Shown here: positions 1 through 64,000 of the stretch, piece after piece
Layout: each line of letters starts with the position of its first letter
Position numbering within the stretch: the stretch's first letter is position 1
Assembly: GCA_951406725.2 (NCBI GenBank)
Contig: OX597818.1
Coordinates: 4,154,001-4,218,000 of the forward strand
Reading direction: 5' to 3'
DNA: 64,000 nucleotides
Source of the DNA: Octopus vulgaris
Lineage: Eukaryota
Notes under the pieces: model-generated
What the model was told of the DNA's origin: nothing
Seen by the model: only the letters and a program-made list of their open reading frames with translations
Database searches by the model: none
Program-made: the position numbers and the translations under genes

Positions 1-416
1 GGCACTCTCGTCTCGTAAACTCATAGTACATTAACTAAAAAAAATTCTAGTGTTTTTTTTTATGGAATGTTTAGAATTGTAATAAAAATAACTGATATAA
101 AAACAGAATATTCTAACTAAACATTAACTATAAACCTCAAATCTAATACGGTAAAAGAAAATTATAATGGTTTTACTATGAAGTTGAAGTAAAAATTCAT
201 CTTGACCAAAAGCATTCAGGTCTTGACATGCATGCATTGAACAGCAGAACGCAAATTATGTAAAGCGAACAAGCTTAAACACCTAGAACATGTGGTAACA
301 TCTGTTTATTCAAAGAATCTTAAATAACAAGCACAAAAGCAATAATTTAGTTACTAAGAAATTAAATTCTTAAACAGTCGTAATACAAATTAAATTAGTA
401 AAAAAAAACTACTTAC

Positions 417-458
417 CGCTGCCATTTTTGTATTTGCTGCGTCTTTCTATATTCTTTC
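417..458 (-). CDS. Possible 42-nt host exon (internal phase-2/phase-2 exon KEYRKTQQIQKWQ, or an ATG-containing exon encoding MAA)
   Basis: Minus strand shows a pyrimidine tract plus AG (tctctttttacttcaaAG) at 459-475 and a perfect GTAAGT donor at 416-411. Length is a multiple of 3 and there is an aaaaATGG context. No protein family recognised. Confidence 0.35.
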
Positions 459-1366
459 CTTTGAAGTAAAAAGAGATATAAGCAAGGGAGGTAATTAATA
501 CACTCTTGGGTTTTATTAACTCTTACAGTGAGAAACATTCCATTAACAAGCAAGCCAAAAAAATAAACACAGGAAGAAAGAGCAGATTTGCAGAATACAC
601 TGCCCATCAGAGAAGGTAAAAGACAGAAATTATGGAGTGGTTTGGGACAAACTATAAAAGCGATCATAATTAGGATATTGAATCTATGGAGTTCTGTTCA
701 AAGCACACCATTTCACTGGTCGTAATTTTTTCAGTTTTGGGTATTTTCAGAAAATGTTTCGAATTTGTATTCTACGAACTCTATCGTACAATTAAACTTA
801 AAATTTGGTAAATTTTAGGAAGTACATCCACACGAGTTTCACCAAGAAAAGAAGAAGAAAAAAATGCGCCGGTGAACGGGGTAGTGGTGAGAGGACTGGG
901 AACATTCCCGATGTGAATTTTCCAAGTCCTCTCTCTCCACTCCCCGTTCGTCAGCGCGCATTTTTTTTCTTCATATTCGTTTATTACACATTGTTTTACA
1001 CATATTACACTATTAAAAAAAAATTTTTGACAAGATCTGAAACTAGAGTTTAACTGAAATTTGTGGGGGGAATTAATTCCGAAGAAGTGTGGGGAGTACT
1101 ATCGGAAAATTCACACGATCCTCTTTTTCCCCCTCATAACTTTCAGGAAAATGGATATCTTTTACGGAAATTTTACAGAAACACCGGAGAGGACGTCGGA
1201 AAGTTCACATGATCCGTTTTTTTTACCTCCTCATAACTTTCAGAATCTAGTTTAACGCCCGGTCACCAAAACGAGAAAGAAAAAAACAGTCTAATAAGTG
1301 TTTAAAAAAAAACAGATGTAGAAAACGAATATGAAAACAAAAAATTACGCGAACTTTTGTAACGGG

Positions 1367-1894
1367 TGTGAGAGTTAGCACTTCCTTCTCTAAGCTTAGA
1401 TTCGAAATCGAATCCAAGAATCATCGGTCGTCAAATACCAATGCATGTATAGGCGCGAAATTTAAAGATCCTTTGTTCTGTCAAAAAGTGATTGATCATC
1501 TCCCTTTGACCTGCGACCTCAGCCATGTCAGGCGAAGTTCAACTGGACAAACGCTGACCTACTTAGTATGTCTATCTGTTGCAGTATGTCTATCTTTCTA
1601 GCTGTTTGAGATATTATAAATACAAGGGAAAAACAGTGAAAGACACACAATCGGAGCTGACACATCAGCAGACACCCCGCGTTTTGGAGACGACAGAGAA
1701 ATGCCTACAGGCTACTGTTCTGAATGATTCACGCACACACACAAACATATTCATCTTTAATATGTGTTCTATACAAGCAATGCGTAGCATTTGCTTACAG
1801 TTTTATGTAGTGTACTTATAACCCATGTAAATAAATCCCTTTTTAATCATGAAACAGTTTATGTATTTATTAATACACACACACATCCACTACA
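1367..1894 (+). repeat. 5' LTR (528 bp)
   Basis: Starts TGTGAG and ends CTACA. Matches 9499-10034 apart from about 2 substitutions and an 8-bp indel in a CA tract. Contains TATA-like and AATAAA motifs. Confidence 0.97.
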
Positions 1895-1896
1895 TT

Positions 1897-1907
1897 TGGT
1901 GACCCCG
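1897..1907 (+). promoter_or_regulatory. Primer-binding site complementary to the tRNA-Trp 3' end
   Basis: TGGTGACCCCG lies 2 nt after the 5' LTR and is the complement of the CGGGGUCACCA tRNA-Trp 3' end. Confidence 0.85.
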
Positions 1908-2013
1908 TCAAACGAATTGCGCCTTCCCTGGAACCAGCTTCATCAACCGCGTCGAAGAATTACAGCTTGCACATCACCCGGCAACGAAACACCTGAGAAT
2001 TCCGACGAACACA

Positions 2014-2507
2014 ATGGCCCTCCCGGAACAGAATCCAGCGGCCAACATCATACCTCCGATCGACATGGCATTCCAAGCAGCGATTTCTTTGAAAATTCCA
2101 CCATTCTGGATCCACGACCCTGCATTATGGTTTTACCATATAGAGGCACAGTTTTCCTCTCACAGATTACTGAGCGATGCGTCTCGACTTTCGCATGTTA
2201 TCGGTTCTCTGTCGCCAGAAATAACAAACGTTGTCCGTGATTTTATCATGGCACCACTCGGTTCTGTGTCGTACGACACTTTTAAAACCACGCTGATAAA
2301 CAGAACCTCCGAATCGCAACAGAAACGACTTCACCAGCTTCTGATATCGGAAGAATTGGGTGACAAAATGCCGTCCCAGCTTCTTCGTAGAATGAAGCAG
2401 CTTCTCGGAGATGAGAGCCTCCCAGAAAAAAATTTGAAGCAGCTTTTTCTCCAGCGTCTGCCCTCCAATACCCAGGTTGTTCTCGCTTCTACCAGAGAAA
2501 ATACATC
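2014..2507 (+). pseudogene. gag: Gypsy gag, N-terminal part (interrupted)
   Basis: LKIPPFW..DPALWF..IEAQF, LGDKMPSQLLRRM and LFLQRLP motifs. The reading frame is broken at ...STRENTS by the insertion. Confidence 0.9.
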
Positions 2508-2623
2508 TGTAGCAATATCGTTCTCTCATTGCTATCTTCACTGTTTGAGAAGAGTATTAAGAATAATTTCATTCGAGATTATAGACATCTTCGGCTAGTT
2601 CAACATTGTTGTAAACACTAATT

Positions 2624-2775
2624 CGATTGGCTGACACGTGGTCTCTACTACGTTCACACCGCTGGTTATCACGTGACGCGATTTGCCTTCGCTTATTTTC
2701 GCGCCATAGTTCCAAGCAACCAATCACAGCTTTCCATTTCTGAAGTTCACTGGGAGCCGGGTGAAGCTTATAAAA
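2624..2775 (+). promoter_or_regulatory. LTR U3-type Pol II promoter
   Basis: ATTGG and CCAATCA boxes, two CACGTG E-boxes, and TATAAAA at 2769-2775, about 145 nt before the ATG at 2919. Confidence 0.55.
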
Positions 2776-2918
2776 CAAGGTTTCTCAGAAAAATATCCGT
2801 CTGAGGCTTCCAGTCTTTGAGTTAGTTAGTAGGAGTTATTCTGGTGTGTTTATTTCAAGAGAAGAGGTTGTGAGTTCGAGTTCGTTGGAGGACGTGGAAT
2901 AATTTTTTTTTCTTGAAA

Positions 2919-4256
2919 ATGCAAGAGCAGACTTACGCGCGAGCGGCAAGCAGAGGCCTGGTTGCCAGTGAACTGGAAATGGAGGAGGTGGTGGTCGAAC
3001 AGAAGACTTTACAGAAGTATTTCGACAGTTTAAAGAGGGAGGGTGACTGCGTGATAGTCACACCGTCCGAGGAGGAGGAAAGCAGTGCAGAGAAGCGTAC
3101 TATAACGTACAGGACGTGGTGCGTGGAGTCGAAAAAAATTGAAGTAGCGGAAATAGAAGAAGTAGAAAAGTGTCTGAAGGAAATTGAGGGTGAACCCACA
3201 TTTTTCAAAAGAGGAAGGAAATATGCCACGGTGGTGGTGTATTTTAAAACAGAAGATGAGGCAAAAAAGAATGCAACAAGAATTTTGAAGTCGGATAAGT
3301 GGACTTTGCTACCAAGTTACTGCGGAAGGAGAGCAGTGAGGATGAGAATCAATAGAATCTCACCCGAATTTAATATGGATAGGTTGCTGGCGGCGGTGCT
3401 GTTTAACTGCAAGGATGATGTGGAGGTACTGAAGGTGGAGAAGTCAGCAGAGGTTAAGTGGTGGGGATATATGGTGCAGGTTCTGGCACACATAACCGTG
3501 CGAGATCTGTACAACATCCCGGAGGAGTTGGTCTACCCTGACGAAACACGGCTCCGAGTTGTGGTAGAGGGAAGACCCCCAATCTGCTATAATTGTAAAT
3601 CGAGGGGCCACATGAAGGATGTGTGCCCGCGGGAAAAAACAAAAGCACCAGAAGTTGTGATAGAGGAGGGTAAAGATGCGTGTGTGGAGGAAGCGAAAGC
3701 GGAGGGAACACGAATGGAGGAGCAGTTAAATGAGGAAGAACGAGCAAGTGCAGAAGAGGAAAAAACAGAAGATAGGAAGAGATCAAGGGTGGAATCACCA
3801 CCGAAAGATCTAAAAAAGAAAAAAATCAAAAGCAAGATAGCAGAAGAGAGAGAAGAGAAAACATACAAAGGACAGGAAGTAAAAGAGAAGGAGAGAGAGC
3901 GGCCAAGGACAGAGTTTGAACAAGAATGGGAGACAAGAGTGAACGAACAGTTGGAATCGTGTAAATATGGAAGAAGGCCTACAGGGAAAAACTTGAAGGC
4001 AGTTGTGATGTATATCAAGAATACAGAAGTGGAAAAGAGACTTGTAGGTAAGAAAGGGTTGATCAGGGTGAAGGTGAACCCAAAAGTGTATGGTGAAGAT
4101 GTAAAAGGCGTCATTATAGACAAAGAGACATACACAAAATTAAAAAAGATATTTAATGCTATGCATATAATGCATTATGTACGGTATGATAAATTACCAG
4201 ATGTAATAGACCAAATGGACCTATTGGATTATATGACGGACGAGCGTCTAATGTAA
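2919..4256 (+). CDS. Intact 445-aa LINE ORF1/Gag-like protein with a CCHC zinc knuckle and a charged C-terminal region
   Basis: Uninterrupted ORF. VVVEGRPPICYNCKSRGHMKDVC (CX2CX4HX4C) follows an RRM-like region, as in L1/Tx1 ORF1. TYA motif near the N-terminus. No ORF2 follows. Confidence 0.75.
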   Translation: MQEQTYARAASRGLVASELEMEEVVVEQKTLQKYFDSLKREGDCVIVTPSEEEESSAEKRTITYRTWCVESKKIEVAEIEEVEKCLKEIEGEPTFFKRGRKYATVVVYFKTEDEAKKNATRILKSDKWTLLPSYCGRRAVRMRINRISPEFNMDRLLAAVLFNCKDDVEVLKVEKSAEVKWWGYMVQVLAHITVRDLYNIPEELVYPDETRLRVVVEGRPPICYNCKSRGHMKDVCPREKTKAPEVVIEEGKDACVEEAKAEGTRMEEQLNEEERASAEEEKTEDRKRSRVESPPKDLKKKKIKSKIAEEREEKTYKGQEVKEKERERPRTEFEQEWETRVNEQLESCKYGRRPTGKNLKAVVMYIKNTEVEKRLVGKKGLIRVKVNPKVYGEDVKGVIIDKETYTKLKKIFNAMHIMHYVRYDKLPDVIDQMDLLDYMTDERLM

Positions 4257-5379
4257 AAGAATTAGAATTGTTAATTGTAAAATTGTATGATGTAAAGTTG
4301 TATTTTGAATGTTAACATGTAAAATTGTAAAATTATTGTACTGGAATATATGTAACTGTAAAATTGTATTGGAATATATGAAATGTACAATTGTATTTTA
4401 AACGGAACTGCGAGTTGGGGGTTCGTAAGCCGTTCCATCTCATTACATATAATTCATCTTTACTTCATATTTTATTTTTACTTTATGTACCCCATGTCCC
4501 GTCTTGTAATGTCCCCCTCTTCGTGGCCCCTTTGTGGGTAATAAAGAAACATCTTAGGTTTCAAGTCCTTCTCAGGGCGAACCTCTGACCACACAGAGCA
4601 TACTCGACCAAGTTCCAGTTCGAAAGGCAGGCGACCACCATTAATACAAGATGTTACAGATACCTCTCATACTGTTAGTGTGAAAATATCACCACGAAAA
4701 GAACGGTTACAGGATATCTATAACTAGAGAAAAATAACCAAGCAGAATATATAATGAAGACGCAGCGAAAACCAAGCGACAGACACAACTCATCGCCAAA
4801 CATCGAAGATTTAATTTGTACACAAGACAACTACAGATTTAGCTATAGCGGTTAGGTGAAAATCTCACCACGGAAAAAACGGCTACAGTTAACACATCTG
4901 GAAGTGTATTCATATCAAGAGAAAGATAAACACAACGAGTGATTCAATTAATCTCAACTACGAGACGCAACCTCTTGATATGGAACTCTTACACGGTACC
5001 TCATAAACGGTAAATCAATTATCTGTTCTTGGGTTCTAGTTCTTCTAAGAAGCCATCTGTTACTACCTGTTGCCAGGCTGATACCAACAACATGAACTGT
5101 GAACTAAATTCCATCGTCATTTCACTGGTCAGTACCTTTTACGCCTCACGAACACACAGACACAAAAACATGCTAACACTTACAAACTTCCAACATCAAG
5201 CATGATTGTAAAATATGTAAAATAAATAATGTATATATCTCAAAAAGAAATCTTGTTGTCATTCCACTTATGTGTTTTGCCGCTGCATGTAAAACTGGTC
5301 AGTAAAGACTCATTAAGAATGGGATCGCGTTCGACTGTGTCTCTTATACGATACGACCGAATGTGCTCCTATTTTTATA

Positions 5380-5770
5380 CATCCATTGAAGAACTGGCGG
5401 AGCTAGCTGACAAAATAGCCGAAGTACCACACAAATATCCAACGGTATCGACGGTGACGCCAGCCGCTCCCAGTACCAATCCTTTCTGTGCACAAACCAG
5501 TTCTTCCGAGATTTCGGACTTGCGTGCATTAATGACACAGCAAGCTGCTCAAATACAGATCCTCACAACCCGAATACAGGCCCTAAAGCTTAGTCCCCAG
5601 CATCGAAGCACCAGCCGATCGCGACGAGATGGCAGACGGTCCCGAAGCCCCAGTGTTACCCGCAACTCACATGACACGTATTGATACCACCGAACATTCG
5701 GAACACGGGCACAAAAATGTACGGTACCGTGCTCGTTTTCCTCACCCAGTTCGGGAAACGGCACAGCCAG
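5380..5770 (+). pseudogene. gag: Gypsy gag, C-terminal part
   Basis: IEELAELADKI, an SR-rich segment, and a degenerate (C)WYHxxFGxxAxKCxxPC motif with a TGG>TGA stop at 5682-5684. Confidence 0.85.
5753..5759 (+). promoter_or_regulatory. -1 ribosomal frameshift slippery site G GGA AAC (gag to pol)
   Basis: The gag frame reads GGA AAC and the pol frame (-1) reads GGG AAA CGG, immediately before the protease. Confidence 0.8.
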
Positions 5771-8735
5771 GAATTGGACGCGACGGAAGTTCCTGGCTCG
5801 CACCCACACAGTCGCCTGTTTTTTGTTTGCGATCGGGTAACAGGCACGCGTTTCCTAGTTGACACCGGTGCGGAAGTCAGCATCATCCCTGTCTCCAACA
5901 CTTCTGGAAAAAGAAAAGAGACATCAGCCTGTCTTCAGGCAGTCAACCATTCACCCATCCCAACCTACGGTGAACAATCCCTAACATTGAACTTAGGACT
6001 ACGCCGCACATTTCAGTGGGTATTCGTCGTCGCTAAACTGCCGACCCCTATCTTAGGAGCCGATTTCCTGCATCATTTCGGTCTCCTGGTAGACATAAAG
6101 AACAGACGACTTGTCAACACCACCACCAAGCTTACTGTGCGCGGTATAGCCGCTCGTATGGCCACAGTCAGCCCAACTGTATTGCTTACAACAACGACTC
6201 GTCACAGTTCCATCCTGAAGGAATATCCGGACGTCGCTCGACTAGTATCCCACAACCAGCCGATCAAACACGACGTTACCCACCACATCAAAACCAGCGG
6301 TCCACCTGTTGCTGCAAGGCCCAGAAAGTTACCACCTGATCGTCTCCAGGCCGTCAAGCGGGAATTCCAGCACATGCTCGACCTCGGAATCATCCGCCCT
6401 TCCAGCAGCAACTGGTCCTCGCCGATACACTGCGTCCCAAAAAAATCATCGACCGATTGGCGGGTTTGCGGCGATTATCGATCGCTGAATAAAAGCACTA
6501 TCAGTGATGCCTATCCGGTGCCTTTTCTTCAAGACTTTTCGAGCTCGCTGCATGGAGCTTGCATCTTTTCCAAAATCGACCTGGTGCGAGCATACAACCA
6601 AATCCCAGTGGAACCTGCGGACATCTCAAAGACAGCAGTTACTACACCTTTCGGAATGTTTGAATTCCTGCGTATGCCTTTCGGTTTACGCAACGCGGCA
6701 CAGACATTCCAAAGGTTTATCGACATGGTGACTAGAGGTTTGCCTTTCGTCTATGCCTACATAGACGACATACTCGTGGCCAGTAACTCGGACGAAGAGC
6801 ATAATCAACACCTTCACCTGCTATTCGAACGTCTCCGTCAATTTGGAATTGTTATCAACCCTACTAAATGTTTGTTCGGAGTTGCTTCCCTTCATTTTCT
6901 CGGCCATATAGTCGATAAAAATGGAATTCGTCCCCTTCCCGAGAAAGTCAAGGCCATCGTGGATTTTCCACCACCCACATCTCTCCGCAAATTAAGGGAA
7001 TATCTCGGTCTAGCGAATTTCTATCGACGGTTCGTGCCCCACCTCGCTGAGATAGCGCAACCGCTCACGGATTTGCTACGTCAGCGAACCTGCAAAAATG
7101 CAGATATAGCTCTGACCGAAGATCAACTCGCTTCTTTCGCTGCCCTGAAAAAAGCGTTATCTAGCGCTACCATCTTGGTTTATCCAAAACCAGACGCCCC
7201 ACGATGTTTACTCGTTGATGCATCCGATTCCGGAATCGGAGGTGTACTACAGCAGCTTGTTGACGGTATATGGCAACCGTTGTCTTTCTTTTCTAAGCGA
7301 TTAAAACCCGCGGAAACCAAATACAGCACATTCAGTCGGGAATTATTGGCGGCATACCTGGCCGTTAAGCATTTCCGTCACATGCTAGAAGGTACCAATT
7401 TTGCCATATACACCGACCACAAGCTATTAGTATATGCATTTAACACCAAGCCGGATCGCCACTCGCCGAGAGAAATCCGCCACCTCGACTTCATATCGCA
7501 GTACACGACGGATATACGCCACATCAAATGGACGACCAACTTAGCAGCCAATGCACTTTCACGCGCGTAGATCAATGCTATCCACACCACGTCTACAATT
7601 GATCTGGCACGTATAGCAGCTGACCAGGAGAATGACGAAGAACTTCTAAAGTTCCGGAATTCGTCATCTCTGAAATTTCAGCATGTTCCGCTACCATCAT
7701 CCACATCCCATATTTGGTGTGATATCTCCATTGGTTACCAACGCCCTTATATACCACAGAAATATCGCCGAGAAGTTTTCTCCGCTCTGCATTCTCTGTC
7801 ACATCCTGGTATTCGCTCCACTCAAAAGCTGATATCGACCCGTTTTGTGTGGACCAGTATCAACAAGGATATCAGAGAATGGACCAAGTGTTGTGTTGCG
7901 TGCCAAAAAGCGAAAATCCACCGGCACATAAAATCACCAATCGGTTCATTTTCGCAACCCGACGCACGATTTCAGCACGTTCACATTGATATCATCGGAC
8001 CCCTGCCACCTTCGCAGAACTATACACATTTGCTTACCTGCGTAGATCGTTTTTCGCGATGGCCCGAAGCCTGGCCCTTATCTAATACATCACCAGAAAC
8101 GGTCGCCAAAACGCTGATATCACAATGGGTTTCGCGTTTTGGCACACCCGCAACAATCACCACCGACAGAGGACGTTAGTTCGATTCCCACCTTTTCACC
8201 GAGCTGACTCGTCTCCTCGGGTGTAAACACATCCGCACTACGGCTTACCACCCTGCAGCAAATGGCATGGTCGAGCGCTTTCACCGCCAACTCAAGGCAT
8301 CTATCAAAGCAGCTCCAGACAGTTCTCACTGGTTGGAACATCTCCCTCTCATCCTCCTTGGAATTCGATCCACGGTTAAGGAAGAACTGGGATATACTCC
8401 GGCCGAACTCGTTTATGGCACAGCACTCACCTTACCTGGGCAGATGATCGAACCTGTTTCACAAGACTTTCCTGACCCACAACAATATGTGCACCGATTA
8501 CGGACATCCACGTCGCAGTTATCACCTTCAGGCCCCAGACAACAGAACGTCGTTTCACGAGTCCCAAAAGATATCAACACTTGGACTCATGTTTTCATGA
8601 GGAATGATGGGATACCATCTCAACTTCGACCACCATATTCCGGGCCCTACATGGTAATCAAAAGAGAACCCAAGTATTTCGTCCTCGATATTGGAGGTAA
8701 ATGAAATACAGTCTCGATTGATCGTTTAAAAAAAA
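5753..8735 (+). pseudogene. pol: Gypsy pol (protease, RT, RNase H, integrase) with 3 in-frame stops
   Basis: LVDTGA; YIDD; DAS...RELLA...TDHK; HHCC zinc motif; D(IIGP)...D(RG)...E(RFH); GPY. Stops at 7568, 8177 and 8702 with the frame preserved. Confidence 0.95.
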
Positions 8736-9485
8736 GCTTTCATCGAGGATGACTTACATTCAGTTCCCTCCTTTCCTCGAACAGACTCAACAACTCCAGC
8801 AAACACCACAGATTCTACACAACCCTGACACACCAAATCGGGAAGAACAGTTCGATGGCCAGCAAGGTTTGTGCAAGTTTTTCGGGTAAGTTCCGAACTC
8901 TTAACTTATCCATCTTCCTAAATGAAATGCATACATCAACACATAACCCACATACAAACCCAAAGAAATCAAAGAACATTTGTGTACATAAAGAAAAAAA
9001 ATGAAAACAAAAACGTTGTTCCACATCAACGGAAAACTGTCTGAATGAACATTTACGGAACATTTCACAATCGAACTTTGCCAATGAACATTTCTTTCAT
9101 TTTTGCATGTACATATGTTTTGTTTTCTCTTTAAAATGTTTTGCTTTCTTGTAAATATATTTTTTGCTACCTGTATGTTCACACTCATTTACAAGTCATA
9201 TTCTCATGTATGCTACCACTCGATCTTTTTCGCCACTGAAAGACACCTTGCCTCTATTAGACCTCTAGTGGGTCGAGTAATCAATAGACGCACATCTCTT
9301 TCAACGCGCCAACATATTTCTGCCTGGGCACATATACGTATTGCCCACCATATAGCACATACAAACAGTAAACCTTTGATTCATATTTTTATTGTTCATT
9401 TGTCTGTTACAATGTGTAAATTTTTTCTGCATACACACAAAAAATAACATTTCCAATATCGTTCGATCTCTGTGGCTTTCTCACT

Positions 9486-9495
9486 AGAAGGGGGG
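9486..9495 (+). promoter_or_regulatory. Polypurine tract
   Basis: AGAAGGGGGG lies 3 nt upstream of the 3' LTR. Confidence 0.85.
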
Positions 9496-9498
9496 TAG

Positions 9499-10034
9499 TG
9501 TAAGAGTTAGCACTTCCTTCTCTAAGCTTAGATTCGAAATCGAATCCAAGAATCATCGGTCGTCAAATACCAATGCATGTATAGGCGCGAAATTTAAAGA
9601 TCCTTTGTTCTGTCAAAAATTGATTGATCATCTCCCTTTGACCTGCGACCTCAGCCATGTCAGGCGAAGTTCAACTGGACAAACGCTGACCTACTTAGTA
9701 TGTCTATCTGTTGCAGTATGTCTATCTTTCTAGCTGTTTGAGATATTATAAATACAAGGGAAAAACAGTGAAAGACACACAATCGGAGCTGACACATCAG
9801 CAGACACCCCGCGTTTTGGAGACGACAGAGAAATGCCTACAGGCTACTGTTCTGAATGATTCACGCACACACACCCACACATACAAACATATTCATCTTT
9901 AATATGTGTTCTATACAAGCAATGCGTAGCATTTGCTTACAGTTTTATGTAGTGTACTTATAACCCATGTAAATAAATCCCTTTTTAATCATGAAACAGT
10001 TTATGTATTTATTAATACACACACATCCACTACA
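9499..10034 (+). repeat. 3' LTR (536 bp)
   Basis: Direct repeat of 1367-1894 with TG...CA ends, followed by TSD CGGG. Confidence 0.97.
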
Positions 10035-10100
10035 CGGGTATTGTTGCAGATGTGCAAGATGAAAGAAGAACTACTCGAAGTTGTAAAGAAATCTTTTACC

Positions 10101-10338
10101 TATTTCTTTACTACCCACAAGGGGCTAAACACAGAAGGGACAAATAAGGACAGACAAACGGATCAAGTTGATTATATCGACCCCAGTGCGTAACTGGTAC
10201 TTTATTTACCGAATCCGAAAGGATGAAAGGCAAAGTCGACCTCGGCGGAATTTGAACCCAGAACGTAACGGCAGACGAAATACGGCTACCCATTTCGCCC
10301 GGCGTGCCAACGTTTCTGCCAGCTCGCCGCTTCCTCAT
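10101..10338 (-). mobile_element. tRNA-derived SINE (family A), full length
   Basis: A box (TGGCAGAAACGTTGG) and B box (GGTTCAAATTCC). Central GCCTTTCATCC...AAGTACCAG block resembles the Meta-SINE domain as I recall it. 15-bp TSD AAGAAAT(C/A)TTTTACC at 10086-10100 and 10339-10353. Confidence 0.85.
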
Positions 10339-10368
10339 AAGAAATATTTTACCACTACACATACATGT

Positions 10369-12966
10369 CCTTGATGAGATCTCCAGTAGTTGATTTCAGA
10401 GGGGCTGACTTGGTTGCGGATGGACCGAGGGCCTTCTTCAGACCGGCATACATCCCACGGGTGTCGCCACTGTCAGCAGCTGACTGGATACTCTGACAGA
10501 TTTCCTGCCAATACCTACTTGCACAGCGTCTGGCAGTCAGTTGGGTTTTATTTCTTGCCATTCTGATTTCTTCGAGTGACTTTGTAGAAGAATCACTCTT
10601 GTATTGCATCAGAGCTGCACGCTTTGCTTCGATAACTGGTTCCAGCTCTGAGAGCCCAGCACTGAACCAATCTGGGTTTTGCCTTTCTCTCATGCCGAAA
10701 GTATCTATTGATGTGGTATACAAAGCTTCCCTGATATAATTCCACCTAGCAGAGGAGGTTGGGCAGCTACTGAGGGCAACCTTGATAGAAGCAGCAAAAC
10801 ATTTTCGCAGTGTAGGATCTGAGGTTTTGGCAGTGTTAATGCGTGGTCGGCCCATTTTCTTGGAGTGATGGACTTTTTTAGGCAGAATCCTCACCCTACT
10901 TCTAATTAGTGAGTGATCTGTGTCACAATCCACGCTGTGGTAACTACGGGTCAGTTGAACGGAATTCAGAAAGGATCTTCGTGTAATGATGAGATCCAGA
11001 TGATGCCAGTAGTGAGATCTTGGATGTCTCCAAGATGCCTTGTGGGGTGGCTTGTTGGCAAAGAATGTGTTGGTGATGCACAGGTTATGGTATGTGCAAA
11101 ATTCAAGTTGTCTCTGACCATTGTCATTCATGTTGCCAATACCAAAGTGTCCAACACAAATGGGCCATAGATCATGGTCAGATCCCACGTGAGCGTTAAA
11201 ATTTTCTAGAAGGTAGATGTTTTCATTGGTTGGTATATTTTTAATGACAAAGTTGAGATCTTTGTAGAACTGGTCCTTGGTCTCCTCTGAGCTGTAGTGA
11301 GTGGGAGCATAGATGCTCAGTAGATGTACTGAACCAGAAGAAGTCGAGAGGCGCAGTGAGTGGATACGCTCAGTGCCTCCTGATGGTGGTTCTATTGAGG
11401 AATGTAATGAGTTTCTCACTAGACCTTCGTTCGCGTTATCCTGTCCAGGCTACAACTGCTTGCTTCTCAAATTTATCCGGAATCGCAGTGTGGCTTTAGA
11501 AGAAGCAGATCAACTATTGACATGATATTCTCCATATGCCAACTTCAGGAGAAGTCCAGAGAGCAGAAATTACCATTATATATGGCCTTCATTGATCTGA
11601 CAAAGGCCTTTGACTTGGTAAGTAGAAAAGGCCTCTTCATCCTGCTCCAAAAAATCGGATGATCACCAAAGCTGCTGAGGATCATCAAATCTTTCCATGA
11701 GGATATGCAAGGCACCATACAGCACAATGGTTCAACATCAGCCGCCTTCCAAATAAAAAACGGGATAAAGCAAGGTTGTGTCCTTACTCCTACATTATTT
11801 GGCATCTTCTTCTCGCTGCTGCTCTCACATGCCTTTGAGACATCAGATGATGGAGTGTTTCTGCACAGTAGATGTGACGGGAAACTGTTCAATCTCTCGC
11901 GCCTGCGTGCCAAGACCAAAATCAGAAGCGTCCTGATCAAGGAGATGCTATTTGCTGATGATGGCCGCTCTGGTATCATACACAAAAGAAGCCCTCCAAA
12001 GGCTCATCAACTGTTTTGAGCAAGCATGTAACGACTTTGGCTTAGTTATCAGCCTCAAGAAGACCAACATCATGGGTCAGGCAACATCGGACATCCCAAA
12101 CATACATATTGGAAACCACAGATTACAGGAGGTGGAGAAGTTTACCTACCGTCACCTACAACCTATCCCTTGATGCTGAGCTCAATATACGCATTGGCAA
12201 GGCAGCTGCTGTGATGGCCCAACTCTCCAAATCGGCATGGGACAACAATAACCAAGATCACCAAGATCTAACCAAGATCACAAAAATGAAGATCTACCAG
12301 GCATGTGTACTTAGCACTCTACTGTATGGAAGTGAGACTTGAACGCCATACACGCGTCAAGAGCGTCGCCTCAACATCTTTCACCTGCGCTGCCTCCGGA
12401 AAATCCTTCGCATCAAATGGCAGAATCATGTTCCCACCAAAGATGTCCTCAAGCAAGCAGAAATCCCAAGCATGTTTGCACTCCTCACACAAAGACGTAT
12501 GAGATTGCTTGGACATGTTAGCCGTATGGAAGATGGCAGAATCCCCAAGGACATACTCTACAGAGAGCTTGCTCGGGGCACTAGGTCTGTGGGAAGACCG
12601 TTCTTACGATACAAGGATGTTTGCAAAAGGGACATGAAGGCCTGCAACATCAATATTAGCAACTAGGAAGCAGTTGCCAGCAACTGTGGAGATTGGCGAC
12701 GTACCGTAAAAGAGGGAACACAAAGGAGTGACAGAGAGAGAGAGAGGAGAAATGGAAAGACAAGAAAAGATGTCAACAAGAAACTATGACATTACAACCA
12801 GCCAGGAAAAGTCTTCGCTACATTTGCGGCACCTACCAGAGGGAGTGTTTGTTCAGGATAGGACTACACAGCCACAGCAGGAAATGTATTAGGACATGAA
12901 ATGTAAAAGCCGGACTAGATTATTTTATGCGCAACTCCATTGTCTCCCGAGACAAAAAGGATGCCA
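10369..12966. mobile_element. RTE-clade LINE, 5'-truncated with a 5' inversion
   Basis: APE domain on the minus strand (10369-11419: SIYAPT, HLDLI, TDH) and RT on the plus strand (11421-12780: QCGFR, AFIDLTKAFD, KQGC, LFADD). RTE-type 3' end GTCTCCCGAGAC..GGATGCC. 12-bp TSD ACACATACATGT (10357-10368 and 12967-12978). Confidence 0.92.
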
Positions 12967-14095
12967 ACACATACATGTACTATACCTTCGTCTTGTTGGG
13001 GTGGACCTGACGCACAGTTACTCCTCGTCGAAACCGACCTTTCCGGTTTTTTTTTCTTTCACCAGATTCCTATTATTTCGATGACAGAGATTCCAAATAT
13101 GCAAAAACCAATTTTTAATTCCCCTTTCCCCACTCTCACCCCGCCCAATTTTTAATTTTTAACTTTTTTCGAAATTCGTCTTTTCAATCTATATGGGAAA
13201 ATACGGAGATTAAAGATATGGGGGGTGGGGAACAAATTTTAATTTCAAATTTTTTATGAAAAACTCCAAAATTGATCAACACCCCCTCGCCACCCCATCT
13301 CACTGTCTAACAGTGAAAATGAACGGCTGTTTTGTCCGTTTCCGCATGCGTAGATTTATAATGAAACAGCAAAATGAACACGGCATGTGAAGCCCTCACC
13401 ACGAAACTCGATACGCTAAAAATAACAGCTAAATGTCTGGAGAATTTTTGTGTTTAAATGAACAGAGAAAGAGGTACTCTTTGGAGATTCCCGTTCAAAC
13501 TCGAATTGGGTTTAATCTTTGTGTGTAAGTGGGGGGGGGGAGAGAATAAAAGTTTTCTCTCTACAAAGAAACGATTTAAAATAAATATAGACTACGACTT
13601 CAGAAAAAGTATTTTTAGCATAAACTACATACACTATAAATGTTAACATATTAATTCACATTGTATCAACTAGTAAATATATATTTAATAATGAACCATG
13701 TAATCCACACTTTCGAAAACGTATTTCTGTAAAATGTTAGTGGGGTGGAATTTCCGAGGGTTCCACCCTACCCCACCCCCGTTTTCCAGACCCCAAAAAG
13801 GGTTTTGTGCCATATTAAGAGGTCACCGTAATTCATTCAGCGAAAAAAAAATTCCAATGATTCAGGGATGGGAGGTGATCCAGTTTCCCACACATACCCC
13901 TTTTTCCAAACAAAAATAGGGGGGGGGGGTTGCGGCACATTAGAAGGTCAGGATATTTGATTCCACTCAAAATATCCGAGTTTTTTTTTTGTTTTTTTTT
14001 TGTTTTTTTTAGTAAAACTCGTGCGTGTGCATTTCCCAAAATTTACCAAAAATTTTTATTTAATTTCTTTTCACACCACCCGTTTTTGGCGTGAT

Positions 14096-14190
14096 CCTAA
14101 CCCTAACGCTAAACGTAACCTTAACCTTAACCCTAGACCTAACTCTAACCCTAAACCTAACCCTAACCCTAATCCCAGCCCTAACCCTAA
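14096..14190 (+). repeat. Degenerate interstitial telomeric repeat (CCCTAA)n
   Basis: About 15 imperfect CCCTAA units. Confidence 0.85.
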
Positions 14191-14475
14191 ACGCCGAAAA
14201 CAGGTAGCGGAGGCGTATTCTTTACCTTCCATTCCAATTTCCTGAAATTCTCAAATTTTGAAGGGAAATTTTGGACAAACTAAATAATGGAGTGATTTGG
14301 GACAAACTATAAAAGTGATCATAAATAGGATATTATTTGGATAAACTTTAAAAAAGGAGTGGCGTGTAATTAATTAGAAACAAATAAAATTAGGGTATTC
14401 ATCGGATAAATAAAATGGAGTAATTTGGGACAAACTAAAAAAGAAGATAATAAGGTGGTGAGACGAAGAATAAAA

Positions 14476-14897
14476 GGATCTTTTCGGTTTGAACGGCAGT
14501 TTTTTAAAATAATTTCCACGTAACTAAACACTTTTAAACTTCGTACACTGGTAGAATGTGTTTATAAAGCATCTTTTTCTCTTGGCTTTATTGAGAAAAT
14601 TGTATGGTTTGTAAGATATTTGTTGTTTTTTCTTCAATTTCTGCAATTTCAACCAATCAATGACGTCTATTGGGGTGAAAAACATTCTGTGCCGTATGAA
14701 TATGTCCCTCGTTTAAGAAACAGATTGGGTTTATTTATATTTCTGAAGAAAAAAATATACCCTTCCCCCCACCCTTAACCCTAACCCTAACCCTAAAACA
14801 GACTGAAATGCAATAGATCGATACTAGGGTCATAATTATGGGTGACAATTTCATATGACACCGCTAGAAAAAACTGCCGTTCAAACCGAAAAGATCA
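14476..14897. mobile_element. MITE with ~28-bp TIRs and internal CCCTAA repeats (probably Merlin-derived)
   Basis: TIR GATCTTTTCGGTTTGAACGGCAGTTTTT with an exact inverse at 14869-14896. 8-9-bp TSD (A)GAATAAAA. CCCTAA run at about 14772-14796. Confidence 0.88.
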
Positions 14898-15230
14898 GAA
14901 TAAAATGTTTACAATGTTAGAAGTGTTGGCTCGAATTTGTGTTCTACAAAATCGCTGTTTTAGTTTATCCCAAATTACCCCCTTGAAATTTGAAAATTTC
15001 AGTAGTGGGTGGATAAAAAATTTAAAATCAAGAATTTTTTTTTTTTTTTTGCTTTATCATGCGAGATATCGTGTAGAACACAAATTGGCTATCTTTCGTT
15101 TTGACTCGAATTTTGTCAACAAATTACTCAGTAATTTCCGTGAGCACGTGTTGTCTTGTCAACTGTCAGTTGACGTATCAAAGTGGAAAGAGAAAGCTAA
15201 TGGGTTATATGTGCATGCGTGCTTGTTCCT

Positions 15231-15256
15231 CTGTGTATGTGTGTGTGTGCTTGTTC

Positions 15257-15325
<69 letters not shown>
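15231..15325. repeat. (GT)n microsatellite
   Basis: Long GT dinucleotide tract. Confidence 0.95.
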
Positions 15326-15327
<2 letters not shown>

Positions 15328-15746
15328 TGTTCTGTTTTTATGTATTTATGTGTTGTGGAATGTAGATATAACAGAATTACGCCAACAATGTCGCATTTTA
15401 AACTTGAAGACAAAAAGCCTTGCATATTTGTTCTTACCTGTTTTGTGTGTATATGTAAAATTTGTAAATTTCGAAGCAGAAAACGAGAATGCCGAAAACG
15501 ACGTATCAGTTATAGTAGTCCATGTGGGGTTTTTTTTAACCACTAAAAAGCCGAAATATTGCAACATGCATGGAGAAAAGGAAGAAATATAAATTAACAC
15601 TTACTATTGATGAAAGGAAATGCGGAGGAAAGAACTATAATGACATTGAATTTTTATTAATTTTAAAACTAAATTAAAGAAGATCTGCGGGACTATACAA
15701 CACATTTTATGAAATTCATAAAAAAAAACATTTTTGAAGTTGTTAA

Positions 15747-16634
15747 TTAAACAGTATAATACAGTCTAATGCATTTTATGAAATTCATAAAATCGTTATT
15801 TTTGTTGTATCGTCGCCAACTGAACTCCAAGAGATACGTAGAAAATAGTGCATCTGATGTGCCATGCGTGTTGCGATATTTCTTCTTTACGTGGCTCCTC
15901 AACCCCTACACCATGTTCGTGTAGATCGTAGGGTCATTGGGGTCGACAAAATGGGCACTGTGGTTCACTGTGGAATGATTCAGCAAAGCATTATATACCT
16001 GCCAGCAATCAGTCACAATTTTAGTTCCTGGTAGCTCATGTTCATTGGTTATTGGCAGCAATGTAGCAGCACTTCTATCCAAGACAGGAACTAACGCACA
16101 TCTTAAAGTACCACACTCTACCATTCCAAGTACCCACTATGGTAATTACGGTGCATGAACTTTGACTCGTCTATCTCTACGATGACATCCTGTCCCCTAG
16201 GTTGGACAGGATTGTCTATGCACCACATGGCACAAATGTCCTGGAAGTAATTATACCAGTTGACAATCGCTTCCGATGTGACCCCAACTTCTTTCATTAC
16301 CATAGACTGCTTAGAATCCATTTCGGTTCAACTATATATTAAAGTAAGAAGTCATGTCATCGATAGACGGGCACCCGAAAATAAAAATAGAATTTTCTCT
16401 TAAACTCTGATGTCACCCACAAGTCGGTCATCTCCACATCTTTCCTTCAAACACTCTTTTCTTCAGTGTCAGGAACATCCAGTCATTGCAGCACTCAGAA
16501 GAATTTTTTATTAGCCCTACAGACGCAAGGAATTCGATAGTCAATGTCATGCTATTTGCTATGCCTTGACTCTCACTAAGAATATAGTTTCTTTGTGTCA
16601 AGATATGAATAAAAATGACTGAATTAACTGACAT
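15747..16634 (-). pseudogene. Merlin (IS1595-family DDE) transposase pseudogene
   Basis: VEIDESKF..R.Y..G, VPVLDRSAATLLPI, PGTKIVTDCW..Y, TVNHS.HFVDP, TN.(V)EG and YL.EF.WRR motifs across frameshifts and stops. TIR-like GGAGTAATTTGGG motif at about 16924-16948. Confidence 0.88.
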
Positions 16635-18512
16635 CGACCTTCCATTCTGAAATCTAATGCAGGCGTGTAGGGGCTGTTCCTAGAATTTAAAAAGAAAGAA
16701 AGGCTGGAAACTGCTGTTTATATAAGCAGAGGGTGGCTCAGCATATACTTTTTTCCTTGTGTTGGGAAGTTGAAACTAACCAATAACTCGAACTAATTTG
16801 GCAAACTACTAAGTCATGTGACTTGATGCTAAAGAAAAGAACTTGGTCGGTTCTGGTGACCCAAAATTTTCTGAAAATGACAAAAACTAAAAAAAATACT
16901 CGATTTGTCTTCCAAATGATCGCTTTTTTAGTTTTCCCAAATTACTCCATTATCCTCATTTTAAATTTGTCCTAATTTATACCATTTTGTTTAATGTGCT
17001 GGTATAGCTTAGTTAAGCTATACATAAAAATAATCTGGAACAAAAGTGTGTCAGTATATTGCTTATTTTGTTTCATTCAGTTACATTTTGTGAGGGCGGG
17101 AATTGTCAGACATCTAAATCTCCAACCAGTTCTCCTGGCTAACCGGAAGTCCCTTCTCTGTGACCAGCTCACTAGCTAGCCTGCAGTGAAGTTCATATCT
17201 ACAGTTCGTCTGTTATCAGCCCATTGGCAGTGCCCTACCTATAACCCCCCCCCCCCACGAACTGGCATTTGAACGGGGAATGTCTTTTAACCACTCTGCC
17301 CGTGTATGGTTACTCTGCACTTTAGTGACTGTTTGTTGTCAGGGGTTGATGTGATTTGCAGAGGACGGCCTTTCTTTGGTGGTTGAGCTACTTGAATGGG
17401 GAAGTCAGTATCAAGATAGGCCGGTTTCAATTGGTGTCTTGTCCACCAATCAGGAGTTGAAATGATTTGTCTCCTGGATGTAATACTTCATATGGGCCGT
17501 CATAGGGTGACTGAGGGGTTTTTTGTCATGCATTGCGACGAACAAACACAAACTTAGCCTTGTGGAAGTCATTTGGTACGAATGACTTAGGTGTCCTATG
17601 TGTTGACAAGGGAACAGGTTGTTAACTGGCCCACACTGTCTCTCGATTGCATAGGATATCTTTTGACATCTGAGTCTGACTTTGTACACCATTCCCATGG
17701 AAGAAATGTTGAGATTTCCTTTGGGACGGTGTGGATTCCCAACATCACCCATGGAAGTTGGTCAATCCAGTTAGGCCCATTAAGTTTGGTTGCAAATGAA
17801 TTCCTTCAAGCAGCAGTGAAATCTCTCCACTAATCCATTAGCCTGGGAATGGTAGGCTGTTGTGCATTTCATTGTGTTGCCAAAAGGCACATACATGTCA
17901 TTCCATAGCTTCGAGATGAATTGAGGTCTACGATCGGATGAGATGCTGTCTGGGACACCAAAACAGGCGACCCAGTTTGTGATGAAGACGTGACTGATTT
18001 CTGCTGTTTCCGTGCTGCAGAGAGAGATAGCCTCAGGTCAATAAGTGAAGCAGTCCACCAAGGTTAGTAAGTATGAGCAACCTTGCAAAGGTGATAGGGA
18101 ACCAATGAGGTCAGTGTTGACATGGCTGAAACAAGCTTGTGGGGGTTCATAGCTGCCAAGAGGTGCTTTGGTGTACCGATGGATTTTGGATTGTTGACAG
18201 GGGATACAGGTTTTGGGCCATTCCCCAATTTGCTTGGCCATACTGTACCAGATGAATTAACGTGATATCAGGTACTGTGCGTTTCTGATGCCCAGGTGGG
18301 AGAGCCCATGGATGACATCAAAAGCTTTATAGCACCAGGCTAATTGGACAATTGATCATCACAAAGTAGGATTGTTCCATTGGAACCGAAGTGCACATCC
18401 TGTAAGGAAAGGGAGGTGATGGCAGTGTAGTAGGCCCTGATCTTATCATCTGTCTGTCGAGCTGCAGCCATAGCCTCATAATTAACACCTTCTGTTATTG
18501 TAGCTATCTAGG

Positions 18513-18902
18513 TGTCAGAGAATTAGCGAGAGATTTCACCGCTCCTTGAAGGAATCCCTAACAACCAAACTTAATGGACCTAACTGGATTGATCAACTTC
18601 CATGCTGATGCTGGGAATCCATACTGTCCCTGTGGTGTCGGTGGAGAGGACAACAGATAAAGGAGGGTGGAAGTAGGGCTTGCAGGGGCCCGGTGGAAGA
18701 CTGGAGGGCGCATGTGCGTGGGGAAGCGGAAGCGGTCAAGCGGGACGCACGTGTGGCAATCGAGGAAGCGGGCAGTTCGAGCATAGACGAGGAAGCGACA
18801 GGACGTGTCAACTTTGTAAGAGACCTGATCTTCGCCGAGGTAAGACCTGTTTGTATTTCTTCTCCTTCTCCTTCTGTTGTCCTCTTCATCCATCACACTA
18901 CA
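18513..18902 (+). mobile_element. Solo-LTR-like insertion (~390 bp)
   Basis: Starts TGTCAG and ends CACTACA. GC/CpG-richer than its flanks and interrupts pol of the host Gypsy. No clear TSD. Confidence 0.5.
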
Positions 18903-19899
18903 GTCCCAAAGGAAACCTCAACACTTCTTCCGTGAGAATGGTGTACGGTATCGGGAGAGTTTCTTCCACACACAAAGTCAGACTCAGATTTCAAAAGATT
19001 GAGAGAGTGTGTAAGCAACGGGTTGCTCTTTCCAGTTATGTGTTGAATATCTGTAGTGTGTTCAGAAATGGCTGATAACTGTCACTGCTGACATGCAGAC
19101 CATGGCTCTGACAGCTTGCTCATAGTGAAAGAGTGGTTTGTGGTCTGTGAACACTGAAAATGCAACCTTCAAAAAAAAAAGCAGACACTTAGATGGATGG
19201 CTAGTACCTTCTTGTCAAAAGCGCGGTATTTCTGCTCAAGTGTTGACTGAAGAAGGTGAGAAATTGCCAATAACCGTTGATGTATTGTTCCAAAATGCCT
19301 CCAGTGACTGTGTCAGAGGCATCAACTACGAGTGCAGTCCATGCTGACATATGAAAATGGGACAGCTTTTGTGGATTTGAAGGCTGAGTTCGTTGCACTA
19401 TCCCACTCCACCTGTCTTTTTGAACTCCCTTTTGACAGTGCCTTGCTCTTGCTGCAAAGGGGATGAAATGATGATAAAAGTTTACCATACCCACAAATTG
19501 GTGCAGAGCCTTGTTTAAGATGAAGCATAGAAAGGATAGGATAACTTTCGTTTTTTTCTGGCAGGAGTGTAGCACCAGCACCTGTGATTCGATGTCCCAG
19601 GAAGTTGATTTTCTTAACACCAAAGACACAATTGGTGGGGTTGATTACCAAACCATATTGTTCGAGTCTATCAAAAAGAGTCACTAGGTGATTCTTGTGG
19701 AGCTCAGGATTGCAATAAGGATGTCATCTAGGTATGCAAGGACAAAATCGAGATCCAGGCACACACTGTCCATCAAGGACTGTGCAGCATTTTTTAGGCC
19801 AAAGGGTGTACATAGAATTTTGTACAGGAGTGATCACAGCAGTTTTAGGTACATCATTGCCTCATGCCAGTATTTGGTGGTAACCTTAGATGAGTGTTA

Positions 19900-20103
19900 T
19901 GAGGGAATTGGATCAAGAGTCCAATCATGTTGTGTGTAATATATTTCAGACGACTAATCTTGTATGTGCCTTGGGGCCTCCTTTTTTCCATAAATTGATG
20001 CAACAAATAATTTACGAGTCAGACAGGTGAGAACTTTCGTGGAGACGAGTTTGCAGATCCTGCTGCTTTCAGAGGAGAATTGATTTATAACAGCCCATGC
20101 AAC
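19900..20103 (+). repeat. ~200-bp dispersed repeat similar to the 3' end of the CRE-like LINE (29190-29400)
   Basis: Shares the blocks aatcatgttgtgtgtaatatatttca, gagtcagacaggtgag and ttcagaggaga...cccatgca. Confidence 0.75.
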
Positions 20104-20781
20104 CTTCAAGAAAACTGAGCACCCACTAGCTGGCCTGAGAAGTCCTGTTTGTGCAGAATGGGTTAGGATGTCTAGCACCTTTGTTGCTGTGTCTCATCCA
20201 GTGCCACTGTTACATAAGAATACTTTGTTTGGTCTGAGGTGATCTTCCGTATATTGAATTGTGCTTCAACCTGTACGAAACATACCTCAGCCCACTTCGG
20301 TCAGAATTGTGGGAGCTTCAGTGCGGTGGTATGTTTGCTTGCCATGTTTGCGTTTTCTACTTCGGGGTCACCAGTTATAGCTTAGTTAAACTATACATAA
20401 AAATAATCCAGAAGAAGAGTGTGGGATCTTTTCACTTTCATCAGCAGATCGAGAAATTAATTTTTTGTAACTAAACACTTTCAAACTTCGGACACTGGTT
20501 GAATGTGTCATATAAAACATCTTTTACTCATAGCGTTTACTCTCTTTTTTCTCTTTTTTATTCTCTTTTACATATTTCAGTCATTTGACTGTGGCCATGC
20601 TGAAGCAACGCCTTTAGTCAAGCAAATCGATCTCAGGACTTATTCTTTGTAAGCTTAGTACTTATTCTATCGGTCTCTTTTGCCAAACCACTAAATTACA
20701 GGGACGTAAACACACCAGCATCGATTGTCAAGCGATGTTGCGGGGACAAACACAGACACACAAACATATACACACACACAC

Positions 20782-20883
<102 letters not shown>

Positions 20884-21218
20884 AGATAGGGGTTGTAAAT
20901 TCAACCCTCCATGGGATAACATATATCCAATATACTGCTAGAGAGGTACCCAACAAGACTAATACATAAATGTTAAAAATTGCGGTGCAATTAATTCATT
21001 TACTGTATTATGTGGGCATGGGTAAAATTATTACCGTAAATTAATAATACAAAATGAGAAAATGGAGAAACATACTTAAATCAATCAATCATCAACCATC
21101 AGATAATACCCAATCAATACTTTATTACACCATTACATAACAGCAATAACATTATACATAATATATTGCAAATATAACTAGACATGGAAATAGAAATATA
21201 AAATACAATTACATCATA

Positions 21219-21329
21219 TCTGACAGCTGTTTCGGCCGTGAAGACAAGTATGTCTCATTTAACCCATTAGCCATATAAAGCAGGTATAAATGAGACATTA
21301 ACAAGGATGTCACACGGCCTCTTCAGAGA
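21219..21329 (-). ncRNA. Type I hammerhead ribozyme (sense to the Penelope ORF)
   Basis: Reverse complement of 25182-25292. Confidence 0.8.
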
Positions 21330-21643
21330 ATTTAATATAAGTGTGAAAAAAATTTACATATAAATATAAAAATATAAAATATAAAAATGTGTGCATAGAC
21401 ACTCATAATTCTACACATATATATATACACATTAATACAATAATACAATATAAACAAAATATATCAGTATACATTAACAAACACAGTTATTTTCCATATT
21501 GGACTCCTAGTTCCATAACTAACATCAAGGAAATACATGTACACTCACATTTAAATTTAAAGCAGACATATATATATAAAACAATCCAGTTCATTAAAAT
21601 GTATAAATATACAAAAAGTCAATAATAAAAATTAATAATTAAT

Positions 21644-21683
<40 letters not shown>

Positions 21684-23773
21684 TTAATAACCATGATTGT
21701 ACCATGTAAAGCAAGCGGACATCTACATATCAATAAGTCTAATTCATCTGTCCGCTTGATATTGATTTTCCTAGATAGATTCGATTGGTTTATAGTTTTA
21801 AATTTGAATCACAATGGAAATTTTACGGTTAGTTAGTCAAGAAACGCACATACGCACACGCACATCCACAGATCCAACGCACATACATACATAATTATAT
21901 GTATACACACACACATACACCCATACACATACACACATACATAGCCACATACACAGCCAAATCATAAATAAATAAATAAATAATATAAGAGGTATAATCG
22001 TAACTATACACATGGAAAAACAGAGAAACCCAACCGATTGCACATACATGCATGCAGACATCAAGCCCCCCAAAACGACAACAAGGCCGTGGTATTAACT
22101 AAGTAGATCCACTCACATATTTCCATAAAACATTAATTGCAAAGATACATACAATTATATCAAGACATAGAATGTAATTTTTCATAAGGTACATAATTCA
22201 TATGACACCGTATTTTTCGTAGCCATAGTATTTTATAACTAAAAGTCTGCTAACCTAACCGATATATGCTATATTCAAACATACGCTAAATTATAAAGTA
22301 TAGATTAAACATTTCCGTTTGACTATCAAAAGACATAGAATTATACATATACTAAGTTAACATCGGTTTATAATAATTAAATTATAAGAGATTAATGGTA
22401 AGAAGTCAAAATACGCTAATATTCTTGGATATATAAACAAAATAACTCCTTATAGCATAAATAGATATCATCTCTACGTAATAAATCCAATGTTATTATA
22501 ATACTAATATATATCTATCAAAACCCTTACCAACGAACTAATAGAATTACACTCACATCTACATGCCCATATGTATACTCATGTGTAACAACAGACATAC
22601 ACATACACACCATATATTTTCACATGTGATGTGCGTGTAAACATTCATAGTACTTATATATAAATATACTTTTAAGCATCAGTGGACACATAAATACAAA
22701 TGTAATAATTAACCGGATTTGGCATTAAATAATATCAGTGGAGGACTTACCAATAAAATAGTATATAAGTAAATAACAAAAATTAAATTAATTATAAGTT
22801 AATAATTGTAATTACTTAATATTAAAATGTAATAAAATAAAATAAGATGAAATAATTAAAATTAAAATGAGAATATAAGTACAAGCTAGTATACATGTAT
22901 CTATATTTTATTATAATAAATAATGGATATGTATGTATATATCTACATATAAATAAATAAATGAATAAATAAATAGATAAATACCATAGAAAACAAATTA
23001 AGATAAATACAAAGGTACACCTAATATATAGTAATGCTAATATGTATATATCCACATATGCATAAAAGAATATATAGATAAATAAATAACATAAAATAAA
23101 ATGAAGATATATATTGAAAAAAGTACATATATAAACTTAGTATACAGGCTACTATTATGTAAACATTTACCTATAGATAATGAATAAATAAATAAATAAA
23201 TAGATAAATAACTTAATGTACAAATCAAGATGAGTACAAATATAGACTAAATATATAAGACTGCTAATATGTATAAAGCCAAATGCAAGTAAATGAATAG
23301 GTTTATTAATAAATAGCATAAATACAAATTGAGATGAGTACAAAGATACACTAAATATACAATATAAATACCTGCCAAATAAATACCTGCAAAAACCCAT
23401 ATACTCATCCAAAACAAACAAAATCCAATATTGACTCTCATTTATTACATATTAGTATTACAGTATCTAAAACCAGGTATCTAACTATGATACTCATACA
23501 CACTCTGCAATTTTGGAAAACTCCAAGAATATCATATTACTGTGTATATACCAAAATGTATAAATTCTTTCTTGCCGCAGTGTATTTCCCTTATAAACCA
23601 GGACAAAAAACCAAAAACAAAAAACAATTAATACAGGACATATATATTTATATACATGTGTAGCTACAAAATTATATAAAATTATAAATTTATAAGTTGC
23701 ATGTTTTAAAATTGTAGAAGACTACTAGTATAATTAGATACAGAGGAGAGTTAAAATATTACTAGTAGAAAAG

Positions 23774-24301
23774 CTAAGTTCTATTTAAATCTAGAGAAAG
23801 TGTACGGTAGTTTATGAATGCAAAAAAATTTTTTTCATTTATATTATTAATAATAGGCCTACCCGCTTTGATAATGAAAAAAATTTCATTAATACATAGA
23901 GAGCATTTTTTATTTTTTCCATTATACACAGGTGCAGAAGTTAGTATTTTCCAATTTAATTTAAAATCTAAGTTCTTACTTTTGAGTTCCCAAATATACG
24001 CACTTAACCCCGTAGAGTACATCCTATTTTTATTTCTAAAAGTATATCTATGATAATTAAGTCTCTGTTTCATGCTATTCATAGTTGCTCCGATGTATAC
24101 CCTACTACTAAATTGTGTATCCACAGTGCATTGATAAACTACCTCTTTCTTGAGGCATTGATTACCAAACACACATTTATTTCTGTTTCTGAAATTACAG
24201 TTATCAACAGGTTGGGGTAATCTAACATTGGCCAACATTCCTGTAACACCATTCCCATTAGTAGTGTTACGATTATTTTTACTATCCAATCCCAAATTCA
24301 A
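23774..24301 (-). pseudogene. Penelope GIY-YIG endonuclease C-terminus
   Basis: CNFR....C.F...CL..EVVYQC...YIGAT...K.R...H, STGLSAYIW.LK, W.IL and CSLC..E motifs. Confidence 0.9.
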
Positions 24302-24822
24302 CGAATGATTTGATTTATCATTATTGGCGATATTCCTATCAATAGTAATAGTATTGGTGGTAGTGGTATTATCAATTACATTAATATATGTGAGTGGATC
24401 TACTTAGTTAATACCACGGCCTTGTTGTCGTTTGGGGGGGGGGCTTGATGTCTGCATGCATGTATGTGCAATCGGTTGGGTTTCTCTGTTTTTCCATGTG
24501 TATAGTTACGATTATACCTCTTATATTATTTATTTATTTATTTATTTATGATTTGGCTGTGTATGTGGCTATGTATGTGTGTATGTGTATGGGTGTATGT
24601 GTGTGTGTATACATATAATTATGTATGTATGTGCGTTGGATCTGTGGATGTGCGTGTGCGTATGTGCGTTTCTTGACTAACTAACCGTAAAATTTCCATT
24701 GTGATTCAAATTTAAAACTATAAACCAATCGAATCTATCTAGGAAAATCAATATCAAGCGGACAGATGAATTAGACTTATTGATATGTAGATGTCCGCTT
24801 GCTTTACATGGTACAATCATGG

Positions 24823-24869
<47 letters not shown>

Positions 24870-25181
24870 ATTAATATTAATTTTTATTGACTTTTTGTAT
24901 ATTTATACATTTTAATGAACTGGATTGTTTTATATATATATGTCTGCTTTAAATTTAAATGTGAGTGTACATGTATTTCCTTGATGTTAGTTATGGAACT
25001 AGGAGTCCAATATGGAAAATAACTGTGTTTGTTAATGTATACTGATATATTTTGTTTATATTGTATTATTGTATTAATGTGTATATATATATATGTGTAG
25101 AATTATGAGTGTCTATGCACACATTTTTATATTTTATATTTTTATATTTATATGTAAATTTTTTTCACACTTATATTAAAT

Positions 25182-25292
25182 TCTCTGAAGAGGCCGTGTG
25201 ACATCCTTGTTAATGTCTCATTTATACCTGCTTTATATGGCTAATGGGTTAAATGAGACATACTTGTCTTCACGGCCGAAACAGCTGTCAGA
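25182..25292 (+). ncRNA. Type I hammerhead ribozyme with extended stem II
   Basis: TCT-CTGAAGA-GGCCGTG...CACGGCC-GAAA-CAGCTG-TC^AGA. Palindromic stem III (ACAGCTGT). Predicted cleavage after 25289. Confidence 0.8.
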
Positions 25293-25459
25293 TATGATGT
25301 AATTGTATTTTATATTTCTATTTCCATGTCTAGTTATATTTGCAATATATTATGTATAATGTTATTGCTGTTATGTAATGGTGTAATAAAGTATTGATTG
25401 GGTATTATCTGATGGTTGATGATTGATTGATTTAAGTATGTTTCTCCATTTTCTCATTT

Positions 25460-25509
<50 letters not shown>

Positions 25510-25794
25510 TGATGGGCTTCTTTCAGTTTCTGTCTACAAAATCCACTCACAAGGCTTTGGTCAGCCCGAGGCTATAGAAGAAGACACTTGCCCAAGCGTT
25601 GTTGAGAAAAGTTTCTATTTATGAAGTTATTTCATATTAAAGTTGTCGTATTTTGGTAATTTCAACCAATCAATGACGTGTATTCAGCTGAATAAAATTT
25701 CTGCTGTTGTTTGTCAACATCAACTATCGGCAGTGTATATTTCATTTGTCACTGTTATTTATGACATCGCTTGTGCGTTTGTACTGGTTTTAGC

Positions 25795-25899
25795 TTTAGG
25801 GTTTTTTGGTTAGGGTTAGGGTTTTAGGGTTAGGGTTAGGGTTTCAGGGTTAGGGTTTTGAGGGTTGGGATTAGGGTTTTAGGGTTAGGGTTAGGGTTA
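25795..25899 (+). repeat. Degenerate (TTAGGG)n inside the foldback MITE
   Basis: TTAGGG and TTTTAGGG units. Confidence 0.9.
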
Positions 25900-26485
25900 C
25901 GGAAAAAATGAAAAATGAAGAAATTGGATGGGGCCAAAAAATTTCAAAATTCCAATTTTTGGCAATTTTCAGGAATCTCCGTATCTGAAAAGCTGGGTTT
26001 TTGGCAAAAAGAAATTTTAAAAAACAATAATTTGTGAGAAAATTGGGGTGGGTGGGGAGGAAGTCTTTCCGAAAATAGTAGCTGAAAAATAGGAAAAACC
26101 TAAAAAGCAGTAGAAATGCACAGACGATTATGGTGATGTCATGAAGTAAACGAGCTTCAGATACACTCGTTTATTCATTACGAACGTAACTGAGATTAAA
26201 TATGTCATAATGAATAACAGGGACAAACGAAATATACACCGCTGGAAGTTGTTGTCGACAAACAACAGTAGTAATTTTATTTGGCTGAATACACGTCATT
26301 GATTGGTTGAAATTACCAAAATACAACTTTAGCACGAAATAACTTCATAAATAGAAACTTTTCTCCACAACACTATGAGTAAAAGGTGTTTTATATGACA
26401 CATTCTACCAGTGTCCACGTTTGAAAGAGTTTAGTTACAAAAAATTCATTTCTCAATCTGCCAATGAATGTGAAAAAATTCGGGA

Positions 26486-26957
26486 AATGAAATACTGTAA
26501 CTGAAGAAATTGAGGGAAGTTAAGAGAAGTTAAAAGAAGTTGAAATATACGTAGGGTCAATGAAAAGACTTCATCTCAGTGAAGGAGCATCTCCACAAGG
26601 CCACACCATCCAGCACCGTATTCCAACAATGTGATGGGTATTTCTTCACCCGATACTGGCAAGTGGGACAGATATCATCAACCTCAGAATCACTAAAGCA
26701 CACTTCATTGAGAAGAAAGTACCCACCTTTAACTGTCAGAATGAGCTCAACAGCTGAAAGTATATCTACTGCTTCCAGAGTTTTTAACCAACACCAACAA
26801 TAACCACCACAAAAAATAAATCGAAAGAACATCTGAAGAAGGCTCTTTGATCTGAAAGCGCTCACATGAATAAATCTAATCTAACAACTAGCAACAAGGC
26901 TATCCACAGATTAAACTCCACATGTAGGTCGTATCTTTCTATCTACTGTTCTATTTC

Positions 26958-26990
<33 letters not shown>

Positions 26991-27422
26991 TTATCTATCT
27001 ATCTTTCCACCTGTCTCTTATGTCCATGAACTTTCTAAAAGAAAATTGTTTAAGCTTTTATAACCTTTGAACCTTTTGGAACTTTAACTTTAAAACTTTA
27101 TAAACTTTAAATCTTTAAAATCTTAAAACTTTAAAGCTTGAAAACCTCATGACTTTGAATTTTTTGAGATACTTTGAGAATTTTTTGAGATTTTGTGAAT
27201 AGTTCTAGAAACATTCTCTTCAAGGGTTTTTGAAATTTGTGAAGTTTTATTAAACCTTAAAAAACATTTTTTAAAAATTTCTTTCTCTATGTTATTGTTT
27301 TAAGCTTTAACATTTTCTTTTAAAAAATTCTAAAAAGAAATTTTCACCTTCTTTTGTCTTGTTCTTAATTGCTTTTAACTTCTTTTAGCTTACCTTAATT
27401 CATTCAGTTACAGTATTTCATC
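26486..27422. repeat. ~50-bp imperfect inverted repeats bounding a ~940-bp segment (possible MITE)
   Basis: tgaaatactgtaactgaa...agaagttaaaag at 26486-26536 with its inverse at 27372-27422. Confidence 0.5.
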
Positions 27423-27959
27423 CTCCTCCTTTACCTTCTTAACCTCTCCTACTAAAGGCGTTACCCTGTCATCTTTCTATACAGTCCTATTTGTTTTTTT
27501 GTATAAATGCGCCGATTGGAATGTAACACATATGTATATGATACATATATAATACAAAACTGAGAAAAAATGGTAAAACAGGATCAAAGAAAGAAAAAAG
27601 GAAAAATCACATCAATTCAACAGAAAACACATCAATTCAACAAAAAACATCAATTCAACAAAAAAAAGCAATTCATCAAAAAAAAATCAATTCAACATCA
27701 AGTGCTCAATTGGTTGCACACTACAAGGTTCAATAGAACCTATCAAAGCAAGTCAACATGTTCTTGGCATTACTATGGATGATGGCAAGGCTAAGGCATT
27801 GGAACAATCAAGTACCTTCATGGGCATCACTTGACACTTCAATAAGGCAAACCAACAACAACAACAAGAACTTTGCCATTAGCAGCCCAGCTCCTCCAAA
27901 CATCTCAAATGCCACAGGCTGGAAAAGTGGTTCACTGACAAGTCCCGATACTTAAGGAT

Positions 27960-29403
27960 TTTGTTCCATTCAGCTACAGAAGCAGTGACCCTATATTTAC
28001 CACAGCATCCAGGATAGTTGTCAATTCCTAAGTTATTGTATTTTCTCAGAGTTAGTCCTTCTCATAGATTCTTGTTGTCTCTCCAATGCTTAATCTTCAG
28101 GAAATTCAAATGCTTGGTCAATGTCAGACTCTCTCCAGAGTCCTGCAACCAGGCTGCTTTGCCCAAATGGTTTGAGGGTCATAAGTGCTCATCTCCATCT
28201 CTTATTTTCTTTCCTCCATCTACATCCGCTGCCCTTTGGTAGGGATATCCTCTCCTTTCCAACATGGACTAGTTCCAACAGGAAAATGGGTGAAGCTCTG
28301 TTTTAGTGGAGAGAGCTCATTTTCTCAGTTCCTGACATAGCTGAGGATTGACAGTAGCAAAGAGTATGGGACAATCTGTGCTCCAGTTCCACTTTCAACT
28401 CCCTTTTTGATCAATCTGATAAATTGTCAAGGTGTTGCCTACTTTCTGCAAAAGCAAAATTCTCAGGGGACTGGATTGATGCCCTGCTTGTGGCTAACAT
28501 TAGCATTCCGCTTTGTCTAGATGAGCTCCACATCTCCATTGCACTCAGAGTGGGAGCCAACGTTTGGTGGGGATTGAGATGTCACTGTTGTAGGCCCCTT
28601 AACTCTACAAACCTTCACAGTTTGTCTTGCTGCCTAAATGCTGATTGTTTTGCTCATCACACCAAGCTAAACTTAATCATTAAGCAGACCCTGACTTGGG
28701 TTAATATCCCCTCAGTTCTGGAGCTAGTAGGATTATCCAGAAGTGATGGGAAGAGACCAGATGGTCATAATCTTCATCCCTGTGTAAGAGGAAGGTTTCT
28801 TACCTGGGATACCACAGTTTGTGACTCCTTTGCTCCCTCCCACATCCAGAATGCTGTGGTAAATGGAAGGGTTACTGCTTCTATAGCTAAACAGAACAAA
28901 ATCTTTAAGTACCGGGACCTATCAGTGAACCATTTCTTCCAGCCTGTAGCATTTGATATGTTTGGAGGAACTAAGCCACTAACAGCTAAGTCCTAGCCCA
29001 TTTTTTTACCTGAATGATGCCCTATTTTTGTTTGTTCCTAATTAATTTGTAGCAAGACCAGTTTGTATTATTGCATTAAGTTTGGTTTACATAGGTTCAC
29101 CACACTAATTTGTTGTGATTGCTTAAATTACCTATCATATGAGTTATTGGACATTTATTGAGCCCTGTTTTGTGATTAGTTGAATGTTATGCAGGAATTG
29201 GGTCACAGTTTCAATCATGTTGTGTGTAATATATTTCAAATGACTAATACTGTATGTGTCCTGGAGCTTCCTTTTTACCATAAATTGGTGTGACAAATTA
29301 TTAATGAGTCAGACAGGTGAGTGCTTTCATGGAGATGAGTTTGTAGATCCTGCCATTTCAGAGGAGAGTTGATATATAACAGAGCCCATGCAGCCAATGA
29401 TGA
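27960..29403 (+). mobile_element. CRE-like non-LTR retrotransposon 3' relic (restriction-like endonuclease)
   Basis: SIPKLLYFLR, SG.W..., C.C....H.L.C, DGKRPDG, L.WD.TV.D and K..KY..L....FF.PVAF..FG motifs. Ends in a TGATGAT tail. Confidence 0.75.
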
Positions 29404-29821
29404 TCAAAGCTGAATTATCAAAATGATGGATGAACAACAACCCACTGAACTTCTAATGTTTCTTGCTTTGATCCACGGAGAAATAAAGTCCCAATGTTAT
29501 TTTAAAGATGGTTTCTTTTGTTGCTTATACAAATGAACGCACGAAATGTATTATTTAATGATATACATGATTCTTTAGTAAAATCAGGGAATTTTTTCCT
29601 TGTAAAAAATTATTACTCCTTCCTTTTTTTTTTTAATTTTGTCCCAAATATTTATTTTATTTATCGAATAACACTCTATTTATGTATCTTCCAAGTGATT
29701 GCTTTTTTAGTTTGTCCCAAATAACCTCTCAAAATCTTCAGGGAAGAGAAAGGGAAGGACTTCAGGGAAGGGAAATAAAAAAACGGATTTGGTAGATGAA
29801 AACTGAAAGAAGCCCATCGTA

Positions 29822-29875
<54 letters not shown>

Positions 29876-29878
<3 letters not shown>

Positions 29879-31940
29879 GTGATGCCCTAGATACAAATAA
29901 TTACAGAGGTATCAAGCTGTTGGATCAGGTAATGAAGGTTACGGAGAGGGTCATAGCCCAACTAATTAGAGAGAGAGTTAGTTTAGATGAGATGCAGTTT
30001 GGGTTTGTGCCAGGGAAAAGTACCACTGATGCTATATTCCTGGTAAGGCAGCTGCAGGAGAAATACCTAGCCAAAGATAAGCCCCTGTACCTGGCTTTCG
30101 TTGACATGGAGAAAGCCTTTGATAGGGTCCCCCGATCCCTCATCTGGTGGTCAATGAGGAAACTAGGGATAGATGAATGGCTGGTGAGGGCTGTGCAAGC
30201 CATGTACAGAGATGCCGTAAGCAAGGTTAGGGTTGGCAACATGTACACAGAAGAATTCAAAGTAGAGGTTGGGGTCCACCAGGGTTCAGTACTCAGCCCC
30301 CTCCTATTTATCATAGTCCTCCAGGCAATAACAGAGGAATTCAAGACAGGTTGCCCCTGGGAGCTCCTCTATGCTGACGACCTCGCTCTAATTGCTGAGT
30401 CACTATCAGAACTGGAGGAGAAGTTCCAGGTGTGGAAGGAGGGTTTAGAATCGAGGGGCCTTAGAGTCAACCTAGCTAAAACCAAAGTACTAATAAGTAG
30501 AAAGGTAGGCAATCCACAAATGTCCTCAGGAAGATAGCCCTGCTCGATCTGTAGAAAAGGTGTAGGTAGAAACTCTATAAGATGTACCCAGTGTAAGCTA
30601 TGGACACATAAGAGGTGCAGCAATGTGAAAGGTAGGCTAACTGGGAAGATAGTCTTTATATGTGGCAGATGCTCGGGAGCATTGACCTCCAAAAATCTGC
30701 AGAAAACAACTTCCGTCACTTTCCAGGGGGAAAAATTAGAAGTAGTTGATAGCTTCCGTTATCTAGGTGACCAAGTCAGTAGTGGGGGTGGGTGCGCTGA
30801 GAGTGTAACTGCTAGAATAAGAATAGCCTGGGCAAAGTTTAGGGAGCTCTTACCTCTGCTGGTGACTAAAGGCCTCTCGCTCAGAGTAAAGGGCAGACTG
30901 TATGATGCATGTGTTTGAACTGCCATGCTACATGGCAGTGAAACATGGGCCGTGACTGCTGAGGACATGCATAAGCTCATGAGGAATGAAGCCAGTATGC
31001 TCCGATGGATGTGTAATGTCAGTGTACTTACTCGACAGAGTGTTAGTTCCCTAAGAGAAATGTTGTACCTAAGAAGCATCAGTTGTTGCGTGCAAGAGAG
31101 ACGATTGCGATGGTATGGTCATGTGGCGAGAATGGATGAAGATAGGTGTGTGAGAAAGTGCCAATCCCTAGCAGTTGAGGGAACCCGTGGAAGAGGTAGA
31201 CCCAGGAAAACCTGGGACGAGGTGGTGAAGCACGACCTTCGAACATTAGGTCTCACCATGGAAATGACCAGAGACCGAGACCTATGGAAGTATGCTGTGC
31301 GTGAGAAGACCCGGCAAGACTAGTGAAGCCATAACCCGTGGCCCCTACCTGGGACGTAGTCAGTCCGCCTGTGCATACCTTCCTGCTTGTGACACTTGTG
31401 AAGACCTGTTGAGGCAAATCAAATCAAAGTCAAATCGAATCAAGTCAAACCAAATCAAAATAGATGAACATCAATGGAATTTGTACCCTTGTGGTACCAG
31501 TGCCGGTGGCACATAAGAAAACCATACGAACGGGACCGTAGCCAGTACCGCATCGACTGGCCTCCGTGCTGTGGGCACGTAACAAACACCGTCCGAGCGT
31601 GGCTGTCTGCCAGCCTCGTCTGGCACCTGTGTCGGTGGCACATAAAAACACCATCCGAGCGTGGCCGTCTGCCAGCCTCGTCTGGCACCTGTGTCGGTGG
31701 CACATAAAAACACCATCCGAGCGTGGCCGTTCGCCAGCCTCGTCTGGCACCTGTGTCGGTGGCACATAAAATCACCACTACACTCTCGGAGTGGTTGGCG
31801 TTAGGAAGGGCATCCAGCTGTAGAAACACTGCCAGATCTGACTGGCCTGGTGCAGCCTTCGGGTTCCCCAGGCCCCAGTTGAACCGTCCAACCCATGCTA
31901 GCATGGAAAGCGGACGTTAAACGTTGATGATGATGATGAT
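29876..31940 (+). mobile_element. RTE-like LINE, 5'-truncated, with RT, an embedded PHD-like finger and 3' UTR
   Basis: NYRGIKLL, QFGF.PG..TTDAI, AFVDMEKAFD, GVHQGSVLSP, LYADD, RLRWYGHV and RGRPRKTW motifs. (GAT)n tail. Confidence 0.93.
31489..31770 (+). repeat. 62-bp tandem repeat in the LINE 3' UTR
   Basis: GGTGGCACATAAAA recurs at 31634, 31696 and 31758, with a diverged unit near 31505. Confidence 0.9.
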
Positions 31941-34337
31941 ATATATATATGTATGTATGTATGTGTGTGTATATGTTTGTGTGTCTGTGTTTGTCCTCCT
32001 AACATCGCTTGACAACTGATGCTGGTGTGTTTACGTCCCTGTAACTTAGCGGTTCGGCAAAAGAGACCAATAGAATAAGTACTAGGCTTACAAAGAATAA
32101 GTCCTGGGGGTCGATTTGCTCAACTAAAGGCGGTGCTCCAGCATAGCTACAGTCAAATGACTGAAACAAGTAAAAGACTAAAAGAATTGTAACTTTTTTT
32201 ATTATCATCAATTTCTTAGGAGAAAATGTAATGCTGCTGAAAATTCGATAAACTTTAAATGGTTGGAGGAAATTTAAAAGATCCAAAATTATAATTTTGG
32301 AATGTTTTTTGCCCCCAAATTTCCATTTTTAAAAAATATTTTACCCTCCTCGCACTTTATGTACTTTTCCTTCTCCACAAAGTAATGATAGCAATTCCTA
32401 AAGGATAATGAAATGTTCCGTTCCCCAAAAAAGCCAAATATTTAATATAGGGCAAAGAAGTATAGTGCAAAGTTAAATGCTTTCTCCATGGGGGAACTGT
32501 TCCGAGAGTCATCCTTGTTAAGTAAAGGACTCTGCAAAGTTGAATTAGAAGGATTGGCTACAGTTTGGATGGTGGGAAAGCTTAAGAGCTATGTGATGCG
32601 TAAAGGTATTCTTTGTACATTAGATAGTGGTCTTACTGTATGAATGCAACCCAATTTGGGATGAGATTTTCCAGGCATCATTAGGTATCGTTTTTTTCCT
32701 GAACAGCTGCAGTGCAATTATGAGCAAACTATTGGGGAGACTTGAGACACTGAGTTTTTGCTATGTGTGGGATGTAAAGCGACATAGCTAAAAAAGATGG
32801 TTTCAGCCATCTGTATCACTGTTTCAAAGGAGCATGAATGAAACACTTGCTACCAAGGATACATGACATAAAACTGGTGGCGCTCCAACCAGTCAACTGA
32901 CTTGAAGTGCCATAGGATACAGGAGGAAAGGGATTCTGTGTAGTATGTGATTATCTGCTGGATAATTGCAATGAGGCAAAGGCAAGAGGATCAGACTGGT
33001 GCAGAGACAGATACAGTTTGGAAGAGACTGTATGTTGAGGTAAGAAAGAAATCAAAGGTGTGTTGATTTGGAATGTGAGTAAGAGATTAAATGAGTTGCA
33101 ACGAGTTAAGGGTAGCAAAGATTCAACTTCCACACTGATAGATTGGTCTAGGATGAGTGTGAGAGCCATAAAGTGTTGTGAGCATTGAAGTCATCAGGTA
33201 AGATGACTTCAGATAGGGGGAAAAAGATAGATGTTCTCAGTGCGGAAGATATTATCAAAGAGTTGCTGATGGTTTGAGGAGTTTAGAGAACAATGGAGTG
33301 AGCAGATGTATTTAGGGGAATGAGGAGGGAGACTTTAGGTCTCAATAACTGGAAATTATTGTTGCTGAAATCCAGGTGAGACAAGGAGAGTGAAGTCTAG
33401 GATGTGTGTGATGTGTAGAATCTAGATGGGAGAGATGTTGAATGTTCAACAAGAGGAGGCCAGAGTGTTTGGGTTTATTTTGTTGACAGCATGGAGAGCA
33501 TAGATGGTAATGGTGCATGCATAGGTCATGGAAATCCTCTGTCTGGATGCCTCAACAGAGTGAACTCTGTTAAAAGTATCAAATGGCCAGATGGTGGTGT
33601 TAAACTGGGCAGCATGGTTCACTTACCACCCAAGAAAAAGTGAGGAAGGCTATAAGCCTATTGAAAGAGGCTACATTAAAAAGTACAAAAAGAAAAGGGA
33701 GGAAATGAAAGAAACAGCAATAACTTAAACAACTACTGAACAAGCTAAAGATGTTGAGGGACATCCCACATGAACTAGAGTGTAGCAGATCTCTGTCAGC
33801 ATATGCTGACGACATCACCACAGTTGTGTCGAACACCAAACACATTGAGATATTCAGCACTGCTCTCAGGGAATACAAAGTGGTAACAGGAGAGAAAATT
33901 AACCAGGAAAAGTCAGTGGGCTTGTGGCTCAGCACCCATTGAAGCAAGTCCATGCCATCTAACTGCTTTGCTGAATGCTGAATAGAAAGATTGGTTAAAT
34001 TGCTCAGGATATGGTTTGATCTTGACTTTCAGAGTAGCAAAAACCAGGATGATGTAACAAGTAGAGTAGCTAATTTTACTCAGCAATGGATTGAGAGGAA
34101 ACTATCCCTTAAAGTTTAAGCAGAGATGGCAAACGCATACATCACATCCATCATCTACTACCACCTGAGCATTGTGTTTTGTCCCAGTACCCATCTTACT
34201 GTACCAGCACATTTAATCTTTTGGTTCTTGTGAAAGGGACACATTTCAATGGTCAGGAAATCCATGGTGGACTGGGCATGCCATGGCTGGTGATGTGTAA
34301 ACATGCACTGAGGCCATGACATCTCCAGCACTTACTT

Positions 34338-37300
34338 GATTTGTGCTTGTATCTAAAGTTTGTCCACATTAGATGTTTCACTGCTCATGATTAACTCTTG
34401 CCACCTTGTCTGCGTTGTACCTCAAAATGAAGAGGTCAGACTGTACCTTGAAATAAAGAGGTCAGACTGTACCTCGAAATAAAGAGGCCAGATTGTACCT
34501 TGAAATAAGGAGGTCAGATCCTGTACACTATAGATCTTTATTGCAATCAGACCTGGACACAATGCAGCAGTGGATCATGAACTGGCAACTCAAGCTGGCT
34601 GTGGACAAATGTACCACCATGCATTTTGGGAGGAAAACCCAGCATCTACTTACTCCCTCCACAACACTAATCTCAAAAAGTCTTCTTGTGAACGGGACCT
34701 GGGCATTACTGTTGACAGCAATTTGTGTTGGACAAAGCACATTGCTAAAATTGCCAAGAAGGCTGAGGGTGTCTTGGCATCACTCACCAAGTCCTTTGTG
34801 AGCCGTTCTCTGGCCATCTATCTGCGGCTTTATATAGCTATGGTGCGACCTCACCTGGAATTTGCATCACCGGTCTGGAACCCCTATCTTGCCCAGGATA
34901 TTAATCGTCTGGAAGCCGTTCAGTGATGTGCAACCAAGAGAATACCCTCTATCAGGCATTTGCCATATTCTGAACACCTTACTTCCCTGGGCATGGATAC
35001 ATTGAAACTCTGACATCTGGCAACTGACTTGGCAGACACCCATAAAATTATTAACCATCTTACAAACAATAACTCTGAGCACCTTTTCAAACTCCATCTG
35101 TCTAACACCCGTGGACATGTTTACAAAGTCAGAAAACAGCACACCTCCCATGACTTTCAGAAACATTTTTTCACGCTAAGAGTTACTGAAGCATGGAACA
35201 AACTGCCGGCATCAGTTGTTAGTTGTCGGAGCACTGCATCCTTCAAAACTTCCATGCTTCCAGAGATTCGCCAACACTACACCTGATTTTCTCCCCTCCA
35301 TACACATGCATGTATCTGACTCATACACTGTTCACTTTCCAGACATTTGTACATTACTGCATATGCTTTATGCACACTTTTGACAAGTTGTGGTGCACCT
35401 GAGCACTGTATACAATAATTTCATTATTATATTATATACTGCGACGTAAGCTATATTGAATGTTAAATAAAACCTATCATAAGGTCACACCCATCTTTTG
35501 TAAACTGTCTTACTTCAATTTATTTAACATTCAAAATGGAGCAATTTCTTCGACTGGATGCTTTGATGTTAACCCTGATTCTCCTGATGCTGCAAAGAAC
35601 TGGAACCACTAGTACCAAACTTTCAACAATTTCTTATCCTCTGTTGAAGATCAAAATCCTGATAAACTCCACTTGCTGACAAATTTCATGGCTCCATCAG
35701 TGTACAAATATATTGCAGAATGTCCTGATTATGAAACTGCTATTGAAACTCTTGAAAACTTGTATGTTAAACCAAGAAATGAAATATTCACTAAGCATAT
35801 TTTTGCCACTACAAAACAAGATCTGGGTCAAACCTTGGACAAGTTTTTGCAAAAACTTAAAAAACTTTCCAAAGAATACAACTTTAAAGCTGTTACTGCA
35901 GAAAAGAATCATGAAGACGCCATTCGAGATGCATTCATTATATCAGACAGAGATTGTTGGAAAATAAAACCCTTGACCATCAAAGGGCTTTTAACCTGGC
36001 TCAATCTCTTGAAATGGTTGAAAAGTAATCCCTTACTTAAACAACACATACTCCTTGTGGTAGTATCTCTTTGACCAAGAATACTGAATCTGAAGATACA
36101 TCATCTACGACAGCAGCAGTGAACTCCTCGAAATGTTTCTTTTGTGGTTACTCTTGCCATCCTAGGTCAAAATGTCCTGCACAGTATGCCACTTGCAAAA
36201 GATGTAGTAAGAATTTGTATTTGCCACAGATCCTCAGCTGAATATAGTTATTACTGCAGTTGCACCTGCTAGCCTGTCTAAAGCTATTATCAATATTTCC
36301 TTCAATAATGCCTCTATCAAAACTCTTGTTGACACTGGAAGTTCTGAGAGCTACAACTGCTCTGATCTTGCCAAATCCATGTAACTAAATACTTATCCCT
36401 CAGAGAGAAAGACTTCCATGGCTTCCATGAAACTTTCAAGTGTAACAAAAGCACATTGTTTTGTGCAACTTTGGTAACAAGGTCAAGACTATGACAATGT
36501 AAAACTTTCCTTGTTACCCAGACTGTGTTCAGATGTTATACTGGGACATGATTTCTTGGACCTGCATGAAAGACTTCAGATTTCTTTCAAAGGAGAAAAA
36601 CCTACTTCTGTTTGTGGAGTAGCAGCAGCAAAAGTTGAAGCACCATCCTTATTTTGCAACCTGTCCCTAGATTGAAAACCAATTGCAACAAAGTCTTAGT
36701 CTTGCCATTTTTCAAAGCCCGACAAACAGTTCATTGACTCTGCGGCTTTATATAGCTATGGTGATGACAGGATATATAGCTATGTGATGACAGGATTTAG
36801 CCTTCAAACTCACCCTGGAGAGCTCGGCTTTTGGTAACAATAAATGAAAGACACAAGAAAAGGCTCGTAGTTTATTACAGTAAGACCATTAATCACTTTC
36901 TTCAGCTCAATGCTTATCCATTGCCAAGAACCGATAAGATGGTTGAGAGCATATCAAGGTATGAAATGTACAGTACATTAGATCTCTGCAGCACCTATCA
37001 TCAGATACCAATTAAGGAAAAAGAGAGACATTTTACAGCTTTTGAAGCCAGAGCAACTTATACCATTTTAAGCATATTCCTTTTGGGATTGCCAATGGAG
37101 TTGACTGTTTTGAACGCATCATGGACAATATGAATAGAGAAGAGAAGATCAAGAATACTTTTGCATACTTGGATAATATTACCATTTGTGGAGAGAATCA
37201 AGAAGATCATGGCCAGAATATTATACACTTCCTTGACTGTGCTAAGAAGTATAACATAACCTTCAATGAAAAGAAGAGCATTATCAGTGCAAAGGAAATC

Positions 37301-39436
37301 AAGTTACTAGGGTTTCAAGTATCAAAAGGAAACATCAAACCTGATCCTCAGAGATTGCAACCATTGAAAGAATTTACTGACCTACATGACTCCAAATCTT
37401 AAAAAGGGTCATTGGCATGTTCTCTTACTACTCATCATGGATTTTGCATTTTTCTGATAAAATTCATCCCCTGATAATAAATAAAATATTCCCCTTACCA
37501 GTAAAAGTAAAAAATGCCTTTGAGTATCTGAAAGCAGAAATCACAAAAGCAATTGTTGTGACTATTGACCCGACTTTGTGCCTAGTGGTTGAGAGGGATG
37601 CCTCAGACACAGCTATTGCTGCAACTCTTAATCAATATGGAAAACTCATTTCCTTTTTCTCAAGATCACTGAGTCCAAGTGAAAGGAATTGCTCATCAGT
37701 TGAAAAAGAGGCTTACACAATCATAGAAGCTCTTCAAAAGTAGAAACATTATCTTCTTGGCAAGCATTTCAAATTAATCACAAACCAAAAGTGTATTACT
37801 TTCATGTCTGACAATGCCCAGACAAGCAAAATCAAGAATGATAAAATACAGCACTGGCATATTGAACTGTCTTCCTACAGTTATCATGTTGTCTACAGGC
37901 CTGGAACTGAAAATCTCACAGCTGATGCGCTATCTCATGCTTTCTGCTATGCTTCCACCTTGGGTAGTTCTGACAGACTTAAAGAAATCTATTCCCCTCT
38001 TTGTCATCCAGGAATCCTTAGAATGTTTCACTTTGTAAAATCTAAAAACTTACTCTTCTCCATCAAGGCAGTGATGCAAATGACTGCAAATTGTAATGTC
38101 TGCTGTGAACTCAAATCTTTCTACCAACATTTTGACTCCCATTTGATTAAAGCAACACAACCTTTTGAGAGACTCAGTGTTGACTTTAGCGGACCTTTGC
38201 CTTCTAATTCCTACAAGTATCTTCTTGCTGCCATTGATGAATACTCGCACTTCCCTTTTGCCTTCCCTTGTCCCAACAAGTGCTTCAGCTGTCAAAATAT
38301 GTTTTTATAAACTTTTCTCCCTCTTTGGCATGCCCTTCTATGTTCATTCTGACAGGGAGACAAGTTTCATGTTTTTACATAGTAAAGGAATTACTATGAG
38401 TAGAACCATAGCATTTAACCCCAGAGGAAATGGGCAGGTTGAATGCCTCAATGGAACTCTGTAGAAAACTGCGACACTGGCTCTGAAGACAAATGGATTG
38501 GCAATCACTCAGTGGGAACTGGTTCTGCAAGATTCCCTGCATGCAGTCAGGTCTCTCCAGTGTACAGCAACCAATGAAACGCCTCATGAAAGACTTTTCT
38601 GATATAAACATAAATCTACAACTGGTATAACTCTTCCCAGTTGGCTTTTATCACCGGGTCCTATTCTGATGAGACAAAATGTGAGAACTTCCAAATATGA
38701 ACTGCTGGTGGATGAAGTGGAGTTAATGAACTGCAATCCACTCTATGCTCATGTTAAACTGCAGGATGGGAGAGAAACTACAGTGTCTCTAAGTCAGCTG
38801 TCTCCACCTAAAAGAAAGGACGTGGCAGACCTTCGCGTTCAAGAGCCAGCTCCTATCTCGCAGCTCCTGGACCAGCTGCACCTGCTAAAAGGCATGAGTA
38901 CCTCTCAAGCAAGGCTTGCTAATACTTGTGAACAATATGAACATTCTACTCTTGTGGAGGGAGCTGTCTTCTATTGACTATAATACTAACCAAAATAAAT
39001 CCCCTAATTCCAATATTAACCCTAATCATTCCACTAATTCACTGTCACTGCACTACCTTTATTAGAACCAGACCTTACAACTTGCGTAATAGAGAAGCCT
39101 ATTTACCCTACATAGTCCAATTGCTCTGAAGATTGAGAAACCTCAACACCCCTTAACAAACAACAAAACTGTTTAAACAAACACATGTTGTGAAATGTTT
39201 CTTCCTTTTATATGTGATCCATTCTCTTCCTCATAGGAGGGGTGAATGTCATAAATAGCATGATTTGTGTTTGTATCTAAAGTTTGTCCTCATTAGATGT
39301 TTCATTGCTCATGATTAATTCTTGCCATCTTGTCTACTTTTATTGTAGATCATACTGTGAAGTATACTGTATTGAATGTTAAATAAATCCTACCATAAGG
39401 CCATGTCTGTCTTTTGTAAATTCTCTTACTTCAACA
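34338..39436 (+). mobile_element. Degraded Gypsy (Mag-like) LTR element
   Basis: 5' LTR split (34338-34415 plus 35436-35518). 3' LTR 39247-39436 with TG..CA ends after PPT AGGAGGGG. Gag CxxC..H/CxxC, LVDTGS, AYPLP, YLDN, DASD and SVDFSGP...HSD..NGQVE motifs. Confidence 0.88.
34416..35435 (+). mobile_element. CR1-clade LINE 3' fragment inserted in the 5' LTR
   Basis: LQSDLD...W...W, ERDLGI, LY..MVRPHLEFA..VW.P, TRGH and FF..RV...WN.LP motifs. (ATT)n tail. Four 26-bp tandem units at the 5' junction. Confidence 0.9.
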
Positions 39437-40482
39437 GTGAATCAGTTTTTGCTAGACACATGTTTCCCTAGCTTGTCTCTTTGGCAGAGCTACAGCCCTG
39501 GGTCAAGCAAAGACCAAGGAAGTGCACTTAGAAAGTTGAATGTCTTCAAGCACTATCAACCCTCTCAGCCTGCCAAGTATTGTGATAGATAGAAAATCCA
39601 CTAATGACAGGTAAAATCAATGACATTCTTGGGGAAACCCTGGGCATTTAAGATAATCAACTAGCCACTCTCTTCTAGAGAACTTTTGGCCCAGAGTCAA
39701 TAGGTAACATCCAGAAATTCCTGGTCTGGCAGTGCTATCAGGGAGCATTGCTAGTTTGAGATAAACTCTACAGGCATAGATGTACCATCAGCTGAACATG
39801 TCCAAGATGTGCACAGGGTGACGAAATCAATCTGCATATGCTTTTCCAAGGCCCAAGCATTCCTGTCCTGTGGATTTATGTCAAACACCTGCTGTCACAT
39901 GGAGTGGATCTGACTATCTACTGAATCCATCATGAAGATTGCTCCACTGCCTTCGTTTAACCAGGAAGGGTAGACAGTTTTATATGCATGGTTGATGTGA
40001 TTGAAGAGGCTGAAGACAAACACGTCCTCCTTTGGCCCAACACCCATCAACTTTGTCAAGTTACACTTGAAGAAGAAAACAAAAGTGGAGAGGGGAGTCT
40101 TGCCTTTCAGCCATTTTGTTGAAAGGCGGATGATGGTGGCAAGCATGGTCCAAATGAATGTGCCTGCCCTGAGCTTACACCTGTAATTTGAAGAGAAAGA
40201 AACAGAGAAGGCACTTGCTACAGAAGTCAGGGTACCTATCTTTTTATAGGCTTTTTCCGTGACCACACCTCAAACATTGTCTCCCTATTGAGAAATTCTC
40301 ATTAAAATTTCACCATAACCTGTTTTTTTTTAATTGTTAAACCTTTTCACACATGAAACCTACACACCAACACGCATATGCAGAAGTTCATACACACTCA
40401 ATGTTTTGTCCACTACTGTCCTCAATATTTCTGTAATGTAATCCCTTTGTGGTTAATAAAGAAATCAATATTATTATTACAA

Positions 40483-42686
40483 CTGGGGTTTTCTGAAAAT
40501 CCACCCATCCATCAGATCACCTATGGGTGTTTATTTGGATGGGTGGTTATTTGTGGTTAAAAGTTGAAACAGAGTTAGTGTTCTTGTTTGCATTCTGTTT
40601 AGACATTCATTTGCTCTGTTTGGCACTAGTCTTATTTCGTCAGAGGAGTAATGTAATACCCTTTGATTGATTACTGCTATCTGATAGTTTGTCAGCTGCA
40701 CCATGCCACTTGTCTGATCCAATTTGTTGTCATTGCTACGTGATCTGATTTACCGTGAATATCTCAATTTGTAACACAAGTTCTTACTGAACACTGATAT
40801 CCAGGGAATAACCACTGCTTTGCAGTTAATGTTCCTTACGCGTGTCATTAGTAATTATCTCATTTCAAGCTTCACTGTGTTACCGTACAGTAAGTTTTGG
40901 TGGAGTAAATACGTCTGTAGATAAATTCAAGGGATTTTTATTCCAAATAATGGAGTTGAAAGAAAATATATCAAAACGTGCTCAACAATCATATACCATT
41001 AGTGAAAAATTGAGTGCTATTAAACAAATAAAAGAACATTCTGGTAATTTATCTGCTGCATCAAGAGACTTAGCATTGATAGAAAACAATTAAGAGAATG
41101 GTGCACAAAAGAAACTGAGTTAATCAATATGTCAGACAAGAGGAGGCGCAGATCAATTGGTGGAGGTAAAGGACTAGCACATAGGGATCTAGAGATTGAA
41201 CCCTTACAGTGGATTGTTGTTCAGCATGCAAACAATTTAATTGTAAATTATTGCCGTTTACGGGAATATCTTTTTGAATTGGTAAAAAGATTTGGAATTG
41301 AAATGAACAGCTTTAGATGTTCTGATAAATGGATTTTCAATTTCATGAAAGAGAATTAACTGACTCTGAGAAAGATTACACATGTTGGTCAAGCAGACAA
41401 TAAAACACTTGGAGAAAAGGCACAAATCGCCAGTGACTATCTAGATAGCATTTCAGTATTAACAGCAGATAAGGATGCTGACCAGATTTATTATATGGAT
41501 GAAACACCTGTATATGTTGACATGTTGAATTCAACAACCATAGTCTTTGTTGGCAATAAAAATGTAGAAGCTAGCCACTGTGGTGTTACCAAAGCTCGTT
41601 TTACTGCTGTGTTGTATGTTAATGCTGCAGGAAAGGTGTTGGAAACAATGATTATCCTTAAAGGATTGAAAAACGTGCTTAAAATCAAGGTCCCAAAGAA
41701 TATTTACTTAACAATTTCCAACAGGGGATCAATCACATATGAACTCATGCAGCTGTAGGCTGACAAAATGCTTGGGCAGAGAACAGCACAACTATTCCAT
41801 GCTCAAAATTCATTGCTATTCATGGATGCACAAGAAAACAGAACTCTTAGAAGTGATCAAATGTAGGAATACAATTCTCAAACTTATACCTCCTAAAACA
41901 ACGATGTATCAATTATTGGTCCTTTCAAGAAAGCCCTTTGTGCTGAATGGGAGAATTGGGTTTCAAATGGCAAAAAGGAGTATACAAATAAAGGATATCG
42001 CAAAAAAAACTTCTTATCAAGAGATAGTGAACTTGTGTGACCCAAGCTGTTGCCACTTTAAATAAAGAAACTATAAAGCATGCTTTTGAATGTTGTGGAA
42101 TTGCTCCTTGTGAACAGACTGTAGAATACAGCCTCTTAAACTCACGTTTACAGGATGTTTTGTCTAGCCTTGAGGTAAATGCACCAGATGCACATAATGA
42201 CAAAATTGGAGATGAGATACAAGTAAATGAAATTAGCTCTGATGTGAATTATGGCCAAGCAACAAATGAAGACATTTGTGATATTTAACTTGAAACTATT
42301 CGGTTATTATTCTACCATAAATACCCAAGGACATTATTTGTTCATACAAGGCTTCTATTCATATTTTCAACAGTTTAATTTTCAATATTTCCTAATAGAT
42401 CCATTGTTAACTTCAGAATATTTTTTAATATGCTACTTCTCTTAAGGCTGTTTCAGTTTCTTTATGTCTAAATATATCTAGTAACTGAAATGATAGTTCA
42501 ATGGAATTGTATAAAATAAATATAGTTTTTGAGAATATCTTTGTTTTTCCTAGGTGAAATATTTAACTTCCATATTACCGCCCATGAGCACTTATTATAG
42601 GTGGGCAGTTATTTAAGCCGAAAAATAGTTTTATAAAATAGAATTTTCCGTTTAACAGCCCTGGGCGGATTTTAAGAAAACCCCGG
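40483..42686 (+). mobile_element. pogo/Tigger DNA transposon
   Basis: TIRs CTGGGGTTTTCTGAAAATCCACCCA and TGGGCGGATTTTAAGAAAACCCCGG, followed by TA. Confidence 0.88.
40949..42288 (+). pseudogene. pogo-family transposase pseudogene (HTH, CENP-B HTH, DDE)
   Basis: SYTISEKL..I, F..S..W...F, MDETP, RFT.VL...A.G, LL.MD, IPP.TT and I..AF..CGI motifs, with several frameshifts. Confidence 0.88.
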
Positions 42687-42692
42687 TACTAA

Positions 42693-42900
42693 GGCAGCAG
42701 CTGGCAGAATCATTAGCATGCTGGGCAAAATGTTTAGTTGCATTTCATGGTTTTATATCCTGAGTTCAAATTCTGCCTAAGTTAACTTACCTTTCATCTT
42801 TTCAGGGTTGATAAAGTAAGTACCAGTTGAACACTGGGGTCAATATAATCAACTTAACCCTTCCTCCATCAAATTGCTAGCAATGTGCCAAAATTTGAAA
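42693..42900 (+). mobile_element. SINE family A copy
   Basis: ggcagcagctggcagaatcattagca...gagttcaaattc...cctttcatc...aagtaccag, followed by an (ATT/ATC)n tail. Confidence 0.8.
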
Positions 42901-42937
42901 TTATAATTATCATCATCATCATTATTATTATTACTTT

Positions 42938-43135
42938 AGGTGGCAAGCAGCCAGAATTGCTAGTATGCCAGGCAAAAAGCTTAGTGGGATTTTATCCATC
43001 TTTACATTCTGAGTTCAAATTCTGCTGAGATCAACTTTGCCTTTCATTCTTTCAGAACCAGTTGAGCACTGAGGTTGATGTAATCGACTTCCCCCTCCCC
43101 CAAACTTACTGGCCCTATGCCTATAGTAGAAAGAA
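42938..43135 (+). mobile_element. SINE family A copy (tandem with the previous one)
   Basis: Same A/B boxes and central block, followed by (ATT)n. Confidence 0.8.
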
Positions 43136-43166
43136 TTATTATTATTACGATTATTATTATTATTAT

Positions 43167-46100
43167 TAGACAATATGAAGAGCATGATGCAATTGCAATA
43201 GATATTTTATTGGTTTGAATGATATTTCAACAGTTTGACTGTCTTTGTTGAGTTCAAAAGGAAAAATGATACATAAAAATTCAAACTAATAAAAATTCAA
43301 ATTCAAATTCAAAAGTTTGAATGAGGAGATCTTGTGTTCCCACTTTGATGGAATGACATCATCAGTCTTCAATTTAAAATTTTACAACTGCGAAAAAGAA
43401 AAAAATAGAAAAAGCAAAAGAAGAAGAATATTTAATCAAACAGTTTTGTGTAAATATGATGAAATTTCCTTGTCATTTTGTTCATTATTTCAGGGCACGA
43501 TGTTAATAACTCACAAACATTTCTCTTCATGCATTTTGAGAACTGAAAGTGTAGTAGATTCATAATATTTTCTGAGAATATGCACTTTCAAGTCTTTTTC
43601 AAAACTAAAGCCATTTGATGTAAAATGTTCAGCAAGTTCTGTTGAACTACTGCTATTGTACTTGATGTCATACCTGTGCCCATTGAATCTTTTGCTTAAT
43701 TGTTCTGTTCTACAGCCAACATAAATTAAGACGTATTTGGTGTATTCTGCTGTGTACATCAAATAGGAATCTCTACATGTCCCACCTTCCGTATAAATCA
43801 TAACATTTTTGTTATGATTCCTGATGGAATTGACTTGATCCATGTAGTTGCACAATGAATGGAGCTTACCTCTCTTACAGCTGTTTTTCAAGGTACTGTG
43901 TTCAGAAACTCCAATGTTAGTTTTCTTGGTGTCTGAAGTAGAGGGTAATAGTTCTCTTATATTTTTATTCCAACTAAAGGCTACAATATGTAGCTGAGGG
44001 AATATTTTGAAACAAGGATATTTTTCCGCAACATGCTGGTAACTTTCATGTAACACCTTTGAAATGCCAATGAAATTTTGGTGCCAGTTAGTCACTAAAG
44101 GAATTCTATCATGTATTTTACTTTGTTTGCTAAAATTATGCATGAAAGTTTGACTTTCCTTACTAATCTTAGCTATGTCACTAGCAATTTCCTTTAATTG
44201 TGATTCACTATAACCGCATGGTGTACAAAAGCATTTGTATGTTTCCAGTAATCCCCTATATCAGTACAAATTCATTTAATCCTCAAACATTTGGATTTCG
44301 GATTTCACCAAATTATATGATGTGGATGATCGGAATGGCGATGGAGGTAAATGTGGGACAACATGGATTTGCAAAATAACTCTGTCACTATTCTGCCTCC
44401 AGAAAACCTAACTTTTGTGTCCAAAAACTCAATGTTAGTTTTTAAAAAACTAGACATAAATTTTATGCAGGGCTTAAAGCCACAGTTTTTAGCATAACAA
44501 TCACAGAAATACAAGAAGTCACTTAAACTATCTTGTGATACTTCCCAGATAAAAAGATGTCATCATTGAACTGTAACCAGAGTATTGGTTCATGACTATG
44601 TAGGGAATTAACTGCCTTCAGTGTCTCAAATTTGGTCATGAAGGCATTACCGAAATTAACTGTCATGGGGGTACCCCTCGTCTAGTGGTAAATCTCAATA
44701 ATTTACAGAGAGAATTAAATGGAATACTTTTGTTTGACTGTTTTTCAAAGGCATTCATGCATGCTTCCACCCCTTCATCGTGGTCAATATGGGGATGTAA
44801 GGAAGAAACATCCATGGTTACTAAAAAACAGTTTTCAACATTGCTTCAGTGCTTAGAAACGTTGTTGATTTTAGATACAAAATCAAAAGTATCCTGAATA
44901 TAAGAACTTTGACTTTTTGTGACAGGGAGTAGAATACCATCCAACCACTCCAACATTTTGGCTGTACAATATTCATATCTGCTGCAAATTGGACACATTG
45001 GAAGACATTTTTCAGATCTTTTCCTTTTGAACGGCAGTTTTCAACACAATTTCTAGTTAACTAAACACTTTTAAACTTCCTATACTGGTAGAATGTGTTT
45101 ATAAAACATCATTTTTTCTTGGCTTTATTGAGAAAATTCTATATGTTGTAACATATTTCCACTTTAAAATCGAGCATTTCGGCAATTTTAACCAATCAAA
45201 TATGTCCATTTGGGGTGAAAACATACCATGCTGTATGAATATGTCCCTTGTTTAAGAAACAGATTGGGTTTATTTACATTGCGAAGAAAAAAAGATACCC
45301 TTCCCCTACCCCTAACCCTAACCCCACCCCTAACCCTAACCCTAACTCTAACTAAACCTAACCTTAAAATAGATTGAAATGCAATAGATCAATACTAGGG
45401 TTATAATTATGGGTGACATTTTCATTTGACACAGCTAGAAAAAATCCCATTTTCCGTAGCGGTGTCGTATGAAATTGTCACCCATAATTATAACCCTAGT
45501 ATCGATCTATTGCATTTCAATCTGTTTTAGTGTTAGGTTTAGAGTTATGGTTAGGGTTAGGGTTAAGGGTTAGGGGTGGTGGAAGGGTATCTTTTTTTCT
45601 TCGCAAATGTAAATAAACCCAATCAGTTTCTTAAACGAGGGACAAATTCATACAGCACGGTATGTTTTCACCCCAAATGGACGTATTTGATTAGGCTTTC
45701 CCTAATGCCTGTCTGCCAAAATTCAAGAAATTCCAGTAGTGCTTGTGAATGTCCATCCCGAACTTTATCTGGATACCAACTTGGATTTTTTTTCAATCCA
45801 GTTATACCAGATTTGATCATCATCATTTTTATTTTCAGTAAGCATGGGGTTTTCTGACTCCTCATTATCATTTTCTTTCAAAAACATATTCCTTTGGCTT
45901 GTGATGGCAGACAAACTGAAATAACCCTGGAACTAGTTTATTTTTGTCAAAATTCTTAGTGGGCAGAAACTCAGTCCACACTCTAATATTGTCCAGTGAT
46001 AGTCTTAGCTTAGATTTTTGACCAACTTATTTGTTCATACATGATATGATGGATTTTCTTGGATAAGTGTTTTTCACAATATTACTTTCATTAGATTCTT

Positions 46101-47840
46101 GACTACCTTTTGAGTTTTGCTTGAATCATTCACTTAAAACATGGAACCTATTGTGTGATAAAAATTGCTTTGAATGTTCATGTGAGAAGTCGTAACTTTT
46201 AGTTTTCTTTCTAGGAGTAATCCATTTCTGGGAGGGTGATAGAAAGTGAGTGACTTTGGTTTTTGTTACTTTGGTTACTTTTGGTTTTTGTTAGCAATTG
46301 GAAAACCTTTACTTTCGAGTAAAAAACAAGATTTATTGTTCTTGAGGTAAAATCTTAAATGTGCTTGCATTTTTGACTGATCAAATAAAAACTTCTCTGG
46401 AGAGTTTCCAATGACTAGTTCAAATGCATATGCCAGGACAAAAAGACCTCAATCATATGCACCAACTTGGGGATTAGTAATATGAACTTGTTGAACTGTA
46501 GGAATTATATTTGTTTGTGGCAGTTACAGCATTGTTATCTGTGCTGTTAGTTCCTCTTATACTGGTAAGTTCAAACTGTCATAAACATAGACATCTCTAA
46601 AAAAAATTGGTTGACAAACCAAAATGATTGTTCCTGGTGTGATGAATGAACAATATGTAGTGTGGACTGTATGTTAGAAATTTCATGCAAGAAAAAATGG
46701 TTGGTTGTATTCAAATTTCAGGAAAATTTTCTGCTATGATTTTCAATTCAGTGTTAATAAGTTTGTCACATAACATTTGTCCTGAAAGTAAAAATGACTT
46801 CTCCTCATATTTCAACGCAAATGTTCTCAGTCAAAATATTCCTTTGCTCATTGGCTCAGAGGAATAGGAAATCAGCTTTATTATCTTCTTTTCCATTTTT
46901 GTCTTCAGGGATAAAATTTCTGTTTTTTCAAAGTTCACCAGACAATTACACAAATAGCTGAAATGATTTTGAGAACATACCTGTTCAAGAACACTCAAAT
47001 TATTCTTAATGTCTGCACCAATCAATATTAATTTTGTACAATAGTGATGAATGATAGATTCTGTTAAGTGAAATTAATTGCTCTCACTAATCAGTTTAAA
47101 CTTTTTAAGCAATGAATTGTCAAGCTGTGATGCACACATTGGGATATTTGATGTAAGACCTTCAGATATAATCTGTTTTCATCTGCATGTATCCAGAAAT
47201 GATAAATGGCTTTTGATTTTAGCACAAAAACGATTATTTTCTCATTTTGAGATTCATATTTGAATGGTACAAAATCCATTGACCAAGGATTGGGCTCAAC
47301 ACTGGAGTCAAGCAAAACTAACAGGGCTGACAAGCCAACTGTAAGAAAGAATAAATTGCAAAAACTATAATTTATATTGCGATTTTCTTTAGACACCCAA
47401 CTGTTTAGGTAACTTCCAGAATTTCTAAATGTTCCAATTCTTATTCAGTGTAACAAAATCAACCATCTCAATCTGCTTGATTTTGATATTTTAAAAGGAT
47501 TGACATAACTCTTCATAAAGGCTAATAGACAATATGAAGAGTGTGATATAATTGCAATAGGCATTTTATTGGTTTGAACGATGTTTTGACAGCTTGCCTG
47601 TCTTTGTTGAGTTCAAAAGGAAAAGTGATACATAGAAATTCAAATTCAAATGTTTAGATGAGAAGATCCTGCATTCCCACTTTGACAGAATTACATCATC
47701 AGTCTTCAATTTTCAATTTTACAACTGGTAAAAAGAAAAAGAAGAATATGCAATTAAACAACTTTGTGTAAATATGATGAAATTCCCGTCATTTTGTTAA
47801 TTCCTTCAGGGCATGATGTTAATAACTCACAAAAATATTT
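43167..47840 (-). mobile_element. Old Penelope-like element with direct pseudo-LTRs (43167-43520 and 47526-47840)
   Basis: GIY-YIG at 43511-44143 (RIPLV..W, YVG.T..LSKRFNGHR). RT relics (MDVSSL...IDH.EG, GTPM...F.N.FM, FNDD, IEFLDT). N-terminal L..GLSFC motif. Confidence 0.85.
45014..45695. mobile_element. Telomeric-repeat MITE (family of 14476) plus an inverted partial copy
   Basis: GATCTTTTCCTTTTGAACGGCAG terminus. 45200-45440 is inverted at 45455-45695. CCCTAA run at 45303-45365 and TTAGGG run at 45533-45575. Confidence 0.85.
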
Positions 47841-47847
47841 GTCCTTT

Positions 47848-50130
47848 TTATATCCTTCTACACATTGGATGTACAGATTTCACAAAGCAGTGATAGACAC
47901 AACTGTATTCACACTACATACTTCAAATTACTCCACTAAACACAATACTCCAATAAATACAAACTTTCAATGATCTCAACGACTTCCACGAACTCACAAT
48001 GGCTCCTACAACTTCACCCTCTCAACCAATATGCTACTGTTTATAAGAGTTTGGTTAGTCCATTCTTCCTGTCGCATGGGGATGTCTGTGACTCTTGCCA
48101 CATCTCCCCTTTTGAGATTTACTTCCCAGGGAAGTTTAATATTTTTTTCCTTTTAGGTGCTACTTCCAACTGTTCTTTGTTTCCTCTTTCTTGTGCTGAT
48201 ATGCCTAAGTTCAACTTCTTGTCTCGTGTTGAACATCAAAGGTGTCATGGAGCGCTTCCATAGATATCTCTTTTCGTTTTTCCATATATCTATTTTTCAA
48301 CTGTTTTAAATGTCTTTTTTGTTCCCATTTTTTGCCTCTTACTATTTACATCATTTTGCCTTTTAGTTTTTGTTACTACTCTGTCTTCCCAACCTTCTCT
48401 TCCATTTTTATATATTTTGATAAACACCTTGTCAGCTATATTAGAATACTTCATTTTAGAGTTTTCCCTATTTGTTTTTCTTTCTGATAACAGCTTGTGA
48501 AAACTTGACTCTATTTTTCAAGCAAACATTAGTTCCGCAGGTGACTTGCCTGAACAAATGTTTGGGTTATCCTATAAACCCTCATGAATTGTGTCAATGC
48601 TATGTCATCAACTTGCTTGTTTCTTGGTTTCTTTAATGCTCTTTTAAATGTATCCACAAGCTGGTCCACTTGCCCATTTAATCTTGGGTGATATGGCGGA
48701 GTAGAGATATGATCAATTGCGTACATTATGCAAAAATTAAAAACTCCTTTGCTGTAAACAGAGTACCATTATCGGATACTATGGTGTCCAGCACACCATA
48801 TCTTGCAAAGAGTTCATAAAGAAATTCTATTGTTACCATAGAGGTTGGTTTCCTACATCTACATATTTCTGGCGACTTAGTATAACTATCTACTACAATC
48901 AGGTAATACATGCCATTTACTGGTCCAGCAAAATCTGTATGAAGCCTGGTCCATAGACTGTTGGTTTTAGGCCACAGTTGGGATTTTACCTGTGGTGACT
49001 TGGCTGCAAGGGCACAACCTCTGCAGGATTTCATTATTGTAAGCCAATAAATGTAACTTCTCATTAGTGATTTCATTCTCGAAATATCTTGGTGACCAAT
49101 ATGAAATTCCTTTTCAGAATTTTTTCATTCAACCTTTTTTTACTTTGCAATATGAGCTTTTATGTCCGTTTTTTGACAGTTAAAACATTAAAAATTTTTA
49201 AACAGACAGTTATTTTTAAAATGTAGACCTCCACACCCATAACATGGATTAGGTCTTGATCATCATTTTTCTATTTCCTTAGTCATTGCAGGTCAACAAG
49301 CATGTATGTGAAAGTAATCCTTTTCTTTGATTTCATTTGCATCATGTCATAGATTAATAATTCTCTGACATTCATCTGCCACTGCCTGCAGAGTCAAATT
49401 CTTGTCCTGTTCTAATTTTGTCAATATCCAGGCACATATCTCTGTTTGCAGTTAACCCTTGAACAAAAATTAGACATTTGAACATGTCCAGAGTTAGTTC
49501 GTTTAGTTTGAATTTTTCACATTCTCAGTTGACAATTCTGGCATAGGTGATGAAATCTTCATCATCTTTTTTTACTAAATTCCAACACTCCCAGTGAGTA
49601 TTGAACACAGAACTTCCCACACTGAAAATTTTCAATAACAATTTAATTGTTTCATTGAAGCATATTTCACATGTTTTTTTTTTGGCAGAATGTTGTTACA
49701 ATATTTTTGTGTTTGGTAAGGGATAATTTTCATAAAAGTAGTCATACTTTTTCATTGTCTCTACAACTTTTGCTCTCCTATTTGAAGATTTTTTCATATC
49801 TTCAAATATGCAGAAAGTAATAACTTCTTCTGGGTTATAACAATTCTGCTATTGTGTTTGCTACGCTGTCTGGCAAGAATTCCAACAACTGTTGGTATCA
49901 TTGTTTTTGTTGTTGTAACTGTTGTTGCTGTTGCAACTGCACCATGGAGGCTAATAAGTCTACCATGTTAACAAATTTTTTTTTGATTTTGTATAAAAAA
50001 AAATGTTAATGTCTGACATAAGCTTCAAATAAACTTGTCACCACTTTTATATCCTTCTATACATTGGATATACAGATTTCACAAAACAGGGATAGACACA
50101 ACTGTCTTAACACAATACTCCAATAAATAT
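47848..50130 (-). mobile_element. Internally deleted Gypsy LTR element (gag plus integrase only)
   Basis: LTR repeats at 47848-48102 and 50047-50130. PPT AAAAGGGGAG. PBS-like TGGTGACAAG at about 50035-50044. IN motifs WTRLHTDFAGP, VVDSYTK, IVSDNG and NGQ.D. Gag has a poly-Q start and a CEN.KL.ELT.D.FKCLIFVQG motif. Confidence 0.82.
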
Positions 50131-50134
50131 AAGC

Positions 50135-52800
50135 CTAACTTTTCTCTTAAGATGCTTACACTCCGTTGAACATGCACCCTGACATTGCAAATCCAGCAAA
50201 GCATACTGGCTTCATTTCTTTTAAGCCTATGCATGTCATTGGCTGTCACAGCTCATATTTCACTGCCATGTAATGCATCATACACTCTGAGAGATAGGCC
50301 CTTTGTTTCCAGCAGAGGTATGAGCTCTCTGAACTTTGCCCAGCCTAATCTTATTCTCACTGACCTCCACCACTAACTTGGTCACCTAGATAACAGAATC
50401 TATTTACTACCTCTAGCTTGCCCCTCTGGCAGTTGATGGAATCTATTTTCTGCACATTTTCAGCATATAATGTCTCTGTGAATCTTCCACATGCAAAAGG
50501 TATTTTCCCTGTTAGCCTTCCTCTGATATTGCTAAATCTTTTTTGTGCCCAACGCTTACACTGGGTGCATCTTATGGAGTTTCTACCTATGCCTTTTCTA
50601 CAGATTGAGCAGGGCCATATACCTGAAGGGATTTGTGATTTGTCTGCCTTTCTACTTACTAAGACTTTGGTTTTGCTAGGTAAAAACAAAGACCCTTTGA
50701 TTCTAGTTCTTGCTTCCATATCTGAAACTTCTCCATTTCTGGTAGTGATTCAGTAATAAGAGCAAGGTCATTAGAATAGAGGAGCTCCCAGGGGCAGCCT
50801 GTCTTAAATTACTGTTGTTGCCTGGAGGACTATGATGAGCAAGAGGGGGCTAAGAACTGATCCTTGAATCTCTACGTGTACTCTGAATTCTTCACTGTAC
50901 TCATTGCCAACACTCACCTTACTGGTAGTGTCCCTGTACATAGTTTGTACAGCTCTCACTAACCACTCATCCATCCCTAGTTTCCACATTTACCACCAGA
51001 TAAGGGATCAGGAAACCTTGTCAAATGCTTTCTTCAAGTCAACAAAAGCCAAGTACAGAGGTTTATCTTTGGCTATGTATTTTTCCTGCAGTTGCTCTAC
51101 CAGAAATTTAGCATCAGTGGTGCTTCTGTCTGATATAAAACCAAACTGCATCTCATCTAAACTAACTCTCTCCCTAATTAGTTGGGCTATGACTCTCTCT
51201 GTAACTTTCATCACCTGATCCAACAATTTGATACCTCTGTAATTATTTCTATCTGAGGCATCACCTTTACCTTTGCGGCAGCTGACAAAGGTGCTGCTAC
51301 ACCAGTCATTGGGTACGACTCCTTCATTTACAAAAAGGATGACTAGAGCATATTTTAAGCATCTCAGCAGTGATTCTTGATGGGCTAGGTGCTTTCCCTG
51401 CCTTCATATCCTTAATTGCTTTATCTACCAGGGTACTGTCAATTCGGGTAATTGTCCCTCAATTGGGTCAACATTTAGCAGTCTCTCCTCCTCCATTCAT
51501 TCTGGATATTCAGCCTTCTTTCATAGCAGTATCTCTAAGCCTCTTTCTTTGCAGAATCATTAAATGCAAGTGCACCATCATCTTTGTGGACACATTTTGC
51601 ACCTATGACATCACAATTTTCTCTTACACACTGTCTTGCAATCCAAAATACTTCAGTTCTTTGGTCCTCATGTTGCTGAACATAGGCAAACTTCTTTTCT
51701 GCTTCACCTTTGGCTAGATATACCTGTCTCTTAGCTGCCCTTCTTGCTATCTGATACAGTTCCCTGCTACTCCCACTCTTCCAGACCAGTTTCTTTGCTC
51801 TAATGGCCCTGTCTACCACCACATTACCCTAGGTATCGAAGGGACTTTGCACTAGCCACAGATTTGGTCTGTGGCACTCAATAAGCTGTCCCGCAGGAAT
51901 TCCCACTTGCCCTCTGTGTTACAAGTCAGTAGCTCCTCCTCCCACTCATCAAATTTCTCAATTAGGATGTCCCTAAATCTCTGATCATATCAAGAGTCTT
52001 TAAGCTTTCAAATCCTTCATTTCCAGGTTGGTCTGCTTTTCAGCATCCTTCTGGCCTGGAGTCTAAAGTCACTAATGATTAGTCTATACTGGGGGGTACA
52101 TTCTTCACTAAGGAGGGTTTTGTATTTAAGAGCAACCATGCATCCCATTGTCTGGTGAGAATGTAATCAATCAGGCTAGCACAATCACCTGGCTGGCTTC
52201 CTGAAGTTGGTGTTGCAGATCAATAGCTTATTTGCATTACAGAACCCCAGTAGCCTTGTTCCCACTTTGTTTTGGGAACCAATTCCATGGAAGATACCAG
52301 GCTGTCTTCCGACATGGCCGTTGAAATCCCCAACCACAAAGATGAGATCATTGTCACTTGTCATTGAGGTAGCCTGCAGAATATCATAAAAGTGGTCCTT
52401 CTGTTCATTTGGCAGGCCTGCTTGTGAGGTTTAGGCAGAGATAATTGTAGCTGTACTATTCTGAAAGCTTAAGCACTCTATCGCACACTCTGACTACTTC
52501 TATGGCTTTATCTACCCATTTCTCTGCAAGAAGTATGCTCACACCACCTACTCCATCACTATTGTCTTCCCAGAATATTTTATACCTATGTGCCTTGCTT
52601 GTGAGGAACCTGGCTGAAATTCCTCTCCACCTTACCTCTTTGATGCAGCATACATCAACACACCTCTATTCAAGCATCTCAACAATCTTGCTAGACCTAT
52701 ATTTCAATGTGCCTACAGTGATAGTGCCAACTCTAAAAACTGGCAAAGGGATGTGGGAGGAAACATGAAAAGGAAAGATGTTATGCAGCACCTGAAAAGA
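50135..52800 (-). mobile_element. RTE-like LINE (same family as 29876), degraded, with APE, RT and PHD-like finger
   Basis: VGTL.Y..., DVCCI.EVRW, GDFNGHVG, IDYIL, LDQVMKVTERVIAQLIR and PCSICRKG.GRNSIRCTQC motifs. Confidence 0.9.
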
Positions 52801-52829
52801 AGGTTTCCATGATTGTTTGATAATAGACA

Positions 52830-54299
52830 TGTCACATTAGTTGTTCTTGCTTTTAACCTATCATCATTCAAACATGTTATTCTTTGATAACCTTAAATAC
52901 ATGCCTAAAGAAGTCACACAACTCGACCACAGATGAAAGGATGAGTGTATATCAGCAGAAGATCATGCATGGATATGTTAGCATTGATCATCAAGGCAGT
53001 CTATCATAGACCAACAACCAGATTACTAACTCCCATTTTGAAGGGTATGTGTTTGCAATTCAGGAACAAGAAATATCAACCAAATAACTGAGGCATAAGA
53101 GGGACAATGACACAGGAAAGGCAGCAAAATGTGATAACCAATGCAGACTTTGTGGAGTTAATAACGAAGATATCACCCACATCATAAGCAATTATACAAA
53201 AATATCATCACGGTATTATCTACCACTGAGACATGATTCTGTAGCTAGGACACTATAAAATACATATGTGGAACTATTGAGAAATTTACAGCTACTCTAT
53301 CCAGATTACAAGTTCAGGTTTATACCTGTAATTATTGGGGCACTGTGATATGTAACACACTGTTTAAATACCAATCTTGAGAAATTAGGCTTCTCAAAAC
53401 CAAAGAGGAGAAAGCTGATTCAAGGACTACAGGTCCAAGCCATTACTGGGACTGTAAAACTTTAAGGATATATGAGCATGTCAAGAATACATACATAAAA
53501 CAAAACATATAAATCTGCACATATACATACATACAAAAATACCCTGTTGATGTCAAAATTCCAAAGAAGGAATCTTGGATCTAGGTGAAAATACTGGCTC
53601 TTTCTCTATTGGCAAGAAATCTTGAAATAAAACTGAATAATGACATGCATACATACATGATGTTGTAGGTAGGACACTGTATAACAAGATCCATCAAAAG
53701 GATAACCTTGAGGACAAAGAAATAAGAACCCACAACAGGGTGGAAGCCATAGCCACTCATACTAAAAAGGAGTACTGGTGAAATGTCCCAGTGAAAACCT
53801 CAATAAAATGTAAACACAATAGAGCTTATATAATGATTTGGGATAGAGAAGAGAAACTATGTAGTTGAGAAAATCAGCTGCCCAGTGGATGTTAACATAA
53901 AGCTAAAGATTAGCAAAAAAGAGAATACCTATGATGAACTATTGAGAAATCTGCAGTTATATGTAACACACTACCTAAATACCAATATTTAGAAACTAAG
54001 CTTCTCAAAACCAGAAAGGAGAAAGCTGATTTGAAGACTACAGATTCAAGCTATCACTGGAACTGTAAAAGTCTGTAAAACTTTCCAGAAGTTTATTATT
54101 TAAATATATATAAGAGCATGCCTAGATATGTAACTATATATATATGAAAATATATATAAAAAACAAAACATACAAATCTGCACATATACATACATACAAA
54201 AATACCCTGTTGATGTTGCTGAGATTCCAAGGAGCCTTGGATCTAAGTTTGAAACCAGCTTTTTCTCTATTGGCAAGAAATATTGAAATAAAACTGAAT
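52830..54299 (+). mobile_element. R4/Dong-like REL-endonuclease LINE 3' relics (duplicated 3' end)
   Basis: EGYVFAIQEQEI.T, CRLC....E.I.HI, RHD.VA, I.IWD...K, ISCP.D.NI..K..K...Y..L and IP.IIGAL motifs. 3' end with AATAAAACTGAAT at about 53630 and about 54290. A further fragment lies at 55705-55840. Confidence 0.75.
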
Positions 54300-54729
54300 C
54301 ACACACACACTTACAAGGAAAAAGAAAAAAATGCTTTGAAATTCATCATGGCTAAAAATGTTACCAGTTGGAATCACTTTAAAAACATGATTTAATCATA
54401 CTAAAATAAAACTGAAAGTAAATTGAAATTAAACATGTTTTCCTATCAAAAAATCACACCCTTCTCATTGTTGCTAGGTGGTAGTAGAAACAGTTATTGC
54501 AGGAGCAGCTGTCCAGGAAAGAAGCAGCATATATGGCAGTGGCAGGGTGTAGCAGTTGTGAGCCTAACTACAAGTGGTAGTACTTATGGAAACCTTAGCA
54601 AAGGCATTGTATCCCTTTCTCTGTCATAAGTATTTAAATGTGGTTCAAATTGATTATGAAGGTTCCTTCTTTGATGATATATTGATGCACTGCTATGAAG
54701 TTATGTAATCACTAAATTGATATAAAGGA

Positions 54730-55000
54730 AAAATTATAAAGTTTGGATGTTTCTTAACTGCACGTGTGTCTATATATTTATGGAGTCATATTTGTCTGTA
54801 TTCCCATATTTTAATTTGCATTCTGAAGTCTGGCATATTCATAAAGAGTCTGCCATTTGTCTTGTGTAATTTTCTTTACATTCTGAGCATGTAATTGCAT
54901 AAATTAGTTTTCATATACTTAGGTAATCTTATTTTTCATTGTGAAGAGTTCTCCTCATTTGTAATGAATCTTGAATCCTTCTGCAAAATTAAAACTTAAT
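54730..55000 (-). pseudogene. Penelope GIY-YIG relic
   Basis: LIYAITCSECKENY.RQ...L......H motif on the minus strand. Confidence 0.5.
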
Positions 55001-55609
55001 CTAAAGGGTTTGCGGAATAATATCCAATGCAAGCATTTGTAACATGAGACTCTTAGAACTGAAGGATACACTAATTTTTTTACTGTTGCTATTGTGTGAA
55101 GTTTGGCCTGTGTTGGTAATTTTTTCATTGATTTGGGTTGTCTGGAGGATTGGTTGTTTGGAGAATTTGATTCAACCTGAGGTCCTTTTTCAGTATTGAT
55201 ATGTTTTGGAATATGACAATGTAAGTCTCAATGTTTTGGTAATTGTAGGCAGAAGTGTTTGGTAAGACCCTTGATTCTGACTTATTTCTTTGTTTTGTTT
55301 AACTTAGTTCCTGGATATTGAATTTCTTTATTCATTGTATTCCATTATCTAGGCATCTTATGATACAAATTTTTATCTATGATTGCACATTTCTGAGATG
55401 ACTGATTCATTTGAGTATATTCAACACAAATGTAGATACAGTTTCATGCAGTTCAATATTGATAGTTATTACTCTAGTATATCTCCAGTATTATCAAGTA
55501 AGGCACTAATTTTTGCAATGAAAAATTCTTTTTTAGCACCTAGGGATATTGATATTCTTTTATACTCATATTTTGTACCAACCAGCCCCAAATGACCGAG
55601 CCAGAAGAG

Positions 55610-56570
55610 AATCATCAATCAAGCTTAGAGAAACAACCCTTGAAAGTATGGATCACTTTTCTTATCTTGGGAGTCATTTCTCATCAAATCTTGACCTGAG
55701 CAATGAGATTTGGGACAGAGAAGAGAAACTGTGTAGTTGTGGAAATCAGCTGTCCAGCGGATGTTAACATAGAGCTATAGATCAGCAAAAAAGAGAATAC
55801 CTATGCTGAACTATTGAGAAATCTGCAGTTATTCTATCCATAAGATTCAGTATCATCTGAAGTGTGCTGGAACTGCCCTTAGCTGTCTCTACTACAGAAT
55901 CTTTCAAGACTGTGACATTAGAACCGATACCAAAATGGTCGTGTACAAACAGTGATCATCCCAACACTCATGTACGTATCTGAAACCTGGACAACATCAT
56001 CATCTGAAAACATTAGAAAGAAAAGTTTCATTAAAGATATCGTTGAGGTATCCTGAACATTGGCTAGGACAACAGAGGAACAAACATCAGCTTCTTGAAA
56101 ACAGCCAAAACAACAAGCACCATCAAGAGTCAACTGTGATCGAGTGGGCATGCTGTTTGAATGTCCAATGACCGTTTACCAAAACAGATCTTCTATTCTC
56201 AGCTGAAAGTAGGAAAAAGGACAAAAGAAGAGATACAGGGATCTGTTGATGGCCAGCATGAAAAAATGTAACATCAACTTTAACAACTGGGAAGAAAATG
56301 CAAATGACCAAAACTTCTGGAGATCCATCATCTGTGAAGGAACAACTTCATTAAAGACAAACAAATGTGAAAAACTGGAAAAAAAGCAAAGAAGAAGGCA
56401 TGACATGCAACTCCAACCCAGACCAGATCTCCCCCAAGGAACAACTTTCCCTACTTCCAGAAGATAACTTCAGAGCCTGAATTGGACTCATCAGCCACCT
56501 TCAAATGCACCAACAACCTAACATGGACTAGAATGAAGACCATCATCCTCTGAAGAAAGAGGGATAACCA
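55610..56570 (+). mobile_element. RTE LINE 3' relic
   Basis: LE..DHFSYLGS, VIIPTLMY..ETW, W.GML and RLPKQI.YSQL motifs, plus a C-terminal GL.SH region. Confidence 0.65.
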
Positions 56571-56924
56571 TGATGAGAAGATGCTCAAGTTATAGTTTGA
56601 TGTGAAATTATAGACCAGGGAAGACAGAACTAATAATTGCAATATTACAAATGGGATTCAGCAACTCTATTCAAATCATGAATATATTTATTGCACTGTT
56701 TATATGGTAACTTCCCTGATCTCTTGGGTGGTGTTCCAGGATGATACATTGTTTATAATTCCTAAAACTGGTAAAGTGTGTATTAAAAGGATAAAGACGA
56801 TATAACAACTATGGACTAGGCATTACAGTAGAAAATAATCTTAAGAGCTAACTTCCTTGGCGTCACCTTAGACCTTATCTCTGAGTTATTCTACCCATAT
56901 TATGTAAACTGCTACTCCTATGAT

Positions 56925-57600
56925 GATGATCATCATCACCATTGTTTAATGTCTGCCTTCCATGCTAGCATGGAATGACCAGTTTGACAAGAGTTGGCCA
57001 GGCAGCAGACTACACCAGACTTTTGTGTCTGTTTTAGCACCATTTTTACAGCTGGATTCCCTTCCTAACACCAACCACCAACAGAGTGAACTGAGTGCTT
57101 TTTATGTGGCACAAGCATAGGCGAGGTCAGTTTTGGCATAATTTTTAGAGCTGGATAGCCTTCCAAATGCCAACCACTTTACAGTGTGGGCTGGATGCTT
57201 TTTATATGGCACCAGCACTAGCAGGGTCACCAGGTAACTTGCAATACAAAGATCCTTTGAGAGGGGGGAGGTGATCTTGTGTCAGATGATGAAAGATTAG
57301 AGTGTGACACAAACAAGTGTCTTGCTGTGGAGGAGGTACCTGGTTACCCAGCCAGAGGGAGAGAGAGAGGGAATGAGGATAAACACAGGTGTGCTGCTGT
57401 AAAGGAGATCTATAGTTACCTAACCTGGGGGAAGAGCAAGAGAAAGAGAATAGGAAGCAGCAAGAGTGCAAAAGAGAGGTGGTAGTGAAGTGCCGGGGCA
57501 TACTCACAAGGAACAAGGATCAGAATACTTTTGGCATAGTAGAGTAAAGGAAGAGAGAGATAGATGGTGGGATAAGTGCTGGGCCATATCCTGAAGGTAC
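56925..57600 (-). mobile_element. 3' UTR of the 29876-family RTE LINE; 57187-57330 is duplicated at 57915-58060
   Basis: catcatc...gtttaatgtc.gc.ttccatgctagcatgg and cagctgga..cccttcctaac.ccaacc are the inverse of 31790-31940. Confidence 0.7.
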
Positions 57601-57741
57601 AGAGATCTATCCTAGAAATATGATCTCATAGTAAAAGTGTCTCCACTAGAATTTCTTATCTATCAACTGATGAAATTATCTTTAGGTAACATTCTCAGTA
57701 TTATAATGAGGCACTCAATAGGGATTATTATTATTGATCTG

Positions 57742-57880
57742 AAGGTGGAAAGTGGGCAGAACCGTTAGTATGCTGAGCAAAATGTTTAGTGACATTTTGT
57801 CCATCTTTATGTTCTGAGTTCAAAATTGCTGGGATCAACTTTGCTTTTCATCCTTTTGGGGTTAACAAAATAAGACCATA
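57742..57880 (+). mobile_element. SINE family A copy (truncated)
   Basis: ggcagaaccgttag...gagttcaaa...ctttgcttttcatccttttgggg. Confidence 0.7.
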
Positions 57881-58064
57881 AAATACAGGCATTCTTTGTT
57901 CTGACTGTAAAATCCTGTGGGCTGGATGCTTTTTATGTGGCACCAGCACTAGCAGGGTCACCAGGTAACTTGCAAGACAAAGATCCTTTGAGAGGAGAGG
58001 GAGGTGATCTTGTGTCAGATGATGAAAGATTAGAGTGTGACATAAACAAGTGTCTTGTATGGAG

Positions 58065-58810
58065 GAGCAGTCTTATTTATGAAATTGTTTTCCTCCATTT
58101 CCAGAATTATTTTGTCTAGTTCCTTTCTGTAATTGGGTATTGGATCGATAGGTAATTCTTCATGTGAAGTTTTGTCACTTAAAACTTCTTCACAAGCTGA
58201 AATATACTTACTTTTGTCTATAATTACAGTAGCACCTCCCTTATCAGCCATTTTATAACAATAGAATCATTATTAGCTAGACAACAGAATGTGTAATGCT
58301 GGGAATTTGTGAGGTTATCCCAGGACTTCTTTCTACTTGTTTTAAGGCTTTCCTTAATGCCTGTCTGACAAGATTCAAGGAATTCCAGAGTGCTTGTAAA
58401 TGTCCATCCCAGATAACAATTGAAAATCATTTCAGTCCAACTATGGCAAATTTGATCATCATCGTTTTTAATGAACATAGGACTTTTTGTTTCCTCATTA
58501 TCATTTTTTTCAAAAACATATTCCTTCAGCTTGTGATGATAGACAAAGTGACATAACCCTTGAGCTAGTTTATTTTTGTCGAAAGTCTTAGTGCTTGGGC
58601 AGAAACTCAGTCCAAGCTCTAAGATAGAGATATGGTCCAGTGAAAGTTTTAGCTTAGATAAATCTATCTCTAGTGTGATGGATTTTCTCGGGCAAGTATT
58701 TTTCACAGTCTTCTGACTATCTTTTGGATTTTGTTCGAATTCTTCACTTAAAACATGGAACCAATTGTGTGATAAAAATTGTTTTGAATGTTTATGTGAA
58801 AGTCATAACT
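58065..58810 (-). mobile_element. Penelope-like fragment (same family as 43167)
   Basis: LELGLSFCP and SIVIK.ADKGGATVIIDK..Y motifs. DNA similarity to 45700-46200. Confidence 0.75.
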
Positions 58811-61441
58811 CCAACCATCCACATCACATAATTTGGTTAAATCCGAAATCCCAATTTTTTAGGATAAAACAGATTTATATTGATACATGTTACTACAACC
58901 AGGTTTTTGCCAGGTTATAGAAATATGTTGATTTTGCTTCAGCTTCCAGAGTCTTGGGATTTAACTGTTTATAGAAGTGGCTGAAAGCAGCAATTCCTTC
59001 AGGTCATAGAGATTTCAGTTGTAAGTTTAAAGTTTTGTTTGGCCGTGAGATTTTGAGCTTTTAAATATCCCCTTCTTGTTTTGCATCTGATGGAAATCTG
59101 AGGGATGGAAATCATGGTCTGGGTAGAAGGTGTGTAGTTTTCATTTTATGTAGTGTTTTCTTTGTATGGATTTTGATGGCTGATTTTTTTTCAAGAAATG
59201 ATTGATAATGGTTTGCTTGTTGTTGCAAAATGAGTATGTTATTTGAGGTTCTTATTTTGAGACCAAATGTTATGCAGTTGTTGTTGATGAAGATGATACT
59301 AATTACTCTAATGATTAGCCATTTGTTTTATGGTTTATGGTAAATACAAATGTAATTTGTTTATTATCTTTGCTATTTCTTTGTTCGTTCATGCTGAGTT
59401 TTATTTCTGCTGAGCACGATGCCTGGTTACAAGTGCAGGCATGACTGAGTGGTCATCAAGTTTCTTCTCAACCACATGGTTTCAGGTTTAGTCCTATAGA
59501 TCATGATCTTAGGCACATCTACAATAGAGAAGGGCCAACCAAAGCTTTGAGAATGGATTTGATGGATGGAAACTATAAAAATATTGGTGCGTGTGAATGT
59601 GATCACTTGTACTAAAGTGTGGCTGGCAGTGTTGTCAGTTCTTTTCAACAAGTTATCTTGGTCACTTCATACTTTCAGAGTTTTATGTGGAATAAGAGAT
59701 CCCATACTAGAAAACCAGTTGAGGGTTAGCATTAGGAAGGGCTTTCAACTGTAAATCCAATGCCTTAAACAATGTTTGGCAAATTCATGCAAGCATGAAA
59801 AATTGGATATCAAAGAAATGAATGATGATGGTATATTGTGTTAGAGTTTGTACTAGATTTTTATGAGGTTGGCTATTTCTGATTCATAAATTGGGTTGTG
59901 TTCTTAAGTTGCCTTGATATACAGTTTTTTTGAATGGCTCTGTAATTATTTTGTTCAAAGTATGTGCTGCAGTATCTGTGTTGGTGTCTGTGGTATTATT
60001 GAATTCTGAAAACTTTCACCCTGTTACTAGTTGAAACTCATTCCACTTTTCTTTTTCTGATATACAACTGTATTGTGATAACTTGTAGGTAGCTAGAAGT
60101 AAGTTAAGAAATTAGAAATAGATGATGTCTGGGAAAGAATTGTTATTGCTGGCTTTAAGAGGTATACATATGTTGATGTAGGTTATTCATCATGTAAAGT
60201 GATATTTTAGTGCAATATTGTCTTATTATCTGTACTAATTGAAAACCAGGTATACATCAAATTATGTTGTATACATCAACATCAGGTATACATCAAATTA
60301 TGAAAGAATGTTGAAGTATTGCAAATGTAGTTTGTGTGTATAACCTTGTGAGGCAAAAAGTGAACTAAGTGGTTATATGTACATGTTTATTCTATTAGTG
60401 TGCTTCCTGTTACTGGTTATATTTTGAATACCCACATTTCAAGTGTAGTGTTACTCTCTATTAATTTATGAATGTCACTTGTGGAGTTTATCTTCTGGGT
60501 TTGTGATGTGCTCTACCATTGGATAAGGTCTGTTTAACCTTTTCTGTTTTTTAGTTAAAACTTTCTATGGTACCTGAATTATTGCTATATGAATGTTGTA
60601 CATGATAATTTTTGTGTAATATTTACAAAGGTTATTTTAGAGTGCGATGGATCTTTTTTTAACGTAATTTGTGCAGAACATGTAACATCAGGAAGGGAGA
60701 TAATAATACCTCCTTTTTGTTGTCTTTCTTATTGTTGTTGCTTCTATATCACATATTTATGAGAGTTTGTTTAAATCCAGATAATCTATATTAAACAGAC
60801 TTATGATAAAAGACATTCTGACCACAATCATCCTGTCTTTTTATGAGTATCTAAACTTACACTGTACAATGTTCCCTTTCTGTATTTTAGATGATAGGAC
60901 ATGATTTGAGAGAGATTTGACAATTATTTCTTGCAGATTAAGTGATTTCATAGATATTTTGTAATTAATTGATGTTGTTCGATTATTTCAAAGTTTTAGA
61001 GATTGTTTCATGCAAAGATATTATTTTCTTGGTATTCTGATGTAGAAGACCTTTTTATTGATTCATCCATTCATACTTAAATAATAAGGAAACTAGTCCG
61101 AACAGAATTTGTGGATTTTTTAATTACAATTTCTTGAAATTTAAATAACAAATCATATATCAAAGCAGACTTCATGAAGAGATTGTATACAACATACTAA
61201 CAATTCAATAATTATTTTAGAGAAGTTCTAAGTTCAAAGAACAGGGCAGAACATATTAAATGAAAAATTAGTTCTGCAGAGTTAGCTATATTTTATGAAG
61301 CTGGATATGTTTTTAGTTTAATTTAAAATATACCAGCTTCATTTTCCACGAAGGTTTATAATAAACAGAACTATAATCATTATCTTAGTCTTATTAACAT
61401 AAGTTAATTATTTGCACTGCTGGTATGTTTCAGACAGCAAT

Positions 61442-61619
61442 CTAATTGGGTAACAATTGAGAAAACTCAGCTAGTGAAGGTAAGTAATAATCTGGGTAAG
61501 GGTTTTCATCAGAAGGATTCTTTTCAGCTTCCTGAATGTCCTCTAAATTTGAGATGCCACTCAATACTAAAAGTGATTTTAATTTATGGTTTTTAGCAAA
61601 AGCAATATCAGTATTCAAT
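61442..61619 (-). CDS. PGP: Terminal coding exon of a HAD-IIA phosphatase (phosphoglycolate/glycerol-3-phosphate phosphatase, PGP/PDXP-like)
   Basis: Strong acceptor (tctcttctctattttgcAG, phase 2), then (R)LNTDIAFAKNHKLKSLLVLSGISNLEDIQEAEKNPSDENPYPDYYLPSLAEFSQLLPN*. This matches the GDRLxTD...LLVLSG...PDYY..SL C-terminus of the family. Candidate AATAAA at 61054-61059. Upstream exons were not found in the window, and the exact paralog is uncertain. Confidence 0.88.
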
Positions 61620-62883
61620 CTGCAAAATAGAGAAGAGATTAAATGAGAGAAAATAAAGGGAAATGCATGAGTTGATGATTAAGTGAGTGCAAGTGTTCTT
61701 TCACATCAAAGTTATGTTGTAAAAACCAAAAATATTGTTATGTATCACAAAATTAGATATGTAATCCAAATCCACTATGGAACTCGCCTCATACTTAAAG
61801 ATATCCATGGTGATGAGTGTCTGCATGTGGAGAGTTTTCATGTGAATAGACATTAGTCATCACTATGCAAACTATTATAAGAGCTAGAGTATGAACCTAA
61901 TGGCAAAGCTCTCACAGAAGTTGAACTTGGTACTAGAAGCTAATGAAACAACTCAATTTTACTGTTTGCATTAGTGAAGTGTTTCTAGTTTGTAGCATCA
62001 TTTTTACAGTCAGGCAGAGCTATTTAAGATCAGTGTACTTTAAAGAAACAGAGCAGTGCCATGGACAGGATATGAACAACTTATCCCTTAGCTGGTTGTT
62101 TCATAACCGAGTGACTTAACCATCCATGATTTCACTCTAATCTAATGTAATATGTAGGAATGTGACATTCTTGAGAACTTGGAATTATCATGCTGAAATA
62201 AGAAAAACACCTCACAGATCAAGAATGATTTCCAGTTTATTTTATCTTCCCTTATTTCAGTACATTTTTCTAATTCCTCTTCTATAGAGATAAATACTGG
62301 TTCTAGTTCAGGTACACAACAGCCATTGATAGATAAATATTTCTATAGTTTCACTTAAAGTTTATTCTATTCCACTTCACCTTGTTTCTAAAACAAAATC
62401 ACAAGCCTTTCTCAGTAGTAATCTGATTAGAAAGCTGTTAGAACAGCATTTCATTAAGATAATATCTTTTTCACTATACTATCCTTATAAAATTTTAGTT
62501 TGTCATTCCTTATAGTAAGTGTATAACAATCAGTTCATTATACTACCACTATAATATCTATATAGTAGCTCAGTAAAATTAAAATGTTAATCTAGGATTT
62601 GAAATTGATTTGAAAGATGATACTGAATTTATAAATAAACACAAATAGACAAACATACAAACACACACACATTGACTGACATAGGCGATTTTCATTCAAG
62701 GAATGCAATAAAAAATATACACATTAATCAAGCAATTTTTATATCCAACTTAGTGTGGATGTCTTGTTAGAATGCTGAATACTGCAGTGTTAACCTTGAG
62801 ATGTCCTCTCATATAGACAAATGGTATATAAAACTACAGACATATATCATAGATGAGAATCATCTGTTAAGGTCACTGGTACT

Positions 62884-62925
62884 GCCACATCATGTGATTT
62901 CAGTGTACTGCCCTTCTTCAGTGAT
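62884..62925 (-). ncRNA. Minimal hammerhead motif, degenerate (cleavage-site G)
   Basis: TCA-CTGAAGA-AGGGCAGTACACT-GAAA-TCACATGA-TG-TGGC. Confidence 0.5.
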
Positions 62926-63212
62926 AGGCATCCAGTGATCGCATACCAGCCAAATTTCACTATCACAATATATAGGATAGTGTCTTTTCAGCTGTTGATG
63001 TTGCAAATAGTCAGCAGGCTTATTAAAAAAAATATATATATAAGTGATGGAAACAAGGCAATCTTTATATCTAACTTAATGTGAATGCTCTGTTACAATG
63101 CCAAATACTGTCATATTCACTTTGAGAAGTCCTCTCATATAGATGCATAATGCATAAAAGCACAGTCATATATCATATCAGACAAGAATTATCTGGTATA
63201 GGTGCTAGAACT

Positions 63213-63254
63213 GTCACATCACATAATTTCAGTGTATTTCACTTCTTCAGTGGC
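63213..63254 (-). ncRNA. Minimal hammerhead motif, degenerate (cleavage-site G)
   Basis: GCCA-CTGAAGA-AGTG-AAATA-CACT-GAAA-TTATGTGA-TG-TGAC. Confidence 0.55.
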
Positions 63255-63330
63255 ATCCAGTAACTACACACCAGCTAAATCACGCTACCATAATATATAG
63301 GATATCAGTGTTGTTTCAGTCACTGATGTT

Positions 63331-63372
63331 GCACTGAAGAAGTACAGTAACACTGAAATCATGTGATCTGGC
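63331..63372 (+). ncRNA. Minimal type I hammerhead motif with an AUC cleavage triplet
   Basis: GCA-CTGAAGA-AGT...ACT-GAAA-TCATGTGA-TC^TGGC. Predicted cleavage after 63368. Confidence 0.6.
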
Positions 63373-64000
63373 TGTTTTGGCACCCATTCCAGAAGAATCT
63401 CGTTTGCTACAATATATGCCTAAACTTTTATGTACTATATGTCTGAGGGGACTTCTCAAGGCAAATACCACAGTAATTAGTATTCTGACAAGACATCCAT
63501 GTTAAGTGGAAAATAAAGATTGCCATTGGTTTTCATACTACTTCTGCCACAAAAGATTATTTTTAATAAGCCTGTTGGCTAACTGCGACATCAGTGGCTG
63601 AAAAGACACTAATATCTCATATGTTGTGACAGTGAAGTTTCGCTGATAATACTGCTTTCATCACTGATAATAATTTTTTTATAAATACACCATATTGTAT
63701 ATGTATGATATATAGGTACATAGTGTTGTAATACACAAGATGTTTAAAATAATTTATAATGAATATGATGTAATAAAAAGTGTTTATATTTTGTGTGTGT
63801 GTGTATGTATATATACATATATATATAGATCAGTTGAATAAAGTTAAAACATAGTCTGGTTTTCACGTTTTTTATCATGGTATTTTAACAAAATTAGCGC
63901 TTTCATACATGGTACTCATCAGTCTTCATATTTGTTTATTTTTGAGTCGAGTTCTTGACAACTTTAGTACCTCTTAAAATGCTTCAACCAGCTGAATTTT

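Follow-up and report, generated by a model that had tools for sequence, protein, structure and literature searches.

How did an unbroken ORF with a zinc knuckle and no reverse transcriptase (RT) come to lie inside an LTR-like shell that itself splits the gag gene of a young Gypsy element? We addressed this question in the window, a 64,000-nucleotide stretch of Octopus vulgaris contig OX597818.1, and by searches of the genome (2.8 Gb in 227 contigs). The locus resolved into three nested elements: a young Ty3/Gypsy element (1367-10034), a 1.13-kb solo LTR inside its gag gene, and a 1.75-kb ORF1-only retroelement inside that LTR (Table 1). The Gypsy LTR pair differed by 2 substitutions over 526 aligned bases. 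Gag is interrupted at 2507/5380 by the insert 2508-5379, between the copies of a 4-bp repeat. A target duplication of 7 bp was rejected as a chance extension into the LTR end, since in 16 of 20 two-ended shell copies these termini are flanked by a clean duplication of 4 bp. The insert carries CCAAT-type boxes at 2626 and 2720, E-boxes at 2635 and 2670, a TATAAAA motif at 2769 and a polyadenylation-type AATAAA signal, and the ORF unit enters the LTR 31 nt downstream of the TATA box. An earlier note on this DNA had described the insert and its target duplication, the promoter motifs, the intact 445-aa zinc-knuckle ORF without RT in a host whose gag and pol carry stops, and an imperfect 16-bp direct repeat (13/16 matches between 2800-2815 and 4552-4567). 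All of this held, with a duplication of 4 bp. Most likely, the Gypsy element would have come first, then the solo LTR, and then the unit into the LTR start site.

Table 1. Features of the nested locus, in window positions
Feature	Position	Strand	Evidence or remark
5' LTR of host Ty3/Gypsy	1367..1894	+	2 substitutions vs 3' LTR 9499-10034
Host gag, segment before insert	1993..2507	+	DUF7041 E 1e-24; Ty3_capsid E 0.008
Solo-LTR 4-bp target duplication, left copy	2504..2507	+	flank comparison, shell copies
Solo-LTR shell, U3-like promoter half (CCAAT, E-boxes, TATA 2769)	2508..2799	+	genome copies, 90-94% identity
5' leader/target duplication of unit, 31 nt past TATA; likely near LTR transcription start	2800..2815	+	start placed by distance only
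5' UTR of ORF1-only unit	2816..2918	+	common to copies in unrelated targets
Intact ORF1, 445 aa: two predicted RRM-like folds, CCHC knuckle (223-236), disordered linker, small C-terminal domain	2919..4256	+	
3' UTR and conserved tail, AATAAA 4540	4257..4549	+	tail common with two-ORF partner LINE
Solo-LTR shell, R-U5-like right half, opening with intact target copy	4552..5379	+	genome copies
Solo-LTR 4-bp target duplication, right copy	5380..5383	+	flank comparison, shell copies
Remaining host gag and pol; gag stop at 5682, pol stops at 7568, 8177, 8702	5380..8704	+	
3' LTR of host Gypsy	9499..10034	+	pair with 5' LTR

Shell and ORF unit were searched separately, and both were multi-copy, with empty shells and LTR-external units both common. 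The left 293 bp of the shell gave 495 candidates genome-wide, 40 of which were scored, and the right 810 bp gave 405. Among the best 20 left-half loci, 18 were empty, with the two halves joined in a 1.1-kb element, one had no right half and one was filled. The shell starts with TG and ends with TA at fixed termini, so that the canonical TG...CA ends were not found. A primer-binding site (PBS) followed the LTR in four shell copies and in none of the reversed control. Fixed termini, 4-bp duplications and PBS-bearing relatives with paired LTRs thus identify the shell, as judged from its structure, as a solo LTR, in line with the LTR character proposed before; a DNA transposon was rejected, since terminal inverted repeats are missing and PBS-bearing relatives exist. 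The paired shell copies that we saw were small and noncoding, and a narrow search behind the four PBS-bearing matches found no gag-pol partner with this LTR. Two copies (L145, G000:C20:8790300-8791900, and L148, 8815900-8817400) have a TRIM-like form, consisting of a short, 118-bp deleted LTR, the PBS, about 180 bp and a full LTR, and sit inside a 25.6-kb segmental duplication.

The ORF1-only unit has positions 2816-4549 in common among its copies, which lie mostly outside the LTR. Its ORF gave 96 scored genome matches, many of them without stops. When the window ORF was compared with 28 intact relatives, dN/dS was 0.14-0.29 for 24 of them, higher (0.37-0.52) for three, including two hyper-edited copies, and saturated for one; over the ORF core (residues 24-238), it was mostly 0.05-0.18. 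Synonymous distances within the family reached about 2. By these ratios, the ORF is evidently under purifying selection. The protein is predicted to contain two RRM-like folds and a CCHC knuckle: the structure model (mean pLDDT 67.6, pTM 0.43, core 80-88) had tandem-RRM proteins as its best matches (E 2e-4, with low TM-scores), and the zf-CCHC match had an E value of 0.0018, below Pfam's curated cut-off. A homolog search with the ORF, which is weakly informative, gave no match among 7,996 scored candidates. Contigs assembled from four runs, guessed to be RNA, cover the ORF and the shell and show the joints of the empty LTR and of uninterrupted gag; they were not used as evidence, because they are unable to show start, strand or expression.

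We then asked from which kind of element the unit derives. Over about 300 aa, the window ORF shared 31-33% of its residues with ORF1 of two-ORF elements (E about 1e-47); its identity to the ORFs of three other ORF1-only families was 25-34%. In the tree, the ORF1-only families and the ORF1s of the two-ORF elements formed deep, supported branches, and an alignment of 23 sequences had 17 invariant columns. The two-ORF partner has a CCHC knuckle in its ORF1 and an APE-type endonuclease, RT and the C-terminal zinc motif zf-RVT in its ORF2. For the latter, 147 matches were scored, and a frame of 1,132 aa was open in many of them; its best named relative is from Argonauta (64% identity over 41% of the query), and the relatives carry the same Pfam set. 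We call this LINE Tx1-like, a designation taken from its layout only. One 3' tail is common to the units, the sister ORF1-only families and the two-ORF partners, and in the window and in full-length copies about 300 nt separate the ORF stop from the tail, with no ORF2 between. The unit is thus a HAL1-like, ORF1-only nonautonomous LINE derivative, as the earlier note had suspected, and it fits the definition of an ORF1-present nonautonomous LINE given in the available part of PMC5786205. An origin by a single deletion within a full LINE was rejected: the unit is multi-copy, synonymous divergence within the family reaches about 2 or more, and identity to the partner ORF1 is only about 30%. Nor is the composite a unique event, since 6 of the 32 unit loci described below lie in this LTR.

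Two-ORF partners stand in tandem, with a spacing of about 5.3 kb and many open 1,132-aa ORF2 frames, at G000:C27:32965821-32987755 and C30:10437074-10448384. The accessible text of an octopus repeat annotation reports recently active L1-Tx1 families and has no word on their targets (PMC13282606). Within the window, an abundant short repeat at 10100-10330 (minus strand), found also near 40443 and at many loci, has a tail nearly equal to that of the LINE family and is often nested in its own copies; it is probably a SINE mobilized by the same partner. Pieces of a different LINE, with an endonuclease part on the minus strand and an RT part on the plus strand, lie beside the Gypsy 3' LTR at 10355-12666.

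In a further step, the landing sites of the unit were surveyed with an exact-tail pattern, which had 49 genome matches and none in the control. These were grouped into 32 loci, all of which were examined, and TATA boxes were tallied by eye. Thirteen loci lay behind the TATA box of a Helitron, six in this LTR, five at one-off sites with a TATA-type box and one (L066) behind a weak one; the seven without a TATA box at that distance were four short copies in TG repeats, L064 (antisense in another repeat), L231 and L232. Independent insertion contexts are few, since 19 of the 32 loci belong to two repeat families. At the one-off sites (L063, L065, L039, L037 and L230), the TATA-type box starts 30-31 nt before the duplicated target. 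By a hand estimate from base composition, such a box is expected at about 0.02 per site in a 7-nt window; even at 0.1 per site, 5 of 13 sites with a box gave a hand-estimated p of about 0.006. The units at L063, L065 and L230 are 5' truncated and leaderless and have 18-19-bp duplications; at L230, the tail match is an internal one, and the duplication is that of the short element around it. The junction flank of L065 had no close copy in the genome. The surroundings of this locus (G000:C2:182998245 region) include an upstream TATA box and, about 45 nt downstream, a possible splice donor; the site may represent a host gene's first exon.

The main landing site is a nonautonomous Helitron of roughly 1 kb with an internal TATA box (L031-L036, L038, L043, L049, L050 and L071-L100), which starts with TC and ends with a hairpin and CTAG. 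Insertions lie about 30 nt behind its TATA box, and 29 of its best 30 loci, mostly empty, had the TATA match. By eye, the Helitron sequence behind the TATA box resembles a decayed ORF1 fragment. A Helitron variant with a different sequence after the TATA box (empty in L093) was entered at the same distance in L114, L157 and L158. More distant relatives follow TATA-like boxes at 24-32 nt in two further repeats. At L044, L046-L048, L121-L128, L133, L138 and L140, older relatives that carry a second type of tail stand behind TATA-like boxes in two other repeats, whose downstream part looked hammerhead-like by eye and had no Rfam match. Some two-ORF copies (L103, L116, L117 and L118) have no TATA box or have it at another distance. 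Insertion upstream of Pol III-transcribed tRNA genes was not encountered: the insertions are downstream of TATA boxes, and none of eight target loci had an Rfam match.

Units were also found stacked. An array head was seen in 12 of the 13 Helitron loci and 5 of the 6 LTR loci, and nine arrays that we extended held up to about 15 head-to-tail units from up to four ORF1-only families behind one TATA box, with a two-ORF element at the far end in five of the nine. Head-to-tail arrays are formed by HeT-A too. Some array units (L049, L050, L038/L057, L043/L058 and L070/L234) have target duplications of 25-70 nt that include the TATA box; such long duplications give the downstream unit its own promoter copy.

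The 16-bp repeat around the window unit was informative about the RNA. Its 3' copy is identical to the sequence of empty shells, and its 5' copy has one mismatch to the leader of the unit at L037, an unrelated target in which the LTR-type leader sits after that target's own duplication. In all likelihood, the 5' copy was inherited as the leader of the RNA, and leaders that travel with the RNA would imply transcription from the target's promoter. From the greater divergence of this repeat compared with the host LTRs, it had been suggested that the ORF unit entered the shell before the shell moved. This does not stand: with a 5' copy that was probably inherited, the 13/16 match gives no age, and we rejected it as a means of dating the insertion.

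Passage through RNA probably left a second mark. The unit at L062 differed from that at L039 by 164 A-to-G changes, no G-to-A changes and 7 of other types; the head unit at L029 differed from the window unit by 160 A-to-G and 5 G-to-A changes. These two copies (L062:4422-5783 and L029:7228-8577, both minus strand) stand first behind the TATA box of the LTR, carry the A-to-G changes on the sense strand and keep an open frame. The excess is likely due to hyper-editing by ADAR before reverse transcription, and edited RNA thus likely entered the inherited genome.

Taken with the variable duplications and 5' truncations in the family, which are marks of target-primed insertion, these observations make it probable, in our judgment, that the unit is copied in trans by the Tx1-like LINE and inserts at Pol II start sites, some 30 nt downstream of a TATA box, borrowing that promoter. 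The start sites are placed here by their distance from the box. Presumably lacking a promoter of its own, the unit would be transcribed from a start in the target, whose first bases would become the leader, and its RNA would end at its own AATAAA signal. The ORF1 protein would package this RNA, and the partner's endonuclease-RT would prime on the common tail, while the promoter complex or its open DNA would determine the position of the first nick. Homology of the leader or tail would favor reuse of the same target family. New copies would enter at the start site ahead of older ones and so build head-to-tail arrays, with the promoter left mainly to the first unit.

Pure promoter targeting is insufficient on its own, because sub-lineages of the unit are faithful to one target family: target labels changed 8 times in the ORF tree, where at least 7 changes were required and shuffled labels gave a mean of 18.4. 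This fidelity favors the main rival, in which insertion has weak specificity, only copies that happen to lie behind a promoter are transcribed, and their target-derived leader or 3' read-through sequence guides progeny back to like targets, in the manner of R2 or R1 co-transcripts. The resemblance of leaders to their targets fits such homology-guided reinsertion, as do the short truncated copies in TG repeats, where the first bases of the target match the end of the tail; according to the available text of PMC4494074, target-specific integration can become stronger when element and target are transcribed together. Evidence against homology guidance comes from the dead-end, leaderless, truncated units of L063, L065 and L230, which lie at unrelated one-off sites and still 30-31 nt behind TATA-type boxes, and from the Helitron deletion variant, entered at the same distance despite its different downstream sequence. 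Several target switches within a short branch length of the ORF tree count against it as well. We consider this explanation unlikely by comparison with promoter targeting, and the two processes may both be operating.

The proposal that the LTR captured the unit once and has since spread it as cargo, perhaps in the role of a helper or restriction factor, is now largely refuted, and we regard it as very improbable. In its favor, 6 of the 32 loci are in this LTR, and filled shells are somewhat clustered (shuffles were as low in 8-18 of 500), with the filled shells L045 and L062 on a common branch of the U3 tree (100/99). However, filled shells do not form one group: they required three label changes in the trees of both LTR halves, and a single group appeared in 0% of 200 bootstrap trees. 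The right half of the window shell was 99% identical to an empty LTR copy, and the nearest ORF copies (96% nucleotide identity) lie in a Helitron. Most units are outside the LTR, truncations and variable duplications point to target-primed reverse transcription, and no element with the unit in both of its LTRs was seen among the loci fetched, including the four PBS-bearing matches. Nothing was found that pointed to a helper or restriction role towards Gypsy. Independent entries into the LTR family are the simpler reading, and the window unit would be one of several such entries; the LTR may occasionally have carried the unit as well.

A spacing of 30 nt is long for an APE-type endonuclease, the LTR, the Helitron and the one-off sites have no sequence relationship around the cut, and orientation is sense to the TATA box in all TATA-bearing cases; a sequence-specific endonuclease reading an A/T-rich TATA-like motif about 30 nt from its cut, without the transcription machinery, thus has hardly any standing, even if the junctions are often AAC/A or TCAG. 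Tx1-clade elements are often sequence specific through their endonuclease, in the accessible text of PMC4494074, which speaks for such an enzyme.

Three kinds of element close to this picture were known before: ORF1-only LINEs, transposon-targeting Tx1 elements and the Pol III-positioned TRE5-A. According to the available text of PMC5786205, HAL1, HeT-A and Ag-Sponge resemble the unit in having one ORF1-type protein, no ORF2 and a tail in common with an autonomous LINE. In contrast to them, the unit has a Tx1-like partner, coexists with other old families (at least four ORF1-only families in all) and is tied to TATA boxes, being neither random nor telomeric in placement. The TRE5-A.1/TRE5-A.2 system of Dictyostelium likewise includes an ORF1-only derivative mobilized in trans, and TRE5-A inserts with position and orientation specificity near transcription starts, forms tandems at one target and encodes an ORF1 protein that binds TBP in vitro (PMC5391098, in the part available). 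TRE5-A carries a promoter module of its own and enters upstream of Pol III tRNA genes, at a distance of about 47 bp (same source), whereas the unit lies downstream of the TATA box at the presumed start and is apparently without a promoter.

Xenopus Tx1L and the crocodilian Tx1-Mar, Tx1-8_Crp, Tx1-4_AMi and SINEU also prefer other transposons, including LTR elements; in the accessible parts of PMC4494074 and PMC6719617, transcription from the flank is proposed for SINEU, and the transposon-targeting Tx1 group is described as having acquired 5' heads from other RNAs. Their targets are given there per repeat family, without a stated positional rule, whereas the lineage of the unit enters unrelated targets at a common TATA distance. 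Tf1, the P element, Mutator and mPing share a preference for the 5' regions of genes; the available text of PMC6719617 presents them as LTR or DNA elements that have promoters of their own and insert over broad windows, without base precision or stacking. Our literature search, which drew mainly on papers outside subscription journals and Repbase, found no report of a LINE placed by TATA distance in unrelated promoters.

A wider claim, which we advance tentatively and judge a little short of an even bet, is that a promoterless LINE clade docks on Pol II start complexes and inserts at +1 of any germline-active TATA promoter, in LTRs, Helitrons and probably host genes, and that at least four long-lived ORF1-only satellites compete for the first place, possibly with an ORF1 protein that reads TBP. 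If this were true, the clade would be a natural, base-precise promoter trap and its copies a fossil map of germline start sites. If the targeting itself is real, it would suggest a start-site-specific integration tool and provide a testable model for site selection by the Pol II machinery. The LTRs and Helitrons that the elements entered would also have their transcripts cut short. Moreover, such targeting would explain why ORF1-only elements keep their ORF, with the ORF1 protein acting as a packaging or targeting factor.
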